Shown here: positions 1 through 64,000 of the stretch, one piece after another
How positions within the stretch are numbered: the first letter of the stretch is position 1
Layout of the letters: each line of letters begins with the position of its first letter
IMG/VR virus record: IMGVR_UViG_3300048121_001678
Location: 186,001-250,000 of that record
Strand: one strand, 5' to 3'
Length of the DNA: 64,000 nucleotides
Translations under genes and position numbers: made by a program
The notes under the pieces: model-generated
Database searches by the model: none
Told to the model about the DNA's origin: nothing
Seen by the model: only the letters and a program-made list of their open reading frames with translations

Positions 1-2
1 TT

Positions 3-215
3 TTTCCACGTAATGACTATTCACCTGTTTCAGACAAGTATTCAGCAGAGCACCCTGACGCACTTGCGGATGGTGATGATGAAGGTAGAGGTACCGGAGT
101 ATTCTTAGACATCCATAACTTAGGTGGTGGAACAAGTACTGATATCAACGAAAGAAACGATGATATAAAAATTAATAAGTATAACTACAAAAACGGTTAT
201 AAAGTAGAAGAATAA
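3..215 (+). CDS. partial hypothetical protein (3' end; runs off window start)
   Basis: Open frame FPRNDYSPVSDKYSAEHPDALADG...YKVEE* ending in a TAATG overlap with the next gene. Confidence 0.7.
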   Translation, partial: FPRNDYSPVSDKYSAEHPDALADGDDEGRGTGVFLDIHNLGGGTSTDINERNDDIKINKYNYKNGYKVEE

Positions 216-610
216 TGAATTTACAAGATACTCTAAGGTCAGTTCTTTTAGAAGTTGCATCAATGGACGATGTTCAAAATGCAATTAGAAAAAAACAGGT
301 TGTCACTATTTTTTACGATGGTGATGAACCAGGTGGTCGTGGTTTAAGAACCATAGAACCCGTTTGTTTAGGGACCTCAAAATCGGGAAATAGAGTATTA
401 AGAGCGTGGGACATGGAAGGTGCTTCCCACACTGCCAAAATAGGTGAACAACCCTTACCAGGATGGAGACTTTTTAGACTAGATAAGGTTATGACAATTA
501 AACCTACAAATGATTACTTTACATCTCCTAGACCTGGCTATAACTTTAATGGTGATAAGAGTATGACTAACGTCATCATTAACGCACAATTTAATAATAA
601 CGATGAATAA
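215..610 (+). CDS. stand-alone WYL domain protein
   Basis: RTIEPVCLG...LRAWD...WRLFRLDKV matches the WYL fold; no HTH domain. Confidence 0.8.
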   Translation: MNLQDTLRSVLLEVASMDDVQNAIRKKQVVTIFYDGDEPGGRGLRTIEPVCLGTSKSGNRVLRAWDMEGASHTAKIGEQPLPGWRLFRLDKVMTIKPTNDYFTSPRPGYNFNGDKSMTNVIINAQFNNNDE

Positions 611-1181
611 CGACTTAATGCAAAAATTGGCAATGTCTAAAAAAATTATGGACGCCTCTGACAATATTAAACCAGGACAATCAGGTGCCGGATTACCTAT
701 GACTGAAAATGTAAATGCGACATATAACATACCGCCAAATATGATTCAACAATCATCACCACAACAAATGTCTCAACCACAACCAGTGACTGAAGATAGA
801 ATTCAAAACTCTAAATTACCTGATGAAATCAAACAATTAATGATGGAACACCCAATCCAACAACCAGGTTTTGGTGCAGGTGGACCAGTACTTTCTAATG
901 ATATTATTGAAGGTGCTCAGAGATTAATGGGTAATAACCAAAAAAGTTCAGTTAACGAAACAAAAACAACAAATAGTGTTGCTACACCAAACTACGATTC
1001 GGACCTCAAACAAATGATTAGGGATGTTGTACGTGACACAGTAAGAGATGTTGTTAGAGAAGAACTACAAAACTCAGGAATGTTAACTGAGAGTGGTGTG
1101 AAAACAAATGAATCATTACAACTTAAAGTGGGTAAACACGTTTTTGAGGGAAAAGTTACTAAAATTAAAAAAGTAAAATAG
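603..1181 (+). CDS. hypothetical protein (Q/P-rich)
   Basis: Intact 192-aa ORF overlapping the upstream gene; no family recognised. Confidence 0.75.
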   Translation: MNNDLMQKLAMSKKIMDASDNIKPGQSGAGLPMTENVNATYNIPPNMIQQSSPQQMSQPQPVTEDRIQNSKLPDEIKQLMMEHPIQQPGFGAGGPVLSNDIIEGAQRLMGNNQKSSVNETKTTNSVATPNYDSDLKQMIRDVVRDTVRDVVREELQNSGMLTESGVKTNESLQLKVGKHVFEGKVTKIKKVK

Positions 1182-1236
1182 TCACCCCCTTTTCTTATTA
1201 CTATTTTTATCTTATACTTTTTAATAAATTAAAAGT

Positions 1237-2454
1237 ATGTCAAAGATAAAAGTATTAGTTTTACCATCTGACCGTACAGGTGTTGGTAAATTCCGTTCAG
1301 TAGAACCCCATATATTCCTACAACAATCATATCCTGAAGATTTTCATGTCGATATTGACTATGAACCAAAACTCAACGATTTAGAGTATTGGAAGAACTA
1401 TGATATGGTGGTTTATCATCGCTCTATTGGTCGTAATCCGAGCCAATCGATAGAGATTATTAAGATGTTAAATAGTATGGGTATTGTTACCGTAATGGAT
1501 TTAGATGATTATTGGTTACCAACAAAAGACCACCCCGCACATAATATTGTAAAGCAAAATAAGATACATCTTTCGATTATTGAGAATTTAAAAGTTGCAC
1601 AACACGTCACAACAACAACTACAATTTTTGCAAATGAAATTAAAAAATACAATAAAAGTGTTTTTGTACTACCAAATGCAATTAACCCTAAAGAACCTCA
1701 ATTCATGGAGGAAACAAAACCATCAGACAAATTAAGATTTGGATGGTTAGGTGGGTCATCTCACTTGGAGGACCTAAAACTACTTAAAGGCTCATTCAAT
1801 AGATTAAAATCGGACAAAGATAAATTTAGGTTATTTTTATGTGGGTTTGACATTCGTGGAACTGTAACTGAAATTAACCAACAAACGGGAGAACAAAAAC
1901 AAAGACCTATCAAACCACATGAAACTGTGTGGTCTGAGTACGAAAATATATTCACAGAAAGAGGTTCATTAATCACACCTGAACATAAGGAGTTCTTATC
2001 TAAGTATATCCCTAACGAAATATATACAGGAGAGGAAGAGCCGTTTTATACTCGTATATGGACTGAACCTGTTACTTCATACGCAAAAAACTACTCAAAT
2101 TTTGATGTGTCATTGGCACCACTAAAAAATCATATTTTCAACAGAGTTAAATCACAATTAAAAGTAATTGAGGCAGGTTTTTATAAGAAAGCATTAATTG
2201 CGTCTGATTTAGGCCCATACACAATAGATTTGACACATTCACTTAAAAATGGTAACTTTGTTGATGGTAACGCACTTTTGGTAAAAGAAAGTCGTAACCA
2301 CTCAGACTGGTCAAAATGGATGAAAAAATTAATCAATAACCCATCGTGGGCAGAAGATTTAGGTGAAAGACTATATGAGACAGTATCTAAAAGATATGAC
2401 TTAAATATTGTAACAGAAACAAGAGCACAAATTTACAAAGAATTAGCAAAATGA
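1237..2454 (+). CDS. GT-B (GT4-like) glycosyltransferase
   Basis: DLDDYW, FGWLGGSSH, APL...FNRVKSQLKVIEAG...ALIASD...PY motifs. Confidence 0.8.
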   Translation: MSKIKVLVLPSDRTGVGKFRSVEPHIFLQQSYPEDFHVDIDYEPKLNDLEYWKNYDMVVYHRSIGRNPSQSIEIIKMLNSMGIVTVMDLDDYWLPTKDHPAHNIVKQNKIHLSIIENLKVAQHVTTTTTIFANEIKKYNKSVFVLPNAINPKEPQFMEETKPSDKLRFGWLGGSSHLEDLKLLKGSFNRLKSDKDKFRLFLCGFDIRGTVTEINQQTGEQKQRPIKPHETVWSEYENIFTERGSLITPEHKEFLSKYIPNEIYTGEEEPFYTRIWTEPVTSYAKNYSNFDVSLAPLKNHIFNRVKSQLKVIEAGFYKKALIASDLGPYTIDLTHSLKNGNFVDGNALLVKESRNHSDWSKWMKKLINNPSWAEDLGERLYETVSKRYDLNIVTETRAQIYKELAK

Positions 2455-3152
2455 TAAACGTACCAAAAACAAAACTACTATTTTTTGATATTGAAACAGT
2501 AGGTATTGAAGAAGATTTTAAAACACTAAAAAAGAACCGACCAGAACTGGCAAAACTTTTTGAGACCTATAAAGGGTGGATTGTTAAACGTTTTCCCGAA
2601 GAGGAGAATAGTACAATTGACGAGATGTTTTATAATAAATCCGCATTAATACCTGAGTTTGCGAAGATAATCGTAGCATCTTTTTCTTTTTATACACCTA
2701 AAGGTGAAATACACACACAAACATTCTCATCAGATGAGGAGGTTGACGTATTAACAGAAATAAAGGGACTACTAAACAAAGTAAGTAAATTAGACTTTTA
2801 CCTATGTGGTCACAATATTAAAAATTTTGACATCCCAATGATTGGGAAGAGAATGTTAATCAATGGAATTAAACCACCATCATTATTACCTCAGTATGAC
2901 ACAAAACCATGGGATATTAAGGCAGTTGATACTATGGAGTTATGGAAATTTGGTAATAACTACTCTATGGCATCCTTAGAACTTATGTGTGTATCTATGG
3001 GTGTTTCATCACCAAAAGAAGGTGAGGTAACAGGAAACATCGTACATCAAACATATTGGGAAACAGGTGGTTTAGACCCGATTGCAAAATATTGTGATGA
3101 AGATGTAGATGTTCTTGCAAAATTAATAGACAAAATATATAACTTAGTATAA
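2451..3152 (+). CDS. DEDD 3'-5' exonuclease (PolB-exo-like)
   Basis: FFDIET (ExoI), GHNIKNFDIP (ExoII), YCDEDV (ExoIII). Confidence 0.85.
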   Translation: MINVPKTKLLFFDIETVGIEEDFKTLKKNRPELAKLFETYKGWIVKRFPEEENSTIDEMFYNKSALIPEFAKIIVASFSFYTPKGEIHTQTFSSDEEVDVLTEIKGLLNKVSKLDFYLCGHNIKNFDIPMIGKRMLINGIKPPSLLPQYDTKPWDIKAVDTMELWKFGNNYSMASLELMCVSMGVSSPKEGEVTGNIVHQTYWETGGLDPIAKYCDEDVDVLAKLIDKIYNLV

Positions 3153-3748
3153 TGGGAAAAATTAAAGATATGACAGAAGGTCTTAGAATGTTAAAAGACC
3201 TAAAAAAAGGATTAGGGGACATTGATATGAATGACCCTCAAAAAATGTTAGATTCAATGGGATTAAACATGGATGAACTTAATAAATCATTTATTGATGC
3301 GTCGTCACCAAAAACAAAATTAAGATACTCATATAAATCAATTAACAAAGAGCCTGAATATGCTTATGATACCGATTCGGGGTTTGATTTAAGGTCAAAC
3401 ATTAAAGTGACTTTAGGTCCATTAGAGAGAACTATGATACCCACAGGTCTTTATTTTGACATACCTGAAGGATATGAAATACAAGTCAGACCTAAGAGTG
3501 GATTAGCAATTAAAAAAGGACTCTCAATGGTTAATACTCCAGGTACTATCGACCAAGGTTACACTGGTGAGGTTAATGTTATCTTAGTAAATTTAAGTAA
3601 TGAAACACACACTATTGAAGTTGGTGATAAAGTAGGTCAGGCGGTTCTTTGTCCTGTGATGGCCGGTAAGTTTGTTGACTTACAAAGGGTTTTAAATGTG
3701 GAAGAAAAAGATAGAGGTAATAACGGATTCGGTTCAACAGGTAATTAA
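3152..3748 (+). CDS. dut: dUTPase with ~50-aa N-terminal extension
   Basis: SGFDL, QVRPKSGLA, PGTIDQGYTGE, VGQAV, RGNNGFGSTG motifs. Confidence 0.95.
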   Translation: MGKIKDMTEGLRMLKDLKKGLGDIDMNDPQKMLDSMGLNMDELNKSFIDASSPKTKLRYSYKSINKEPEYAYDTDSGFDLRSNIKVTLGPLERTMIPTGLYFDIPEGYEIQVRPKSGLAIKKGLSMVNTPGTIDQGYTGEVNVILVNLSNETHTIEVGDKVGQAVLCPVMAGKFVDLQRVLNVEEKDRGNNGFGSTGN

Positions 3749-3749
3749 T

Positions 3750-4136
3750 ATGAATACAGTAAGCCCAACATTACCTGAAGGAATCAAAAATTATCTAATT
3801 GATATCGATGGAACTATAACCGATGATGTACCCAATGAGGAACCTGAAAGAATGATTACTTGTTTACCCTACGAAGGTTCAATAGAAATGATTAATGAGT
3901 GGTATAAAGATGGTCATATAATTACTTTCTTTACTTCTCGTTCTGAAGAACACAGAAAAGTAACTGAAAAGTGGTTTGAAGAACATGGTTATAACTATCA
4001 TAATTTATTGATGAATAAACCACGTGGAGGAAACTATCACTGGATAGATAACCATATCGTTAGAGCGACTCGTTATAATGGTAAATGGACACAATTAAAA
4101 GATAAAGAAACAACAATACAAGTATTTGACGACTAA
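3750..4136 (+). CDS. HAD-superfamily phosphatase
   Basis: IDIDGTI motif I, FFTSR, KP..G; ATG at 3750 follows the dut stop. Confidence 0.75.
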   Translation: MNTVSPTLPEGIKNYLIDIDGTITDDVPNEEPERMITCLPYEGSIEMINEWYKDGHIITFFTSRSEEHRKVTEKWFEEHGYNYHNLLMNKPRGGNYHWIDNHIVRATRYNGKWTQLKDKETTIQVFDD

Positions 4137-6610
4137 TGATAACAATTGGATATAGTACAAAAAAAATAAACCCTGAGTTTAGAGATTACATCGAAAAATC
4201 ATGTGGTGTAAGAGGTGTTGAAGTAATACCTTTTGAAAATCCAGGCTCCCATTCACTTACCGAAGCATATAATATCATTCTTGAGAAATCAAGTAATGAT
4301 ATTGTTGTTTTATGTCATGATGACATCTACTTCGAGAAAAAGAACTGGGGTAACAAAGTGTTGAAACATTTCAAAAGAAATCCTGATTACGGGATTTTAG
4401 GTGTTGCTGGCTCAACTAAATTACCCACATCCGCCAAATGGTGGGAAGAACCTCGAAGAATGAGAGGTATTGTAAATCATGAGCATGAGGGTAAAAAATG
4501 GACATCTAAATATTCAACAAATTTAGGGAATAGAATTGAAGATGTGGTTTTAGTTGATGGGTTGTTTATGGTTCTTAATAAAAATAACATTAAAAAACCA
4601 TTCAACGAAGAGGTTAAGGGGTTCCATATGTATGACGTGGATTTTTGTTTTAGAAACTATATTGAAGAAGTTAAAATTGGTGTCGTTTACGACATTCGAA
4701 TCACTCATCTATCTATTGGTCAAACTAACGAACAATGGGAAAAAAATAGAGAAGAGTTTGCTGAGAGAAATATTAGGTTATTGCCGGTAAGAATAAAAAA
4801 ACATATGGATATTAATTCACCGATAAAAGTTTTAATATCGTCATTATTTTTTAAAACATTTACAGGTTCTGAAATGTATGTCTATGAATTGGCGAAGGAA
4901 CTTATCAAGTTAAATTGTGACGTAACAGTACTTTCAGATATTGATGGTCCACTATCAAAAATTGCGAATAAATATAAAATTAAAACTTTACCACACCACC
5001 AACCACCTGGTTATATTATGGGGGATGGTGTTATTGGTTTTAACACACCACAAGGATTTCATAAAACAGAAAAGGGAAAATTATATCGAAATGGTAATTA
5101 TGATTTTGATATAATTCATGCACAACACAAACCAATAACTGAAAGATTATTACAACTTTACCCTGACCGCCCTAAAGTATCTACGATACATTCTGAGGTT
5201 ATCTCATTAGAAGACCCGGTGATAGATAACACTATAGTTAAGTATATCACAATTAGACCTGAAATAAGTGATAAAATTATAAACCAAAATGGGGTTGAAC
5301 CTAATAAAGTTGAATTAATCTATAACCCATTAGATAATAATAGATTTAACACAAAAAACACTATAGATAAAAATTATATACTTTTTGTCGGTACAATTGA
5401 TTATTTACGAGAAAATACTATCAAAGATATTTCAGAATACGCAAAATCTCAAAGTAAAGAATTGTGGATTGTAGGTGAAAATAAATCTAATTACCTTTCA
5501 GAGTTAACAAAAGAAAACCACGTTAAACATTTTCCCCCGACACACAAAATAGAAAATTTTGTAAAGGAATGTTCTGAAACTGCGGGTATTTTATTAGGAA
5601 GAACTACAATTGAAAGTTGGATGTGTGGTAAACCTTCTTGGATTTATCAAGTGGACGATAAAGGTAGTATACTATCTAAGGAAAGAACTTTACCCCCATC
5701 AGACATCAATAAGTTTTATTCCTCTGAAGTGGCAAAAAAAATTAAGTCTATATATATCGATTCGTTAAATGAATGGGAAAACCTCTTAGACGAAAAAGAT
5801 AAGTTAAATAATGAAAAAATGATTTTTAATGGTAGAAAAATTAAATCTAACAATGTGACTAATTGGGGAGATTTGGTACCATATAAGATTATTAATTCTT
5901 TGTTTGACCACGACATATCAGAAGAAGATGTATTCAATGTCAGACAACCAAATAAAAACTATTCAGTGTACTCAACTGGTAGTGTGATGCATTTCACAAA
6001 AAAAGACAGCGTAGTATGGGGTACCGGATGTATTAAAGAAAATGCAGTTGGAGAAAAACCAAAAAAAGTTTATGCAGTAAGAGGTCCTTTAACCAGACAG
6101 GAACTCCTTAAAAAAGGAATAGAATGTCCTGAAATATACGGTGACCCAGCACTATTGTACCCAATGATTTATAACCCAACTATCGAAAAGAAATATAAAT
6201 GGGGTATCATACCTCATTACATTGAATTTGAATCAGACGAAGACTTAAAGGTCCTAAAAAACTTGGAAAAACAAGGTTTTAAAATTATTGATATCTGCTC
6301 GGGAGAGAAAGAGTTTATCGACCAATTATTAGAAGTTGAAAATGTAATATCTTCAAGTTTACACGGACTAATAGTTGCGGATACATACGGCATACCGAAT
6401 GCGAGAGTCAATATTTCAAATAAATTAATCGGTGGTAATTTTAAGTTTAAGGACTATTGTTTATCTGTTAGTAGAAAAATTGATTTAGGTTATCAATTAA
6501 ATTGTGAAACCACATTAGACGAAATATCGCAGATACATTTTAACACTTCAATAGTATTTGATAAAGATAAATTAATAAAATCAAATCCTTGGAATGTTAG
6601 AAATATCTAA
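4136..6610 (+). CDS. fusion of GT2-like, GT4-like and polysaccharide pyruvyltransferase domains
   Basis: N-term LCHDD/GFHMYDVDF; middle FTGSEMYVYELAKEL...GRTTIE; C-term NWGD, AVRGPLTR, GDPALL, SSSLHGLIVAD. Confidence 0.8.
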   Translation: MITIGYSTKKINPEFRDYIEKSCGVRGVEVIPFENPGSHSLTEAYNIILEKSSNDIVVLCHDDIYFEKKNWGNKVLKHFKRNPDYGILGVAGSTKLPTSAKWWEEPRRMRGIVNHEHEGKKWTSKYSTNLGNRIEDVVLVDGLFMVLNKNNIKKPFNEEVKGFHMYDVDFCFRNYIEEVKIGVVYDIRITHLSIGQTNEQWEKNREEFAERNIRLLPVRIKKHMDINSPIKVLISSLFFKTFTGSEMYVYELAKELIKLNCDVTVLSDIDGPLSKIANKYKIKTLPHHQPPGYIMGDGVIGFNTPQGFHKTEKGKLYRNGNYDFDIIHAQHKPITERLLQLYPDRPKVSTIHSEVISLEDPVIDNTIVKYITIRPEISDKIINQNGVEPNKVELIYNPLDNNRFNTKNTIDKNYILFVGTIDYLRENTIKDISEYAKSQSKELWIVGENKSNYLSELTKENHVKHFPPTHKIENFVKECSETAGILLGRTTIESWMCGKPSWIYQVDDKGSILSKERTLPPSDINKFYSSEVAKKIKSIYIDSLNEWENLLDEKDKLNNEKMIFNGRKIKSNNVTNWGDLVPYKIINSLFDHDISEEDVFNVRQPNKNYSVYSTGSVMHFTKKDSVVWGTGCIKENAVGEKPKKVYAVRGPLTRQELLKKGIECPEIYGDPALLYPMIYNPTIEKKYKWGIIPHYIEFESDEDLKVLKNLEKQGFKIIDICSGEKEFIDQLLEVENVISSSLHGLIVADTYGIPNARVNISNKLIGGNFKFKDYCLSVSRKIDLGYQLNCETTLDEISQIHFNTSIVFDKDKLIKSNPWNVRNI

Positions 6611-7235
6611 AGTACCCATAGTTTTACATAGTATGGATTCTTATAGCAAGTTTTGGAATAATTGGTTTTTACTATTTAAAAAATTTTGTATTAACCACGG
6701 TCCGATATTTTTCTTATCTGAAGAAAAAGAACCTGACTTTGTTAGTGATGTGACACATATAAAAACAGGTAAAGGTGAATGGGGAGAGAGACTCATATAT
6801 GGGTTATCTAAAATAGATAGCGATTTAGTTATATATATGCAAGAGGACTTTTGGTGTGTCAATGAATTGATTTTAAATGATACTTACATAAAATTATTTA
6901 AAGATTTAAATATGTCTCAGTTACACATAAAGGGTCTACCAGTCGAAGTTAAACGCCACTTATCCCTTACAAATATTGAGGGTAACTTATATAAATTTAA
7001 CCAAGATTCGAATTACACACAAAACCACCAATTTGGTTTATGGAAAAAAAATAAGTTACTTGATAATATTTTACCATACGAGAATCCTTGGGATAATGAA
7101 ATAAATGGCACAAAAAGACTTAACAAAAACCCTCACAATATCTATATTATTAACCATGAGTGGTACACAACAGTATCAAGGAAAGGTCAATTAATGAAGA
7201 GAGGAAAAGAAATAATAAAAAAATATAATTTATGA
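6594..7235 (+). CDS. putative glycosyltransferase-like protein
   Basis: W..RL...L, YMQEDFW and PWDNE motifs; located in the sugar cluster. Confidence 0.5.
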   Translation: MLEISKVPIVLHSMDSYSKFWNNWFLLFKKFCINHGPIFFLSEEKEPDFVSDVTHIKTGKGEWGERLIYGLSKIDSDLVIYMQEDFWCVNELILNDTYIKLFKDLNMSQLHIKGLPVEVKRHLSLTNIEGNLYKFNQDSNYTQNHQFGLWKKNKLLDNILPYENPWDNEINGTKRLNKNPHNIYIINHEWYTTVSRKGQLMKRGKEIIKKYNL

Positions 7236-7798
7236 AACATTTTTATGAGAATTTACATGGCTGGTTTAATAATGGTTATCCAGGTGCGTATGAAAAAATA
7301 TTTACACATTTTAAAACTGAACCAACACATATAGTTGAGTTAGGTGTATGGCAAGGTAAGAGTTCAGCATATTTAGGCGTTGAGTTATTTAATCACGGGT
7401 GGGTTAATGTTAAAGTTGACTTAATAGACCATTTTAATGGTTCTGAAGAACATCAAAACAGTTCGATATGGGATAACTCAAATATATATGATAAAACAGT
7501 TAATAACCTACAACCACTAAAAGGTAAAATTAATTATGAGATAATTAATTTAGATTCTAAAAACGCATCATTAAAATATGAAGATGAAAGCTTAGACTTT
7601 ATTTTTATTGATGCTTCTCATGATTATAAATCTGTTAAAGAGGATATTGAACTATGGTACCCTAAAATTAAAAAAGGTGGTATTATTAGTGGTGACGACT
7701 ACTGCTCCGATTGGAAATCTGTAATACAAGCAGTTGACGAGGCTTTCGGAAAAAGAGTAGTTTTTTTAGAGAATAAACACTGGTGGGTTGAAAAATAA
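7232..7798 (+). CDS. class I SAM methyltransferase (Methyltransf_24-like)
   Basis: VELGVWQGKS, FIFIDASHDY, GGIISGDDY. Confidence 0.85.
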   Translation: MKHFYENLHGWFNNGYPGAYEKIFTHFKTEPTHIVELGVWQGKSSAYLGVELFNHGWVNVKVDLIDHFNGSEEHQNSSIWDNSNIYDKTVNNLQPLKGKINYEIINLDSKNASLKYEDESLDFIFIDASHDYKSVKEDIELWYPKIKKGGIISGDDYCSDWKSVIQAVDEAFGKRVVFLENKHWWVEK

Positions 7799-7806
7799 AA
7801 ACACTT

Positions 7807-8451
7807 ATGTCTAAAGGAGTTTATAGAAATACCGAAGAGTTTGAGGAAAGATTGTCTCACTATACCGGTGCAAAATATGTTGTAACCGTGGATAATATGA
7901 GTAACGGTTTATTTCTATCACTATATTATGAACATTATGTTAATAAGACGATAAAAACCGATACAATAATAATACCCAATAGAACTTATCCATCAGTCCC
8001 ATGCGAAATAATTCATGCAGGTTTAAAGGTTGGTTGGGACATAGTTGATGGTGAAACGATAACGGGGTCATACCAACTAAAAGGTTCGAATATATGGGAC
8101 TCTGCGTTATCTTTCACGTCTGATATGTATAAACCTAACACACATATGTGTATTTCTTTTACAGGTCCATATAAACACTTTAAATTATCGAAAGGTGGTG
8201 CAATATTAACCGACGATTTAAAGGCATATCATTGGTTTAAAAGGGCCAGATATTCTGGTAGACGAGAATGTTCCTATCATGATGATAATTTAGATATGTT
8301 AGGATGGAACTTTTATATGATGCCTGAGTTATCGGCTAGAGGATTATTACTAATGAATCAATTTTATAATATGGACGGGACTAAAAAACAACAAAAAGAT
8401 TTGACGTTACCTTACCCTGATTTATCAAAATTTAAAATATACCAACAATGA
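7807..8451 (+). CDS. short DegT/DnrJ/EryC1/StrS-type sugar aminotransferase
   Basis: FEERL..YTGAKY, TYPSVP, SFTGPYK (PLP Lys), GGAILTDD, GWNFYM. Confidence 0.75.
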   Translation: MSKGVYRNTEEFEERLSHYTGAKYVVTVDNMSNGLFLSLYYEHYVNKTIKTDTIIIPNRTYPSVPCEIIHAGLKVGWDIVDGETITGSYQLKGSNIWDSALSFTSDMYKPNTHMCISFTGPYKHFKLSKGGAILTDDLKAYHWFKRARYSGRRECSYHDDNLDMLGWNFYMMPELSARGLLLMNQFYNMDGTKKQQKDLTLPYPDLSKFKIYQQ

Positions 8452-9035
8452 AAAAGGCATTAATTGGATATGGTGGTCACGCACGTGAGGTTATGGCTCA
8501 AATGGGTACTAAACTAACGTGTTTTGTGGATGATGAATATGTGACAGAATATACTAAACCTATCTCCGAATTTAATCCTTTAGAATATACCCTAATGGTT
8601 GCAATTGCAGATTCTACCGATAGATTTAATATGATACAAAGACTACCTAAAGAAACTAAATTTTTTACATTTATTCATAAAACTTCACAAATTATAGGTG
8701 ATGATGTAATAATTGGTGAAGGTAGTTTTATTGGTGCTAATTCAATACTAACAACTAATATTAAACTAGGGAAACATACGATACTAAATAGAGGTAATCA
8801 CGTAGGTCACGATACTATTATTGGTGATTATTTTAGTGCGATGCCAGGGGCAATAATATCAGGAAATGTAAACATAGGTAATTGTGTTTATATAGGTACA
8901 AACTCATCTGTTAGGGAAAAAATAAATATAACAAGTAATACTATATTAGGTCTTAATTCTGGTGTAGTAAAAGATATAAGTATTGAAGGAACTTATGGGG
9001 GGTGTCCAGTTAAATTATTAAATTATGGAGAGTAA
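8448..9035 (+). CDS. PglD/NeuD-type sugar acetyltransferase
   Basis: GYGGHAREV, hexapeptide repeats, VGHD. Confidence 0.85.
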   Translation: MKKALIGYGGHAREVMAQMGTKLTCFVDDEYVTEYTKPISEFNPLEYTLMVAIADSTDRFNMIQRLPKETKFFTFIHKTSQIIGDDVIIGEGSFIGANSILTTNIKLGKHTILNRGNHVGHDTIIGDYFSAMPGAIISGNVNIGNCVYIGTNSSVREKINITSNTILGLNSGVVKDISIEGTYGGCPVKLLNYGE

Positions 9036-9804
9036 CTACCTTAATCCGTCTTTGACTGATTTAGAAACCGTTAAATTAATTAAAGAAAAAATCGAAAGTA
9101 ATACCCCGTTCGCACTAACAAGATTTGGTGATGGTGAAATATATATATTAAATAGAAATGCTAGTGAACATTTTTTGAAAAAAAACCTAAATGAATGGGG
9201 GTATAATTATCCATCTCAGATTAATGAATTTTATGATGATGCTAATACCATATTAAAAAGGTCAATAGTACTATCGGATGTTATTGGGTTAATGAACCCT
9301 AATTGTGTAATTGCAAAACATATTAATTACAAGAGTAGTGTGTGGTCTTTGAAAAAGGAGGATATTGTATCTTTCGGGGCCGATATATCAAAATTGAAGA
9401 TATGTAATCACATGATTAGTAGAAGTGAAATTATGGGTTCCCTACAAGGATTTAAAAACATAATACAAGGTAAAAGTTTTCATATTATTTCTCGTAATAC
9501 TAATGAAATGAAAAATAGAAAATTAGAAGACCTATTTAATGTGAAAATTACTTATACTCATCACCCTAACAATATTAATTTTAACAATAGAGAGGACTTC
9601 ATTAGTGGATTTAAAGACATAAAAGAGGATATCGTAATTATGGGTGTGGGACTACAAAAAGATTATGGTATAATTTTAAGAGATAATTATGGTAAGATTG
9701 CTTTAGATATGGGAGCCACTATGGATGCGTGGTCAGGTATAATTAGTCGACCGTGGTTTAATAATGGAAACTTACAAGATTACTTAATTCTAAAAAATAA
9801 TTAA
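9025..9804 (+). CDS. GT-D fold (DUF1792-like) glycosyltransferase
   Basis: LTRFGDGE and ALDMGATMDAW motifs. Confidence 0.65.
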   Translation: MESNYLNPSLTDLETVKLIKEKIESNTPFALTRFGDGEIYILNRNASEHFLKKNLNEWGYNYPSQINEFYDDANTILKRSIVLSDVIGLMNPNCVIAKHINYKSSVWSLKKEDIVSFGADISKLKICNHMISRSEIMGSLQGFKNIIQGKSFHIISRNTNEMKNRKLEDLFNVKITYTHHPNNINFNNREDFISGFKDIKEDIVIMGVGLQKDYGIILRDNYGKIALDMGATMDAWSGIISRPWFNNGNLQDYLILKNN

Positions 9805-9807
9805 ATA

Positions 9808-10626
9808 ATGAAAAATGTAGTAGGAATTATTGGAAATGGTTTTGTAGGGGAATCACAGGCGTTTGCCTTTTCACCAACAAACGAGATAAGAATATATGAT
9901 ATTGACTCATTGAGGTCTACACATACGTTAGAGGAGACTCACGAGTCAGACTTTGTATTTGTTTGTGTACCAACACCAATGACTATTGAGGGTAAACAAG
10001 ATTTGACGTTTATAGAAAATGTATTTAAGGATTCTAAGAAAGGTCCAATCTATATTATTAAATCAACTGTTTTGCCTGGTACCACAGAAAAACTGCAAAA
10101 AAAATACCCAAATTTAAACATAATTTTCTCACCTGAGTTCCTAACAGAAAGAACCGCAAAATTGGATATGTTAACTCAGTCGAGAGTAATTTTTGGTGGT
10201 GAAAAACACTTAACTGATAAGGTTGAAGAACTTTTTAGTGGTAGATTCATGAATAGACATTTTATACATACAGACTCTAAAACCGCAGAATTTATAAAGT
10301 ATATGAATAATACATATTTTGCAACTAAGGTATCAATTATGAATGAATACTACAGGTTGGCCGAATTAGTGGGGGTTAATTGGGAAGATGCACTATATGG
10401 TTTTGCATCGGACGGTAGAGTTGGTGATTCACACTTACACGTGCCGGGTCCTGATGGTAAAGTTGGATTTGGCGGTACTTGTTTTCCAAAAGACATCAAT
10501 GCACTTATGAATATGGCAAAAGACGTAGGAGTTAACATGAATGTTTTAGAAGCGGCATGGAAAACAAATTTAGAAGTTAGACCTGAGCAAGACTGGACTA
10601 AGTTAAAAGGTCGTGCGATTTCATAA
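9808..10626 (+). CDS. UDP-glucose/GDP-mannose dehydrogenase family protein (lacks C-terminal domain)
   Basis: GNGFVG, VCVPTP, IKSTVLPG, SPEFL, GFGGTCFPKD. Confidence 0.85.
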   Translation: MKNVVGIIGNGFVGESQAFAFSPTNEIRIYDIDSLRSTHTLEETHESDFVFVCVPTPMTIEGKQDLTFIENVFKDSKKGPIYIIKSTVLPGTTEKLQKKYPNLNIIFSPEFLTERTAKLDMLTQSRVIFGGEKHLTDKVEELFSGRFMNRHFIHTDSKTAEFIKYMNNTYFATKVSIMNEYYRLAELVGVNWEDALYGFASDGRVGDSHLHVPGPDGKVGFGGTCFPKDINALMNMAKDVGVNMNVLEAAWKTNLEVRPEQDWTKLKGRAIS

Positions 10627-10717
10627 TAGTATAAGGGGTTACTTTCATTAGTTTATTACTAATTTAGGTATTAGTTTAGTGTATTAAACACGACCTAAAA
10701 TTATTTTAAATAAGTTA

Positions 10718-11428
10718 ATGGCAACAAAAGGAAAAAAAGTAGATATCACTACTAAAAAATCACGTAAAGAGATAATTCGTGAAATTATTGGAAGAACACC
10801 AAGAAAAAAATTCTTATCTGAAAATCAAAAAGTTTACTACAATCATCTAACAGACAACGAAATAACGATATGTACAGGACCTGCGGGTGTTGGTAAATCA
10901 TATGTTGCTATGAGTGCTGCAGTACAATTACTTCTTGATGAAAACAATTCTTATGAAAAAATAATTATCGTAAGACCAGCTGTCGAAGCAGAAGAAAAAT
11001 TAGGTGCACTGCCTGGTAACTTAGAAGAAAAGTTAGACCCATATATATTTCCATCATATTATTTACTAAATAAAATAGTTGGTAAGAGTGTTAGGGAAAA
11101 ATTAAAAGAATACGATATAATTGAGGTGTTTGCCTTGGCATACATGAGAGGTATGAATATTGATAACTCAATATTAATTTTTGAGGAGGCACAAAATTCA
11201 ACACCATCACAGATGAAGTTATTATTGACAAGAATAGGATTTAATAGTAAATTCTTTATATCGGGTGATATTGAACAAACTGACCGTTATAAAGATAAAA
11301 CACAATCAGGTCTTTATGACGCAATGAATAAGTTTTCAGATTTACCTGAAGTGGGTACTTTTAATTTTGAAAATGAAGATATAATTAGAAACCCAATAAT
11401 TGGTAAAATATTAAAAAAATACGAATGA
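10718..11428 (+). CDS. phoH: PhoH family ATPase
   Basis: GPAGVGKS, RPAVEAEEKLGALPG, AYMRG, EEAQN, LLTRIG, GDIEQTD. Confidence 0.95.
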   Translation: MATKGKKVDITTKKSRKEIIREIIGRTPRKKFLSENQKVYYNHLTDNEITICTGPAGVGKSYVAMSAAVQLLLDENNSYEKIIIVRPAVEAEEKLGALPGNLEEKLDPYIFPSYYLLNKIVGKSVREKLKEYDIIEVFALAYMRGMNIDNSILIFEEAQNSTPSQMKLLLTRIGFNSKFFISGDIEQTDRYKDKTQSGLYDAMNKFSDLPEVGTFNFENEDIIRNPIIGKILKKYE

Positions 11429-12024
11429 AAATTGCATTTGAAATAAATGGTGTTTTAAGGAATACTTTTGGTAAGGCTGAGGAAGTTTATCAAAAATTCT
11501 TTATTGATGATTACATAAAAGGTGAGGATGAAGAAGAGTTTGAATTTAGATTAAATCTCCCAATAACCTCAACGACTCTAAGTCAACATTTTGTTTTCCC
11601 CGATGAGGAGAGACTTATGGAGTTTTTCTATGTGGATTTCCCTATGAATATTTTTGGTCATTCACAGTCAACTGAAACTTCAACATTTCATGACTTAAAT
11701 GACATATACAAAGATTTAAGGGAAAATCATGAGTTAGTAATTATTTCTAATGAAATTGAGAAATCAAAACCAGCAACATTATTTTTTCTATCTAAGTTTG
11801 GATGTATGTTTGAAAAAATATTATTTTATAATCAATATACTGAGAAAGATATATTATCAGATGTTGATATTATAGTATCCACTCAACCACAAATTTTAGA
11901 TTCCGAATACGGTTTTAAAACCATAAAATATAAAACTACATATAATGAAAATACGTCCTCTGATTTTGAGATTGAAACCTTAAAAGGATTTAAAGACTTA
12001 TATGAAAAACTAAATTTAAAATGA
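11425..12024 (+). CDS. hypothetical protein, degenerate HAD/5'(3')-nucleotidase-like
   Basis: KIAFEINGVLR resembles the IGIDIDGVL motif with the Asp residues replaced. Confidence 0.45.
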   Translation: MKIAFEINGVLRNTFGKAEEVYQKFFIDDYIKGEDEEEFEFRLNLPITSTTLSQHFVFPDEERLMEFFYVDFPMNIFGHSQSTETSTFHDLNDIYKDLRENHELVIISNEIEKSKPATLFFLSKFGCMFEKILFYNQYTEKDILSDVDIIVSTQPQILDSEYGFKTIKYKTTYNENTSSDFEIETLKGFKDLYEKLNLK

Positions 12025-12320
12025 TTGAAATTTTAGGACACCTTTATTACATTGATTTATCAGAATTAGAGAATTTTGTAGAATTAGACACACCAAAATC
12101 AGTAGGAAAAGAAGAGGGAAGTAGTGATGAATTAAAGGACTACCAACACTTCTCTATTATTAAGTATGAGGTTATCAAAACAATGATTGAAGTAATACTA
12201 ACAGAAAGAGAAGAACTTGATGATAATTTAGGTATTCACACATCAAGAAATACAAGTATTCCCTTTCGTGTAGCTTTTAATACATTATTAAGACATAATA
12301 TAATTAAATTTATCGACTAA
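12021..12320 (+). CDS. hypothetical protein
   Basis: Translationally coupled (ATGA and TAATG overlaps). Confidence 0.7.
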   Translation: MIEILGHLYYIDLSELENFVELDTPKSVGKEEGSSDELKDYQHFSIIKYEVIKTMIEVILTEREELDDNLGIHTSRNTSIPFRVAFNTLLRHNIIKFID

Positions 12321-13384
12321 TGGACCAAGAAACAATTAAAAAAGTTGAAGTCTCTATAGAAAAATTAAGAGACAAAACATCGAGAATTTACCTTATGGTA
12401 CAAGATACTAAGGGTAACGCAAAAGCCAGTATCAGATACACGTATCAAATGGCTTTAACACTAAAAAATAATGGATTTAACCCCATTATATTACATGAAT
12501 CTAACGACTATACGGGCGTTGGGGCGTGGATGGGAGATGAGTATATGGAAATCACTCATCAATCAATTGAAGGTCAAAACCTTCAAATAACACCTGAAGA
12601 CTTTGTAATTATCCCTGAACTATATGGTCACGTTATGGACCAAATCAAAGATTTACCATGTGGTAAAATTGTTTTGTGTCAAGCGTATGATTACATGTTG
12701 GAAACAGTTCAACCAGGTATGAATTGGTCAAATTATGGTTTTTTAAAGTGTATTACCACTAATGAGACACAAAAAGAATTTATCAGTGGAATTATGAAGA
12801 ATACATCCCTTGATGTCGTTACACCTTTAATACCTGAAATTTTCACTAAGAAGTCAATTCCGGCAAAACCGATTATCTCAATTCACACACGTGACCAAAG
12901 AGACACAATGAAAATCATAAAGTCATTCTACTTAAAATACCCTCAATTTAGATGGATTACTTTCCGTGATATGAGAGGTTTGAATCAGGAAGAATTTGTT
13001 ACTAACCTACAAGAATCATTCGTATCTGTATGGGTGGATGATATTAGTGGTTTAGGGACTTATCCACTTGAAAGTATGGCTTGTGGTACACCAGTAATTG
13101 GTAAAGTACCTAATATGAAACCTGAGTGGATGTTAGACACAAATGGAGTATGGACTTATGAGGTAAATAATATGGTGGATATCATCGCAGAATATACACA
13201 GAATTGGTTAGAAGATAACATATCTGAGAGTCTTTACGAGTCTGGATATGAGACTTCATCAAAATACCAACAAACAGAAGAGTTTGAAACTAACATAGTA
13301 TCTCTGTTTACATCATACTTGAAATCGAGAATGGAGTCATTTCAATCTCAAATTGATAAATTAACAGTAAAAGAAGAAGAATAA
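12320..13384 (+). CDS. GT-B (GT4-like) glycosyltransferase
   Basis: GLGTYPLESMACGTPVIG. Confidence 0.8.
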   Translation: MDQETIKKVEVSIEKLRDKTSRIYLMVQDTKGNAKASIRYTYQMALTLKNNGFNPIILHESNDYTGVGAWMGDEYMEITHQSIEGQNLQITPEDFVIIPELYGHVMDQIKDLPCGKIVLCQAYDYMLETVQPGMNWSNYGFLKCITTNETQKEFISGIMKNTSLDVVTPLIPEIFTKKSIPAKPIISIHTRDQRDTMKIIKSFYLKYPQFRWITFRDMRGLNQEEFVTNLQESFVSVWVDDISGLGTYPLESMACGTPVIGKVPNMKPEWMLDTNGVWTYEVNNMVDIIAEYTQNWLEDNISESLYESGYETSSKYQQTEEFETNIVSLFTSYLKSRMESFQSQIDKLTVKEEE

Positions 13385-13386
13385 TT

Positions 13387-14184
13387 ATGAAAGATATATC
13401 AGTAGTTCTCCCTATTGAGAGCTCAAAACACAAAAATTTTGTAGAGTTGTTTACAAACGCAATTAAATCAATTCAAAATCAATCAGTACCACCAAAAGAG
13501 CTAGTGTTAGTTCATTCTAATGAAGAGTCTTTAGTCGAGTTTTTAACTAACTTCGAATTTAGTGGTTTAACTGTTAATATGGTTGAAAATAAAGGTAACA
13601 CTGATTTTGCATCGCAAATGAATTTAGGTGTAGAAAAATCAGAGTCTGAATGGGTTTCATTTTTAGAATTTGACGATGAGTATGCAACTATATGGTTTAA
13701 AAATGTTCAAACATTTATAGAAGCACATCCAAATGTCGGAGGATTCTTATCGTTAGTTGTTGATGTTGACCACAAAGGTCAATTTGCTGGTTTCACAAAT
13801 GAGGCTACTTTCGCAGCGTCAATGAACACAGAAATTGGTTATTTAACCAATGAAGTCTTACTCGATTATCAAAACTTCCAATCTGCAGGTATGGTAATTA
13901 ATAAAAAAACATATCAGGATATGGGTGGTTTTAAACCGTCTTTTAAACTCACATTCGTATATGAATTCTTATTAAGATTAACATATAACTCGGTTAAAAT
14001 TATGACAATACCTAAAATTGGGTATAAGCACCTTAACATGAGAGAAGGTTCTATATTTTGGAACTATAAAAATGGAGATAATAAAGTTACTGAAGACGAG
14101 ATTAGATTTTGGTTAGACTCGGCAAAAAAAGAGCATTTCTTTACTGAAGATAGAAACATAAAATATGAATCTGAAACTGTTTAA
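13387..14184 (+). CDS. GT2 glycosyltransferase
   Basis: ISVVLP, SIQNQ, NLGV...EWVSFLEFDD, MGGF. Confidence 0.8.
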   Translation: MKDISVVLPIESSKHKNFVELFTNAIKSIQNQSVPPKELVLVHSNEESLVEFLTNFEFSGLTVNMVENKGNTDFASQMNLGVEKSESEWVSFLEFDDEYATIWFKNVQTFIEAHPNVGGFLSLVVDVDHKGQFAGFTNEATFAASMNTEIGYLTNEVLLDYQNFQSAGMVINKKTYQDMGGFKPSFKLTFVYEFLLRLTYNSVKIMTIPKIGYKHLNMREGSIFWNYKNGDNKVTEDEIRFWLDSAKKEHFFTEDRNIKYESETV

Positions 14185-14939
14185 TGTTTTTATCAGGAGA
14201 CACAAACGGTCCGTTACCTACACCAACTAAAAAAAGAGGTAGGAAACCAAAACCGGGTAGTAATTATTTTGATGTGAGAGAAGAGAATGCCGTTAGGATG
14301 TTTCTCACCGCCTCCACAACAACAGAAAAGAATGAGATTTATAATGAATTTTTAAAAGCACCATTAGATAAAATGATTGAGTCTATTATCAGAAGATATA
14401 AACTTTATCGTAAAGGAATGGATTTTAGAGATATACATGTAGATACACATTCTTTTCTAATTACTAAAGTAGATAAATTTAAACCAGCAAAAGGTAAGAA
14501 AGCATATTCTTATTTTGGTACTATTTGTAAAAACTATTTGATGGGTCAAATCATCAAAGACCAAAAAGACCAAAATAGAAAGATATCTTACGAAGACATA
14601 TCATCATCATTAGAAAGTAGACCTGACTTAATATATCATTTAGAACATGATGTTGTTGAACCAAGTCAGGTTATTAAACATTTTTTAAAGGAAATGGAAG
14701 AGTTTATGGATAAAACTAATTTAAATAAAAATGAAGTTAAATTGGGTTATGCGTTAATGGAGTTGTTTGAAAATTATGAAACTATTTTTATTGGTACTGA
14801 TAATAATAAATTTAATAAAAATATCATATTACTCTCATTAAGAGAAATGACGAATTTATCCACTAAAGAAATCAGAACCTCAATGAAGAAATATAAAACA
14901 CTGTATTATAATTTGGTTAAAAAAATCAATAATATATAA
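14184..14939 (+). CDS. phage sigma factor, T4 gp55-like (late transcription)
   Basis: NYF...KM...II..Y...KFKPAKGKKAYSYFGTICKN resembles sigma region 2 of gp55 (F.P.K..NPFAYFT.I). Confidence 0.6.
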   Translation: MFLSGDTNGPLPTPTKKRGRKPKPGSNYFDVREENAVRMFLTASTTTEKNEIYNEFLKAPLDKMIESIIRRYKLYRKGMDFRDIHVDTHSFLITKVDKFKPAKGKKAYSYFGTICKNYLMGQIIKDQKDQNRKISYEDISSSLESRPDLIYHLEHDVVEPSQVIKHFLKEMEEFMDKTNLNKNEVKLGYALMELFENYETIFIGTDNNKFNKNIILLSLREMTNLSTKEIRTSMKKYKTLYYNLVKKINNI

Positions 14940-14954
14940 AATTTAGACCAAAGA

Positions 14955-14961
14955 TATTTAT
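14955..14961 (+). promoter_or_regulatory. late-promoter-like motif TATTTAT
   Basis: Recurrent motif 5-50 nt upstream of structural genes; here inside the palindrome TATTTATAAATA. Confidence 0.55.
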
Positions 14962-14966
14962 AAATA

Positions 14967-15344
14967 ATGGGAAGACCAAAGAAAAAAGAGATTGTACTAA
15001 ATAAAGACTCGGTTTTAAGTCTTATGCAAGAAATCTACAATGAACTTGTGGAACAAAGAAGTACTGCGGTTAGAATACAAAACAAAATGCTTGGAATGTT
15101 AAAAGAACCAAAAGACATGACAGTAATTGGTCCCGTTATAAAAGAACAACAAAAGATTATTAATGACACCATAGAGAAAAAACTATCGTTGTCAAAATTA
15201 CAGTCATCTATTTGGGAAAAATCTCAAAACACATCAGAGGAGTCATTTAATATATCCGATATGGATGACGATGTTCTCTCAGCACTTATTGAAAAGGATT
15301 CTGACACCAGTAAGGGTAATACTGAAGGGTATAAACTAGATTAA
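14967..15344 (+). CDS. hypothetical coiled-coil protein
   Basis: Intact ORF behind a TATTTAT motif. Confidence 0.75.
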   Translation: MGRPKKKEIVLNKDSVLSLMQEIYNELVEQRSTAVRIQNKMLGMLKEPKDMTVIGPVIKEQQKIINDTIEKKLSLSKLQSSIWEKSQNTSEESFNISDMDDDVLSALIEKDSDTSKGNTEGYKLD

Positions 15345-15354
15345 ATTATTCATT

Positions 15355-17298
15355 ATGGGTTTAGATACAGAAAATGATTATAAAAATGCAAAGTCTAAAA
15401 TTAAGTCGTTTCAGACAACTGTTGAAACCAGAAAAAATGAGGCAGAATCTAAAAAAAGTACCAGTTTAGATAATTTTGAAAAATCTAAAGATAAGATGTT
15501 TAGTAACCTCAACGAATGGGGTGACACCGTAGATGGTATAACTGCCGAGAAAAAAAAACAACTACAGTCAAAAGTTAAAACACAATTAGACCAATTAACT
15601 GAGGTTTTTATGATTGCATCATCTAAAGGTGGTGACAGTAAAAGTGTAAATCAACTTTTTGATATATACAGTCAAACAATACTGAATACCAAACTAAGGA
15701 TTCAAGAATTATTCATAAAAGAAACAATAAAGGCTGCCGGTTGTTCCGAAGAACAACAATTTACAGAGGACCCATTATATATTAGAGTACAATCAATTGA
15801 CCTTTATAAAAAGTTATTTGAAGACCCTAATAGTGATGATGGTTCGATACTTTATGAAAAATTCATAACACCCAACGGAACATCACCATACTCGATGAAT
15901 CGCGAGTTATATAATAGATTACAACAAGTAGGTGTGTCATTCTCCAATCAAAATAGTGGTTCGAGTTATATTGGAGCATCAAACAATCAGATTTTTGACA
16001 TTGTATATGTTAATACGGATAATAATGGTAATAATGGTGATTTTTATAAAGTTACCCTTAAAGGTGACACTAGTGGGGTTGGTAGCATTACTCGATTTTT
16101 ACAAGATTACTACAATTCCATCAATATTTTAGATATTGATGAATTAATAACTATATTAATAAATAGGTTAACAAACGCAGTGTCAGTAAATTTAAATGTG
16201 GATTTAGACACAGATAGAGAACAATTAAAAATTGAGAAATTATTACAACGTATATTAGGTCTTTGTTTTGATAACACAAAAGAGATTGACGTATCAGGTA
16301 TCGCCAAATTATCGGTTTCCGATAATATTGATGAAAGTTTTTTTGAGTTAAACAGTACTGATTTACGTAATATTGAAAATCAGTTAGATAATATACAAAA
16401 AGGTGTTACTGAATTTACAGATTGTGACGATGTAAAATTACCAATAAACACCGAAGCAATTATTAACGGTATTAAGAACGTTAGAAATGAAACTACTGAA
16501 ACTAAAAAATTAGAGGCGTTTAAAAGTTTAATAGATGACTTATCAAATGACGAAGAATGGAAGTTATTGGTACCTAATATAAATATAAATGCGTCTGTTA
16601 AGTTTGATTTATTAGGTATAATACCAAAAGGAATACTGGAGTTAATTTTATCACCTAAGAGTTTGTTAGGTGTAATGATAGTATTTAAATCAGTACAAAA
16701 TCAAATTGCCGATAAAATAGACACTTTAGAAGATTTCTTTATTTATTTTAAAAACTTTGTAGTTGAGTTGATGAGTAAAATCGGGGCGATTTTTGTTGAA
16801 GAACTTTTCAATGAAATTAAAAAGAATTTATCTGAATTAGTACAAACTATTCTTATGGAGATTGCAACCGAATCTAAAAATGCACAAGCAAGAATGATAT
16901 TCTCAATAATAAATGCAGTTTTAATAATTCGTGATTTAGTTACAGATTGGAGACAATGTAAAAGTGTTGTTGACGAATTATTACAATTACTAAGTTTGGC
17001 CGGTAGCCAACTTAACTTAGGTTTACCAGCATTTACATTATCTTTATCTAAGTTTTTACCTGGTATGTCGGAGACTAGGTCGTTAGCTAACATAATTGAG
17101 GAGTTACAAAAATCAGGTATACCTACAGGTGATTTACCTGGTGGTGTACCTAATGTAATGAATCAATTTATGAGTTCACAAATTAATGGTCAACATAAAG
17201 AAATGCAAGAAAATGGTAAAACAGAAATCACAATACCCCCATTAGCGGTGGTCGGTGGGACTACATTACCTGTTAAAGCTAGTGGTAAATCTTATTAA
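15355..17298 (+). CDS. hypothetical protein, probable virion/baseplate component
   Basis: 647-aa ORF in the late operon upstream of the spike-like gene. Confidence 0.6.
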   Translation: MGLDTENDYKNAKSKIKSFQTTVETRKNEAESKKSTSLDNFEKSKDKMFSNLNEWGDTVDGITAEKKKQLQSKVKTQLDQLTEVFMIASSKGGDSKSVNQLFDIYSQTILNTKLRIQELFIKETIKAAGCSEEQQFTEDPLYIRVQSIDLYKKLFEDPNSDDGSILYEKFITPNGTSPYSMNRELYNRLQQVGVSFSNQNSGSSYIGASNNQIFDIVYVNTDNNGNNGDFYKVTLKGDTSGVGSITRFLQDYYNSINILDIDELITILINRLTNAVSVNLNVDLDTDREQLKIEKLLQRILGLCFDNTKEIDVSGIAKLSVSDNIDESFFELNSTDLRNIENQLDNIQKGVTEFTDCDDVKLPINTEAIINGIKNVRNETTETKKLEAFKSLIDDLSNDEEWKLLVPNININASVKFDLLGIIPKGILELILSPKSLLGVMIVFKSVQNQIADKIDTLEDFFIYFKNFVVELMSKIGAIFVEELFNEIKKNLSELVQTILMEIATESKNAQARMIFSIINAVLIIRDLVTDWRQCKSVVDELLQLLSLAGSQLNLGLPAFTLSLSKFLPGMSETRSLANIIEELQKSGIPTGDLPGGVPNVMNQFMSSQINGQHKEMQENGKTEITIPPLAVVGGTTLPVKASGKSY

Positions 17299-17299
17299 G

Positions 17300-17497
17300 A
17301 TGGAAGAGGAAAGAATAAAAAATATAATATCTAATTTTAAGAGTAAGAGTAATAACGAGTTAAAAGAAGTTTTAACCGAGTTATCAAAAGATTTTGAAGA
17401 GACTAAAGGTTTGTTGATTAAGTTATCCCACCATTTAGATTCTACAGAAAATTTATATAATAGTATTTTAAAAGAGTATAAAAAAAGAGGTAATTAA
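17300..17497 (+). CDS. small coiled-coil hypothetical protein
   Basis: ATG at 17300 directly after the upstream stop. Confidence 0.65.
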   Translation: MEEERIKNIISNFKSKSNNELKEVLTELSKDFEETKGLLIKLSHHLDSTENLYNSILKEYKKRGN

Positions 17498-17500
17498 GAG

Positions 17501-19060
17501 ATGGCAATACCAGGTAACATAAGTAATGGTTCAAATAACTATTCACCAAAGAATTTTAGACAAATAGTCTATCATGGTACAGTACAAGATACTGACGACC
17601 CCTTTATGTTGGGTAGAATAAGGGTTTATCCTGAAGACCAAAACATTACCGATAAGTTAAATTCTGTTCCTGGTTTTGATGAATCAAAAGATAAATGGAA
17701 AAGAAATGACCCCTTTGTTTTCTTACCTTTAATACCATACTTTATTTATCAAGTACCAAAAAAAGACGAGTATGTTCATGTCATTTACACAAACCCAAAT
17801 GATAAAGATTTAAAAGGACAATTTTACATTCAAGGACCATTTTCATCACCAACAACGATTGAATTTGAAGACTCCAATTCTTCAGAAACTTTTTTAAGTT
17901 CAGGTACAAGAAATAAGAATCTTCCACCAATTAACGATACTAATAATAGTGGTAATACTATTAGTTCTTCAGGTATATATCCAAGACCTATTGATATTGC
18001 AATTTTAAGTAGAAGTAATTCTGACATCATATTAAAAGGCTCTGATGATATCCAAGGGGTGGATGGTGAAATTTTAATAAGAGCGGGTAAACATAATACC
18101 TTTAATAGTAAACAAAAACCCACACCTAAATCTGACAGAGCATTTTTACAGTTAAGTAATTACAAGACATTAGAACGATTTGCAGGAGTAGATACTCGAT
18201 ATTCTATAGTTAATGAAAATACTCAAACTAAAAAGTTAATCGAATACGAGGTATTTAATCCTGAAAATTTATTCAATGCGTTTACAGGTCAAATCATACT
18301 TTATAATCTATTACCAGATGAAATATCGGGTACAACAAGTGCGGATTCTATAAGAAACAACACTGATTTAGATTCTTTTAAACAAATCCAACATATTGAA
18401 CAATTTACAAAGTTAACAAAAAAAGAAGTAGCCGAAAAAGTTAATAAATTCATTAAAAACGTAATGAACGGTAGAATGGAAAATGGACTTTTGATTAATA
18501 ATCAATTTCCATTGTACTATCGTGCCAACATAGAAAATCGAAACGAATCTAGTGTTATATCTCTTAGTCGCTTGAAAAGTATATATATGTTAGTAAAACC
18601 AACAGAGTTTACAGTAAACACTAATGGCTTCGGCTTAGTTTATGATAAAACAGGTAAAACTAATGTTCCCGTTAAAATAAAAAAGAATGATTTTAGACCC
18701 AAAGATATTATAAATCAGGATAATACTGTTAGTGTTATGGGTGCAAACCAACTATATTTCTTATCTCACAATACTACTAACCCATCCAAAAGTAAAATTA
18801 ATTTAAATAATACATTATATGGTATAGACCAAACAAAGTTAGTTGAAGAGATACAGCCTAAGACGTCTTCAGTGGTTAGAGGTGAGGAACTTATGGTACT
18901 TATTGAATTAATTGTTAGATATCTCGCGACTCATGTTCATCCATTCCCTGGTTTACCACCGGTACCTGTTAGTTCTGACGGTACCAATGTTAGTGACTTA
19001 CTAAAAGAACTGTTAGATGCCAGTACAAAAATATTAAATAAGAATATTCGTATAAACTAA
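17501..19060 (+). CDS. baseplate hub/spike protein (gp5/gpV-like OB fold)
   Basis: GTVQDTDDPFMLGRIRV...VPKKDEYV OB-fold signature; C-terminal THVHP HxH motif. Confidence 0.65.
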   Translation: MAIPGNISNGSNNYSPKNFRQIVYHGTVQDTDDPFMLGRIRVYPEDQNITDKLNSVPGFDESKDKWKRNDPFVFLPLIPYFIYQVPKKDEYVHVIYTNPNDKDLKGQFYIQGPFSSPTTIEFEDSNSSETFLSSGTRNKNLPPINDTNNSGNTISSSGIYPRPIDIAILSRSNSDIILKGSDDIQGVDGEILIRAGKHNTFNSKQKPTPKSDRAFLQLSNYKTLERFAGVDTRYSIVNENTQTKKLIEYEVFNPENLFNAFTGQIILYNLLPDEISGTTSADSIRNNTDLDSFKQIQHIEQFTKLTKKEVAEKVNKFIKNVMNGRMENGLLINNQFPLYYRANIENRNESSVISLSRLKSIYMLVKPTEFTVNTNGFGLVYDKTGKTNVPVKIKKNDFRPKDIINQDNTVSVMGANQLYFLSHNTTNPSKSKINLNNTLYGIDQTKLVEEIQPKTSSVVRGEELMVLIELIVRYLATHVHPFPGLPPVPVSSDGTNVSDLLKELLDASTKILNKNIRIN

Positions 19061-19082
19061 GTATTTATAGTAAAAACGAATA

Positions 19083-20552
19083 ATGTCAATTTACAAGTCA
19101 TATTTTAAACGTAACGATACGTTAATTTTTAACTCATATACAAACACAGGTCAAAATCCTGTTGTTGAATTATTTTTTGGTCGAGTAGATAATTTAAATA
19201 CACCAAAAGGTTACTCACGTTTTATATTTGATATAGACTTAGAAGAATTACAAACTAAACTTTCTAACGGTACAATTTCTACAGGATGTACTCCGTCCAT
19301 GACACATACCTTAAGAATGACTAACACGTCTTCTTTTGATAAAGAATTATTAAATTCAACTTGGTCTAATGGTCGAAGAAGAGCAACATCATTCGACTTA
19401 ATATTATTTAGAATACCTAAAGTTTCAGGTTCCACTGGTGATTCCCAAACATGGGATGAGGGTGTAGGTCAAGATTATTACAACACAAAAGACGCACTTG
19501 AAGGCAATAAATCGTTTTCAGATAGACCAGTAAATTGGTACCAAAGAAATACTGTTAAAAATTGGTCAGTAAATGGATTATATGATAATTCAAATACACA
19601 AACAGGTTCAACTATTGGTTTAAATTATTCTGCACTAACTATTGTTGATAGACAACACTTTGAATTTGGTGATGAGGATATTGAGTTTGATATGACTAAT
19701 GAGATTAATGACGTTTTATCCGGTGCAACTACAGGAGTTACAGGGTGGGGAGTTGCATTTGTTCCTGAAGTAGAAAACATAACAGGTATGACTGAGAATT
19801 ATTCTGTTGGGTTTTTCTCTCGTCACACTCAGACCTTTTATGACCCATTCTTAGAGACAAACTATGATGACTTAATACAGGATGATAGATATACATTTTA
19901 TGAAGGTAAAAGTAATAAACTTTATCTTTACGCCTATGCAAATGGTAACCCAATTATTTTAGACAATAATCCTGAAGTGGATATTCTTGATGAAAGTGAT
20001 AATATAATTCAAACATTGACCGCTTGTAGTAGGTCTAATGGTGTTTATGAGGTAACAGTATCTGCAATAACGTCCTCAAATACCCCATGTATGTATTATG
20101 ATAATTGGAGAGAATTGGCATATAATGGTGATACTATTACACCGATAGAGAATGAATTCGTGTTACTTAAAAATGTGGATTATTTTACAATAGGTACTAG
20201 AACTGAAGAACCATCAATTTATGGTTTTGATTTTAATGGTATTCTACAAAATGAAAAAATTCTTAATACAGATATTAGAAAAGTTAATGTGACACTTAAA
20301 AAGGCGTACACCTCTAAGGAAGTTCTAAAACATGTTGACTGTTACTATAGAATATATGTCAAAGAAGGTAACACCGAAGTTCAGGTTCAAGATTGGACAC
20401 AAATTAATAGGACGGCTGACGGGTTTTACTTCGTATTCGACACAACTGATAAGATACCAAATGAATATTTTATAGATATCAAAGTGAACACTGACAGAGA
20501 AGTTAATACTTATAAAAGAGAACTACAATTCCAAATCGTAAACAAAAAATGA
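19083..20552 (+). CDS. probable virion structural protein
   Basis: TATTTAT at 19062-19068; beta-rich, T/N/S-rich composition. Confidence 0.55.
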   Translation: MSIYKSYFKRNDTLIFNSYTNTGQNPVVELFFGRVDNLNTPKGYSRFIFDIDLEELQTKLSNGTISTGCTPSMTHTLRMTNTSSFDKELLNSTWSNGRRRATSFDLILFRIPKVSGSTGDSQTWDEGVGQDYYNTKDALEGNKSFSDRPVNWYQRNTVKNWSVNGLYDNSNTQTGSTIGLNYSALTIVDRQHFEFGDEDIEFDMTNEINDVLSGATTGVTGWGVAFVPEVENITGMTENYSVGFFSRHTQTFYDPFLETNYDDLIQDDRYTFYEGKSNKLYLYAYANGNPIILDNNPEVDILDESDNIIQTLTACSRSNGVYEVTVSAITSSNTPCMYYDNWRELAYNGDTITPIENEFVLLKNVDYFTIGTRTEEPSIYGFDFNGILQNEKILNTDIRKVNVTLKKAYTSKEVLKHVDCYYRIYVKEGNTEVQVQDWTQINRTADGFYFVFDTTDKIPNEYFIDIKVNTDREVNTYKRELQFQIVNKK

Positions 20553-20800
20553 GAAAGATAAGGATAACTGAGGAACAACTTGAACAAATTGTTAAACGAG
20601 TAATAGACGAAAAGAAGAAGTCTAAAAAGAAAAAGAAAAAGAAGAAAGACACTACCCTATGTTCACGTGGTAAAAACGCGGCAAAGGCGAAATATGATGT
20701 TTATCCTTCAGCATATGCTAATGGATATGCCGTTCAAGTATGTAAAGGTAAGATGCCAGGATTGGACGGTAAAAAAAGATGTTCAGGAAAGTATTGTTAA
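20549..20800 (+). CDS. small basic protein (PSAYANG motif, DUF5872-like) with ITEEQL leader
   Basis: AKAKYDVYPSAYANGYAVQVCKG; poly-Lys tract. Confidence 0.65.
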   Translation: MRKIRITEEQLEQIVKRVIDEKKKSKKKKKKKKDTTLCSRGKNAAKAKYDVYPSAYANGYAVQVCKGKMPGLDGKKRCSGKYC

Positions 20801-20816
20801 CTTAAAAAATAAATAC

Positions 20817-20824
20817 TATATTTG
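20817..20824 (+). promoter_or_regulatory. Bacteroidota -7 promoter element TATATTTG
   Basis: TAnnTTTG consensus upstream of a small ORF. Confidence 0.6.
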
Positions 20825-20844
20825 TACTATAAAATTTTAAAATA

Positions 20845-21021
20845 GTGTCATACTCAACAACAACATATCAATTAAAGAAAGGTGATGAAGTCTTAATGGA
20901 GGTAAATGCCAGCTCAGTAGAACGAGCTATGGATTACATTTATTACGAAATGCCTGAGACATATAGTAAAGAATATGTTGTAACACCAAAACCATTAAGT
21001 GTTACCCCATCCTTAAAGTAG
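20845..21021 (+). CDS. small hypothetical protein (58 aa, not in ORF track)
   Basis: GTG-SYSTTTYQLKKGDEVLMEVNASSVERAMDYIYYEMPE...SLK* fills the intergenic gap behind a promoter motif. Confidence 0.55.
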   Translation: MSYSTTTYQLKKGDEVLMEVNASSVERAMDYIYYEMPETYSKEYVVTPKPLSVTPSLK

Positions 21022-21543
21022 AGAATGGATTACCCATTCGTAACCCTTTATACCCCCATAAGATAGATAAGTCATATTTTCTTTTTCATCTTTAGGGTTC
21101 CGACTCTCTGTAATATAAGACTTATCACAAAAAGATTTAATTTTTTCTAATATTTCTCTTGACACATACTGATTCTCCAAAAGTGTCGTGGCGATTCTCA
21201 TATCCACACCTGACTTTTTAATTCTATATAAGTTCTTCTTAACTGATTCTCTGACCACTTTTGGTACCCTAAATTTATTAAAACCCTCATCAACAGTAAT
21301 TTTAAGGTCACCAGTACCTTTAATTACTCTGTGATATACCATCTTAGGGATAATGTATGTTTGTCCCTCTTGCAAGACCTGAGGTAACTCCTCGTCCATC
21401 TGCAACATCCAACCGTCAGATGATTCCACAAATACCTTACGGTCACTTGTGTCTCTATGCCATATTAATTCTTCAGAATCCACATTTTCTGTAAATACTC
21501 TTCTAAATTTATGATTACTAATATTTTTCTGTTTGTATATCAT
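21013..21543 (-). CDS. hypothetical protein with cupin-like N-terminal domain
   Basis: ELIWHRD...YIIPKMVYHRVIKG; TAATG-coupled start. Confidence 0.6.
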   Translation of the reverse strand: MIYKQKNISNHKFRRVFTENVDSEELIWHRDTSDRKVFVESSDGWMLQMDEELPQVLQEGQTYIIPKMVYHRVIKGTGDLKITVDEGFNKFRVPKVVRESVKKNLYRIKKSGVDMRIATTLLENQYVSREILEKIKSFCDKSYITESRNPKDEKENMTYLSYGGIKGYEWVIHSLL

Positions 21544-23183
21544 TACCAAAATCTTCCAGGTACATTTTTACCAAAATCTTTATGTGCTCTACACGCCCAA
21601 TAACCAGCTTTAGTTTTGTCTTTTTTCTTTGCACATTGGTGTCTGGCGGCAAATGACTTACGAGCACCTGGGTCATTCCATTTAGCGGTCATAACAGGAG
21701 AACCATAACTAACCTTTTTAACTTTACCCGTCTTAGGGTTTTTAACGTATACATACCACTTCTTAGAACCACCACTCTTAGGTTTACCTAATTCTACTTT
21801 CTTACCCTTATATTCTGCCTCATTAATCATTGGGAAATCCAAAGGTAGTCTCTCACCTTCGTATATAAAGAACTTACCCAAATCGCTATCCAACAACTCG
21901 TTATCTAATTCATTCTTATAAAGTCCTTTTTCTCTCAACTTTCTTGCTTCATTAATAACATCAAAGTATTTTGGTGAACCGGTCCTGAAAATATTATCAC
22001 TCAAAGGTATGTTATTATCAATATGGTATTTAACATCTTCAGACATTGTTTCAACAGCATTAGTATATGAACGTAATAAAGTCTCAATTAACTTTACCTC
22101 ATCATCTGTCTTTTCAGATGGAATAACAACATCATCAAAATTTTGAAGTTCTTTTGGTGCCAATGGTGGGTCTAATAAGAACCTTTTATTCACCCAATCC
22201 CTTAACTCATTTTCAACAAAAAATTCAGGTACTGGTTCATCATCAGGTCTATCAGATGCTATGTCAGAAATATGGTAAGCAAATTTTAACTTGTTACTCT
22301 CATCCATTAACTTCATTAACCCATCACTAATAAAGAAAATTTTACTAAGTGGGTCAACACCTCCCAAATCACCTTCAGCGATATTAAAAATACTCATTAT
22401 GGTCTTTGACCACCATGATTTATATGTTGGAGTTTCTTTTAATGTTGGTTTTAAAATTTTATTAAATGCTCTCATTCCCGAACCAACCATACCTGCAATT
22501 ACTATTTGAGGTATAAACCACGGTAATAAACGTATAAACGCTTTAAACCCACCTTCACCAATATGTTTGGCTAATCTTTTATTTCTGGCGGCAGACACAA
22601 TACTCTTTAATTGTCCAAAAGTAATTGGACCTTGAGCACTACAGAATTTTTTGGAATCACAAATACTTTTAATTACTTTACTAGAAGGGTTAACCTCTTT
22701 AGTGTCATCTTCAGTGATTTTAGGTGTATTATCATTACCACACTTGTGACACATATATAAATCATCACCACCATCTTCTATCTTCCAATTCCAACCACAA
22801 TTATCACATAAAACACTATCATTCACTATCGATTCTAATATCATATATGTTAATTTATCAATAGATTCTTTTTTATAGTTTTTAACTTTGATTCTAGTTG
22901 GTTTTTGTCCTTTACCCGATTGAGTATCTTTTTTTTCTTTTTCTCTTTTTCTACGACATGCAGAATCTTTTTCTTTTTGTGACATCTTTCCTGCCACACC
23001 GGCACCTCTACATACTGGGTATCCACCCTTATCCGAGTCTTTTCTTCCACAAGGAGGGTGACCTCCACCTTTCTTTTTCTTACAAATATTAACCCACGGA
23101 CCTTTAGGTTGTGATGAACCTTTCTTTTTCTTTTTCTTTCCGAACCAAACCGCTAAATCTTCACTTAGAATATATTTACTCAT
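21543..23183 (-). CDS. modular basic/Cys-rich late protein (Zn ribbon, DUF6321-like C-terminus)
   Basis: CDNC...CHKC; YVYVKNPKTGKVKKVSYG...ARKSFAARHQC...AGYWACR. Confidence 0.7.
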   Translation of the reverse strand: MSKYILSEDLAVWFGKKKKKKGSSQPKGPWVNICKKKKGGGHPPCGRKDSDKGGYPVCRGAGVAGKMSQKEKDSACRRKREKEKKDTQSGKGQKPTRIKVKNYKKESIDKLTYMILESIVNDSVLCDNCGWNWKIEDGGDDLYMCHKCGNDNTPKITEDDTKEVNPSSKVIKSICDSKKFCSAQGPITFGQLKSIVSAARNKRLAKHIGEGGFKAFIRLLPWFIPQIVIAGMVGSGMRAFNKILKPTLKETPTYKSWWSKTIMSIFNIAEGDLGGVDPLSKIFFISDGLMKLMDESNKLKFAYHISDIASDRPDDEPVPEFFVENELRDWVNKRFLLDPPLAPKELQNFDDVVIPSEKTDDEVKLIETLLRSYTNAVETMSEDVKYHIDNNIPLSDNIFRTGSPKYFDVINEARKLREKGLYKNELDNELLDSDLGKFFIYEGERLPLDFPMINEAEYKGKKVELGKPKSGGSKKWYVYVKNPKTGKVKKVSYGSPVMTAKWNDPGARKSFAARHQCAKKKDKTKAGYWACRAHKDFGKNVPGRFW

Positions 23184-23260
23184 AACTTGACTATTGTATA
23201 TTTTCTATTATACATTATATAAATATTACGAAATAGATAAACAAAACAATATTTCTCAAA

Positions 23261-23617
23261 ATGGCAAAAAGTAAAAAAACAACATCACCTACTAATACTG
23301 TAGTAGAAAAACAAACAACAAGTGAACAATTAACTCAAGACACCGACGAAAACGTACAAGAGGGACCTAAACCAATTGGTCAATTGTTTAACACAATTAA
23401 CTACAACAATATGGACGACCTTAACTCGTTTATTGAAAATCTAACACCTGACCAAGGTTTATACATCTTAGTTCAGGCAGCAAGAGCATCACACACTCGA
23501 GGAGCGTTTAATATTGAAGAATCTGAAACGGTCTCTAAGGCTATCAGAACACTGACTTCACCAGCCAGTGAACATCAGGAACCAACAGGTGAACCTGAAG
23601 TCAAAACTGAAGGATGA
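23261..23617 (+). CDS. hypothetical protein
   Basis: Intact ORF followed by a terminator. Confidence 0.7.
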   Translation: MAKSKKTTSPTNTVVEKQTTSEQLTQDTDENVQEGPKPIGQLFNTINYNNMDDLNSFIENLTPDQGLYILVQAARASHTRGAFNIEESETVSKAIRTLTSPASEHQEPTGEPEVKTEG

Positions 23618-23632
23618 TATTAGTTTAGTTGG

Positions 23633-23660
23633 AAAAAAGGGGGTTTAACTCCCTTTTTTT
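23633..23660. terminator. intrinsic terminator (bidirectional type)
   Basis: AAAAAAGGGGGTT-TAACTCCCTTTTTTT hairpin. Confidence 0.75.
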
Positions 23661-23697
23661 ATGCAATAAATTTAAAAATATAGTAATTAATTTATTA

Positions 23698-23883
23698 ATG
23701 GATAGAAATCATATGATTAGTAAAGTTGTCAGTAACGAAATGCTAATTAGAAAGGCAATAACTAAAGGTCATAGACCAAGTGATGGGGATGAGTTTCAAC
23801 CACTTAGAGTTGAAAATGAGATTTTAAGGTGTATGTACTACGGAGAAGACTCTCCACACTGTAGAAGAAAGTATACTAAATAA
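23698..23883 (+). CDS. small hypothetical protein
   Basis: MDRNHMISK...; ATG chosen downstream of the terminator. Confidence 0.55.
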   Translation: MDRNHMISKVVSNEMLIRKAITKGHRPSDGDEFQPLRVENEILRCMYYGEDSPHCRRKYTK

Positions 23884-23910
23884 AAAAAGGGGACCTTTTG
23901 GGTCCCCTTT
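23882..23910. terminator. bidirectional terminator ending the capsid operon
   Basis: AAAAAAAGGGGACC-TTTTG-GGTCCCCTTT. Confidence 0.85.
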
Positions 23911-23930
23911 ATTATTGGTATTAAGATATA

Positions 23931-25661
23931 TTATCTTAAAGAGTTCATATCGAACGTTCTAACACCATCAACTGTAATAACACCATAGAAACGGTTATTA
24001 ACCATTTTCTTAGCGTATCTAGTCATGATACCCTTGATTGGTGTAAAGTTGAATGGGTTATACATAGTTGGTGTCAACTGTAATGGTACATATGGTGCGT
24101 AAACGTACCCTGTATCCAATAAAGAAGAACCTTTATGTCCCATCAATACAGTGTTAGGTGGGAAGTAAGGGTCACGGTAAACTTGATATCTACCTGATAA
24201 CGTACCTACTCTCTCAATACCCATGTTGTATTGGTCTTGGTCTGGTGCCGCATTTGATACGTGGAAGTATTCCAAGTCATCAAAGATTGCTGAAATTTCA
24301 GAAGAAACTACAATCCAGTTAGCACCACCTCTAAGAGTTGATTTGTGAATTTGAGCCGAGATTTGGTTAATTGCAGTAATCAACGTTTGGTTCCAGTCTT
24401 TTTGGTTATAGTTAACTGAACCATTAGATACTCTCTTCCATCCGTTGTAATCCCAACGTAATGACCAAGCTGCACCTTTTCTCAAGTCTCTTAAGATTTC
24501 ACGGTCAATCTCCGCTGCCACTTGCTCAGATAATAAAGCTGTTAATTCAGCTTCAGCATCGATGTTGTGGAACGCAGAAACGTCTTGTGCTAGTTCTGGA
24601 GACCATTGTGCTCTTAATTTTCTTTCTGTTACAGAAACAGTAACTGCTTCAAGGTCGAAAGAAACTTCACCAATTGCATCTTCAAATTCTAACGTTTTGT
24701 AGATTCTGTATGATGCGTCGAATTCAGGTGACGCTGCGTAAGTTGTACCTGAATAACCATCTAAAGAAGATGTACCAATACCAGCTACTACTGATGTATC
24801 TACAGATAAGTAGATAATACCTTCAGCATCACAGATATTGTCATATTTTCCACCAGGGAAGTTAGTTGATGCTTCAGCACCGTACTGAACAATACCTTTA
24901 CCATACTTCTGTGTTACCACATTGAAGTTGAAGTAATTAGCACCTGAATAAACTTCTAATGAAGCCAAGAATTCTTCAGTGTCCATTGCATTACCATCAG
25001 GACCGATTAGTTTACCTGCTCCGTCTCCTGAGAAACCTGACAACGCAACAATTACTGCTCTTGTTTCACCTGTGTAATCAGTTGATGTAGCCTCTACTAA
25101 AGTACTACCATCCCACTTATAGTTTACTAATGCTTTAGTAATTCCACTATACTGTCCTTTTGAATAATCAAATAGTCCAGCTGGGTCAGAATTTGGTGTT
25201 TCTCCTTCATAGAATTGGTCGTACAAGTTCTTTTGACCTGCAGTGTAACCTGTGTCTGTTGAAGAAGGACCTCCTGGTGCTCCGTAAGGTTTATAGTGTT
25301 CGCCATTGATTTGGTTAGCGTTCGCTTCTTGAATTTTAGGTACGAAGTAGAACAATTTACCGATTGGTAAGTTCATTGCTTGTACTGATACAATATCGTT
25401 AGCTAGTAATTTCGAGAATACTCTTCTAACGATAGGAAAGACTACAGTTTCAAATGAACCTGAGTCAGAAGCGTTTGCTGCTTCGTTAATTAAGTGAGAC
25501 GCTTGGTTTTCGTATAATTGTGCTACGTTTTCTCTCAAGTGACCTTTCAAGCCATCTAAGAAACCTAACTTGTCCCATTTGTTGATTGTGTCTTCTTTGA
25601 TAACTTTTAGGTGTTTTAACCCAATGTTACCTACAAGACCTGATTCTAATAATGCTCCCAT
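23931..25661 (-). CDS. major capsid protein (T4 gp23-like)
   Basis: VRRVF..L.ANDIVSVQAM, RKLRAQWSPELAQD, AEIDREI, YAPYVPL, GIMTRYA. Confidence 0.95.
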   Translation of the reverse strand: MGALLESGLVGNIGLKHLKVIKEDTINKWDKLGFLDGLKGHLRENVAQLYENQASHLINEAANASDSGSFETVVFPIVRRVFSKLLANDIVSVQAMNLPIGKLFYFVPKIQEANANQINGEHYKPYGAPGGPSSTDTGYTAGQKNLYDQFYEGETPNSDPAGLFDYSKGQYSGITKALVNYKWDGSTLVEATSTDYTGETRAVIVALSGFSGDGAGKLIGPDGNAMDTEEFLASLEVYSGANYFNFNVVTQKYGKGIVQYGAEASTNFPGGKYDNICDAEGIIYLSVDTSVVAGIGTSSLDGYSGTTYAASPEFDASYRIYKTLEFEDAIGEVSFDLEAVTVSVTERKLRAQWSPELAQDVSAFHNIDAEAELTALLSEQVAAEIDREILRDLRKGAAWSLRWDYNGWKRVSNGSVNYNQKDWNQTLITAINQISAQIHKSTLRGGANWIVVSSEISAIFDDLEYFHVSNAAPDQDQYNMGIERVGTLSGRYQVYRDPYFPPNTVLMGHKGSSLLDTGYVYAPYVPLQLTPTMYNPFNFTPIKGIMTRYAKKMVNNRFYGVITVDGVRTFDMNSLR

Positions 25662-25690
25662 TTTAGTAATTTTTAATTTTAAGTTTTATT

Positions 25691-27067
25691 TTATTTAATT
25701 ATTTTTGACATCAAATCCTTCATTCTCATGAACTGTGGATTCTCATATGTCTTAGACTCTATAAGATTTGAAGATGAACCTTTAACAGGTGTCTTAGATA
25801 CTTTTTCAGACATAGATTCTGAAATTGTATTTGCTGACTTGCCATCGAATTCTTCTTTCAAAGTTTTATATAGTCCTTTTGATTCTTTCAATGTTTCTAC
25901 CGAATCGAATCTTCTGAGGATATTGATTTTTTCTTGCTTAGTGGTAGTGTTTTCTGTAAACAAACGTGTAGCGTAAGCCAAGTTAGAATTGAATACTGCA
26001 ACCTCATTCAACTTCTCTTTAAAGATGTTAAGTGCCTTACGGTACTCTTCATTCTTTTCTCTAAGTTGTTGAATCTCTTTCTTTGTAGACTCGTTATAAC
26101 GAGCTCTATTAGGGATTGAGTGTGGTTTTGGTAAACCTTTAGATTTGTCAGAAGATGCTTTCTGTCCAGCAGCGTGACTTCTCACCATACCTTCAGTAGC
26201 TTCACCTTCTTCCATGTCATCTTCTTCTCTAACTTCAAAATCAGCATCGTCTCTTCTTGCTTTCATAGAATCTAAATCCTTGTCAGCCATTTTACCATGC
26301 TTCATTGCCAATCTTTCGTCTTCACGGTCATCATAACCCTGACCTTCAGCCATTTCCTCTTCTTTATACCCTTCTTCCATATCGTCTTCTTCAGATACTT
26401 CGAGTTCGTAAACAACTTCGTCCATTTCTTCTTCCATGTCACTTTCGTACATTTCTTCTTCCATATCACCTTCAGTCATTTCTTCCTCTTTCTCTTCTGA
26501 TTCCATTTGGATTTTATATTCAACGTCAGCCTCATCATCTTTAAGTGTAACTTCATCACCATCCTGAGAAACGATAATTCCATCTTCTTCACCCATAGCT
26601 TTGAAAACCCTTAAGATTTCGTCGTCTGATGCTCCTGTTAAATCAAGAGGTAAAAGAATTTCCTCTTCACCATCCACTTCCATTTCATCACCAGGTAAGT
26701 CCATATCTAACATATCTTCTACGTCATCCATGTCCATCTCCTCGTCATCCATTTCCATGTCTAATTCAGAATCTTCATCAGAATCCATGTCCATTTCTAT
26801 GTCCATTTCATCTTCTACTTCGTCTTCAATGTCGAGTTCCATTTCTTGTTCAGCCATTTCTGACTCTTTTTCCATTTCTGAACCTTCTTCCATTTCGACT
26901 GCTTCAACCTTCTCTTCCTCAGAGAGTGATTCTTTTACTAATTCACTGATTTCTTCCTTCATAGTAGAAGCAAGTATTCCTTTTGCGTTTTCTGTTACGG
27001 CTTCCTCCAAATTTTTCATTTGTAGTAGTGCCTCTTCAACTAATGATTTTTTAGTTTCGTTTGCCAT
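25691..27067 (-). CDS. prohead scaffold/core protein (highly acidic)
   Basis: Lies between protease and capsid; D/E/M-rich with C-terminal coiled coil; ATG at 27067. Confidence 0.7.
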   Translation of the reverse strand: MANETKKSLVEEALLQMKNLEEAVTENAKGILASTMKEEISELVKESLSEEEKVEAVEMEEGSEMEKESEMAEQEMELDIEDEVEDEMDIEMDMDSDEDSELDMEMDDEEMDMDDVEDMLDMDLPGDEMEVDGEEEILLPLDLTGASDDEILRVFKAMGEEDGIIVSQDGDEVTLKDDEADVEYKIQMESEEKEEEMTEGDMEEEMYESDMEEEMDEVVYELEVSEEDDMEEGYKEEEMAEGQGYDDREDERLAMKHGKMADKDLDSMKARRDDADFEVREEDDMEEGEATEGMVRSHAAGQKASSDKSKGLPKPHSIPNRARYNESTKKEIQQLREKNEEYRKALNIFKEKLNEVAVFNSNLAYATRLFTENTTTKQEKINILRRFDSVETLKESKGLYKTLKEEFDGKSANTISESMSEKVSKTPVKGSSSNLIESKTYENPQFMRMKDLMSKIIK

Positions 27068-27208
27068 TTTTTGTTTTTTGCGCAATTGTTTATTGATTAT
27101 TATCATATAAATATTACCAAAACACAAAAAATATCATTTTTGGAATATATAAGCATAAAAAAATCGGAAGTCACCCTCCGATTCTTTAGTTTTTTGGTTT
27201 GATTTTTG

Positions 27209-27418
27209 TTATTCGTAAACCTCGTCGATTTTACTTTCAGAACATGCAGTGATTCTCCAATCATGTGGAAAACCCTCAAACTTTTTAGTTACTTTAGATT
27301 CCACTTCGGTTACGTTATAACCTTTTACTAGTTTCTCTTCTCTAATTTTTTTAATCTTCCCAGTGTTGTCATCAGGTAGGTCATACTGAATTTTTGCTAC
27401 GAAATATTTTTCATCCAT
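27209..27418 (-). CDS. DUF4494-like protein
   Basis: YFVAKIQY...GKIKKIREEKLV...TEVESKV resembles Bacteroidota DUF4494. Confidence 0.55.
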   Translation of the reverse strand: MDEKYFVAKIQYDLPDDNTGKIKKIREEKLVKGYNVTEVESKVTKKFEGFPHDWRITACSESKIDEVYE

Positions 27419-27432
27419 GTTTTTATATTTTT

Positions 27433-28152
27433 TTAATTATCTAAATAATGAGATAATCTTTTCATTAAGTCAATAGATGCACCCATTCCCCCGTCTAATC
27501 TCGCTTCAGGTTCAGGTCTTTTTTCTTCTTCTAAGTTTTCTTCGTACTTACCTTTATCGTCTTTATTAAGGAATAAGTAAGCACCAGGTGTAGATGGTGA
27601 CGACACCAAATCAAAACATATAAGTTCAAAGTCCTCTTGAACTTCATTTCTTTCACCTTTCTTAGCTAATGAACCGACACCACGTGAAGATACCCCCATA
27701 GTGACACCCTGTCTCATTAAGTTAGCTGCTTGGTCACCAGGACACGACACAACACCTGTTTGATGAAACCCTGGGGATGTGAGTAATTTAATCTTACCCA
27801 TTAATGTATTACCTTCCCACCACATTTCTGTAATTAGGTGTGATACACGGTCCAAATCTATTAATGAAGACTCGGGGTGATTAAGTTCAGATATTGATAA
27901 CCCTTTTTTAATTGCTTCATTATATCTTTCAGCTTCTCTACGTAAAATCTTTTCTGGATAAACACGACCGTTTCTATTTGGTGTGTCGAATTTTTGTAAT
28001 ACCGCATAAAACTCAAATGGTTTAGAGTGGTCTAACTGACCATACGATTCTTTGATTACATCGGCATTACGACTATCATTGGGATTCACATACCCTGCGT
28101 CCCATTCAATCAATATTCCTTTACCTATATCTTGTGGTCCTAAAACTCTCAT
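27433..28152 (-). CDS. prohead maturation protease (T4 gp21-like)
   Basis: NRNGRVYP, ELNHP, VSHLI, GVSSRGVGS, DLVSSPSTPGAY. Confidence 0.92.
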   Translation of the reverse strand: MRVLGPQDIGKGILIEWDAGYVNPNDSRNADVIKESYGQLDHSKPFEFYAVLQKFDTPNRNGRVYPEKILRREAERYNEAIKKGLSISELNHPESSLIDLDRVSHLITEMWWEGNTLMGKIKLLTSPGFHQTGVVSCPGDQAANLMRQGVTMGVSSRGVGSLAKKGERNEVQEDFELICFDLVSSPSTPGAYLFLNKDDKGKYEENLEEEKRPEPEARLDGGMGASIDLMKRLSHYLDN

Positions 28153-28190
28153 ATCATTTAATCTTTATTATAAATACTTAAAAATGGGGA

Positions 28191-28589
28191 TTATTCTATA
28201 ATGACATCATATTCACTTATCACTACTCCAATATATTTGGAATATTTGGTATTCATTACTTCAGCAACTCTGTTATTAATAACAAGTCCTAATGATAAAT
28301 CATCCCCCGAATAAACGTCTTTGATTGCCCAAGTCGATGCGAAACCAGTCACGTCTTGTTCACCATCGTAAGTATATAAAATCTTATCAATCATCACTCT
28401 GGCAGATATATCATTATCCTCCATATCACCTTCTAACATTACATGACTAAAAGTCACTACAGTAAAATCCTCGTTTACCGTGAAATCAGACGGGTCAATA
28501 ATATTGTTAAGGTCATCAATGGCGGTATTACCCTCACTGATGACCTTTCTTAATTTTTGTAGTTGTGATTCTGTAATTTTAATTTTCAC
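28191..28589 (-). CDS. hypothetical late protein with KIKITESQL leader
   Basis: GTG start; TATTTAT on the coding strand at 28607-28613. Confidence 0.65.
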   Translation of the reverse strand: MKIKITESQLQKLRKVISEGNTAIDDLNNIIDPSDFTVNEDFTVVTFSHVMLEGDMEDNDISARVMIDKILYTYDGEQDVTGFASTWAIKDVYSGDDLSLGLVINNRVAEVMNTKYSKYIGVVISEYDVIIE

Positions 28590-28601
28590 GAAAAAAGGTC
28601 T

Positions 28602-29051
28602 TTATGATAAATATTCCTTATTTTTCGTTTTGGTCTTAGATAGTGTAAAATAGTTTGAATTATGTAACTCATCTTTATATATTGACGTAGTTATTTTTTT
28701 AACTCTATCTCGTAAAATAGGTGATTTAAAATCAACATGCTCCTTTAAAAATAAAGTAATTTCTAAGTTCATAAAAGATTTTTTACCAATCTGAATCCCA
28801 CTACTTCGTAAATCTAAATCAACAATGTTGTGTGATTCAAATATTAATGGGTCGACGGTCTCTAATAAGTTATGTTTAATATTTCTATTTAAGTTACCAT
28901 TTATCCTATTCCAATTATCTGATTCTATTTTTGGTTGAATCCACGACTGTATAGTTATGTAGATTGATTTAAGATTATGTGCATCTACAGTACCATAATT
29001 ACATTTAGCATTTTCAAAGATATCTAACTTTGAACTTTTTCCTTTTTTCAT
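28602..29051 (-). CDS. hypothetical protein
   Basis: Intact ORF divergent from rpsU. Confidence 0.75.
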   Translation of the reverse strand: MKKGKSSKLDIFENAKCNYGTVDAHNLKSIYITIQSWIQPKIESDNWNRINGNLNRNIKHNLLETVDPLIFESHNIVDLDLRSSGIQIGKKSFMNLEITLFLKEHVDFKSPILRDRVKKITTSIYKDELHNSNYFTLSKTKTKNKEYLS

Positions 29052-29088
29052 ATATTTCCATATGTCTTATTTGTTTATTGTTAGTAAA

Positions 29089-29148
29089 ATAATAATAAAG
29101 TTTACTCCATTAGTCAAAATTGACATTAAAAAACTATTTATCTATAAT
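29089..29148. promoter_or_regulatory. back-to-back TTGAC-N17-TAxxAT promoters overlapping a TATTTAT motif
   Basis: + strand TTGACA(29120)-N17-TATAAT(29143); - strand TTGACT(29117)-N17-TATTAT; TATTTAT at 29135. Confidence 0.5.
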
Positions 29149-29156
29149 AGGAACAT

Positions 29157-29348
29157 ATGTTAGTAGTAAAAGTAAATAAAAAAGGTGGTATAGAACGTGC
29201 ACTTAAAGAGTACAAAAGAAAGTTCATTAAGACTAAACAACTTAATAAACTTAGAGATGATAGGTATTATGAAAAACCAAGCTCTAAAAAAAGAAAGAAA
29301 TTTCAAAAGGCCAAGTATGTACAAAAAATAAAGGATTCAGAAATCTGA
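29157..29348 (+). CDS. rpsU: ribosomal protein bS21
   Basis: IERALKEYKRK...LR..RYYEKPS..KR; Bacteroidota-type C-terminal KAxY(54). Confidence 0.92.
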   Translation: MLVVKVNKKGGIERALKEYKRKFIKTKQLNKLRDDRYYEKPSSKKRKKFQKAKYVQKIKDSEI

Positions 29349-29361
29349 ACCCTTTATTAAT

Positions 29362-30102
29362 CTATAACCCTTCGTGTAATTGTTTGAGTTTGTATAGTGA
29401 AACTAAATCGTTTTCACTTTCATTAATCTTAGAAATAGTATTATTAACTTTTTCACTTAATTCGTTATCACTATTTTCGTTTAATGTTGATTGAAGCTTA
29501 CCGATAACCGATTCTTTTAATTCAGTCATTTCTTTAGTAATTTCTTCTTTAGTCATTGAAAGTAATCCTTTTAATTCTTCCTTTTCAGTTTCATTAATAT
29601 TATCGTATTCTTTATTGAAGGTATTCGACGCAATTTTCAACATTGTGGATAATGGTAAGTTTACCGATTCTTTGATTACATCTTCAATCTTTGTTTCTGT
29701 AAGTGTGGTTTGAATCTTTAATTTTGATTCGACAACCTGCTCTAACTTAGTTAAAGATTTTTCGTATATAATATTATCGATATCTTTATAACTGTTTTCA
29801 ACAGACTCATCTAATATAGAATTAACCCATTTAGATAACTCTTCGATTTTTTCTTTATTATTTGTAATAATGTCATTTAATTTTTCAAAAGACTCATTTA
29901 AGTATATTATTGCAACTTCTTTAGATAACCCCTTTTGTGTGTTTAATTCATCATAAAGGTAATACGCTTCTGCTAAGTTTTTATCCCCTAATATTTTAGA
30001 TTTAAACCCTGACATATTAGTTTTAAAAGATGACTTTCCGTATGTTGAAATTAATACTCTTTCAATCTTAGATTTTATTTGACCAAATTTATTCATAATC
30101 AT
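29362..30102 (-). CDS. hypothetical head-module protein
   Basis: Between portal and protease; TATTTAT motif at 30111-30117. Confidence 0.7.
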   Translation of the reverse strand: MIMNKFGQIKSKIERVLISTYGKSSFKTNMSGFKSKILGDKNLAEAYYLYDELNTQKGLSKEVAIIYLNESFEKLNDIITNNKEKIEELSKWVNSILDESVENSYKDIDNIIYEKSLTKLEQVVESKLKIQTTLTETKIEDVIKESVNLPLSTMLKIASNTFNKEYDNINETEKEELKGLLSMTKEEITKEMTELKESVIGKLQSTLNENSDNELSEKVNNTISKINESENDLVSLYKLKQLHEGL

Positions 30103-30121
30103 TTTTATTTATAAATATACT

Positions 30122-31996
30122 TTATTTAAGTAAGTTGTTTAATTTTTCTTCCATCTCACCTAATGAATCTCTACCTTTTGATAGGTCAATAGTCTCATCT
30201 TGACCGAACAATGTCGAATCTTCTAAGATTAAATCTAAGTCTTTATTTTTAACAAATGTCTCAGGTGCTAATTCGGGTTCACTACCAGTACCTACTTCAC
30301 CAGCGGGTTCACCACCTAAATCGCCACCTAAATCGCCACCTAAATCGCCACCGAAGTCACTACCCCCACCGAAGTCACCTCCACCACCAAAGTCGTCTCC
30401 TCCTTCAGTATCAGATTCACCTTCAGGTTTAGCATCTTTCTGTCCATATAGTTTGTCAAGGTTATCAAAGATACCTGTATTGACAATAACTTCTTGAGTT
30501 TTTTCTAACTCACCTGCGACCGCCCTTTCGATACGTTGTTGTTGTAGGTCAAGTTTGATTTCCTCATCAGAGAACCCAAGAATATGTTTCTTAGCCCATG
30601 ATGATGAAACAGGAAGGATACCATTACCTGGGTCAGTAGTTGCATCTCTATATAACTGAATCTTCTGTTGCCATTGTTCCACCTTCAACAAGTCCGCTTG
30701 TGACGATGGATTAGTTAAACCTAATGTGAAGTTTTGTAATTCATCTTCAAATCCTAAAATATATAAATGAATTATTGCTATCTTATTTAACTCTTGTACC
30801 ATAGACCTTTGTACTCTATTAATAGTTCGAGCGAAACGAATATCTTGTAGAGCCAAGTTCTTACCTTCACCTGTGACCTCCTCAAAACCTAAGAATGCCT
30901 TTGGTACTCTTAATGCTGTGAGTAATTTCTTTTGAATATACTCTATATCCGCAATTTCTGATAGGTTTGTAGCACCTGGTAAGGTATCTATCGGATTTGG
31001 AGAGTTAGGGTCTCTAACAGGTATAAAATAGTCTTGGTCTACGGCCATTTGGTTCATACGTAGGTCGACATTACCTGTTTGAGGGTCAGCAACTTGGTCA
31101 CGTTTGAACTTATTGGCAACTCTTTGTACATACGGTTCGACATCTTTGTCATCCATATTACCAACAAATACTTTAAACACCCTTCTTTCAGGTGCCCTAG
31201 ATGTTCTATATATTAACATAGCATCTTCAGAGAGAATAAGTTGTTTCCATATTCTTCTGGCTTTTTCCAACATAGAAGTCCCATAAGGAAGTTTACGGTC
31301 ATCACCCAATAATCTAAAGTGGGCAATTTCCCACGTATTGAATTCCATATCCTTAGCCTTCCATTTGAATTTTAACGCATCTTCGTCAGCATCTCCTGTT
31401 GGTTGTTGAATACCATATTGACCAGGTGAGGATTTCATTCCTCTTTCCAATCTTTCGATTTCAATGTTAGGTAATTGTTGTCCACCCACAATACCTTTTT
31501 CAGGGTCCAATTTCAAGTATACAAAGTTATCACCGTACTTAGCGGTGTTTCTTGTCCACATCGGTAAGTTAGTGTCTATATCTAATCTATTATTAAATAA
31601 ATCTGTTAGTACCGATTTAATTCTTTTACTCTCGGAAAAAACTTGTAATATGTAACCGTCTTCGTTAGCTGTTGTTGATTCCTCAGCGTATATATCAAGA
31701 GCCGCAGAAATTTCAGGTGTGAACTCCATACTCTCATAATCGTAAAACGCTGCCAGTCTTGTTGGTTCATAATATACCGCCTGAGTATATAAGTTATTTT
31801 CAACTTTTTGCCATTGTTGACCTAAGTATAGTGTTTGTTGTGCTTCAAGTTTTTCTCTATCATACTCCTCCTTATCACGTGTTTTTAATAATTCTTTCTT
31901 ATCAAAATTGTAAACAGGTGGCTGTTGGTCCAATGTTGAATCGGGACCAAATACTTTGGTTAATCTCTGCCAAACAGTAAAGTTATTTTCTGCCAT
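30122..31996 (-). CDS. portal protein (T4 gp20-like)
   Basis: EDAMLIYRTSRAPERRVF, DYFIP, IDTLPG, DIEYIQKKL..ALRVP. Confidence 0.93.
   Translation of the reverse strand: MAENNFTVWQRLTKVFGPDSTLDQQPPVYNFDKKELLKTRDKEEYDREKLEAQQTLYLGQQWQKVENNLYTQAVYYEPTRLAAFYDYESMEFTPEISAALDIYAEESTTANEDGYILQVFSESKRIKSVLTDLFNNRLDIDTNLPMWTRNTAKYGDNFVYLKLDPEKGIVGGQQLPNIEIERLERGMKSSPGQYGIQQPTGDADEDALKFKWKAKDMEFNTWEIAHFRLLGDDRKLPYGTSMLEKARRIWKQLILSEDAMLIYRTSRAPERRVFKVFVGNMDDKDVEPYVQRVANKFKRDQVADPQTGNVDLRMNQMAVDQDYFIPVRDPNSPNPIDTLPGATNLSEIADIEYIQKKLLTALRVPKAFLGFEEVTGEGKNLALQDIRFARTINRVQRSMVQELNKIAIIHLYILGFEDELQNFTLGLTNPSSQADLLKVEQWQQKIQLYRDATTDPGNGILPVSSSWAKKHILGFSDEEIKLDLQQQRIERAVAGELEKTQEVIVNTGIFDNLDKLYGQKDAKPEGESDTEGGDDFGGGGDFGGGSDFGGDLGGDLGGDLGGEPAGEVGTGSEPELAPETFVKNKDLDLILEDSTLFGQDETIDLSKGRDSLGEMEEKLNNLLK
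30312..30347. repeat. 12-bp tandem repeat x3 (GGDL) in the portal C-terminus
   Basis: CCACCTAAATCG x3 followed by degenerate GGDF copies. Confidence 0.85.
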
Positions 31997-32045
31997 TTTG
32001 TTTTTTTATATAAATAGTAGTAATATTCTACAATAATTCAATCTT

Positions 32046-33821
32046 TTATCTTCTACTTCCGAATAACCATAAATAGTTTTCATAATCACTTTTCGTTGCG
32101 TTACCTGTACGACCATTTCTATAGGGGTCATTTGGTAATGCCGACAGAGAAGGATTATAATTATCTACAGGGTTAGTTACCGGTGTTTCTTGCACATACC
32201 AACTATCAACCATTGCTTTAGTTTGTTCAGTCACTTTCTCTAAAGAAGTAAATGAATTTTCACCTACATATATCGCCATGGCCATTGCCATAATCAAATC
32301 ATCATGTTGTCCTTTTATGTGGTCAGGTCTACCGTTAACATAAACAAACGTATTTAATTCATTTAAAAGTCTTGTTGAACGAACCTTATAATCATGTCTT
32401 AAAGATTCCTCAAAGGAGGCAACAATTTGTACACGTTTACTATTGAAATTTAAACCAGGTATCTTTTCCATAGCCTTAGGGTTGTATTTCCATTTGTCCG
32501 CAGCATTCACACCTTCTACATATAAGTTTTGATACCCCATCTCTTGGAGTTTTCGGGACGTTGATACTCCCATACCTCCCGTAATATCAATAACCACAAA
32601 CGCATTATACATAGTTGCCCATTTAAATGCGATTTCAGCTGCAACATCAGGTGGTATTTTCCCTAAATACTCTAAAACTTGCTCCCTTTCATCAAAATCA
32701 ATAATACAAAACGTTGTGAAATCCTCACTGTCACCACGAGAAACGTCTATACCCATTATGTACTTATGATTAGCAATAGGTTCTTTCCATTGCCATAGTG
32801 AACCACCCATAAACTTATTCTCTGGCGGCATAATATGGTTTTCTTTTAACTTTTCAATAGTTTCATTAGGAATTACATTGTCACCTGAACCTAAAAAGTT
32901 ACACTCAAGCTCCTGAGAAATTTTTCTACGGTCAAACTTAAGTTTTTTAGCCATAGACTCAAACCAGCTGGAGTATGGTTTATATCCCTTATCAAAATGA
33001 TTTTTAATTTCTTCAAAATCTCTTTGTCTAGGGTCTATATGTGTATAATCAATAATAATTTCACTATCGTTATAGTCATCACGATTTAACATATAGTGTA
33101 TAATGTCCTTACACTTTATTAATTGTAAGTTTTTGGCGTATCTAGGGTCTTTATACCAATACATGTCGGTAATCTTAAAGTCATTCATCCCCCTTAATGC
33201 TTGGTCATAAATCGCATAATATATACGGTCAAAACCGTTAGGTGTTGATATTACGATTACTTTACCACCAGTAGATAGTGAAGCCATACATGCAGACCAA
33301 AAGTCATCATCGGCCTCAATAAACGCAGCTTCATCAAAAATAAGAATAGTAGGGGTATACCCACGCAGAGCATCTTTAGAAGTTGCAACCGCTTTAACCT
33401 CACATCCATTATTTAACTTAAAGTGTCTTTGTGAATTTTTTTCATTTGAAAATTTAACCCCTAACCAATCAGGCCATTGGTCAACAAAAGAACGTATCTT
33501 ATTTGCAAATTCCATAGACGTATCTAATTTATTTGCAATGATTAGTATCTTTTCTGGTTTACTCTTTTTAGCAGTAACTAATTTTTTAGACGACCAAGCT
33601 GCGGTAACTGTTGATACACCTGCTTGACGATATTTGATTGCGATATTTTCTTCAAAATTATCATAATCAAAAATTAACTTGTCTTGGTCAGGAAAAAGTT
33701 CGAGTGGTACGTAACGAGATTGTGTGTTGTCGTATGTTTGTAAGTATGTCTTTAATGCATATGACGTATCCTTAACTATTTTCGCGTATTCTACTAATGC
33801 TTTTTCTCTCGTTAAACCCAT
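32046..33821 (-). CDS. terminase large subunit (T4 gp17-like)
   Basis: KYRQAGVST, ILIFDEAAF, ISTPNG, QELEC.F.GS, GIDVSRG, HDDLIMA. Confidence 0.93.
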   Translation of the reverse strand: MGLTREKALVEYAKIVKDTSYALKTYLQTYDNTQSRYVPLELFPDQDKLIFDYDNFEENIAIKYRQAGVSTVTAAWSSKKLVTAKKSKPEKILIIANKLDTSMEFANKIRSFVDQWPDWLGVKFSNEKNSQRHFKLNNGCEVKAVATSKDALRGYTPTILIFDEAAFIEADDDFWSACMASLSTGGKVIVISTPNGFDRIYYAIYDQALRGMNDFKITDMYWYKDPRYAKNLQLIKCKDIIHYMLNRDDYNDSEIIIDYTHIDPRQRDFEEIKNHFDKGYKPYSSWFESMAKKLKFDRRKISQELECNFLGSGDNVIPNETIEKLKENHIMPPENKFMGGSLWQWKEPIANHKYIMGIDVSRGDSEDFTTFCIIDFDEREQVLEYLGKIPPDVAAEIAFKWATMYNAFVVIDITGGMGVSTSRKLQEMGYQNLYVEGVNAADKWKYNPKAMEKIPGLNFNSKRVQIVASFEESLRHDYKVRSTRLLNELNTFVYVNGRPDHIKGQHDDLIMAMAMAIYVGENSFTSLEKVTEQTKAMVDSWYVQETPVTNPVDNYNPSLSALPNDPYRNGRTGNATKSDYENYLWLFGSRR

Positions 33822-33840
33822 AATACATGATTTAGATTTT

Positions 33841-35124
33841 TTATGTTAAATCGATTCCAAGACCACCTAAAAAATCTCTAAACTCATCATCGTCTTCCTC
33901 ATCGTTTTCAATATCACCTAATGCATCTTCTAAATCATATTGACGTAATTCTTCAGTGATTTCATCAACCATTCTCTTAACTATCTTTTCACCTTTTTCT
34001 GAATTTGTCAAAATTTCTCTTGCAACTTCAAAGAACTCTTCAGTCGATAGTGCAGAAAAACGAGAAAATAAGTAATTCTGTATTTCTCTCATATCATCAG
34101 CAAATAAGTCTTCAGGGTAAGATTCGACAAATCTTTCCCAAATAACTGGACCTAACCTTAAATCCCAAATTTCGTATGGTAATGTGTCTTGAGAACCCAT
34201 AACCATTTCAGCAGCTTTAGGGTCATCAGGTAATCCCTGAGTACCTAATACTTCATAAACCCCTTTAATTAACTCATGTATTAATACAGGAAAGAAAAGT
34301 CCCTTGGCTTTGATTGTTGGTGGGTCAGTAGTTTCATCAACTTCTTCAGAACCTTGAACACCCTCACCTGAACCAGCCATCATTTGTGCCATTTGGTCAG
34401 GTACTATCCAATACATTAAATCAGCAATAGACATTAGTACACCATAAAGATTCAAAAGTTGTGGGTCTAAACGGTCCAATTCTTCACGAACTAAACTAAA
34501 CATATAATGACCCTTCTTTGATGCCCCCTGAATAAGAGAATTAATAAAACGTCTTTTTGCCTTTTCCATGTCAAACTTATCCATAGCATCCATGAATGCT
34601 TCAATATCGTCTTCCATGTCGTCAGAGTTTTCATCACCGAACATCTTCATAATATCTTCCTCATCAGGTTCTTCTGATGAAGGTCTCATCTTAGAAGTAT
34701 CAATCTGACCCATACCTGATAATAGCTCTACGTCGAATTGGAATGCATCGTCAGGAAGTGCCATTTCTTTCTTGACTAAGTCAATCGCTAAGTTTTCAAG
34801 ATACTCCTCGTTATCATTCTCAATAGATTTTACTTGTTGTACTGCTCGTTGCAACATCATTTGTAATTCCATAAGGGAGTTTTGATTAGAGATGTCAGTA
34901 ATACCAGTATAACGTTTAACTTTATCAACGACATCTTTAAACCTTTTTGATGCTAATAATTCTTCAAATGTAGAAACAACACCATCACCATCAATATCAA
35001 TATCTAAAGCAGGATTATCTGAAAGAGGTGTTTCACGACCCTGTATCTTCGCTTCAATATCTTGAGCCATTCTTTCTGGCCTGTTACCATAATCAATCGG
35101 TGCCTCTTTAATCTTCTTTTTCAT
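33841..35124 (-). CDS. hypothetical head-module protein
   Basis: 427-aa ORF; contains LIHELIKG. Confidence 0.7.
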   Translation of the reverse strand: MKKKIKEAPIDYGNRPERMAQDIEAKIQGRETPLSDNPALDIDIDGDGVVSTFEELLASKRFKDVVDKVKRYTGITDISNQNSLMELQMMLQRAVQQVKSIENDNEEYLENLAIDLVKKEMALPDDAFQFDVELLSGMGQIDTSKMRPSSEEPDEEDIMKMFGDENSDDMEDDIEAFMDAMDKFDMEKAKRRFINSLIQGASKKGHYMFSLVREELDRLDPQLLNLYGVLMSIADLMYWIVPDQMAQMMAGSGEGVQGSEEVDETTDPPTIKAKGLFFPVLIHELIKGVYEVLGTQGLPDDPKAAEMVMGSQDTLPYEIWDLRLGPVIWERFVESYPEDLFADDMREIQNYLFSRFSALSTEEFFEVAREILTNSEKGEKIVKRMVDEITEELRQYDLEDALGDIENDEEDDDEFRDFLGGLGIDLT

Positions 35125-36385
35125 CTCTAAATTTTATATTTAATGTGTTAAACTTTAAAAAGCTAGGTAATTCTTTTTTTCCTGCTTTAGGTGCTGGTTT
35201 GTGTTTTGGTTTGTAAGGTGTTTTTCTGTCTGGTTTTTCTTTAGTACCAGGTTTAACCCTTGTAGGTGCAGTCTTTGTGTCACCTGCTTTAGGGGCTGGT
35301 TTGTGTTTTGGTTTGTAAGGTGTCTTTCTTTCAGGTTTAGTTCTTGTAGGTGTCTTCACAGGAGCCTCCTTAGTACCAGGTGACTGTTCAGTTAAATTTA
35401 ATAAATCTTTTTTACTCATTCTCTTTGGTACGTATTTCTTAACCAAAGATACAATAGATTCTTCAATTTGTCTAATCTGTTCTTCCTTACTTTCTTTTTT
35501 AACACAATTAGGTACTTTCTTACCGAACATTGTTTTCATACCTTTCTTTTCGTAACCTTTCCAACACTTAGTCCCTTCATTGGTTTCTACTTTTTCAGGT
35601 AGCTTACTGAAATCTTTAGTGTCATCGGCAAACTCATCGGCCCTCTTACACCATTCAGATTTAGGACCCTCTTCCTCACACTTCACAAAGAAGTATTTTT
35701 GTTGTGATTTTGATTTAAATTCTTCATCAACTTCCTCACCCATCTCTGAACGATTATTATCGGAGTCATCATCCATACCATCAGGAGCCATATCATCTTC
35801 ATCATGTGGAGTTTCTTGACCTGTTAATTTTTTCATTGCTAAATCACCTAAAGCATTAGACGATGTTATGTTTTCATCTATTTCCCCATCATCAGATGCG
35901 GGTTCAAACATTTTCACTAACATGTTAAAATCATCTCTAAAGTAACTTCTTAAATAAGCTCTTTTACCATGTACTAATAGACTATCTCTATCTGTTTGGT
36001 ACTCTTCCCAATCATCCCAATAAAAATCAACCGCATCTTCAACGGCACTTTCAAGTTCAGGACTAAAAGGGCTTGGCATTTTTTCAGGCTCACCTAATTG
36101 TTTGTGAATTGATTGATTAAAAAAATGTTGGTCAGAACTACCCCACTCATTTAATTCCTCTTCAGAATCTTCTTCACCTACTAAGTCTATAGTCTTTTTA
36201 ATATCCTTCTGTAATTCGGCATTAACTTGTCTTAATTTTTGTACGCCAGCGACTTTATCAGTTAAACTTTCTTGTTCCCCAATTACTGCGTTATATAATG
36301 TATTGATTTGAGTTTCATTTAACATTTTTAATGACTCAAACTTAATACCTTTATTTAATAAACTTGAAATTTTTTTATTGTTCAT
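35108..36385 (-). CDS. modular late protein with CWKGY module and basic Pro/Lys repeats
   Basis: CWKGYEKKGMKTMFGKKVPNCVK; TPYKPKHKPAPKAG x2. Confidence 0.7.
   Translation of the reverse strand: MNNKKISSLLNKGIKFESLKMLNETQINTLYNAVIGEQESLTDKVAGVQKLRQVNAELQKDIKKTIDLVGEEDSEEELNEWGSSDQHFFNQSIHKQLGEPEKMPSPFSPELESAVEDAVDFYWDDWEEYQTDRDSLLVHGKRAYLRSYFRDDFNMLVKMFEPASDDGEIDENITSSNALGDLAMKKLTGQETPHDEDDMAPDGMDDDSDNNRSEMGEEVDEEFKSKSQQKYFFVKCEEEGPKSEWCKRADEFADDTKDFSKLPEKVETNEGTKCWKGYEKKGMKTMFGKKVPNCVKKESKEEQIRQIEESIVSLVKKYVPKRMSKKDLLNLTEQSPGTKEAPVKTPTRTKPERKTPYKPKHKPAPKAGDTKTAPTRVKPGTKEKPDRKTPYKPKHKPAPKAGKKELPSFLKFNTLNIKFRDEKED
35181..35323. repeat. 41-bp direct repeat (35181-35221, 35283-35323)
   Basis: CCTGCTTTAGG(T/G)GCTGGTTTGTGTTTTGGTTTGTAAGGTGT occurs twice. 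Confidence 0.85.
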
Positions 36386-36785
36386 GATTTATAATATTTT
36401 TTTCATATGTTAATATGATATCTCTTTCATATATCTTATCTTCCACTTCTTTAACAGTATCACCATATCTAAATACTAAACGAGTGAATTTATCTTCTGT
36501 TATGGCTGTAGTTTCACTATCTTCCCACGCTAAGGATATTACACCTTCCACCGCATCATAAACAGAGAAAAAATCTGAATTTTGGATTAAGTTTAACTCA
36601 ATACCTGAATTTCTTAATACTCCAACCTTCTTTATAAAATGAATAAGGGGTGGAGTTGGGTCACCACTAGCAGGTTCTTTATCCCAATCTTCACCCCATA
36701 CATCGTCAACGTCACTAAAAATAAACTCGTAAATATTATCCCCTTTAAAGTTGGGACCAAGTTCGTTAACGTATACTAAATTCAT
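36375..36785 (-). CDS. hypothetical protein
   Basis: Coupled ORF in the late operon. Confidence 0.75.
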   Translation of the reverse strand: MNLVYVNELGPNFKGDNIYEFIFSDVDDVWGEDWDKEPASGDPTPPLIHFIKKVGVLRNSGIELNLIQNSDFFSVYDAVEGVISLAWEDSETTAITEDKFTRLVFRYGDTVKEVEDKIYERDIILTYEKNIINHEQ

Positions 36786-37984
36786 AATAACTCACCCTTT
36801 TGAGAGACTTTAATCTGTTGACCGTCGTTCTCAAATACTAAGTTACCTTTGTTTGTCTTTCCTAAAAACTTAATTGTTTTGTTTTCTTTTAACAAAAAGT
36901 TTGCCGTCAATTCTTGCTCTACTGTTTCACACATTGACTTCATTTCTTTTCTTACCGTTACTTTTTGAATTTTTTCAGTAATAAAATTTTTGATATTTTT
37001 TGATTCAGTCAATGTTTTCTCTTCGTCACTAATTACGAAGTACTTTGATAATACTTTGTCGATTTTAGATTCTGCAAAGATTTCATCCATTACTTTCTCA
37101 CCTACTTCAGCCGATTCTTCCATTGGTTCTTCCATGTCCATATCTAAGTCCATGTCTAAGTCTAGTTCGTCACCCGCATCCACATCTAAGTCAGCCTCAT
37201 CGTCTACACCGTAGTCAATTTCGTCATCCTCAAAATTTTCTAAAATATCTTCTTTATCTTCTTCAGTTAACTTTTCTAAATCAACCGCTGAGATAATTGA
37301 GTTCAACACATATTTAATATCTTCAGAACTTAAACCATCTTGTTGGTCTATAGTTCTTAATTTTTGACCTAACTTACCTGTTAGTTTTTGAATTTCTTTG
37401 ATTGAGATTTCCTCTTCATCTGCAGGTGATTCAGCGTCTAAGTCTAAATCCATATCTAACTCTTCTTCACCACCTTCATCGTCCGTACCTAAGTCCATGT
37501 CTAAATCCATGTCTAAATCCATTTCTTCTTCACCACCTTCAGAACCCATGTCTAAATCTAAATCCATTTCTGGTTCCATTACAGGTTCTTCAACTTCAGG
37601 TTTAGGTGTTTTTAGTACAAACTTTTTTTCTTGTTCACCAAATAAATTTAAACCTTCATCATTTTCATGAAGTATATTCATTTCCTTAATAATCAAATTT
37701 AGTTTCTTCAGTGCCTTAGAATATGAAGAATGGTATCTTCTATTTTCTGCCGGCTCGTCATAAGTCATTTCAGATTCATTTAAACCTGATTTAATAATAT
37801 ACCCATTTTTTTCATGAATAATACTATAATATTTACCATCTGCTAATTGTCTAGTATAATCAACAGTTTCATTAACATTCATATCAGAACGCTCAGTATC
37901 GTTATAACGTGCAATTTCCATGATGCGTCTTAACTTTTCATCACCTTGTAATTTTTCACTTCCGATAGGTTTTAAATCTCCCAT
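36782..37984 (-). CDS. acidic hypothetical head-associated protein
   Basis: DLDMDLD low-complexity tracts similar to those of the scaffold. Confidence 0.7.
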   Translation of the reverse strand: MGDLKPIGSEKLQGDEKLRRIMEIARYNDTERSDMNVNETVDYTRQLADGKYYSIIHEKNGYIIKSGLNESEMTYDEPAENRRYHSSYSKALKKLNLIIKEMNILHENDEGLNLFGEQEKKFVLKTPKPEVEEPVMEPEMDLDLDMGSEGGEEEMDLDMDLDMDLGTDDEGGEEELDMDLDLDAESPADEEEISIKEIQKLTGKLGQKLRTIDQQDGLSSEDIKYVLNSIISAVDLEKLTEEDKEDILENFEDDEIDYGVDDEADLDVDAGDELDLDMDLDMDMEEPMEESAEVGEKVMDEIFAESKIDKVLSKYFVISDEEKTLTESKNIKNFITEKIQKVTVRKEMKSMCETVEQELTANFLLKENKTIKFLGKTNKGNLVFENDGQQIKVSQKGELL

Positions 37985-38009
37985 TTTATATTATTTTTCT
38001 TTTTTTAGT

Positions 38010-38156
38010 TTAATTATTAACTCCGTTTCCACCAAGTTTAACGGTACTACATTGTACTACCTCTGTTCCATCGGCTTTACTATAAACCGCATGAACGGTT
38101 TCAGTCGAACCTGAGAAAGCTTTATATTCCGTTGCCGGGTTACATCCTTGTCCCAT
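38010..38156 (-). CDS. small hypothetical protein (48 aa, not in ORF track)
   Basis: MGQGCNPATEYKAFSGSTETVHAVYSKADGTEVVQCSTVKLGGNGVNN*; TATTTAT at 38171-38177. Confidence 0.65.
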   Translation of the reverse strand: MGQGCNPATEYKAFSGSTETVHAVYSKADGTEVVQCSTVKLGGNGVNN

Positions 38157-38222
38157 AATAGTTTTTATATATAAATATACCGTAATAAAGGATTTGACAT
38201 TATTTCCTATATTTAGGTAGTT

Positions 38223-38972
38223 TTATAACTCGTTTTCTTGTTCCAACGATAGATTTTTGTCTACTAATTCATTGGTGAAGTCGAATAATTTTTGAATATA
38301 ACCATTACGTCTTAAAAATTTAAATACTAAGTTTTCGTAAGAGTATTCACCTTCTTTTTCCAAACCACAACTTCTATATTTTTTTAACCTTTCTTTTACT
38401 TTATCTATTATTTCTAACGCAGTATTTAAATCCTCATCTTTGGCATTACTAATAACTGTATCAATAATTTCCATCCATTGATTTGCCTTTTCAGTTAATT
38501 TTTTCTCATCGATAGACACACTTTCCTTAGTTGGTTCATTAATCCACTCATCATATAATACGGAGTATACTCCTGTTGAGAAATGTGGTTCTGATGAGTC
38601 CTGAACGTATAATTCCGCTTCATAACCTTTGACGAGAATATCGTGGGTGGAGTTAAATAACGTCTTTTTTAATTTAAATAATTCTTTATATAAATTTTTT
38701 TGTTCACCAGACTCGGTAAAGTCATATAGTATGTGTAAATCAATATCTGAGAATTCAGACCAATTATAATTGGACAGTGAACCTGTCATTGTAATATCAG
38801 AGACAAATATATCCAAACCTAAAAATTCTATGAATTCATTTGATATTTTTAGTAAGGTATCTCTAATTTCAGGTTTCATGGCGTATGAACCGCTACCGTC
38901 ATCATCCCATATTTTAGGATTTAATTCGTCCTGTATATAAAAACTTGAAATTATTTTATCTACCATCTCCAT
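38223..38972 (-). CDS. Pol-beta superfamily nucleotidyltransferase
   Basis: TGSLSNYNWSEFSDIDLH (GS...DxD) with a third acidic residue in ELYVQD. Confidence 0.75.
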   Translation of the reverse strand: MEMVDKIISSFYIQDELNPKIWDDDGSGSYAMKPEIRDTLLKISNEFIEFLGLDIFVSDITMTGSLSNYNWSEFSDIDLHILYDFTESGEQKNLYKELFKLKKTLFNSTHDILVKGYEAELYVQDSSEPHFSTGVYSVLYDEWINEPTKESVSIDEKKLTEKANQWMEIIDTVISNAKDEDLNTALEIIDKVKERLKKYRSCGLEKEGEYSYENLVFKFLRRNGYIQKLFDFTNELVDKNLSLEQENEL

Positions 38973-38994
38973 AAGTTATAAATAGAGTGAAGTT

Positions 38995-39243
38995 TTACTT
39001 TGTAAGTTTTTCGTATTTAAACTTCTTAGATATCTCAGTATTAAAATATCTACCCTGTGATTCTGATAGTCTAAATTTAGTGTAAACTTTGTGTGGTACG
39101 TCTTCGTACTTATACTCTGTACCGTTTTTAAAGGTAACGGTTAAGGTCTTTTCTTCTAAATGATAAACGGTTTTACTAAGATTGGAAGAATTAATCTCAT
39201 TGATGATTTGTTTACCTACGATTTTTTCACTTTTGATTGCCAT
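38995..39243 (-). CDS. KTSC domain protein
   Basis: SSNL..VY...LTVTFKNG..Y.YEDVP......SESQGRYFN. Confidence 0.85.
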   Translation of the reverse strand: MAIKSEKIVGKQIINEINSSNLSKTVYHLEEKTLTVTFKNGTEYKYEDVPHKVYTKFRLSESQGRYFNTEISKKFKYEKLTK

Positions 39244-39244
39244 A

Positions 39245-39541
39245 TTATAAAGGATATTTTTCTTCTAATTTAGACAATTTTCTTGAAATGTAACTATCGA
39301 AGTTATCTTCCATTTCATCACTCCACATTCCGTATTTCTTTAGTTCGTTCCTTGAGTTTTGTATTTTATTGATAAGTTTGTCTCTTAACATAAAAACCTC
39401 AACGGGTGCTTTTGAAATACTGGTTAAATCCTCCTCTTTAAATCCTGCGTCACTAAGAGAACATCTCAACTGAGCAAATGTGGATTCTATAGATTCCATA
39501 TCACCAAACTTTGTTATATATTCTAACCACGGTTCTCTCAT
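39245..39541 (-). CDS. hypothetical protein
   Basis: ATG at 39541 just behind TATTTAT (39546-39552). Confidence 0.65.
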   Translation of the reverse strand: MREPWLEYITKFGDMESIESTFAQLRCSLSDAGFKEEDLTSISKAPVEVFMLRDKLINKIQNSRNELKKYGMWSDEMEDNFDSYISRKLSKLEEKYPL

Positions 39542-39586
39542 ACCAATAAATATAAAAAAACCCCGATTTCTCAGGGTTTTTAACAT

Positions 39587-39940
39587 TTACGACTCTAATT
39601 TTTTAATTTCGTCTCTTATTTTAATTGAACTTTCAAAGTCTTCCTTATCAATTGACTCTTGAAGTTTTAATTTCAACTCCCTGATTTTTTCTCCGTTCTT
39701 CTCGATAGATTTAATTTTATCTCGAAACTCAACAGCCGATTCAAAATCTTGTTTTTCAACCGCATCCTGAAGTTTATTGTTAAGAATTGTTAGTTCATCA
39801 TTTGTTTGATTATCACCATTAAGGGAATATGTGAAATAAACCTGATTAGGACCTACTTTATAATAAGTTGGTTTTTGATTGTCAAATAAAGATTCGAACT
39901 CTCTTAAAAATTGGTCAAACATACTTTTTTTGTTAAACAT
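39587..39940 (-). CDS. tandem UvrB/UvrC (UVR) motif protein
   Basis: LQDAVEKQDFESAVEFRDKIK and LQESIDKEDFESSIKIRDEIK. Confidence 0.85.
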   Translation of the reverse strand: MFNKKSMFDQFLREFESLFDNQKPTYYKVGPNQVYFTYSLNGDNQTNDELTILNNKLQDAVEKQDFESAVEFRDKIKSIEKNGEKIRELKLKLQESIDKEDFESSIKIRDEIKKLES

Positions 39941-40020
39941 AGTGTTAAATTTAAAAATTTTATTATCTTTGTGTTTAAATAAGTAAAAAACGTACCATTT
40001 CAAAAAAACTGATTATACAA

Positions 40021-40033
40021 TGACATAATGTCA
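40021..40033. promoter_or_regulatory. palindromic operator/enhancer-like site TGACA-N3-TGTCA
   Basis: Perfect inverted repeat between the divergent UVR and clpC genes; extra TGACA at 40052. Confidence 0.5.
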
Positions 40034-40130
40034 GTTAAATTAAATAAAACCTGACAATTTTAGTATTCATGTTTTTTGTAAGGTAAAATGTCTTATATTT
40101 GTAGTAACATAAAAAAACAAAAAATAGATT

Positions 40131-42146
40131 ATGATAGAATCAGTTGACCCGAACGATAGTTCAAAAGGAAAGAAAGATAGATTACCTAAGTCTGGTACAC
40201 CAGTATTAGACAACTTTTCACGTGATTTAATTAAACATGCAGAACAAGGTAAGTTAGACCCTGTTGTTGGTCGTGACCGTGAAATTGAGCGTATTGCACA
40301 AATCCTCTCTCGTAGAAAGAAAAATAACCCTATTATCATTGGTGAACCAGGTTGTGGTAAGACAGCAATCATTGAGGGATTGGCCATGAAAATATATGAA
40401 GGTGATTGTCCTCGTAATTTATCAGATAAACGTATCGTGTCCTTAGATATGACATCAATCGTTGCAGGTACAAAGTATCGTGGACAATTTGAGGAACGTC
40501 TAAAGGTAATCTTAGATGAGTTATACGATAATCCAGATATCATTGTATTCATTGATGAAATACATACTATCATCGGAGCCGGTAACTCATCAGGTTCCTT
40601 AGATGCCTCAAATATCTTTAAACCGGCACTTGCACGTGGTGAACTACAATGTGTTGGTGCAACTACACTCGATGAGTATCGTGAAAATATTGAAAAAGAT
40701 GGAGCGTTAGAACGTCGTTTTCAGAAGGTTATGGTTGATGGGGCATCACCTGAAGAAACAATGATTATCTTACAGAATCTTAAATCACGTTACGAATCAC
40801 ATCATAAGGTATCTTACTCAGATGACTCTTTAGAAGCGTGTGTGTACTTAGCTGACCGTTACATTACTGACAGAGCATTTCCAGATAAAGCAATCGATAT
40901 TTTAGATGAGGTTGGTGCTCGTAGTCAAATCTCCGTGAAATTACCTGAAGAAATTGAAAAACTTAAAGACGAGGCAAATGTCATTAAATTGGAGAAAATC
41001 GATGTAGTTAAAGCACAGGACTATGAGAAAGCAGCACACCTTAGAGATAAGGAAAAGAAAATCCTTAAAGAATTGGATAAAGTTAAAATTGAGTTTGAAA
41101 ATAAGCAAGATGAGGAACGTAAACCAATTACTGAAGATATGGTATATGAAGTTGTCGCAAATATGACTAAAATACCTGTATCTAAACTTAATCAAAACGA
41201 AATGGAAGGATTGTTAGATTTAGAAAACAACCTTAATCAAACGGTAATTGGTCAAGAACCTGCAGTTAAGAAGATTTCTAAAGCAATACGTAGAAACCGT
41301 GTCGGTATTAAAGACCCAAGTCGCCCAATCGGTTCATTCATCTTCTTAGGTTCCACAGGTGTAGGTAAAACACACTTAGCTAAAAAATTGGCAAAAGAAA
41401 TTTTTGGAGATGAAGAGGCACTGATTAGAGTAGATATGTCTGAATACCAAGAAAAGTATACGATGTCACGTCTTATTGGTTCCCCTCCAGGTTATGTAGG
41501 TCATCAAGAAGGTGGACAACTAACTGAGAAAGTTAAAAATAAACCATATTCAGTAGTACTGTTTGATGAGATTGAAAAGGCAAATAAAGACATCTTCTCA
41601 CTTCTATTACAAGTTTTAGATGACGGTCACCTAACCGATAGTTTCGGTCGTAAAATCAACTTCAAAAACTGTTTAATTATTATGACATCAAACTTAGGTG
41701 TTAAGAAACTACAGGATTTCGGTGCAGGTGTTGGGTTTGACACAACTGCAAGAATTAGTGGTGACGAGGACCTTAAAAAGGCTCTTTTACAAAAAGAACT
41801 TAAGAATCACTTCACACCTGAATTCTTAAATCGATTAGATGAAGTAATTGTGTTCAACCCACTAAAAGAAAACGAAGTACGTCAGATTGTAGATATTGAG
41901 TTATCAAAACTAAATCAACGTTTAGAGAGGCTTGGGTATCACATTAACTTTACTGATGAAATTAAAACCATGTTAGGTGAAGTAGGTTATGATGAGAAAT
42001 ATGGGGCAAGACCAATCAAAAGAGCTATCCAAGAAAAGATTGAGGATTACATCTCTGAGGAAGTACTACGTCAAAATATCAAAATCGGACGTAACTACGA
42101 ACTTAAGTTTGTAGATGAAGAAGTGAAAATTGAGGAGGGGGGTTAA
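40131..42146 (+). CDS. clpC: ClpC-type AAA+ unfoldase lacking the N-domain
   Basis: GEPGCGKT/FIDEIH, UVR-like M-domain, GSTGVGKT/LFDEIEKA, GVGF ClpP-docking loop; TATATTTG at 40094. Confidence 0.9.
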   Translation: MIESVDPNDSSKGKKDRLPKSGTPVLDNFSRDLIKHAEQGKLDPVVGRDREIERIAQILSRRKKNNPIIIGEPGCGKTAIIEGLAMKIYEGDCPRNLSDKRIVSLDMTSIVAGTKYRGQFEERLKVILDELYDNPDIIVFIDEIHTIIGAGNSSGSLDASNIFKPALARGELQCVGATTLDEYRENIEKDGALERRFQKVMVDGASPEETMIILQNLKSRYESHHKVSYSDDSLEACVYLADRYITDRAFPDKAIDILDEVGARSQISVKLPEEIEKLKDEANVIKLEKIDVVKAQDYEKAAHLRDKEKKILKELDKVKIEFENKQDEERKPITEDMVYEVVANMTKIPVSKLNQNEMEGLLDLENNLNQTVIGQEPAVKKISKAIRRNRVGIKDPSRPIGSFIFLGSTGVGKTHLAKKLAKEIFGDEEALIRVDMSEYQEKYTMSRLIGSPPGYVGHQEGGQLTEKVKNKPYSVVLFDEIEKANKDIFSLLLQVLDDGHLTDSFGRKINFKNCLIIMTSNLGVKKLQDFGAGVGFDTTARISGDEDLKKALLQKELKNHFTPEFLNRLDEVIVFNPLKENEVRQIVDIELSKLNQRLERLGYHINFTDEIKTMLGEVGYDEKYGARPIKRAIQEKIEDYISEEVLRQNIKIGRNYELKFVDEEVKIEEGG

Positions 42147-42162
42147 ATAAAACCCCTTCCTA

Positions 42163-42194
42163 TTTGGAAAAACAAAATATAGTTATTATATTTG
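42163..42194 (+). promoter_or_regulatory. Bacteroidota-type promoter
   Basis: TTTG-N20-TATATTTG. Confidence 0.75.
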
Positions 42195-42211
42195 TATCAA
42201 ATAATTAAGAA

Positions 42212-43291
42212 ATGGAAAATAAAACAGTAGAAAGATTTAAAGAACTCTTATCCGTACCTTCAAAAACATACGAAGAGGACCAAATGGTAGAATACATATC
42301 ATCGGTACTAGATAGTATTGAGGGAGTCGAGTACTACACTGATGAGATGAATAACATCTACGCAACAAAACGACAAAGTGGATTTCGTGGTAAATTTCCA
42401 ATGTTTGTTGCTCATACTGACACTGTCCATAACTTAGTACCCGAAATCATTGTTGAGGAAAAAACACTTCCCAAACCACCAACATTTGGACGAACTTTTG
42501 ATGAAACTCAATACGACGTTCTAAAGGCCTATACCCCTGATGGTAACCCAACAGGTATTGGCGGTGACGATAAGTGTGGTATCTTCATTTGTTTGGAACT
42601 ACTACGAACACTATCAAATGTAAAAGTAGGACTATTCGTTTCTGAAGAAACGGGGTGTCACGGTTCAAGTAAATGTGATGTAAAATTCCTCAACGATGTA
42701 GGGTATATTGTACAATACGACGCACCCGGTAACCATCTTATTACTGAGTTATGTTCGGGTATCCGCCTATTTGAGGAAAAAGGGGATTTTATTAACCGAG
42801 CACTACCTGTAATTGAGAGAACCATGGAAACAAATATGGAATTACAATCTCACCCATACACTGACGTTTCACAACTGAAGAAAAAGAGTGATGTATCCTG
42901 TATTAATATTTCTTGTGGGTATTACGAGATGCACAGCTCAAATGAGTTTATCGTATTGGATGATGTAGATAAATCCATCAGAACAGGGATTAACTTAGTC
43001 AACGAGTTCGGATACGAAAAGCAAGAATACGCCTACGAACCACCAGTATACTCTTATGGGGGTTTGTTTAATCTTGATGATGTAGAAAATGACTTAGATG
43101 ATTGGGACGAATCCCTGTTAGATGGATTAAGTGACACTTTCGATTTAGAAGATAATGTGGTTGAGTTCGAATTTGGTGGAATAACTATTCAGAGCAAACA
43201 TACAGATGACACCATTTATATGGATGAATCTGACTCGGTAAAACTCTATGAACTTATCAGAGAAAATCTACTACTCAAAGGGGTCGAATAA
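42212..43291 (+). CDS. M20/M28 family Zn metallopeptidase
   Basis: AHTDTVH, GGDDKCG, EETGCHGS, QYD, YYEMH. Confidence 0.8.
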   Translation: MENKTVERFKELLSVPSKTYEEDQMVEYISSVLDSIEGVEYYTDEMNNIYATKRQSGFRGKFPMFVAHTDTVHNLVPEIIVEEKTLPKPPTFGRTFDETQYDVLKAYTPDGNPTGIGGDDKCGIFICLELLRTLSNVKVGLFVSEETGCHGSSKCDVKFLNDVGYIVQYDAPGNHLITELCSGIRLFEEKGDFINRALPVIERTMETNMELQSHPYTDVSQLKKKSDVSCINISCGYYEMHSSNEFIVLDDVDKSIRTGINLVNEFGYEKQEYAYEPPVYSYGGLFNLDDVENDLDDWDESLLDGLSDTFDLEDNVVEFEFGGITIQSKHTDDTIYMDESDSVKLYELIRENLLLKGVE

Positions 43292-45127
43292 CTGGTAGTT
43301 ACTCATCATTGACAAAAGAGAGGAAAGTTTCGACTTTCCTTTTTTTGTTTCAAAAGAATCTGTTTCAGGGTTATACCTATTAAGTGTGAACATAACCTTA
43401 TTAGTTTCAGGGTCTACACGGTCAACCTTAACATTTATATTATCCGTAGTTGGTATCTTTCTATATTTTCCGAAGTCACCGAATTTTTCTTTGACTTGTC
43501 CAATTATTTCTAAGTTTTTGTCAAAATCTAAAAAGAACTCGGCGTCATTTAATTTTTCCCACTCCTTTTCAAGTATAAAATCCAAATCACTATCAAACAT
43601 AGTCCTAAATGATTTATCATCAAAATGACCGTACACTAAATCAGTTGGGTAGTCAATAGGGAACGATACATTATTTGAAACGACTTCTTTTAACATATCA
43701 GATAAGTTTAAATCAGTAAGGTATTCACTGGATTCATATAATTTTATTAAATCAGATAAGTCGATATTGTACTCATAAAAACAATTTGAGCTGTCTTTAC
43801 TTTCAAAGCCAATGTCAGAAAGTAAGTCACATAAAAGACTACTAAACTCCTCCTGTGCGGCAATTATCATACCTTCGTTCATTGCCATAGAATAGGTTTC
43901 CCCTAGTGAATCCATAAATGAATCATCTAAATTATCAGACATAAATTTTGATATTTTCTTATCATCACCATCTTCTATGATATATTTTCCATTTTCATCC
44001 TTTATTAATTTGGAAATTTCAGGATTATAAACCTCAATGATTTCTTTTAAGATTGATAACTGTTCGTTGTTAAAGTAATTTAATACGTATCCATCACTGA
44101 AGTCTTCATCAAAATTATATGAATCATAAAGGTCTAATTCAGAACCATAAGGTGGGTCAATAACTGTACCAATGAAACTTAAATCATTTTCATCAACATC
44201 CTCTTCAAATAAATTTAAAAAGTCATAAATACCATCAAATTTAATATTAACATCATAATTATCATCACCTGATTTTTTTATTCCACCTAAATGGGGACTT
44301 TGTATTCTTCCTCTCACGTGGTCAATTTTACCTTCTAATATACCTTTTAGTGTTTCGTAATGTTTGTTTCCCTTAACCAATTTTCTAATTTCTTCTTGAA
44401 TCGGTGAAAACCTATCTAATAATACATCAACACTTCTAATACCGTCTCTTTGGTCATATACTTCCGTTTTACCGTCGTTTCTAACTAATAATGCCATCTT
44501 ACCCCATGTTGAGTCATTCGATTTCTTATCGATTATGTAATATAGGTTTCCTTCATCGGAGTATTTGTCAAAATATCTAGTGTCTCCTTTACTGGTGGTA
44601 CACCATTTTGTGTTTCGACCATAATAACATGATGCCCCGTGAGTGTATGGTTGAACAATTAAAAATCTATTGTCTTCATATATCCTATCAGACTCGTTTT
44701 TGGCTCCCCTTTCTTTTTCTTTTTGAACATTTCTTAAATATACTGCGTTTAAAACCGCTTGAAGTCCCCAAATAGAATCGTATTTATTAATATCTTTAGG
44801 ACCATTCAGAATCTTATTACCGTTTACCAATGATGAAGTAGTTTCGGCATATGTGATATCTTCAGGTGTGATGGATGATGACAACTTATGGAACTTTTCA
44901 ATAAGTTCAATGAAAAGATTTACATTGTCGGCAATTGAATATGTTAGTGGGTTTCCCAAACCAATCATTTGTTTAATCATCCACTCAGAGTATTTTTTTG
45001 TTGGTGATGGGTCACCATCAATAAGTTTTTCTAGTAACTCAACCGCATCGACAAATGTTTCAGTATCTTTGTACTTATCAATTAAGGTTTCTTTCTTACC
45101 CTCAAGTAAAATGTTGATGAATTTCAT
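43271..45127 (-). CDS. large hypothetical late protein (ASCYYG..TKWCT domain)
   Basis: 618-aa ORF with INILLE leader and TATTTAT at 45141-45147. Confidence 0.7.
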   Translation of the reverse strand: MKFINILLEGKKETLIDKYKDTETFVDAVELLEKLIDGDPSPTKKYSEWMIKQMIGLGNPLTYSIADNVNLFIELIEKFHKLSSSITPEDITYAETTSSLVNGNKILNGPKDINKYDSIWGLQAVLNAVYLRNVQKEKERGAKNESDRIYEDNRFLIVQPYTHGASCYYGRNTKWCTTSKGDTRYFDKYSDEGNLYYIIDKKSNDSTWGKMALLVRNDGKTEVYDQRDGIRSVDVLLDRFSPIQEEIRKLVKGNKHYETLKGILEGKIDHVRGRIQSPHLGGIKKSGDDNYDVNIKFDGIYDFLNLFEEDVDENDLSFIGTVIDPPYGSELDLYDSYNFDEDFSDGYVLNYFNNEQLSILKEIIEVYNPEISKLIKDENGKYIIEDGDDKKISKFMSDNLDDSFMDSLGETYSMAMNEGMIIAAQEEFSSLLCDLLSDIGFESKDSSNCFYEYNIDLSDLIKLYESSEYLTDLNLSDMLKEVVSNNVSFPIDYPTDLVYGHFDDKSFRTMFDSDLDFILEKEWEKLNDAEFFLDFDKNLEIIGQVKEKFGDFGKYRKIPTTDNINVKVDRVDPETNKVMFTLNRYNPETDSFETKKGKSKLSSLLSMMSNYQLFDPFE

Positions 45128-45132
45128 AAAAA

Positions 45133-45189
45133 CTTTTACTATAAATACTTGATAGTTTGGATAATTAACAAATAAGCCTTATATTTGAA
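45133..45189. promoter_or_regulatory. bidirectional late/early promoter cassette, copy 1
   Basis: Minus-strand TATTTAT plus plus-strand TTTG-N20-TATATTTG; closely similar to 46608-46664. Confidence 0.75.
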
Positions 45190-45191
45190 CT

Positions 45192-45428
45192 ATGAAAGAA
45201 ATTAAATTTATAAAAGACATAATGAAGAATCTATTTTTACCTCTGTTAGTATTGTTACTAATTGTTTCTTGTAGTACTAAAAATAACTCGACTATTAATG
45301 AATCAAACATTAACGATACTACTAACCAAACCATCATTTTAGTTAATGATACTCCAAGAGTAGTAATTGATACCGTGGCGGTACTTAATGATGACGGGAC
45401 CGTTGAATATTTTTACACTTACAAATAG
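45192..45428 (+). CDS. small lipoprotein
   Basis: MKNLFLPLLVLLLIVS-C lipobox. Confidence 0.7.
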   Translation: MKEIKFIKDIMKNLFLPLLVLLLIVSCSTKNNSTINESNINDTTNQTIILVNDTPRVVIDTVAVLNDDGTVEYFYTYK

Positions 45429-45437
45429 AAATACAAT

Positions 45438-46598
45438 CTATTTCCCTAATTTGTAATTACCCTGATTAGTTTTTTTGGTTGCTCTTCCACCTCCACTTGC
45501 CTTTCCGTAATTAACACCATTTATGTGACCATCCAAACCTCTACCTATTGGTAAATAAGTTTTTGGTTTAACTTGACTTATAAATGATTCAGACTTTTCA
45601 GGGTAATTCTCATCCAAATATATTTTAATACGTTTTTTATATTCATCTACAAGATAGTTAACAATATCATTATTAAATTTTTTATATATATCTTGATAAT
45701 AGTTTTCATTATGTCTTTTTGATTGTAAATCTGTATTTTTTAGTTTTGGTAATTTAGACAAATATGATTGAATAGGTTGAGTATCAATATTACCTAATTT
45801 ATTTGTATCATAATCTTTGTCTGCAAAATTTTTGTCTAAAGATTTAATCAAATTAACAATAATATCTGATATTTGTTTACTATTTTTACCTATGTATTTT
45901 TTGTGCAAATCATCCTTACTCTTAAAACTAGGGTAGTTAGATTTAGAATTAGTAATTATAAAAGAAGCGATATATCTGGCAATGCCGTTAAATGTTATTT
46001 GAGTATTGTTAATTTTAGACGGGTTCCAACTAACCATTCTACTTTCTCTTTTTTCACTAGACATACTAATAACCACCCTGTTTGGCATTTTTACTGTCGT
46101 ATCTGTTTTCATTGCTCTTGCCAGTGCTAGCAATCCATTTTGACAACCAATTATTCTTGTGACTCTATAGAAGATTTTATCACCGTCTTTAATATTATCA
46201 TCTTTATAAAATATGTCAGCATTAATACTTCCAGATTTATTTAGTTTGTAAATTTTACTATCACCCACACGTTTACCTTTTGAGTTTACTGGTGTAACAT
46301 AAAATTGAATAAAATCACCTAATTTAGCATCAGAAGGAGTTGATAATTCAGTAAATAAAGATAAATCTTTTGTTCCCACAAATGTTTTTCTTGCATTTGC
46401 CCATCCTCTCAATTCCCAAAAATTTTTGTAATTACTTTCATTGGCTTTTAATCCGTATTGTGTTAGTACCTTTGGATTAACTATTCTTTCAGGACTAGTA
46501 CTACCTTTAATAGTTTCAAACCCACTTTGTTCATTTAAAATATTTCTCACAATTTTCTGAATATCAGATTCAGTTAAACGTATAATTTTCTTTGCCAT
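45438..46598 (-). CDS. hypothetical basic late protein with IIRLTESDI leader
   Basis: 386-aa ORF; TATTTAT at 46616-46622. Confidence 0.7.
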   Translation of the reverse strand: MAKKIIRLTESDIQKIVRNILNEQSGFETIKGSTSPERIVNPKVLTQYGLKANESNYKNFWELRGWANARKTFVGTKDLSLFTELSTPSDAKLGDFIQFYVTPVNSKGKRVGDSKIYKLNKSGSINADIFYKDDNIKDGDKIFYRVTRIIGCQNGLLALARAMKTDTTVKMPNRVVISMSSEKRESRMVSWNPSKINNTQITFNGIARYIASFIITNSKSNYPSFKSKDDLHKKYIGKNSKQISDIIVNLIKSLDKNFADKDYDTNKLGNIDTQPIQSYLSKLPKLKNTDLQSKRHNENYYQDIYKKFNNDIVNYLVDEYKKRIKIYLDENYPEKSESFISQVKPKTYLPIGRGLDGHINGVNYGKASGGGRATKKTNQGNYKLGK

Positions 46599-46607
46599 GT
46601 TTAAAAT

Positions 46608-46664
46608 CTTTTACTATAAATACTTGACACTTTGGATTATTGATAAATTATACGTATATTTGAA
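46608..46664. promoter_or_regulatory. bidirectional late/early promoter cassette, copy 2
   Basis: CTTTTACTATAAATACTTGA-nnn-TTTGGAT-N17-TATATTTGAA shared with 45133-45189. Confidence 0.75.
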
Positions 46665-46683
46665 TTATAAGCAAATAAACAAT

Positions 46684-47271
46684 ATGAAAAAATTAATCAC
46701 CTCACTTCTGATTTTACTGACATTATCTGTAAACGCCCAATATGATTTAAATTCACACCCACTATTCTCTGATGTATGGAGAATGGAGCAAATTGAATAT
46801 TTTGGTCAACTTACTAATTATTTACTTCCTAAGGACACCACAAAGTCATTTGGTTTTAAAACAAAACATATAGGACCCGCAATTGACCTTGTAAAGGTAA
46901 AGTCGTACCTCGCACAATCATATAAAGAATTTAGAAGTGATTACGGATTATATACACCTGTAGAAGATAAAAAGATGTCTAAACAATGTGAGGTATATTC
47001 AAAGACATTAATTAATAAGGAGGTGTTAAAACATAGTAACTATAAGAATAAGTATTCAGAATGTTTAGGTAATATAAGTTATATGACATTATCACATTTA
47101 GACACTAATAATATAGATATTAACAAAGTTATTGCCGACTGTTTTTTCGATTTGTTTGTTGGTTGTCCCGCACATATGTCAATACTACTAAATGAAAATA
47201 TTTCATCAGTAGGTTTTGGTTTTTCCGAAGAGGCAGGTGGTTTAGTTGTTTGTTTTAGAAGTAAGAAATAA
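46684..47271 (+). CDS. secreted protein with CAP/SCP-like domain
   Basis: Signal peptide MKKLITSLLILLTLSVNA-Q; LKHS...SEC...CPAHMSILLN...VGFG. Confidence 0.6.
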   Translation: MKKLITSLLILLTLSVNAQYDLNSHPLFSDVWRMEQIEYFGQLTNYLLPKDTTKSFGFKTKHIGPAIDLVKVKSYLAQSYKEFRSDYGLYTPVEDKKMSKQCEVYSKTLINKEVLKHSNYKNKYSECLGNISYMTLSHLDTNNIDINKVIADCFFDLFVGCPAHMSILLNENISSVGFGFSEEAGGLVVCFRSKK

Positions 47272-47299
47272 AAAAAGGAGGGAAAACCCTCCTTTTTTT
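47271..47299. terminator. bidirectional terminator
   Basis: AAAAAAGGAGGG-AAAA-CCCTCCTTTTTTT. Confidence 0.85.
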
Positions 47300-47305
47300 A
47301 TTAGT

Positions 47306-48373
47306 TTAATCAAATGCTGGACAAAGTGTTTGACTTGGTCTACGTCGTTTAGATTTGTTTTTGGATTTTTTAATCCATGTATATAATGGTATTTTAATAG
47401 ATATACCTTTAGTTCTTCTCTGGAATGTAACTTTATATAGTTTGGTTGTCAGTGTTTCTTCACCCCCGTCTTTCCCTGGTGATGGAGGTTTATTTAGAAC
47501 AACCTGAATATCAACATTTAAATATTTATAAGGTTCATATTTAGACTTATCAGAGCCTTTTTTCCATTCAGGTCCTGATGTTCCATCACCATTTTGACCT
47601 TTATAGTTTTGAGTGATTACCGTATTTGAATCAGTTATAACACCTAAGGAGTTTAATTGAGATTCTATATATTTTAATGCACTATCATTCCTTAATTTAG
47701 ATAACTCCTTAAACGTATATGTTTTACCGTCAGGAGATTGAGTATTAGGTATTCTCGATGCCGAAGTATCAACATTTAAATTTTTTAAGTACATTTTAGG
47801 TTTACCCTCTAAGCTCTTCATTGATTCTAATTGAGTTTTAATTGGGTCAATAACATCTTTTTTAAATTGCTCTTTAAAATATGGTGTAGTTTCATAGTAA
47901 TTATCGACAAAGAAATCTGAAGAAGGTGAATTATTCGCTGGAAAAACTACTGGTAACGAAGGATACACTTTAGGTTCTCCAGGTACTTTTTCAGTTCTTT
48001 CACCCGCATTACTACAGTACACTCTATTCCATTTATTTTCCGGATAAGTTTCGTTGAATGACTCAACCGTTGCCACCGCTAAATCTATTTGATTTTTCTT
48101 AATTTCTTCCCACTTAGTTCGACTTGTTTTTGTCATCAGAGAAACCATTACATTCGCCTCAGGTCCGTTAACAAACTCTTCCCATTGTTCTTCTGAAAGT
48201 TCTGGTTGTACATTACCTTGTTTTAATGTTTTTTTATCTTTAGTTTTGGATTTAATAATTTGAACACGCTTAGTTCCCACACGTCTCAATTGTTCATTAT
48301 ACTCTTGTTCTTCAAGTACCTTTCTAACCATATTCTCCAAATCAGATTCAGATATTTTTACTACTTTCCTCAT
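47306..48373 (-). CDS. hypothetical late protein with VKISESDL leader, possibly OmpA-C-like domain
   Basis: ATG at 48373; VDTSASRIPN...LSKLRNDSALKYI. Confidence 0.6.
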   Translation of the reverse strand: MRKVVKISESDLENMVRKVLEEQEYNEQLRRVGTKRVQIIKSKTKDKKTLKQGNVQPELSEEQWEEFVNGPEANVMVSLMTKTSRTKWEEIKKNQIDLAVATVESFNETYPENKWNRVYCSNAGERTEKVPGEPKVYPSLPVVFPANNSPSSDFFVDNYYETTPYFKEQFKKDVIDPIKTQLESMKSLEGKPKMYLKNLNVDTSASRIPNTQSPDGKTYTFKELSKLRNDSALKYIESQLNSLGVITDSNTVITQNYKGQNGDGTSGPEWKKGSDKSKYEPYKYLNVDIQVVLNKPPSPGKDGGEETLTTKLYKVTFQRRTKGISIKIPLYTWIKKSKNKSKRRRPSQTLCPAFD

Positions 48374-48401
48374 AATGCTACGTTTTATTAATGATAAATA
48401 G

Positions 48402-48458
48402 TTTGTTATTAGAAAAAAAGTATTTATATTTGTACTCAGAAACAAAAGTTCTTTGAAA
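48402..48458 (+). promoter_or_regulatory. tmRNA promoter plus boxA-like element
   Basis: TTTG-N19-TATATTTG followed by GTTCTTTGAAA. Confidence 0.7.
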
Positions 48459-48462
48459 TTAT

Positions 48463-48852
48463 GGGGGTGAATGGAATTGATTGGCAGGGTCAGTTGCACG
48501 GGGCACGTAGTGAGATGTTATCTATCACTTTAATCTATGATGGCAATTTTGTAATCGGCGAAACTTTCGCAAAACTTCAGGCAGTAGGTCTCCTACGTAC
48601 TGAAGAAGTAGCTGTAGCGTAAGACGTTAACAGTGAATCGGGTCGGTCAGGACATGTACCTATGAACAGAAGTCCGTTGTTGTGGTGGAAAAACGATTAA
48701 ACCCTAAATTGAGTCGTACATCTATTGGTGATAGAGGATGTAAAAATTCAATCACATATTTCGGAACATTGTGAACTAATGTTGACCTAAACGTGTAGTC
48801 CTTTGTAGGTGGACTGAACAAGACGCGGGTTCGAATCCCGCCACCTCCACCA
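48463..48852 (+). ncRNA. ssrA: tmRNA
   Basis: 5' GGGGGTG pairs with CACCTCC-ACCA 3' (G3.U wobble); T-arm GCGGGTTCGAATCCCGC; internal tag ORF 48557-48622. Confidence 0.93.
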
Positions 48853-48859
48853 AAGCTAA

Positions 48860-48894
48860 GGTCCAATAGAGTTTATCTATTGGACTTTTTTTTT
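48860..48894 (+). terminator. terminator after tmRNA
   Basis: GTCCAATAGA-GTTTA-TCTATTGGAC followed by a T run. Confidence 0.8.
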
Positions 48895-48925
48895 ATAAAC
48901 TATATGTTATTACAAAACAAAACTT

Positions 48926-49183
48926 ATGAAATTACCTATAATTAAAAAGATTGTAGAATCAGGTGAATTTGATGAGGATTACTTAGATGAGACAATTGAA
49001 GTTCTTCTTTGTATTTCAGAATCAAGAGGACTTAAAGATGAGGAAATGGATGTCATCGGTGAACTTATCTCAAATATCTCAGGAGCCCAAGAGGTGATGA
49101 AAGATATAAAAGACGGTACATCACAACGTGATGCACTGAACGGTTTCATGAAACGAGTTACTAATAGTGTAACGTTTAATTAA
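48926..49183 (+). CDS. Bacteroidota conserved protein (DUF6952-like)
   Basis: MKLPIIK...DED..ETIE.L...LKDEEMDVIGELISN..GA.EV...ALNGFMKRV. Confidence 0.6.
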   Translation: MKLPIIKKIVESGEFDEDYLDETIEVLLCISESRGLKDEEMDVIGELISNISGAQEVMKDIKDGTSQRDALNGFMKRVTNSVTFN

Positions 49184-49440
49184 ATCTTTAACCATGTGTA
49201 TCCACCAATACCATCGTCAAGTAATTTATAGGCGTCACCAGTATAGTCATCAGGTATCACCGCCGATTCTAAACCGGTAAGATTTACTAATTCAAAACCA
49301 TCGGAGGTTCCCCATCCTTCTTGTGAACCTGAGAATTCATTTGCGGACACTGATATTAATTCTGTTTCGGTGATACTAATAACACCTGTAGTGGTCACAA
49401 ATCTCACAACTTTTGATGTTGAATTTCTACAAACGTACAT
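49180..49440 (-). CDS. hypothetical late protein
   Basis: TATTTAT at 49470-49476; IPDDYTGDAYK.L.DG..W resembles small tail-accessory proteins. Confidence 0.55.
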   Translation of the reverse strand: MYVCRNSTSKVVRFVTTTGVISITETELISVSANEFSGSQEGWGTSDGFELVNLTGLESAVIPDDYTGDAYKLLDDGIGGYTWLKI

Positions 49441-49580
49441 AATTTATATTTTTTTGTTTTTATTTAACAATAAATAGATATTACTCTTGATTATTCCAAT
49501 AATAATGTTGTGGGTTTATAAAATTTGCAGTATATTTGTATTGTTAATAAGGACATAAACCACGAAAAAAAAGAAAAAAC

Positions 49581-50330
49581 ATGACAGTAACAGGAATCAA
49601 CATCACAGAAAAAGTAAGAGACTACAAAGGAAACAATTCATTCATCAAGAACCTGAAGCCAGGTCTTTCAAAGTACGGGAGACTAACTCCTAAGCAATTC
49701 GCAGCTGCTGAGAAAATCATCTTAAACGAAGTACGTAGTTCTGAAGTGAAGGTTGAGGACCTACCACAATCTATTCAAGATATCGTAAACTACGGTGGTG
49801 AGTTGAAGTTCGTAAAAGACATTCAGTCTAAATATAACAAATATCGTCGTCTTACTGAGAAGCAAGTATCTGCAGCGACTAAAGCAATCAGCCGTGAAAA
49901 AGCTAAAAAGTCACAGAAAGAAATCAATGTTGACATCGTTGGTAACACTATCAAACTTGGACGTAACATCGCTTTGGATATCAAAGACACATACAACTTA
50001 GAGTTCCAACCAATCTTAGTTGACGTTACTAAAGTCATGACAGTATCTGAAAAGGCAGTGAAGATAGAGGCTAAACTAACAAAAGAAAACGGTGGTATCT
50101 GTCGTTGTTGTGGTAGAACACTTACTGATGATATGTCTAAAATGACAGGTATCGGTCCTGTATGTTCACGTAACGTGGGGGTTAAACACCCGACATCTCG
50201 AGAAGACCTACCTAAGTACCAACAGATGATTTCTGACAAAATCGACGAAATAGGAACATTTGAGTTCTGGATTCCAAAAAGAGGAATCGTCGAGTGGAAC
50301 GGTCACGGAGCAGTATTATTAAAGCTCTAA
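49581..50330 (+). CDS. DUF6011-like Zn-finger protein
   Basis: CRCCGRTLTD..S...GIGPVC; duplicated F...I...Y..LT.KQ motif; TATATTTG at 49531. Confidence 0.7.
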   Translation: MTVTGINITEKVRDYKGNNSFIKNLKPGLSKYGRLTPKQFAAAEKIILNEVRSSEVKVEDLPQSIQDIVNYGGELKFVKDIQSKYNKYRRLTEKQVSAATKAISREKAKKSQKEINVDIVGNTIKLGRNIALDIKDTYNLEFQPILVDVTKVMTVSEKAVKIEAKLTKENGGICRCCGRTLTDDMSKMTGIGPVCSRNVGVKHPTSREDLPKYQQMISDKIDEIGTFEFWIPKRGIVEWNGHGAVLLKL

Positions 50331-50337
50331 TATTAAC

Positions 50338-50365
50338 GGAGGGGGAAACCCCTCCTTTTTTTTTT
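50338..50365 (+). terminator. intrinsic terminator
   Basis: GGAGGGG-GAAA-CCCCTCC followed by a T run. Confidence 0.85.
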
Positions 50366-50444
50366 ATTGTTTTTTTAATAGATGGGCCGAGTTAACCTAC
50401 TAAGGTACTATTAAAAATTTTAAATTCCTAATAAAATTTTACTT

Positions 50445-51209
50445 TTATAACCCCTTATCTCTTTTAATGTCATCATCGGTTGGTTCGGTTAATGAGTTAC
50501 CCAAATCCTGAAATCTAGACTGACCTGTATAATCAATTTTAGTTGCAATTGCAGAAATATTAGAAATAAACATCTCTCTTATATCTGAACGGGGGTGAGA
50601 GGAAATTACTGATGATAAAAATTCATCACTAACAATTACATTCTTTTTAAGTTTTGGTAAGTGCTGTTCAACTAATTTTTCAATACCGGCTCTTTTAATA
50701 ATGTAAGTATGTGTGTTATAAAATGCAGATGGTCTAATAAAGTGTTTCTTACCAATCCTTTTACTATCAATTAGTTTTTTAAAAATTCTGTGTAATGAAT
50801 TGTGTGACATTAAGCAAAGGTCCCATTCGTAGTCATCCATTTCGTCGAATATTGACCAATCTATTGGTATACGAGGGATAAAATCATCTTCTAAAATCAT
50901 AATAGTATTGTAACCATTCTTATGAGCGTCCTCCCAACACCGAGTATGTGAAATCATTCCACCCGCTTCACCATATGTTGTCGGTCTATTCCAAAAATCA
51001 TACTTAATTTTACTCTCAGGTAGTTCCCATCCTTTATACAGGGTATATTCATCACCTTCCTCTTTAATTAACCTTTTTCCCACATAACCCTCAAACACTT
51101 CAACATCACAACCAAATGGTAATGGTAACATCTCAGCTCTCTGAAGTAACTCCTCAATATATTCTTTTCTGTGGTCAATAGAAATAATGTAGACTTTATC
51201 GATATACAT
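50445..51209 (-). CDS. GT25-family glycosyltransferase
   Basis: VYIISI..R, GEAGGMISH..W, MILEDDF, THTYII. Confidence 0.8.
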   Translation of the reverse strand: MYIDKVYIISIDHRKEYIEELLQRAEMLPLPFGCDVEVFEGYVGKRLIKEEGDEYTLYKGWELPESKIKYDFWNRPTTYGEAGGMISHTRCWEDAHKNGYNTIMILEDDFIPRIPIDWSIFDEMDDYEWDLCLMSHNSLHRIFKKLIDSKRIGKKHFIRPSAFYNTHTYIIKRAGIEKLVEQHLPKLKKNVIVSDEFLSSVISSHPRSDIREMFISNISAIATKIDYTGQSRFQDLGNSLTEPTDDDIKRDKGL

Positions 51210-51297
51210 AAATTACTTTTTTAATTAAAAATAGTATTTGTTATAAAATAATAAACCCACCTAAGAGGTGGGTTCACTATGTGTCGTATTTAGTGTC

Positions 51298-52179
51298 TTA
51301 TAAGGACATTAACATGTCCAATAACTCTTGTTGTGGGAACATATCCACTTTATCTTTACGGGTGTTTGTGTGTGTCCACAAACCTTTAACCTTACCGTAG
51401 TATGCGTCCTCATTCCATTCGAATGCATCTGCACCTTTATCTTTAATCAATGATGGTAATCCTGCTCTAATATCAATACCGTCTCTATCACCAATCCATA
51501 ATATCCACTTTCTTAACGCTTCAATTTGTTCGTCAGAATAACGATGCCACGTTTTGTGACCTCTAAATTCTTTATCAAGTGTAACTATTTGTGACTCAGC
51601 AACAGATGTTCCAGCATATGTTTTACCATTCTTAATCCATCCAAAGTTACAAACCTCAATGGCAACTGAGTTAACGTGCATCTTTTGTGAACCATTTTTA
51701 CCTAAGTGCCAACCGTAATTACCTTCAGGGAAAGCTTGTACCATTACACCGTCATATGTGTCATCATTACCCTTTACTGATTGACCACCCAGTACAAATT
51801 CCGTGGCAACTGCACCTCTACTGTCTCTACCCCACGAATCAATACATTTATAAGGATTATTCCAACCTGCAGTGTGGTGTAAAAATAACCATTCAGGTTT
51901 AATTGGACCTTCTTTATATTCACCCTTAGGTAAAAAATGTTGGTTTATCATCAAACCATTATCAGTGGTATAAGACTGTTCAGAATTATCTGTAGTTGCT
52001 AGACCCATTGCGTCCCAAGTTTTTGGACCTACTATCCCGTCAGAAACCAAACCATTATCCATTTGCCATTTTTTAACAGTTAACTCTGTACCTTTACCAA
52101 AAATACCATCGGTAGTTATATTGAAGAATTCTTGTAGAGTTTTCACTTCTTTACCTCTTGAACCTATTTTTAAAATCAT
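51298..52179 (-). CDS. endolysin: PG-binding domain plus amidase_2
   Basis: GSRGKEVK.LQ...DGIFGKGT...DGIVGPKTW; LHHTAG, IEVCN, WTH...DK.D. Confidence 0.85.
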   Translation of the reverse strand: MILKIGSRGKEVKTLQEFFNITTDGIFGKGTELTVKKWQMDNGLVSDGIVGPKTWDAMGLATTDNSEQSYTTDNGLMINQHFLPKGEYKEGPIKPEWLFLHHTAGWNNPYKCIDSWGRDSRGAVATEFVLGGQSVKGNDDTYDGVMVQAFPEGNYGWHLGKNGSQKMHVNSVAIEVCNFGWIKNGKTYAGTSVAESQIVTLDKEFRGHKTWHRYSDEQIEALRKWILWIGDRDGIDIRAGLPSLIKDKGADAFEWNEDAYYGKVKGLWTHTNTRKDKVDMFPQQELLDMLMSL

Positions 52180-52271
52180 ATTATATTATTTAAAAGTTTA
52201 TTTACCATAAATATATCTTTGATTATGAAATTTATTATCTTTACCGTTATATGGTTATCAAATTAAATTAA

Positions 52272-52763
52272 ATGAATGTAGTATTAGTCCTAAACTCAGA
52301 CTTTACACCACACAACGTAACAACATTACGAAGAGGTTTTGTATTAGTGGAAAAAGGTAAAGCTGAGATATTGAAAAAAGGTGATGATATAATAACAACA
52401 TCAGGTAACTTTGTTAGACCCTTAGTTATTCGATTAGTTAATTATGTTAGATATCGAGCAAGGAACTTAGGTGTGAACCGTAAACGACTATTTAAAAGAG
52501 ATAGATACCAATGTGGTTATTGTGGTTCTAAAAATAATTTAACAATCGACCATATAATTCCTAAATCCAGAGGGGGGTTAAATACTTGGGATAATTTGGT
52601 GACATCATGTTTTAGATGTAATAGTATTAAGGATAATAAAACACCTTCAGAAGCGGGAATGAGATTAAGGATTAAACCTTATACACCCACATTATTCTCA
52701 CGTGTTATCGACGATACTGTTGAGTCAATATGGGAATCATTTAAAAAAGAAGTGTTTAAATAA
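52272..52763 (+). CDS. HNH endonuclease (McrA-like)
   Basis: RD.YQCGYCG..LTIDHIIPKSRGG...W.NLVTSC..CN..K. Confidence 0.9.
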   Translation: MNVVLVLNSDFTPHNVTTLRRGFVLVEKGKAEILKKGDDIITTSGNFVRPLVIRLVNYVRYRARNLGVNRKRLFKRDRYQCGYCGSKNNLTIDHIIPKSRGGLNTWDNLVTSCFRCNSIKDNKTPSEAGMRLRIKPYTPTLFSRVIDDTVESIWESFKKEVFK

Positions 52764-52788
52764 AAAAAGGTGTTCTCACGAACACCTT
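52762..52788. terminator. terminator of the minus-strand late operon
   Basis: A7-GGTGTTC-TCAC-GAACACC. Confidence 0.75.
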
Positions 52789-52823
52789 CCTTAGATAAAC
52801 TCACCTCCTTTCCTTTGGTTTGT

Positions 52824-53411
52824 TTATGATACGATATTATCTCTAATATCCATCATCTTTCGTTCCATGTTTGAGTTTATATCTCCCATTAAAGGACTCA
52901 ACATGTCTACAAACATATCTTCTAATTCTTTTTCATTATTTGGGTCTTGAGCCAACTTAGCAACTTTACTTTTCATAAATTCAGGTAATGTTTCTAAATA
53001 ACCAAGTGAGAAATCTTCACTATAAACTTTAGCTAGTTTCGATGCTAAAAATCTTGGTTCAGTAAACAACTTAGTTACATCGTCAACATCAGTTTCACCA
53101 ATCGCCTTCTCAATTACCTTTTGTTCAAAATCACCAATATTTAATTTACTCATTAAAAACTCACTCAACTTACTCTTCACTGTTTCCATAAATTGTGGTC
53201 CGTCATCTTGAAACATTTGATTCAAAACTGAAATAAGATTTTCATTAATAAGTTTAGTGTCGAACTTCTGAGTTCTCATATATTTTATTTCAGACACCAA
53301 TTTAGGGAATGTCTTAGTATTACTTAATCTTCTATTAATAATTGAAGACTCGGTAATTCTCTTTTCTCTTTTTTCTTCTATTTCTAAAAGATGTTTTTTA
53401 AGGTTTTTCAT
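52824..53411 (-). CDS. hypothetical late protein
   Basis: Helical; contains HLLE/RITE/LINE motifs. Confidence 0.7.
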   Translation of the reverse strand: MKNLKKHLLEIEEKREKRITESSIINRRLSNTKTFPKLVSEIKYMRTQKFDTKLINENLISVLNQMFQDDGPQFMETVKSKLSEFLMSKLNIGDFEQKVIEKAIGETDVDDVTKLFTEPRFLASKLAKVYSEDFSLGYLETLPEFMKSKVAKLAQDPNNEKELEDMFVDMLSPLMGDINSNMERKMMDIRDNIVS

Positions 53412-53412
53412 A

Positions 53413-54804
53413 TTATTTTTTTAACGATATTACGTCATTATCAGTACCAACGGTTTGATTATTATAGTTAATCATAAATAGTCCTGAATTAGGGTCTTGT
53501 GCCCATTTATTACTACCTATCTCATTTAACTTATCACCTATCTTTGAGAAATCTAATCTTCCTCCGAAATCGTGTTGTCTTCTACATCTATATACTTGTT
53601 TAGCAGCACTTCTTCTTTCTTCGTCAGACATATCGAAATCACCTATTTTACCGATTTCATAATATTGCTCAATCATTTCTTTACATTGTTTTTTAGTAAT
53701 TGATTGTAACTCAGATAGTTCTTTAATTGATTTAGTTCTATTACCAACACTAATACCGTCTCTCTTTAGTTTATACATTTTAAACTCTTTAAATGGTTCA
53801 AAATCTTCTGAATATTTTGACTTAACATCCATCTCCTGATACATATCAGGGTTAATAGGTCTTAATACCGCATAACCCTCATTGTTCAAACTTTTAATTA
53901 TTCTTTTTTGACGGGCAGTAAAATGCTTACTAACTAAATCAGTTACTGAGTCGATACCCTCGGATGATGCCTTTTTATAGATGTCATTTAATAATTTATT
54001 ATTTTCCACACCTAACTCTTCCTCAGGTCTCTTTTCATCTGTCTTAACAGCCGGTTTATCATCTGTCTTAATAGATGTCTTAATAGAGTCTTTATCAGGA
54101 CCACTTACGGGTTCACTGACATTTGGTAATCTATTATAACTAACTACCGCGTTATTCTTACCACCTGGACCACCAACTAGTTTAAAGCCCCCACTATTAT
54201 CATATTGTATATATACTTGTTCAGGTTTTGTTGAGTAACCCTGTTCTAATAGTACTTTTTCCAAACCTTTAGCCTCAACAATATCGTATGATAACTTATA
54301 AACGTTATCAGGGGTATATTCCACATAAAACGGATATATTCCCCTATCCCTAACCATATAATCAATTAAATAATTAATAAATGTATCATCTACCTTTGAC
54401 ATATCAAGGTCCTTTAATTCATCACCTAATTCTCTTTTTAAACGACCTAATGTTCTTGATTTTACAATTTCACGGTCAGTATCTTTAAGTTTATTTAAAA
54501 GATTATTTTTTTCCCTATCAAAAACACCAAAAATATCAAACATCTCAGACATTCTCTGTGAAAGCTTAACCTCTTTTGAGTCGTCAGGTGTAGGTGTTGG
54601 AGTTCTTGTTGGTGTAGGTGTTGATGGGTCAGGTGTTTGCTGAGGGTCAACTTCTTTTGCTTTATACATTTGGAATCCATTGACAGTGATAATATCGTGA
54701 GTGGTTGATGAATAATTATTAGGCCTCTCTAAAGACCATCCATCAGACTCTGCAGACGTAACGCTATTATACTGTTGTTCTAAAATTATACTTAATCCTT
54801 TCAT
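53413..54804 (-). CDS. hypothetical late protein with Pro/Thr linker
   Basis: IILEQ leader, TPTPTRTPTPTP, internal VLLEQ. Confidence 0.7.
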   Translation of the reverse strand: MKGLSIILEQQYNSVTSAESDGWSLERPNNYSSTTHDIITVNGFQMYKAKEVDPQQTPDPSTPTPTRTPTPTPDDSKEVKLSQRMSEMFDIFGVFDREKNNLLNKLKDTDREIVKSRTLGRLKRELGDELKDLDMSKVDDTFINYLIDYMVRDRGIYPFYVEYTPDNVYKLSYDIVEAKGLEKVLLEQGYSTKPEQVYIQYDNSGGFKLVGGPGGKNNAVVSYNRLPNVSEPVSGPDKDSIKTSIKTDDKPAVKTDEKRPEEELGVENNKLLNDIYKKASSEGIDSVTDLVSKHFTARQKRIIKSLNNEGYAVLRPINPDMYQEMDVKSKYSEDFEPFKEFKMYKLKRDGISVGNRTKSIKELSELQSITKKQCKEMIEQYYEIGKIGDFDMSDEERRSAAKQVYRCRRQHDFGGRLDFSKIGDKLNEIGSNKWAQDPNSGLFMINYNNQTVGTDNDVISLKK

Positions 54805-54811
54805 ATTATAC

Positions 54812-55981
54812 CTATTGTTCTTTTGATGTTATTTTTCCTTTTTCCAAAGTTACACTATAATCCTGTGGTCCTCTAACTTGGGCATTTTTACCATCCTGAC
54901 TTATGTAAATTTTAAACTCATTATTAAATGTAGGTTCATCAATAGGATACATATTTATCAGATGTTCTCTCACATTTGATTGTGTCAATTCACCAATTTC
55001 TCCTGTTGCGTTTGAAAACATATCTTTAATCCATGCAATATCACCCCAATTATTGAACCTTGCCAATGTTGAATACCATAATAACGCACCCAGAGAAGGT
55101 CCAAGACTAAATCCACTAATAACGGTGAGTAGTTTTTTCCACATGGGTAGTTTTGACCACCATGATGGATTGATTTCATTAACTCTTTTAAGTTCGGTCA
55201 ATATATCTGGGTCAATTCTTCTAGAAGAAGAAATTGCGTCTGACATTAATTTATTATATTCAGTATCTGAAATATCTTTTAGGAATGAACCTTTTTTTCT
55301 CGCATTTTTGATGAATTCTTTGAACGCTTTTTCATTTCTTGCAACCATTTCTTTTGTTGTTTTAGAAACAGCATCAGTAGGTATATTATCAACAACACTT
55401 GCACTCTTCAATAGGTCATCGACCGCATTATCTAAATTAGAAATAACGTTTTTATTTATAAAGTCACTATATTTTGAATCAAATTCAGACTTGAAGTCCC
55501 TAACTAATTTTGACTTAATTTCATCAGCACCTTCTAAGTATGGTAATTCATCTAATTTATCTGAATAATATTTTATAATCTTATTACGTTGGTCCATAGT
55601 GATTTGACCCATGCTATCAACTTTTGCAAATATTTTTGAACCAATCTCATCGAAATTAGAACCAAAAAACTTACCTGATTTCATAAACTTAACTAAGTCA
55701 TCCACATTATCAATTGTTGATTTTGATAATATTTCTAATACATCGTCAGAAAGGTTATCAATTCCATCTGTATCAATTCTTCTGATGACATCATCTATTT
55801 GATTATCTGTTAAGTTGAATAACTTAGTTAATGGGTCCAACAAATCATCTGATGTTTTTAGTACTTTCTTTACTAAAGGTTTTGGTAACGGTATTGGTTG
55901 TTCAACTAATAATTTACTCGATAAACCCATAATTTCATGGATTCGATTAATATCTTCATTAATTATTTTTTTATTTTTCAT
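54812..55981 (-). CDS. hypothetical late protein with C-terminal hydrophobic segment
   Basis: IINEDINRIHEIMG leader; LLTVISGFSLGPSLGALLW. Confidence 0.7.
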   Translation of the reverse strand: MKNKKIINEDINRIHEIMGLSSKLLVEQPIPLPKPLVKKVLKTSDDLLDPLTKLFNLTDNQIDDVIRRIDTDGIDNLSDDVLEILSKSTIDNVDDLVKFMKSGKFFGSNFDEIGSKIFAKVDSMGQITMDQRNKIIKYYSDKLDELPYLEGADEIKSKLVRDFKSEFDSKYSDFINKNVISNLDNAVDDLLKSASVVDNIPTDAVSKTTKEMVARNEKAFKEFIKNARKKGSFLKDISDTEYNKLMSDAISSSRRIDPDILTELKRVNEINPSWWSKLPMWKKLLTVISGFSLGPSLGALLWYSTLARFNNWGDIAWIKDMFSNATGEIGELTQSNVREHLINMYPIDEPTFNNEFKIYISQDGKNAQVRGPQDYSVTLEKGKITSKEQ

Positions 55982-56028
55982 ATAATTTCTTTAATTACTA
56001 ATAATAAATAGTTTTATTTATTATAAAT

Positions 56029-57270
56029 TTATAAGTTTGCTAGTTCACTATCCATATTACTTAATACTTTATTAATATATTCAACTTTTTCTTCGTCCGT
56101 GGTTTCAATCACCTTTCCAATCGAAATTTGTACACTTTCCTTAATTTCTGTTGATTCATTAACCATTTGAGATAATAAATCTTTTTGAAACTTTTCTTTT
56201 TCTTTTTCAGATAGTTTAACGTATTCTTCAGGTAACTCAACTCTTCTGTAATCCAATCCTTTAATTTCGACACCTAAAATTTTACCAATTTGCATAAAAG
56301 TGAGGAGTCCACCTCCTAACGCAGCTACTCTCCAAGTTGCTCTCCATGGGAGTAGACCAACTTTAGTAAAATATAATAACGCACCTATTAATTTCTTACC
56401 CGTATATTTTGACAAAGATTTTGAAATTAAACTACTTAGTTTCGAATATGCTTGGACATTTTTACCTATCCAATCAGCATTCTTTTCAAGTTCCATACTA
56501 AGCTTTCTTTCCATTGGTGATAAATCTAAACCCTTTGATACTTTATTTAAAAAGGTTTTAAGTGCACCAGATGTGAACTTTTTTACAAAAGGAATTTTAT
56601 TCAATAACATACCACCAGGTATAACTGCAAACGCAGCACCAATACCTGCCGATTCATAATCCTTCTCTTTAACATATAATGCGATATCCGCAGCTTCTAA
56701 AACACCGGCAATAGCAAGACCACCGATTCCACCTGTTGCCACAGTAACGATAAGTGCACCTATAGGTAATACCCAATGCCAAAAATCTTCAGGTAATGGA
56801 GGTGATGTTTGACGCTCTTCCCAATCTTCTAAATCTGATTTATAAACCTTCATTAATAGACCCTTACCTTTAATACCTTTACAAGATGTCCTATATTGGG
56901 AACAACTACATATTTTATTATCCTTACAAAGTCTTTTTAATCGTGGAGATGTGTACGTTACAAAGTAATCTAATTTATTCATCATCACCTTCTTGTCATA
57001 TGATGACATATTTGATGAGTATACAATGTCTTGGTGAGATGGAGGACTAGGTTTATTTTTACCTGTGTAGTTTAACATTAATCCAGGTGGTATTGACTTT
57101 CCATCAGGCATCAAACCTAAATACTGAGGGTCAACTCTAGTGTTATCTGACTGCATAGTCCTATCAGGAATATTAAACTGCTGTTCCTGAATATTCTCAT
57201 TAAGGGTTTTAGACGAATCGTAATTCATCTTTAATAATATATCTTTTAATATTTGTTCATTATCTACCAT
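56029..57270 (-). CDS. hypothetical late membrane-inserting protein
   Basis: G/A-rich hydrophobic hairpin WVLPIGALIVTVATGGIGGLAIAG...AGIGAAFAVIPGG. Confidence 0.65.
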   Translation of the reverse strand: MVDNEQILKDILLKMNYDSSKTLNENIQEQQFNIPDRTMQSDNTRVDPQYLGLMPDGKSIPPGLMLNYTGKNKPSPPSHQDIVYSSNMSSYDKKVMMNKLDYFVTYTSPRLKRLCKDNKICSCSQYRTSCKGIKGKGLLMKVYKSDLEDWEERQTSPPLPEDFWHWVLPIGALIVTVATGGIGGLAIAGVLEAADIALYVKEKDYESAGIGAAFAVIPGGMLLNKIPFVKKFTSGALKTFLNKVSKGLDLSPMERKLSMELEKNADWIGKNVQAYSKLSSLISKSLSKYTGKKLIGALLYFTKVGLLPWRATWRVAALGGGLLTFMQIGKILGVEIKGLDYRRVELPEEYVKLSEKEKEKFQKDLLSQMVNESTEIKESVQISIGKVIETTDEEKVEYINKVLSNMDSELANL

Positions 57271-57557
57271 AATGGGTTTCCTTTGCCTCTATTTATTCCT
57301 GAGTCCCATTTAGACGTACCGTCAATTGGATTGGCTTTACCTCTTGTTAATCCTGTTTCCCATGTTGTCATTGATGGTCCTGATGGTGCTGGTTCTCCAT
57401 CATCTTGCTCATCAATTTCACCTTCAGTTTCATCATCAGGATAACAATCACATCCATCGTCATAACCTTCAGGACCTTTATACATTGGACTATTAGGTTC
57501 TTCATCGATACCCATGACTTCCTTAATACGTGAAATATCTTCTTTTAATAACCCCAT
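57264..57557 (-). CDS. small late protein with W..G..RGK.NP repeat
   Basis: WETGLTRGKANPI and WDSGINRGKGNPL; LLKEDISRIKEVMG leader. Confidence 0.7.
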   Translation of the reverse strand: MGLLKEDISRIKEVMGIDEEPNSPMYKGPEGYDDGCDCYPDDETEGEIDEQDDGEPAPSGPSMTTWETGLTRGKANPIDGTSKWDSGINRGKGNPLW

Positions 57558-57617
57558 TAGGAAACATTTCTATATAAATAGTTAGTTTTATTAAAAAATA
57601 GTTTGTATATTCGTTTT

Positions 57618-57875
57618 ATGAAGAACAAATATAACATTAATGAATCGGTTTATGATTGCAAAACTAAAGAAGTGAAAACCATTAAGGATTTTGAATTTTT
57701 TGAATCTATGGTTTTATATTACTTTGATGGAGGTGGGGCATCTCCAGAGTCAAAATTATTATCACCAATTTTCATGGAGTTTATGAATGTCGTAAACACG
57801 TCAATGGAAGAAAAAGAAAAAGAAATTGATAACGTATTAAAAAATATAACTAACGAACTAAACGAATTAGTCTAA
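57618..57875 (+). CDS. hypothetical protein
   Basis: ATG at 57618; TAATG-coupled to the lipoprotein gene. Confidence 0.6.
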   Translation: MKNKYNINESVYDCKTKEVKTIKDFEFFESMVLYYFDGGGASPESKLLSPIFMEFMNVVNTSMEEKEKEIDNVLKNITNELNELV

Positions 57876-58381
57876 TGAAGAAATTACTATATCTATTACC
57901 CTTATTATTATTTGGTTGCGAAAAGTCGTACCCTACTTATCCAAACTTAGATGGGGAGTACGTAATTGACCACGTAATTGTATTAACTGAAGACCAAGTA
58001 TACGGATGGAGAGAGGACACTGTGTACCATTATGGTAGTTTTAATCTATTTGAACCTCAAACACCGTTGGATACATTCTTAGTAGGTGTAACACGTTTTA
58101 AGGTAACCGACAATAATAGAACGTTCTATTGGAATAAAGACACCACAGTATTTGGTAATCCGTGGTCGTCAAGGGCGGAATGTACGGTACGTCAAGATAT
58201 TTTATCAGGTCAATGGGATGTAATGTCAGTTCATTTCTTTAACACTAACACGGTAAGTAGGGTATATGAAATATCATATGTGGGCATTGATGAGTTTTCT
58301 GTGTGGCAAACACAATACCCCTACAAGGCGGAAGGACCACAACATAAAATAAGGTACCACTTCAAAGAAGTAGGACCATAA
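57875..58381 (+). CDS. lipoprotein
   Basis: MKKLLYLLPLLLFG-C lipobox; LDGEY beta-barrel-like start. Confidence 0.75.
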   Translation: MKKLLYLLPLLLFGCEKSYPTYPNLDGEYVIDHVIVLTEDQVYGWREDTVYHYGSFNLFEPQTPLDTFLVGVTRFKVTDNNRTFYWNKDTTVFGNPWSSRAECTVRQDILSGQWDVMSVHFFNTNTVSRVYEISYVGIDEFSVWQTQYPYKAEGPQHKIRYHFKEVGP

Positions 58382-58382
58382 T

Positions 58383-58406
58383 AAAAGGAGGTGAAAACCT
58401 CCTTTT
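58383..58406. terminator. bidirectional terminator
   Basis: AAAAGGAGGT-GAAA-ACCTCCTTTT. Confidence 0.85.
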
Positions 58407-58857
58407 ATTTTTTTAACATTTGTTGTATTGTTTCGATATTTTGAATGAACTTCTCAGGATTATCTTTAACCCATTGTTTTACACTTTCAGGTAGGTGAGA
58501 TTTCTCCACTTCCTCCATCATCACTATTTTCATCGTTTTTCCCTGACTCTCCGACTCCACCATAACGTCACCAAAAGCACCGTATAACTTTCTTCTTAAT
58601 GTTGGTACTCCACTTTCAAAGGTTATATTGTAACCATTTTTTTTAGCCCATTGGCTTAATTGTTTCGTATCAAGAATATTATTTTTTTTAAAGGGGAAGT
58701 TTTTAATTAACCTTTCAGGGTCACCTTTAACACCAAATATCTTTAAAGATGGACTAACAACTACGGTAATACTATTCTCATCAAAACCAAAAAATGTTGG
58801 TTTCGACAATTTAATTCTACCAAGTAGTTTAACCAATAAATCATTTATATTGTCCAT
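58405..58857 (-). CDS. hypothetical protein
   Basis: ATG at 58857 behind TATTTAT (58862-58868). Confidence 0.65.
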   Translation of the reverse strand: MDNINDLLVKLLGRIKLSKPTFFGFDENSITVVVSPSLKIFGVKGDPERLIKNFPFKKNNILDTKQLSQWAKKNGYNITFESGVPTLRRKLYGAFGDVMVESESQGKTMKIVMMEEVEKSHLPESVKQWVKDNPEKFIQNIETIQQMLKK

Positions 58858-58871
58858 ACTAATAAATATCA

Positions 58872-59177
58872 TTAAAGATATTCTTCACCAGGTAAATTTC
58901 CTTCAACTAAATAATATTCGTTAATAAAAGACAATAATTCATCCTCATCTATATAAAACTCATCCTCATCGTAATCTACTCCCCATTCATCATCTTCAAA
59001 ATCATCTGAAAACTCACCAAAGTCTATAGAGTCATCATAACCATACTCTTTAAGTTTTTCATATTCTATTGTATCTGTTCTCATTTTATCATAATCATCT
59101 CCAAGACATTTGAACTCAACTCTAATGACGTTAGACTCTTTACTTATAAAATGTGATATTATTTCAACTATTTCCAT
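58872..59177 (-). CDS. acidic hypothetical protein
   Basis: Intact 101-aa ORF. Confidence 0.7.
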   Translation of the reverse strand: MEIVEIISHFISKESNVIRVEFKCLGDDYDKMRTDTIEYEKLKEYGYDDSIDFGEFSDDFEDDEWGVDYDEDEFYIDEDELLSFINEYYLVEGNLPGEEYL

Positions 59178-59225
59178 TTCTATTTTCTAAAATTTGTTTT
59201 ATCCTTTATATAAAATATATCAAAA

Positions 59226-59543
59226 ATGAATAAAAACCAATTAATTATTGAAGACTATGATATTTTCGATACTGAATTATCTGTATATTTCTCAGTTAAT
59301 CAAGAGTTAGACGTTAGAGAAGGTATAATAGATATCGATGAATTAGATACATGGCTTGAAAGTATGGGACATTATGAGATGTCTGAAGATTGTTGGGATT
59401 ATGCTACTGAATCACATTACACCAAAGATTGGACTATAGATTTTTATGAATATAAATCAGAGTTTTTAAGTGTCGACGACATAGTTGAGTTTACACATGA
59501 TTATTATAAAGATAAAGCATTACCAAATTTTGTGGAAGAATGA
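59226..59543 (+). CDS. acidic hypothetical protein
   Basis: Intact ORF, ATGA-coupled to rmlC. Confidence 0.7.
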   Translation: MNKNQLIIEDYDIFDTELSVYFSVNQELDVREGIIDIDELDTWLESMGHYEMSEDCWDYATESHYTKDWTIDFYEYKSEFLSVDDIVEFTHDYYKDKALPNFVEE

Positions 59544-60178
59544 AAATACTATCAACGTCATTAGATAACGTATATTTAATTGAAGAATCCGTACATAAAG
59601 ATAATCGAGGATATTTTATGGAGACTTGGAATGAAATGGGATACTCATCAAAGAATCTTATTAATGATTTATCCGTCGAATGGGCAGTAAAAGATGATGG
59701 GACAATGAATTCAACCTATTTTGTACAGGACAACCTATCCGTATCACATAAGGGTGTTTTTAGAGGACTTCATTACCAAACTGACATAAACGGACAAGCA
59801 AAACTAGTGAGGGTCCTGAAGGGGTCTGTAGTGGACTTTGTGGTGGATTTACGTGAGATGTCAGACACCTATGGTAAGTTCGAGTATTTCGAATTAAATG
59901 ATACGAATAATCTATCATTATTTGTACCACCGTACTATGCACATGGTTTCTTATCACTGAAAGACGATACTATATTCACATATAAATGTGGTAATTACTA
60001 TAATAAAAATTCAGAAGGTAGTATTGTTTATTCTGACCCAATCATTAGACACGTAAATGACTATAGTCAAACAATAAAAGACGTAATTGATTTCTATCAC
60101 CCTTGTGAAAGTGAAGATGATTTATTACTTTCGTATAAAGATAAACACGCACCTAAATTCTTAAAACGTAAATATTAA
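59540..60178 (+). CDS. rmlC: dTDP-4-dehydrorhamnose 3,5-epimerase
   Basis: DNRGYFME, FVQDNLS.S.KGVFRGLHYQ, QAKLVRV, VDLR, AHGF. Confidence 0.92.
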   Translation: MKILSTSLDNVYLIEESVHKDNRGYFMETWNEMGYSSKNLINDLSVEWAVKDDGTMNSTYFVQDNLSVSHKGVFRGLHYQTDINGQAKLVRVLKGSVVDFVVDLREMSDTYGKFEYFELNDTNNLSLFVPPYYAHGFLSLKDDTIFTYKCGNYYNKNSEGSIVYSDPIIRHVNDYSQTIKDVIDFYHPCESEDDLLLSYKDKHAPKFLKRKY

Positions 60179-60179
60179 T

Positions 60180-60371
60180 ATGGAAATTATTAAAAACATG
60201 GAAGCCCTGAATAAGGCAAGGAACATTGTACATTCTTGTGACACGTACAAACAACTAGATGTTGCTCAAAGATTCTGTGAGTTATATTATGAAGTCTTTA
60301 ATGACCGAGTAAATTACGAACGACTACTTCGCGACATTACAATTCGTAGAACTGAATTGACTATGGAATAA
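60180..60371 (+). CDS. small hypothetical protein
   Basis: Intact ORF ending before a terminator. Confidence 0.65.
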   Translation: MEIIKNMEALNKARNIVHSCDTYKQLDVAQRFCELYYEVFNDRVNYERLLRDITIRRTELTME

Positions 60372-60372
60372 T

Positions 60373-60406
60373 AAAAAACCCCTCGATTGAGGGGTTTTCT
60401 TTTTTT
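60373..60406. terminator. bidirectional terminator
   Basis: AAAAAACCCCTC-GATT-GAGGGGTTTT. Confidence 0.85.
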
Positions 60407-60942
60407 TAGTTAAATTTATTAAACCGATTAAAGTTCTCTAAGATTGTATCTCTTTCGGTTTTGAATGCTTCGTGGAGGTCCTCATCGATTTCCTCATACA
60501 TTCCACATTGTTCTGAACATTCACCTTCTCTCATTTCTGAACCACATTGTTCACACATTTCTTTTTCGTCTAACTTGTGGTCGTGACCTTCACACTCACA
60601 ATCTTCAACAGGACTATCACATGAAGGACAAGTTTCACCTTCACCCATAACCATCTCACCATCCTCAGGACCGTCAGATACAAAGTCATAAGCCGGTTCA
60701 ACATTAGAAACGTCCATATCAGGAGCATCAATAACTGCTTGTTCCTGTAGGTTGTTATCGTACACCTTAACTTCACCAGTATTAGTAATCTGAAGACCGT
60801 TTTTATCCTGTGCCAAATCCTCAACCGTCAACGGTGTTTGATTTGATGGAACATTCCCAGTGGCGTAACCATCATAGAAACTTCTATGTGTATTGAGGAT
60901 AGATGCTCTTTCCTCGTCTGATATCATTGAATAACCTCTCAT
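60406..60942 (-). CDS. acidic late protein with CxxC modules
   Basis: ISDEERASIL leader; CPSC...CEC and CEQCG...EGECSEQCG. Confidence 0.7.
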   Translation of the reverse strand: MRGYSMISDEERASILNTHRSFYDGYATGNVPSNQTPLTVEDLAQDKNGLQITNTGEVKVYDNNLQEQAVIDAPDMDVSNVEPAYDFVSDGPEDGEMVMGEGETCPSCDSPVEDCECEGHDHKLDEKEMCEQCGSEMREGECSEQCGMYEEIDEDLHEAFKTERDTILENFNRFNKFN

Positions 60943-61013
60943 AATTGTATTTTTATTATAAATAGTATTTGAAAGTGAAATATCTTTTTATTATCTTTAC
61001 AAAAAAGATTTAT

Positions 61014-61286
61014 ATGGAAATAGTAGATATTGATTTGGATAACATACATGAAATGGCTGAAGGGGCGATAATCTTAGATGGTTTAGATAATGCGATAATA
61101 GGGATAACTGAAGAGTTCGGTATGGAACCCAGAATCCTTTACTCGGTTAATAAGATTTTAGATATATTATCTAACGATGGTATGACTAATCGTGAAGAAG
61201 CGTTAGAGTATTATTATTACAATATAGTTGGGGGTTATTTTGGGGAGAGAAACCCAATCTTTTTGTCTGACCATTTGGTATATTAA
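61014..61286 (+). CDS. conserved phage hypothetical protein
   Basis: DGLDNAIIG...YS..KI...L...EEALEY..YNI.G.Y.GE.NPIF. Confidence 0.7.
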   Translation: MEIVDIDLDNIHEMAEGAIILDGLDNAIIGITEEFGMEPRILYSVNKILDILSNDGMTNREEALEYYYYNIVGGYFGERNPIFLSDHLVY

Positions 61287-61328
61287 AACATAACCGTTAT
61301 ATTTGTTTAACATTAAAAAATAAAATAT

Positions 61329-61715
61329 ATGCCATACATAAATCCATATGAGTTACCAACACAATACAAAGAACACAAAGAACTCGGACGATTGATTCGT
61401 AAACAAAGATTCAATGTGACTGAGTATGATAATGCTACTAATTTGGATTTTCGTATAACATATATCAAAATGTCTGATTACTACAGAGACATAGAAGTGA
61501 ATGTAAAGGTTTCAGGAACTCTATATCAATGGGGATACTGGGGACGACAGACAAATTCAGGAGGTAGACGCATTACTGGAATGGTAAATCCACGTAGTCG
61601 TAATAGCGACATCCGTTCTGCAATCCAAAAAGAAATTCGTGACTTTTTTAAGTTATTTGGGGTTGAGAAATATCGTGTTAATATAAAGAAAGTTACAGTA
61701 GCAGAGTCTATTTAA
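61329..61715 (+). CDS. hypothetical protein
   Basis: TTTG(61274)-N20-TATATTTG(61298) upstream. Confidence 0.7.
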   Translation: MPYINPYELPTQYKEHKELGRLIRKQRFNVTEYDNATNLDFRITYIKMSDYYRDIEVNVKVSGTLYQWGYWGRQTNSGGRRITGMVNPRSRNSDIRSAIQKEIRDFFKLFGVEKYRVNIKKVTVAESI

Positions 61716-61716
61716 T

Positions 61717-62307
61717 CTACTTCATCATAATGAAGGCTCGAAGAGCTTGTTTGGCTAATAACTTAACCTCACGGTTCATGTTTTCCAAACTTGGCTCTTT
61801 ACCCTTTCGTTCTAAGGATTCGATAGATAGACGAATCATTGCATGTTTGGCGTCATCCGCAGCATCATATAACTCCACATACTTATCCTCATCATAATTT
61901 TCATATTGATTAAACTGAATATAACGTCTAAGATAATCTGAACCTGAATAAATAAAGTGGGTAGATTCCAACATATTCATTACACCTGACATTCTTAATT
62001 TCTCGAAGAAGTCATACAAGATTTTGTTCTCACGACCCAATACATCTGAAACCGCTTGCCATTCAGTCCAATGGTGATTACCACCTTCATTTAGTCTTTC
62101 ACCCTCATCTAACAACCATAAATCCTCAGCAGATACAATTGAAAGGTTGCGACCATTTTCCCAATCAACAGATATTAATAGGTCATCTTTTTCAAATGGG
62201 TCTTCCTGAACTCTGGTGACAACACCTTTAGTACCTGGTGTCATACCTTGTTCGTCTTTCATATAGACCAACACTATTTTATCACCTTCTTTAACTTTAG
62301 GATTCAT
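61717..62307 (-). CDS. DUF4314-like plus DUF5049-like fusion
   Basis: GDKIVLVYM.D...PGTKGVV...V.WENG..L; LRMSGVMNM. Confidence 0.55.
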   Translation of the reverse strand: MNPKVKEGDKIVLVYMKDEQGMTPGTKGVVTRVQEDPFEKDDLLISVDWENGRNLSIVSAEDLWLLDEGERLNEGGNHHWTEWQAVSDVLGRENKILYDFFEKLRMSGVMNMLESTHFIYSGSDYLRRYIQFNQYENYDEDKYVELYDAADDAKHAMIRLSIESLERKGKEPSLENMNREVKLLAKQALRAFIMMK

Positions 62308-62367
62308 AATAATTTATTGTTTTAGTATAAATACTATTAATTATATATTTATTCTAAAAGAGTTTAC

Positions 62368-63042
62368 ATGCAATACATAATAACAGAAGAACAACATCAA
62401 TTAATCCTTACAGAAGGTTTTAAAGATGCTGTAGAAAATCGTTTAAAAAATGCGTACAACTTTACTAAAGATATCATAGCTAAAACTAAAGAACAATTTG
62501 GTAATAGTTTTAGATTTGCACTTACATATGGTGCCGGTATCGGAGCATTGGCACCCGCAATTGATGAATACTTAAGAGGTTCATTTAGTGGATTAGACGA
62601 CTCCCAAATTGCAAGTCTTATAATGTCAGCAATCTCTATAGTGTTTTTCAATACTAAGGATTATTTGGACATATATAAAAAAATGAAAAAAGATGGTCTT
62701 ATAGATGAATTAGGGTCAGCAGTATCATTCACTGAAAAATTAAAGTCTCGCGTATCAAAAATTTTAGACGTTTTAGGTATCGCCACTTATCAAGCATTGG
62801 ATGTCGTTTCATTTTCGTTCTTATTACCTATTTTACCAGCAATTATTAAAATGTTAAGTGACACAGATTTAGATATGGTGGCACTTAAAGGTTTACTTAA
62901 TTCTTCGTTTATTACTGTAAGTGCAATAACCCTTCAAAAGATTATCGGGAAATTAAGCGAAAAAATTTCACCCAAAAACTCTTCTGATGATGTAAGTGAA
63001 CCTGAGGGTGAATTCCAATCTCCTGAGTCAGATATTGTTTAA
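62368..63042 (+). CDS. late membrane protein with IITEEQ leader
   Basis: TATTTAT at 62346-62352; several hydrophobic helices. Confidence 0.65.
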   Translation: MQYIITEEQHQLILTEGFKDAVENRLKNAYNFTKDIIAKTKEQFGNSFRFALTYGAGIGALAPAIDEYLRGSFSGLDDSQIASLIMSAISIVFFNTKDYLDIYKKMKKDGLIDELGSAVSFTEKLKSRVSKILDVLGIATYQALDVVSFSFLLPILPAIIKMLSDTDLDMVALKGLLNSSFITVSAITLQKIIGKLSEKISPKNSSDDVSEPEGEFQSPESDIV

Positions 63043-63238
63043 GAGATTCTTGAGCTTCCTCTAAAGTGTTGTTTTGTTGGTATTTATGTGGGATTTTACC
63101 TGTCTTATATTTCTTTCTTAAAACGTAAGATATATCCCTTTTCTTAATTAGGAAAAGTCTATTACCTTTACTATCCGATGATTCTTCAATTCTAAATTGT
63201 TTAAGGATAAATTCTGGAAATTCATTAAATGATACCAT
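62942..63238 (-). CDS. hypothetical protein
   Basis: Follows the SAP-like gene; 3' end overlaps a convergent gene. Confidence 0.5.
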   Translation of the reverse strand: MVSFNEFPEFILKQFRIEESSDSKGNRLFLIKKRDISYVLRKKYKTGKIPHKYQQNNTLEEAQESLKQYLTQEIGIHPQVHLHHQKSFWVKFFRLISR

Positions 63239-63239
63239 A

Positions 63240-63563
63240 TTAAATAAATTCGAAATCTTTTCTTACTTCATAGTAATGTACACCCATTGAGTAATAAAGT
63301 AGTTTTACCTTACCTTTGTCTCTCTCCTTACCAACTTGTACCCTTTTATCGTGTTCATCTAACTTGAGTCCAATAATTTTATACCCATGACTAGCCAAAC
63401 TTGATGGGTGTGAGTGTACAACTATCACATCAGGTTTTGTATGGTCAACTATACTTTTAATAATTTGAGTTTTCGTACCACCATATTTTAACCCATATGA
63501 TTTTGCCAGTATTTTTAACTCCTGTAGTGACTTACCCTTTAAATCTTCCTTATTTACTTCCAT
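63240..63563 (-). CDS. SAP/HeH-motif protein
   Basis: LKGKSLQELKILAKSYGLKYGGTKTQIIKSI. Confidence 0.6.
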   Translation of the reverse strand: MEVNKEDLKGKSLQELKILAKSYGLKYGGTKTQIIKSIVDHTKPDVIVVHSHPSSLASHGYKIIGLKLDEHDKRVQVGKERDKGKVKLLYYSMGVHYYEVRKDFEFI

Positions 63564-63895
63564 AATAACTGAATTAATACGACACAAAGACATAATGATA
63601 GTGAAACAGCATTCTTCATAGTTAACGTCTCACCTAAAATAACATAACTTAAAAATAACATCACTAATATCCCTAAACTAAATTGTAGTAGTCTCGCACT
63701 CCAAGCAGTTCCCATTGATGAATATGCAAATCGTGCCCCATAAATAAATAAGTAAGATAAGGGTACACCTAAAAATACCGCATTAAACCAAACATTCTCT
63801 TTAAACCATGGATATTTAACCTGAGCAAATTGCTGAAACCACGCACCGACCTGTGCGATTAAAAGTAATGATATTGCAAGTAATGTCTCTTTCAT
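63554..63895 (-). CDS. 4-TM small membrane protein (DMT/SMR-like)
   Basis: Four hydrophobic helices and LGETLT motif; minus-strand TATATTTG at 63901-63908. Confidence 0.6.
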   Translation of the reverse strand: MKETLLAISLLLIAQVGAWFQQFAQVKYPWFKENVWFNAVFLGVPLSYLFIYGARFAYSSMGTAWSARLLQFSLGILVMLFLSYVILGETLTMKNAVSLSLCLCVVLIQLLWK

Positions 63896-63934
63896 TACTA
63901 CAAATATATAAAAATAAAAAGAAACATCAAAACT

Positions 63935-64000
63935 TTAGTCTGATGTTTCCCCATACATTAACTCTTGTAAGTCTTCTAAATACTCATTATCGTAGTCCCA
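63935..64000 (-). CDS. partial hypothetical protein (3' end)
   Basis: WDYDNEYLEDLQELMYGETSD* running in from the window end. Confidence 0.5.
   Translation of the reverse strand, partial: WDYDNEYLEDLQELMYGETSD

What the first reader, a model, noticed from the sequence alone, without database searches (positions are those of the whole stretch)
52780..52816. Orphan 11-nt super Shine-Dalgarno (16S 3'-end complement) in a 3' UTR of an SD-less phage
Seen: the + strand 52802-52812 reads CACCTCCTTTC, and 52780-52792 reads GAACACCTTCCTT. On the minus-strand late mRNA this gives GAAAGGAGGUG 12 nt after the last stop codon, unpaired and with no ATG downstream, then AAGGAAGGUGUUC entering the terminator. 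Known: the Bacteroidota 16S rRNA ends in ...GAACACCUCCUUUCU. Its anti-SD is normally masked by bS21/bS18/bS6, and strong SDs are largely confined to rpsU autoregulation. Inference: a ribosome-binding decoy or sensor that captures bS21-deficient 30S subunits or protects the mRNA 3' end, functionally tied to the phage bS21. The terminator at 58383 also contains AAAGGAGGTG, but base-paired.
Basis: partly seen in the sequence, partly recalled or inferred. Interest (0 to 1): 0.6.

Follow-up and report, generated by a model that had tools for sequence, protein, structure and literature searches.

The report
Conserved orphan ribosome-binding-like site in phage 3' UTR
A giant marine phage that encodes its own ribosomal protein bS21 keeps, just after the stop codon of one gene, a non-coding copy of the unusually strong ribosome-binding sequence its Bacteroidota hosts use only on their own bS21 gene; it is conserved in ten phage lineages and may act as a ribosome decoy, which is untested.

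Summary
On the minus strand, GAAAGGAGGUG (52812-52802) starts at the 12th nt after the TAA of a 195-aa ORF. It is mostly unpaired, no AUG/GUG/UUG lies at SD-start spacing, and an intrinsic terminator follows (52792-52762).

Chance alone is not excluded. It is the strongest 16S-tail complement in the 297-kb genome (-20.6 kcal/mol), but 42% of random Markov genomes reach that value.

Conservation carries the case. The element follows the same gene family (33-85% aa identity) in 10 lineages, whether an HNH gene or tRNA genes lie downstream. Spacers and terminator vary. What stays is A-run + GGRGG(U), then 6-9 nt, then AUCUAA, then the terminator. Predicted pairing is -12.7 to -20.7 kcal/mol.

Flavobacteriaceae rpsU leaders show the same core (25 of 30, -17 to -21.6), with AUG 7-10 nt downstream. 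Phage bS21 genes have no SD.

Best reading (about 0.4): a non-translated mimic of the rpsU initiation region that pairs with exposed 16S 3' tails, as a decoy or stabiliser.

Main rival: a structured 3' UTR element with another partner.

Not shown: the "late mRNA" label, and any bS21 link beyond co-occurrence. In the closest lineage the core tolerates 1-nt insertions.

The parts
52824..53411 (-). 195-aa ORF of unknown function, predicted all-helical. It is the last gene of a five-gene minus-strand block (57557 to 52824). The element always follows this gene family.
   Evidence: ORF list. No Pfam, PHROG, Atlas or fold match. Homologues at 33-85% identity in 10 lineages.
52826..52856 (-). Possible hairpin 1, spanning the ORF end and the stop codon (GAUAUUA-GAGA-UAAUAUC core).
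   Evidence: MFE fold, z = -5.2 for the 111-nt region. One compensatory U-A/A-U change between the window and its relatives. By eye the stem is not kept in the distant lineages H-J, so it may reflect coding constraint.
52796..52826 (-). Hairpin 2: a stem made of the stop-codon region (UAAAC) and GUUUA, enclosing the purine-rich core. Its position and sequence vary between lineages.
   Evidence: Different complementary arms in six lineages: UAAAC/GUUUA, AAACC/GGUUU, AAAUCAC/GUGAUUU, AAACUAC/GUAGUUU, ACUAUC/GGUAGU, ACUUGA/UCAAGU. Own arms pair better than cross-lineage arms (permutation p = 0.0003 over 10 lineages; p = 0.004 over 7). Lineages F, H, I and J instead pair a CUUUYU spacer with the A-rich half of the core.
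52801..52813 (-). SD-like core GGAAAGGAGGUGA. The 11-mer 52802-52812 is a perfect complement of CACCUCCUUUC in the 16S 3' tail.
   Evidence: Duplex -20.6 kcal/mol, rank 1 in the genome. Kept as A-run + GGRGG(U) in 9 of 10 lineages. Best hit of a profile built from host rpsU leaders (E = 0.005).
52791..52796 (-). AUCUAA, found 6-9 nt after the G-run in 9 of 10 lineages. It sits where host rpsU has AUG UUA.
   Evidence: spacers differ in sequence and length; AUCUAA, AUCUUA or AUCUAU are kept even where the terminator differs. Host spacing of 7-10 nt.
52762..52792 (-). Intrinsic terminator (13-bp stem counting G-U pairs, GUGA loop, U7), shared with the convergent gene.
   Evidence: Fold. Compensatory changes at one pair in 7 of 13 sequences (AU 6, UG 6, UA 1). 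Different stems in lineages B, G, H-J. G-U pairs form only on this strand.
52272..52763 (+). Convergent HNH endonuclease gene. It is context, not part of the element.
   Evidence: Pfam HNH 2.6e-15, PHROG 1.7e-33. Replaced by opposite-strand tRNA genes in lineages E, F and J.
29157..29348 (+). Phage bS21 gene. Tyr54 is kept and there is no SD. It is the proposed functional partner by inference only.
   Evidence: PF01165 38.7 bits. Translation. No SD in 27 distinct phage bS21 leaders. bS21 found on 3 of 4 related fragments that carry the element.

Best explanation
The 3' UTR of this gene is a conserved, non-translated imitation of a translation initiation region. It has an A-rich tract, an extended Shine-Dalgarno sequence (RGAAAGGRGGU), a 6-9 nt spacer, and AUC-UAA where a start codon would be. 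It sits immediately in front of the terminator.

Inferred mechanism: it base-pairs with the 3' tail of 16S rRNA whenever that tail is free. That means 30S subunits that lack bS21, or ribosomes whose tail an extended SD can pull out of its pocket. In Flavobacteriales the only natural RNA with such a sequence is the host rpsU (bS21) mRNA. The phage RNA would therefore compete with rpsU mRNA for exactly those subunits. This would damp the host's bS21 autoregulatory loop, while the SD-less phage bS21 mRNA is translated by ordinary ribosomes. A bound 30S might alternatively, or additionally, shield the 3' end of the phage mRNA.

Shown: the sequence, its conservation, its partial exposure, and its likeness to host rpsU SDs.
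Inferred: 16S pairing, and everything downstream of it.
For: (1) Conservation outlasting its surroundings.
- Ten lineages carry it, with the adjacent protein down to 33% identity.
- Spacers, terminator stems and the downstream gene all differ, while the core and AUCUAA stay.
- Within the closest lineage the UTR is 90-93% identical, against 83-84% for the ORF and 64-66% for the HNH side.

(2) Pairing strength.
- Predicted pairing to GAACACCUCCUUUCU is -16.7 to -20.7 kcal/mol in 7 lineages and -12.7 to -13.7 in 3.
- Canonical Flavobacteriaceae rpsU leaders scored the same way give -17 to -21.6.
- The literature gives -14 to -21 and 9-13 bp for rpsU, and reports that it is the only strong SD in these genomes (PMC9976891).

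(3) Substitution pattern.
- The variable core position is A or G opposite a U of CCUCC, so both variants pair.
- U follows the G-run in 8 of 9 lineages, as in hosts (24 of 25).

(4) Spacing to AUC (6-9 nt) resembles the host SD-AUG spacing (7-10 nt).

(5) A sequence profile of host rpsU leaders finds this site as its best hit in 137 kb of phage DNA.

(6) Strand. G-U pairs in the terminator and in hairpin 2 form only on the ORF strand. GGGGG variants would give CCCCC on the other strand, which would mismatch the invariant host GGAGG.

(7) Uniqueness. Other strong intergenic complements examined in the genome lie inside hairpin stems or on the antisense strand of an intergenic region, and strong sites are fewer overall than in random genomes.

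(8) Phage bS21 genes carry no SD.
Against: - The occurrence alone is within chance.
- In the closest lineage the only variable part of the UTR is the core itself: GGGAGG and GGAAGG insertions and A-run length changes. The host rpsU SD, by contrast, is sensitive to point mutations (PMC13000453).
- Lineages B, H, I and G pair only moderately or weakly.
- In lineage F the core is mostly paired (P(unpaired) 0.33).
- Similarity to host leaders outside the 16S complement is not significant against flank shuffles, except in one lineage (P = 0.01 uncorrected).
- The invariance of the G positions is partly a result of anchoring the alignment on GGRGG.
- No analogous orphan site was found in five bS21-bearing contigs in which the gene family was not found.
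- Co-occurrence with bS21 is shared ancestry, not independent evidence.
- RNA-library contigs overlap the site but cannot show a transcript, its strand or its ends.
Confidence: 0.4

Rival explanations
1. A structured 3' UTR element, or a 3'-UTR-derived small RNA, whose purine-rich loop is read by something other than 16S rRNA. That partner could be an RNA-binding protein or a pyrimidine-rich RNA. The element would serve mRNA 3'-end stability or processing, or regulation in trans. On this reading the likeness to an SD comes only from being A/G-rich.
For: - Hairpin 2 covaries and presents the purine tract in a loop in six lineages.
- Core length is flexible within the closest lineage, and ASD pairing is weak in some lineages.
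- There are weak sub-threshold Rfam resemblances to Bacteroides sRNAs ending in similar terminators (BTnc231 25 bits against a threshold of 80; FopS 21 against 56).
- A conserved pyrimidine tract, CACCCCCUUUUCUU, in another phage leader (window 1182-1196) could pair with G5 variants of the core.
Against: - No candidate partner was identified.
- CsrA was not found in the phage or in 41 Flavobacteriaceae genomes, and half the lineages have no GGA in the core.
- This reading does not explain the conserved AUCUAA at SD-start spacing, or the U after the G-run.
- The window's own core mismatches the 1182 tract at the A.
Confidence: 0.3
2. A ribosome-dependent switch on the terminator. A 30S or 70S held by the SD, with AUC-UAA in the P and A sites, would cover the 5' arm of the terminator, which starts 0-6 nt downstream. 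Ribosome availability would then set read-through, or stability, of the transcript end.
For: AUCUAA abuts the terminator stem in all lineages that have it. Start-stop sites that hold ribosomes are known in E. coli (bioRxiv 10.1101/520783).
Against: - AUC is not a normal start codon.
- What lies downstream differs (antisense HNH plus endolysin, or antisense tRNAs), so read-through has no consistent beneficiary.
- L021 and L193 lack the immediate in-frame stop.
Confidence: 0.1
3. The working strand is the other one. Read-through of the convergent gene would give an RNA carrying CACCUCCUUUC, a mimic of the 16S tail. That RNA could mask the host rpsU SD or bind bS21.
For: The plus strand has two 16S-tail-like tracts. 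The hairpin is followed by a poor U-tract on that strand, so read-through is conceivable.
Against: - G-U pairs become A-C mismatches on that strand.
- Five lineages would read CCCCC against the invariant host GGAGG.
- The convergent unit is an HNH gene in some lineages and tRNA genes in others.
Confidence: 0.07
4. No function: a chance match, the dead ribosome-binding site of a lost gene, or half of a decayed GGAGG-type terminator.
For: Random genomes reach the same pairing energy in 42% of trials. GGAGG-rich terminator stems are common in this phage.
Against: The core, its spacing and AUCUAA are retained across ten lineages while the neighbouring spacers, terminators and genes turned over.
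Confidence: 0.05
5. It is the ribosome-binding site of a short GTG-start ORF (52804 down to 52679, 41 aa).
For: The frame is open in the window.
Against: - The GTG lies inside the SD, with no spacing.
- The frame is 18 and 16 codons in close relatives, and the GTG is missing in lineages B, C, D, F, H and I.
- It runs through the terminator and antisense to the HNH gene.
Confidence: 0.02

Closest known systems
Extended Shine-Dalgarno of rpsU in Flavobacteriales (bS21 autoregulation; McNutt et al. 2023, PMC9976891; Naeem et al. 2026, PMC13000453)
   Same: Same core sequence (RGARAGGAGGU), the same 9-12 bp of complementarity reaching the last nucleotides of 16S, similar predicted energy, an A-rich 5' flank, and similar spacing to the codon that follows.
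   Different: There is no AUG and no ORF behind it. It lies in a 3' UTR directly before a terminator. It is encoded by a phage, about 23 kb from the phage's own bS21 gene, which has no SD. It tolerates insertions that the host operator would probably not.
Non-initiating SD-like mRNA stabilisers (STAB-SD of Bacillus thuringiensis cryIIIA; polypurine 5' stabiliser of phage SP82). Recalled from memory, not checked here.
   Same: A strong SD-like purine tract that is not used to start a protein and is thought to act by binding the 16S 3' end.
   Different: Those elements sit at the 5' end and block 5'-to-3' decay in Firmicutes, where the anti-SD is freely available. This one is at the 3' end, in a host whose ribosomes normally hide the anti-SD.
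Start-stop sites (SD + start codon + stop codon) seen by retapamulin ribosome profiling in E. coli (bioRxiv 10.1101/520783)
   Same: An SD followed at the right distance by a codon and an immediate stop, with no product.
   Different: The codon here is AUC, not a recognised start. The immediate stop is missing in two lineages.
icaR 3' UTR anti-SD-like motif of Staphylococcus aureus (PMC3868564)
   Same: A short ribosome-related motif in a bacterial 3' UTR with a regulatory role through base pairing.
   Different: The polarity is opposite: icaR carries a UCCCC anti-SD-like motif that pairs with its own SD. Here the 3' UTR carries the SD-like strand, and the phage's initiation regions have no pyrimidine partner.
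Bacteroides sRNAs BTnc231 and FopS (Rfam RF04180, RF04319)
   Same: A short structured RNA ending in a similar terminator hairpin. The BTnc231 consensus also contains an AAAGGAGGG arm.
   Different: Scores are far below the family thresholds (25.3 against 80.4; 21.1 against 56), and the match rests mainly on the terminator. It is not a member.

Membership tests
Functional Shine-Dalgarno / translation initiation region | Complementarity to the 16S anti-SD | tested here: met
   Eleven contiguous Watson-Crick pairs, -20.6 kcal/mol.
Functional Shine-Dalgarno / translation initiation region | AUG/GUG/UUG 5-10 nt downstream and a conserved ORF | tested here: not met
   AUC-UAA sits at 6-9 nt. The GTG frame is not conserved.
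Flavobacteriales rpsU autoregulatory extended SD | 9-13 bp SD-ASD helix, about -14 to -21 kcal/mol | tested here: met
   Met in 7 of 10 lineages. Three lineages reach only -12.7 to -13.7, and one is weaker still.
Flavobacteriales rpsU autoregulatory extended SD | Lies in the leader of a bS21 gene | tested here: not met
   The element follows an unrelated 195-aa ORF. Phage bS21 genes have no SD.
Flavobacteriales rpsU autoregulatory extended SD | Preferential use by ribosomes lacking bS21 | not testable with these tools
   Needs toeprinting or reporters with bS21-depleted ribosomes.
Intrinsic (rho-independent) terminator | GC-containing hairpin followed by a U-tract, kept by compensatory change | tested here: met
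   52792-52762. The hairpin is in the fold. One stem pair changes on both sides in 7 of 13 sequences, and distant lineages have unrelated stems. The simple consensus scanner missed it.
SD-like 5' mRNA stabiliser (STAB-SD type) | Located near the 5' end of the RNA it stabilises | tested here: not met
   It lies in the last 50 nt of the transcript, unless an unobserved processing event makes it a 5' end.
CsrA/Rsm-binding sponge RNA | GGA motifs in loops, and a CsrA protein present in the system | tested here: not met
   No CsrA found in the phage or in 41 Flavobacteriaceae genomes. GGGGG lineages lack GGA in the core.
Rfam families (all 4227 models) | Score at or above the gathering threshold | tested here: not met
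   In the window only the tmRNA at 48463-48852 passes. The best hit at the element is 25.3 bits against 80.4.

The most novel reading that the evidence does not exclude
A phage-encoded RNA decoy of the host's rpsU translational operator. By soaking up 30S subunits whose anti-SD is exposed, it would stop the host from replenishing its own bS21. The SD-less phage bS21 would then take over the ribosome pool. This would be an RNA-level counter-move to the bS21 autoregulatory loop that McNutt et al. suggested could act as a host counter-defence.
Probability: 0.2. Interest if true: 0.85.

Novelty: new variant of a known kind. Interest (0 to 1): 0.6.

Why it matters
Bacteroidota ribosomes hide their anti-SD. 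In Flavobacteriales the only known use of an SD is bS21 autoregulation. bS21 is the ribosomal protein most often carried by phages, yet how phage bS21 displaces the host protein is unknown.

A conserved, non-coding copy of the rpsU-type SD in bS21-encoding phages gives a concrete and cheap experiment. It needs 30S binding and rpsU-reporter competition in Flavobacterium johnsoniae, where the strains and assays already exist. That experiment could link phage bS21 to the host's autoregulatory circuit.

Even if the decoy idea fails, the element is a new conserved 3' UTR RNA motif in uncultured jumbo phages.

Tried and rejected
- **Cultured phage relatives.** None by DNA or protein search.
- **Function of the 195-aa protein and its neighbours.** Pfam, PHROGs, Atlas, AlphaFold2 (pLDDT 70, all-helical) and Foldseek against BFVD and PDB gave nothing usable.
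- **Rfam.** No family passes threshold.
- **GTG small ORF.** Not conserved.
- **Internal promoter for a separate sRNA.** A TAnnTTTG-like box upstream is not kept in relatives (read by eye). The sigma-70 scan is uninformative.
- **CsrA sponge.** No CsrA found.
- **Copies of the element elsewhere.** It is unique in the genome, and in IMG/VR it occurs only at this locus.
- **Orphan extended SDs in other bS21-bearing contigs.** None found in five contigs lacking the gene family (G052, G054-G057); in G050 and G051, which carry the gene, the element scores below the scan's cut-off. The composite pattern gave no hit in 20 contigs.
- **Homology to host rpsU leaders beyond the 16S complement.** Striking by eye for lineage E (a 12-nt identical flank), but not robust against flank shuffling.
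- **Hairpin 1.** Not kept in distant lineages.
- **Second motif (AAGGAAGGUGUUC) as a 16S-binding site.** It is a terminator arm and is replaced in distant lineages.
- **Expression.** Only assembled contigs of RNA libraries were available. They overlap the site at low depth and break at 52762-52766 in one run. They cannot show strand, ends, or even that the material was RNA rather than DNA.
- **First search for host bS21 with the single phage protein.** It found nothing. Relatives cannot be drawn for a virus record.

Full report
**Setting**

The window is bases 186001-250000 of a 297,164-bp IMG/VR virus record. The record is 34% GC and 99% complete by CheckV. Near-identical DNA occurs in seawater and marine metagenomes.

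The phage carries a head module: major capsid protein 23931-25661, protease 27433-28152, portal 30122-31996, and large terminase 32046-33821. A bS21 gene sits on the opposite strand inside that module, at 29157-29348 (PF01165), with Tyr54 kept. This is the arrangement described for Bacteroidota-infecting bS21 phages by Chen et al. 2022 (PMC9723584).

All bacterial relatives of the phage bS21 that I could reach are Bacteroidota. Gene leaders are A-rich, and only 2 of 328 called genes have GGAGG upstream. 'SD-less phage of a Bacteroidota host' is therefore sound. The host genus is unknown.

**The observation**

Two genes converge here: an HNH endonuclease gene (52272-52763, plus strand) and a 195-aa ORF (52824-53411, minus strand).

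The minus-strand RNA reads as follows:
- stop codon UAA (52826-52824);
- 11 nt of spacer;
- GAAAGGAGGUG (52812-52802);
- GAGUUU;
- AUCUAA (52796-52791);
- a terminator with stem AAGGAAGGUGUUC / GAACACCUUUUUU, loop GUGA and a U-tract (52792-52762).

The 15-nt tail GAACACCTCCTTTCT occurs once each in a Winogradskyella and a Zhouia genome, and in the Winogradskyella genome Rfam places it at the 3' end of 16S.

**Is it more than chance?**

Taken alone, it is not. The site is the strongest predicted partner of the 16S tail on either strand of the whole genome, at -20.6 kcal/mol. The only other 11-mer match lies inside a coding region at 47017. However, 17 of 40 second-order Markov genomes of the same size reach that energy.

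The real genome has fewer strong sites than the random ones: 1 site at <= -18 kcal/mol against a mean of 3.25. That fits the reported selection against SD-like sequences in Flavobacteriales.

The other strong intergenic hits I examined are arms of hairpins or lie on the antisense strand of an intergenic region. Among those examined, this is the only one that is both strong and mostly unpaired on a transcribed strand.

**Conservation**

Protein-guided and pattern-guided searches of IMG/VR and JGI metagenomes gave 16 distinct versions in ten lineages, A to J. Every one lies directly behind the stop codon of a homologue of the 195-aa gene, at 85% down to 33% identity.

Downstream context is not constant. 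It is an antisense HNH gene in some lineages and opposite-strand tRNA genes in others. The element therefore belongs to the upstream gene, not to the mobile HNH gene.

In the closest lineage the UTR is 90-93% identical to the window. The ORF is 83-84% identical and the HNH side 64-66%.

Across lineages the spacer sequences, their lengths and the terminator stem itself change. What persists is:
- UAA-A;
- 15-18 nt ending in an A-run;
- GGRGG, followed by U in 8 of 9 lineages;
- 6-9 nt of spacer;
- AUCUAA (AUCUUA or AUCUAU in two lineages);
- the terminator, 0-6 nt further on.

Lineage G (42% identity) keeps only A9-GGGG in a hairpin loop.

Predicted pairing with the 16S tail is -16.7 to -20.7 kcal/mol in seven lineages and -12.7 to -13.7 in three.

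**Structure**

The terminator is supported by compensatory change and by unrelated stems in distant lineages.

A second hairpin is formed by the stop-codon region and the spacer behind the core. It encloses the purine tract in six lineages, each with a different arm sequence. Own arms pair better than arms swapped between lineages (p = 0.004 for 7 lineages; p = 0.0003 for 10).

In lineages F, H, I and J, a CUUUYU spacer instead pairs with the A-rich half of the core. That spacer is itself 16S-tail-like.

A hairpin over the ORF end (52826-52856) shows one compensatory change. It is not kept in distant lineages, so it may simply reflect the conserved peptide.

G-U pairs in the terminator and in hairpin 2 form only on the ORF strand.

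**Comparison with the host signal**

I took 30 bS21 loci from 41 Flavobacteriaceae genomes. Of these, 25 have an extended SD (AGAAAGGAGGU, AGAGAGGAGGU or AGAAGGGAGGU), at -17 to -21.6 kcal/mol by the same calculation. Their AUG lies 7-10 nt behind GGAGG.

This agrees with McNutt et al. 2023, who report 9-13 bp and -14 to -21 kcal/mol. They state that rpsU is the only gene with such an SD in these genomes. Naeem et al. 2026 confirm that it works through SD-ASD pairing.

The phage core covers the same positions of the 16S tail. Like the host SDs, it varies by A/G exchange opposite U residues. One caveat applies: the alignment was anchored on GGRGG, so the invariance of the G positions is partly built in.

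A sequence-only profile of the host leaders finds the window element as its best hit in 137 kb of phage DNA (14.5 bits, E = 0.005).

Likeness in the flanks is suggestive. CUAAAG precedes the core in both sets, and lineage E shares 12 further upstream nucleotides with two host leaders. Against flank shuffles, though, this is significant only for lineage E (P = 0.01, uncorrected for nine tests).

By contrast, none of 27 distinct phage bS21 leaders has an SD.

**Interpretation**

The best-supported reading is a non-translated imitation of the rpsU initiation region that pairs with exposed 16S 3' tails.

This remains inference. Four points count against it:
- the core tolerates 1-nt insertions in the closest lineage;
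- pairing is only moderate in several lineages;
- no comparable orphan was found in five bS21 contigs lacking the gene family;
- co-occurrence with bS21 (3 of 4 fragments) is shared descent.

The secondary motif is merely the terminator arm.

The rivals are:
- a structured 3' UTR element or small RNA with another partner;
- a ribosome-dependent switch on the adjacent terminator;
- function on the opposite strand, disfavoured by the G-U pairs and by the CCCCC variants;
- a relic;
- a GTG mini-ORF, refuted by comparison.

**Novelty**

Searches of the held literature found no description of a phage-encoded non-coding SD mimic or anti-SD decoy. The nearest known things are the host rpsU operator, SD-like 5' stabilisers of Firmicutes (recalled from memory), start-stop sites, and the icaR 3' UTR motif.

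I file it as a new variant of the non-initiating SD-like element. It would become a new kind of phage-host interaction only if the decoy mechanism is shown experimentally.

Noticed in passing
window 48463-48852 (+): A phage-encoded tmRNA gene (ARAGORN tag peptide GETFAKLQAVGLLRTEEVAVA; Rfam RF00023, 82.5 bits).
   Followed up: no
window 29110-29156 (+), and the upstream regions of L112-L191: All 27 distinct phage bS21 leaders lack an SD. Most, the window's included, carry a conserved TTGAC(A/T), about 17 nt, then a TATAAT-like box that ends about 8 nt before the ATG. That is a sigma-70-consensus-like promoter which would give a nearly leaderless mRNA, which is unexpected for a Bacteroidota host.
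   Followed up: partly
L082-L111 (Flavobacteriaceae genomes G005-G049): 17 of 41 genomes have two or three bS21 paralogues. The extra copies examined have no SD, and the bacterial proteins closest to the phage bS21 are mostly SD-less bS21 copies.
   Followed up: partly
window 1182-1196 (+) and G054:32915: A conserved pyrimidine tract, CACCCCCUUUUCUU, resembling the 16S tail. It starts right after the stop codon of ORF 603-1181 and lies 40 nt before a glycosyltransferase-like gene (1237-2454). It is complementary to the G5 variants of the SD-like core.
   Followed up: partly
whole genome (G000): Strong 16S-tail-complementary sites are rarer than in second-order Markov genomes: 1 site at <= -18 kcal/mol against a mean of 3.25.
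   Followed up: partly
window 47272-47300 and 58380-58409: Bidirectional terminators whose stems are AAAGGAGG-type. SD-like words are common in this phage's terminators, where they are base-paired.
   Followed up: yes
window 50445-52179 (-): An endolysin (PG_binding_1 + Amidase_2, 51298-52179) and a family-25 glycosyltransferase (50445-51209) lie downstream of the HNH gene, on the same strand as the element.
   Followed up: no
L015-L022, L195 (relatives): In lineages E, F and J the terminator is shared with opposite-strand tRNA genes instead of an HNH gene. The HNH gene therefore looks like a later arrival at this convergent junction.
   Followed up: partly
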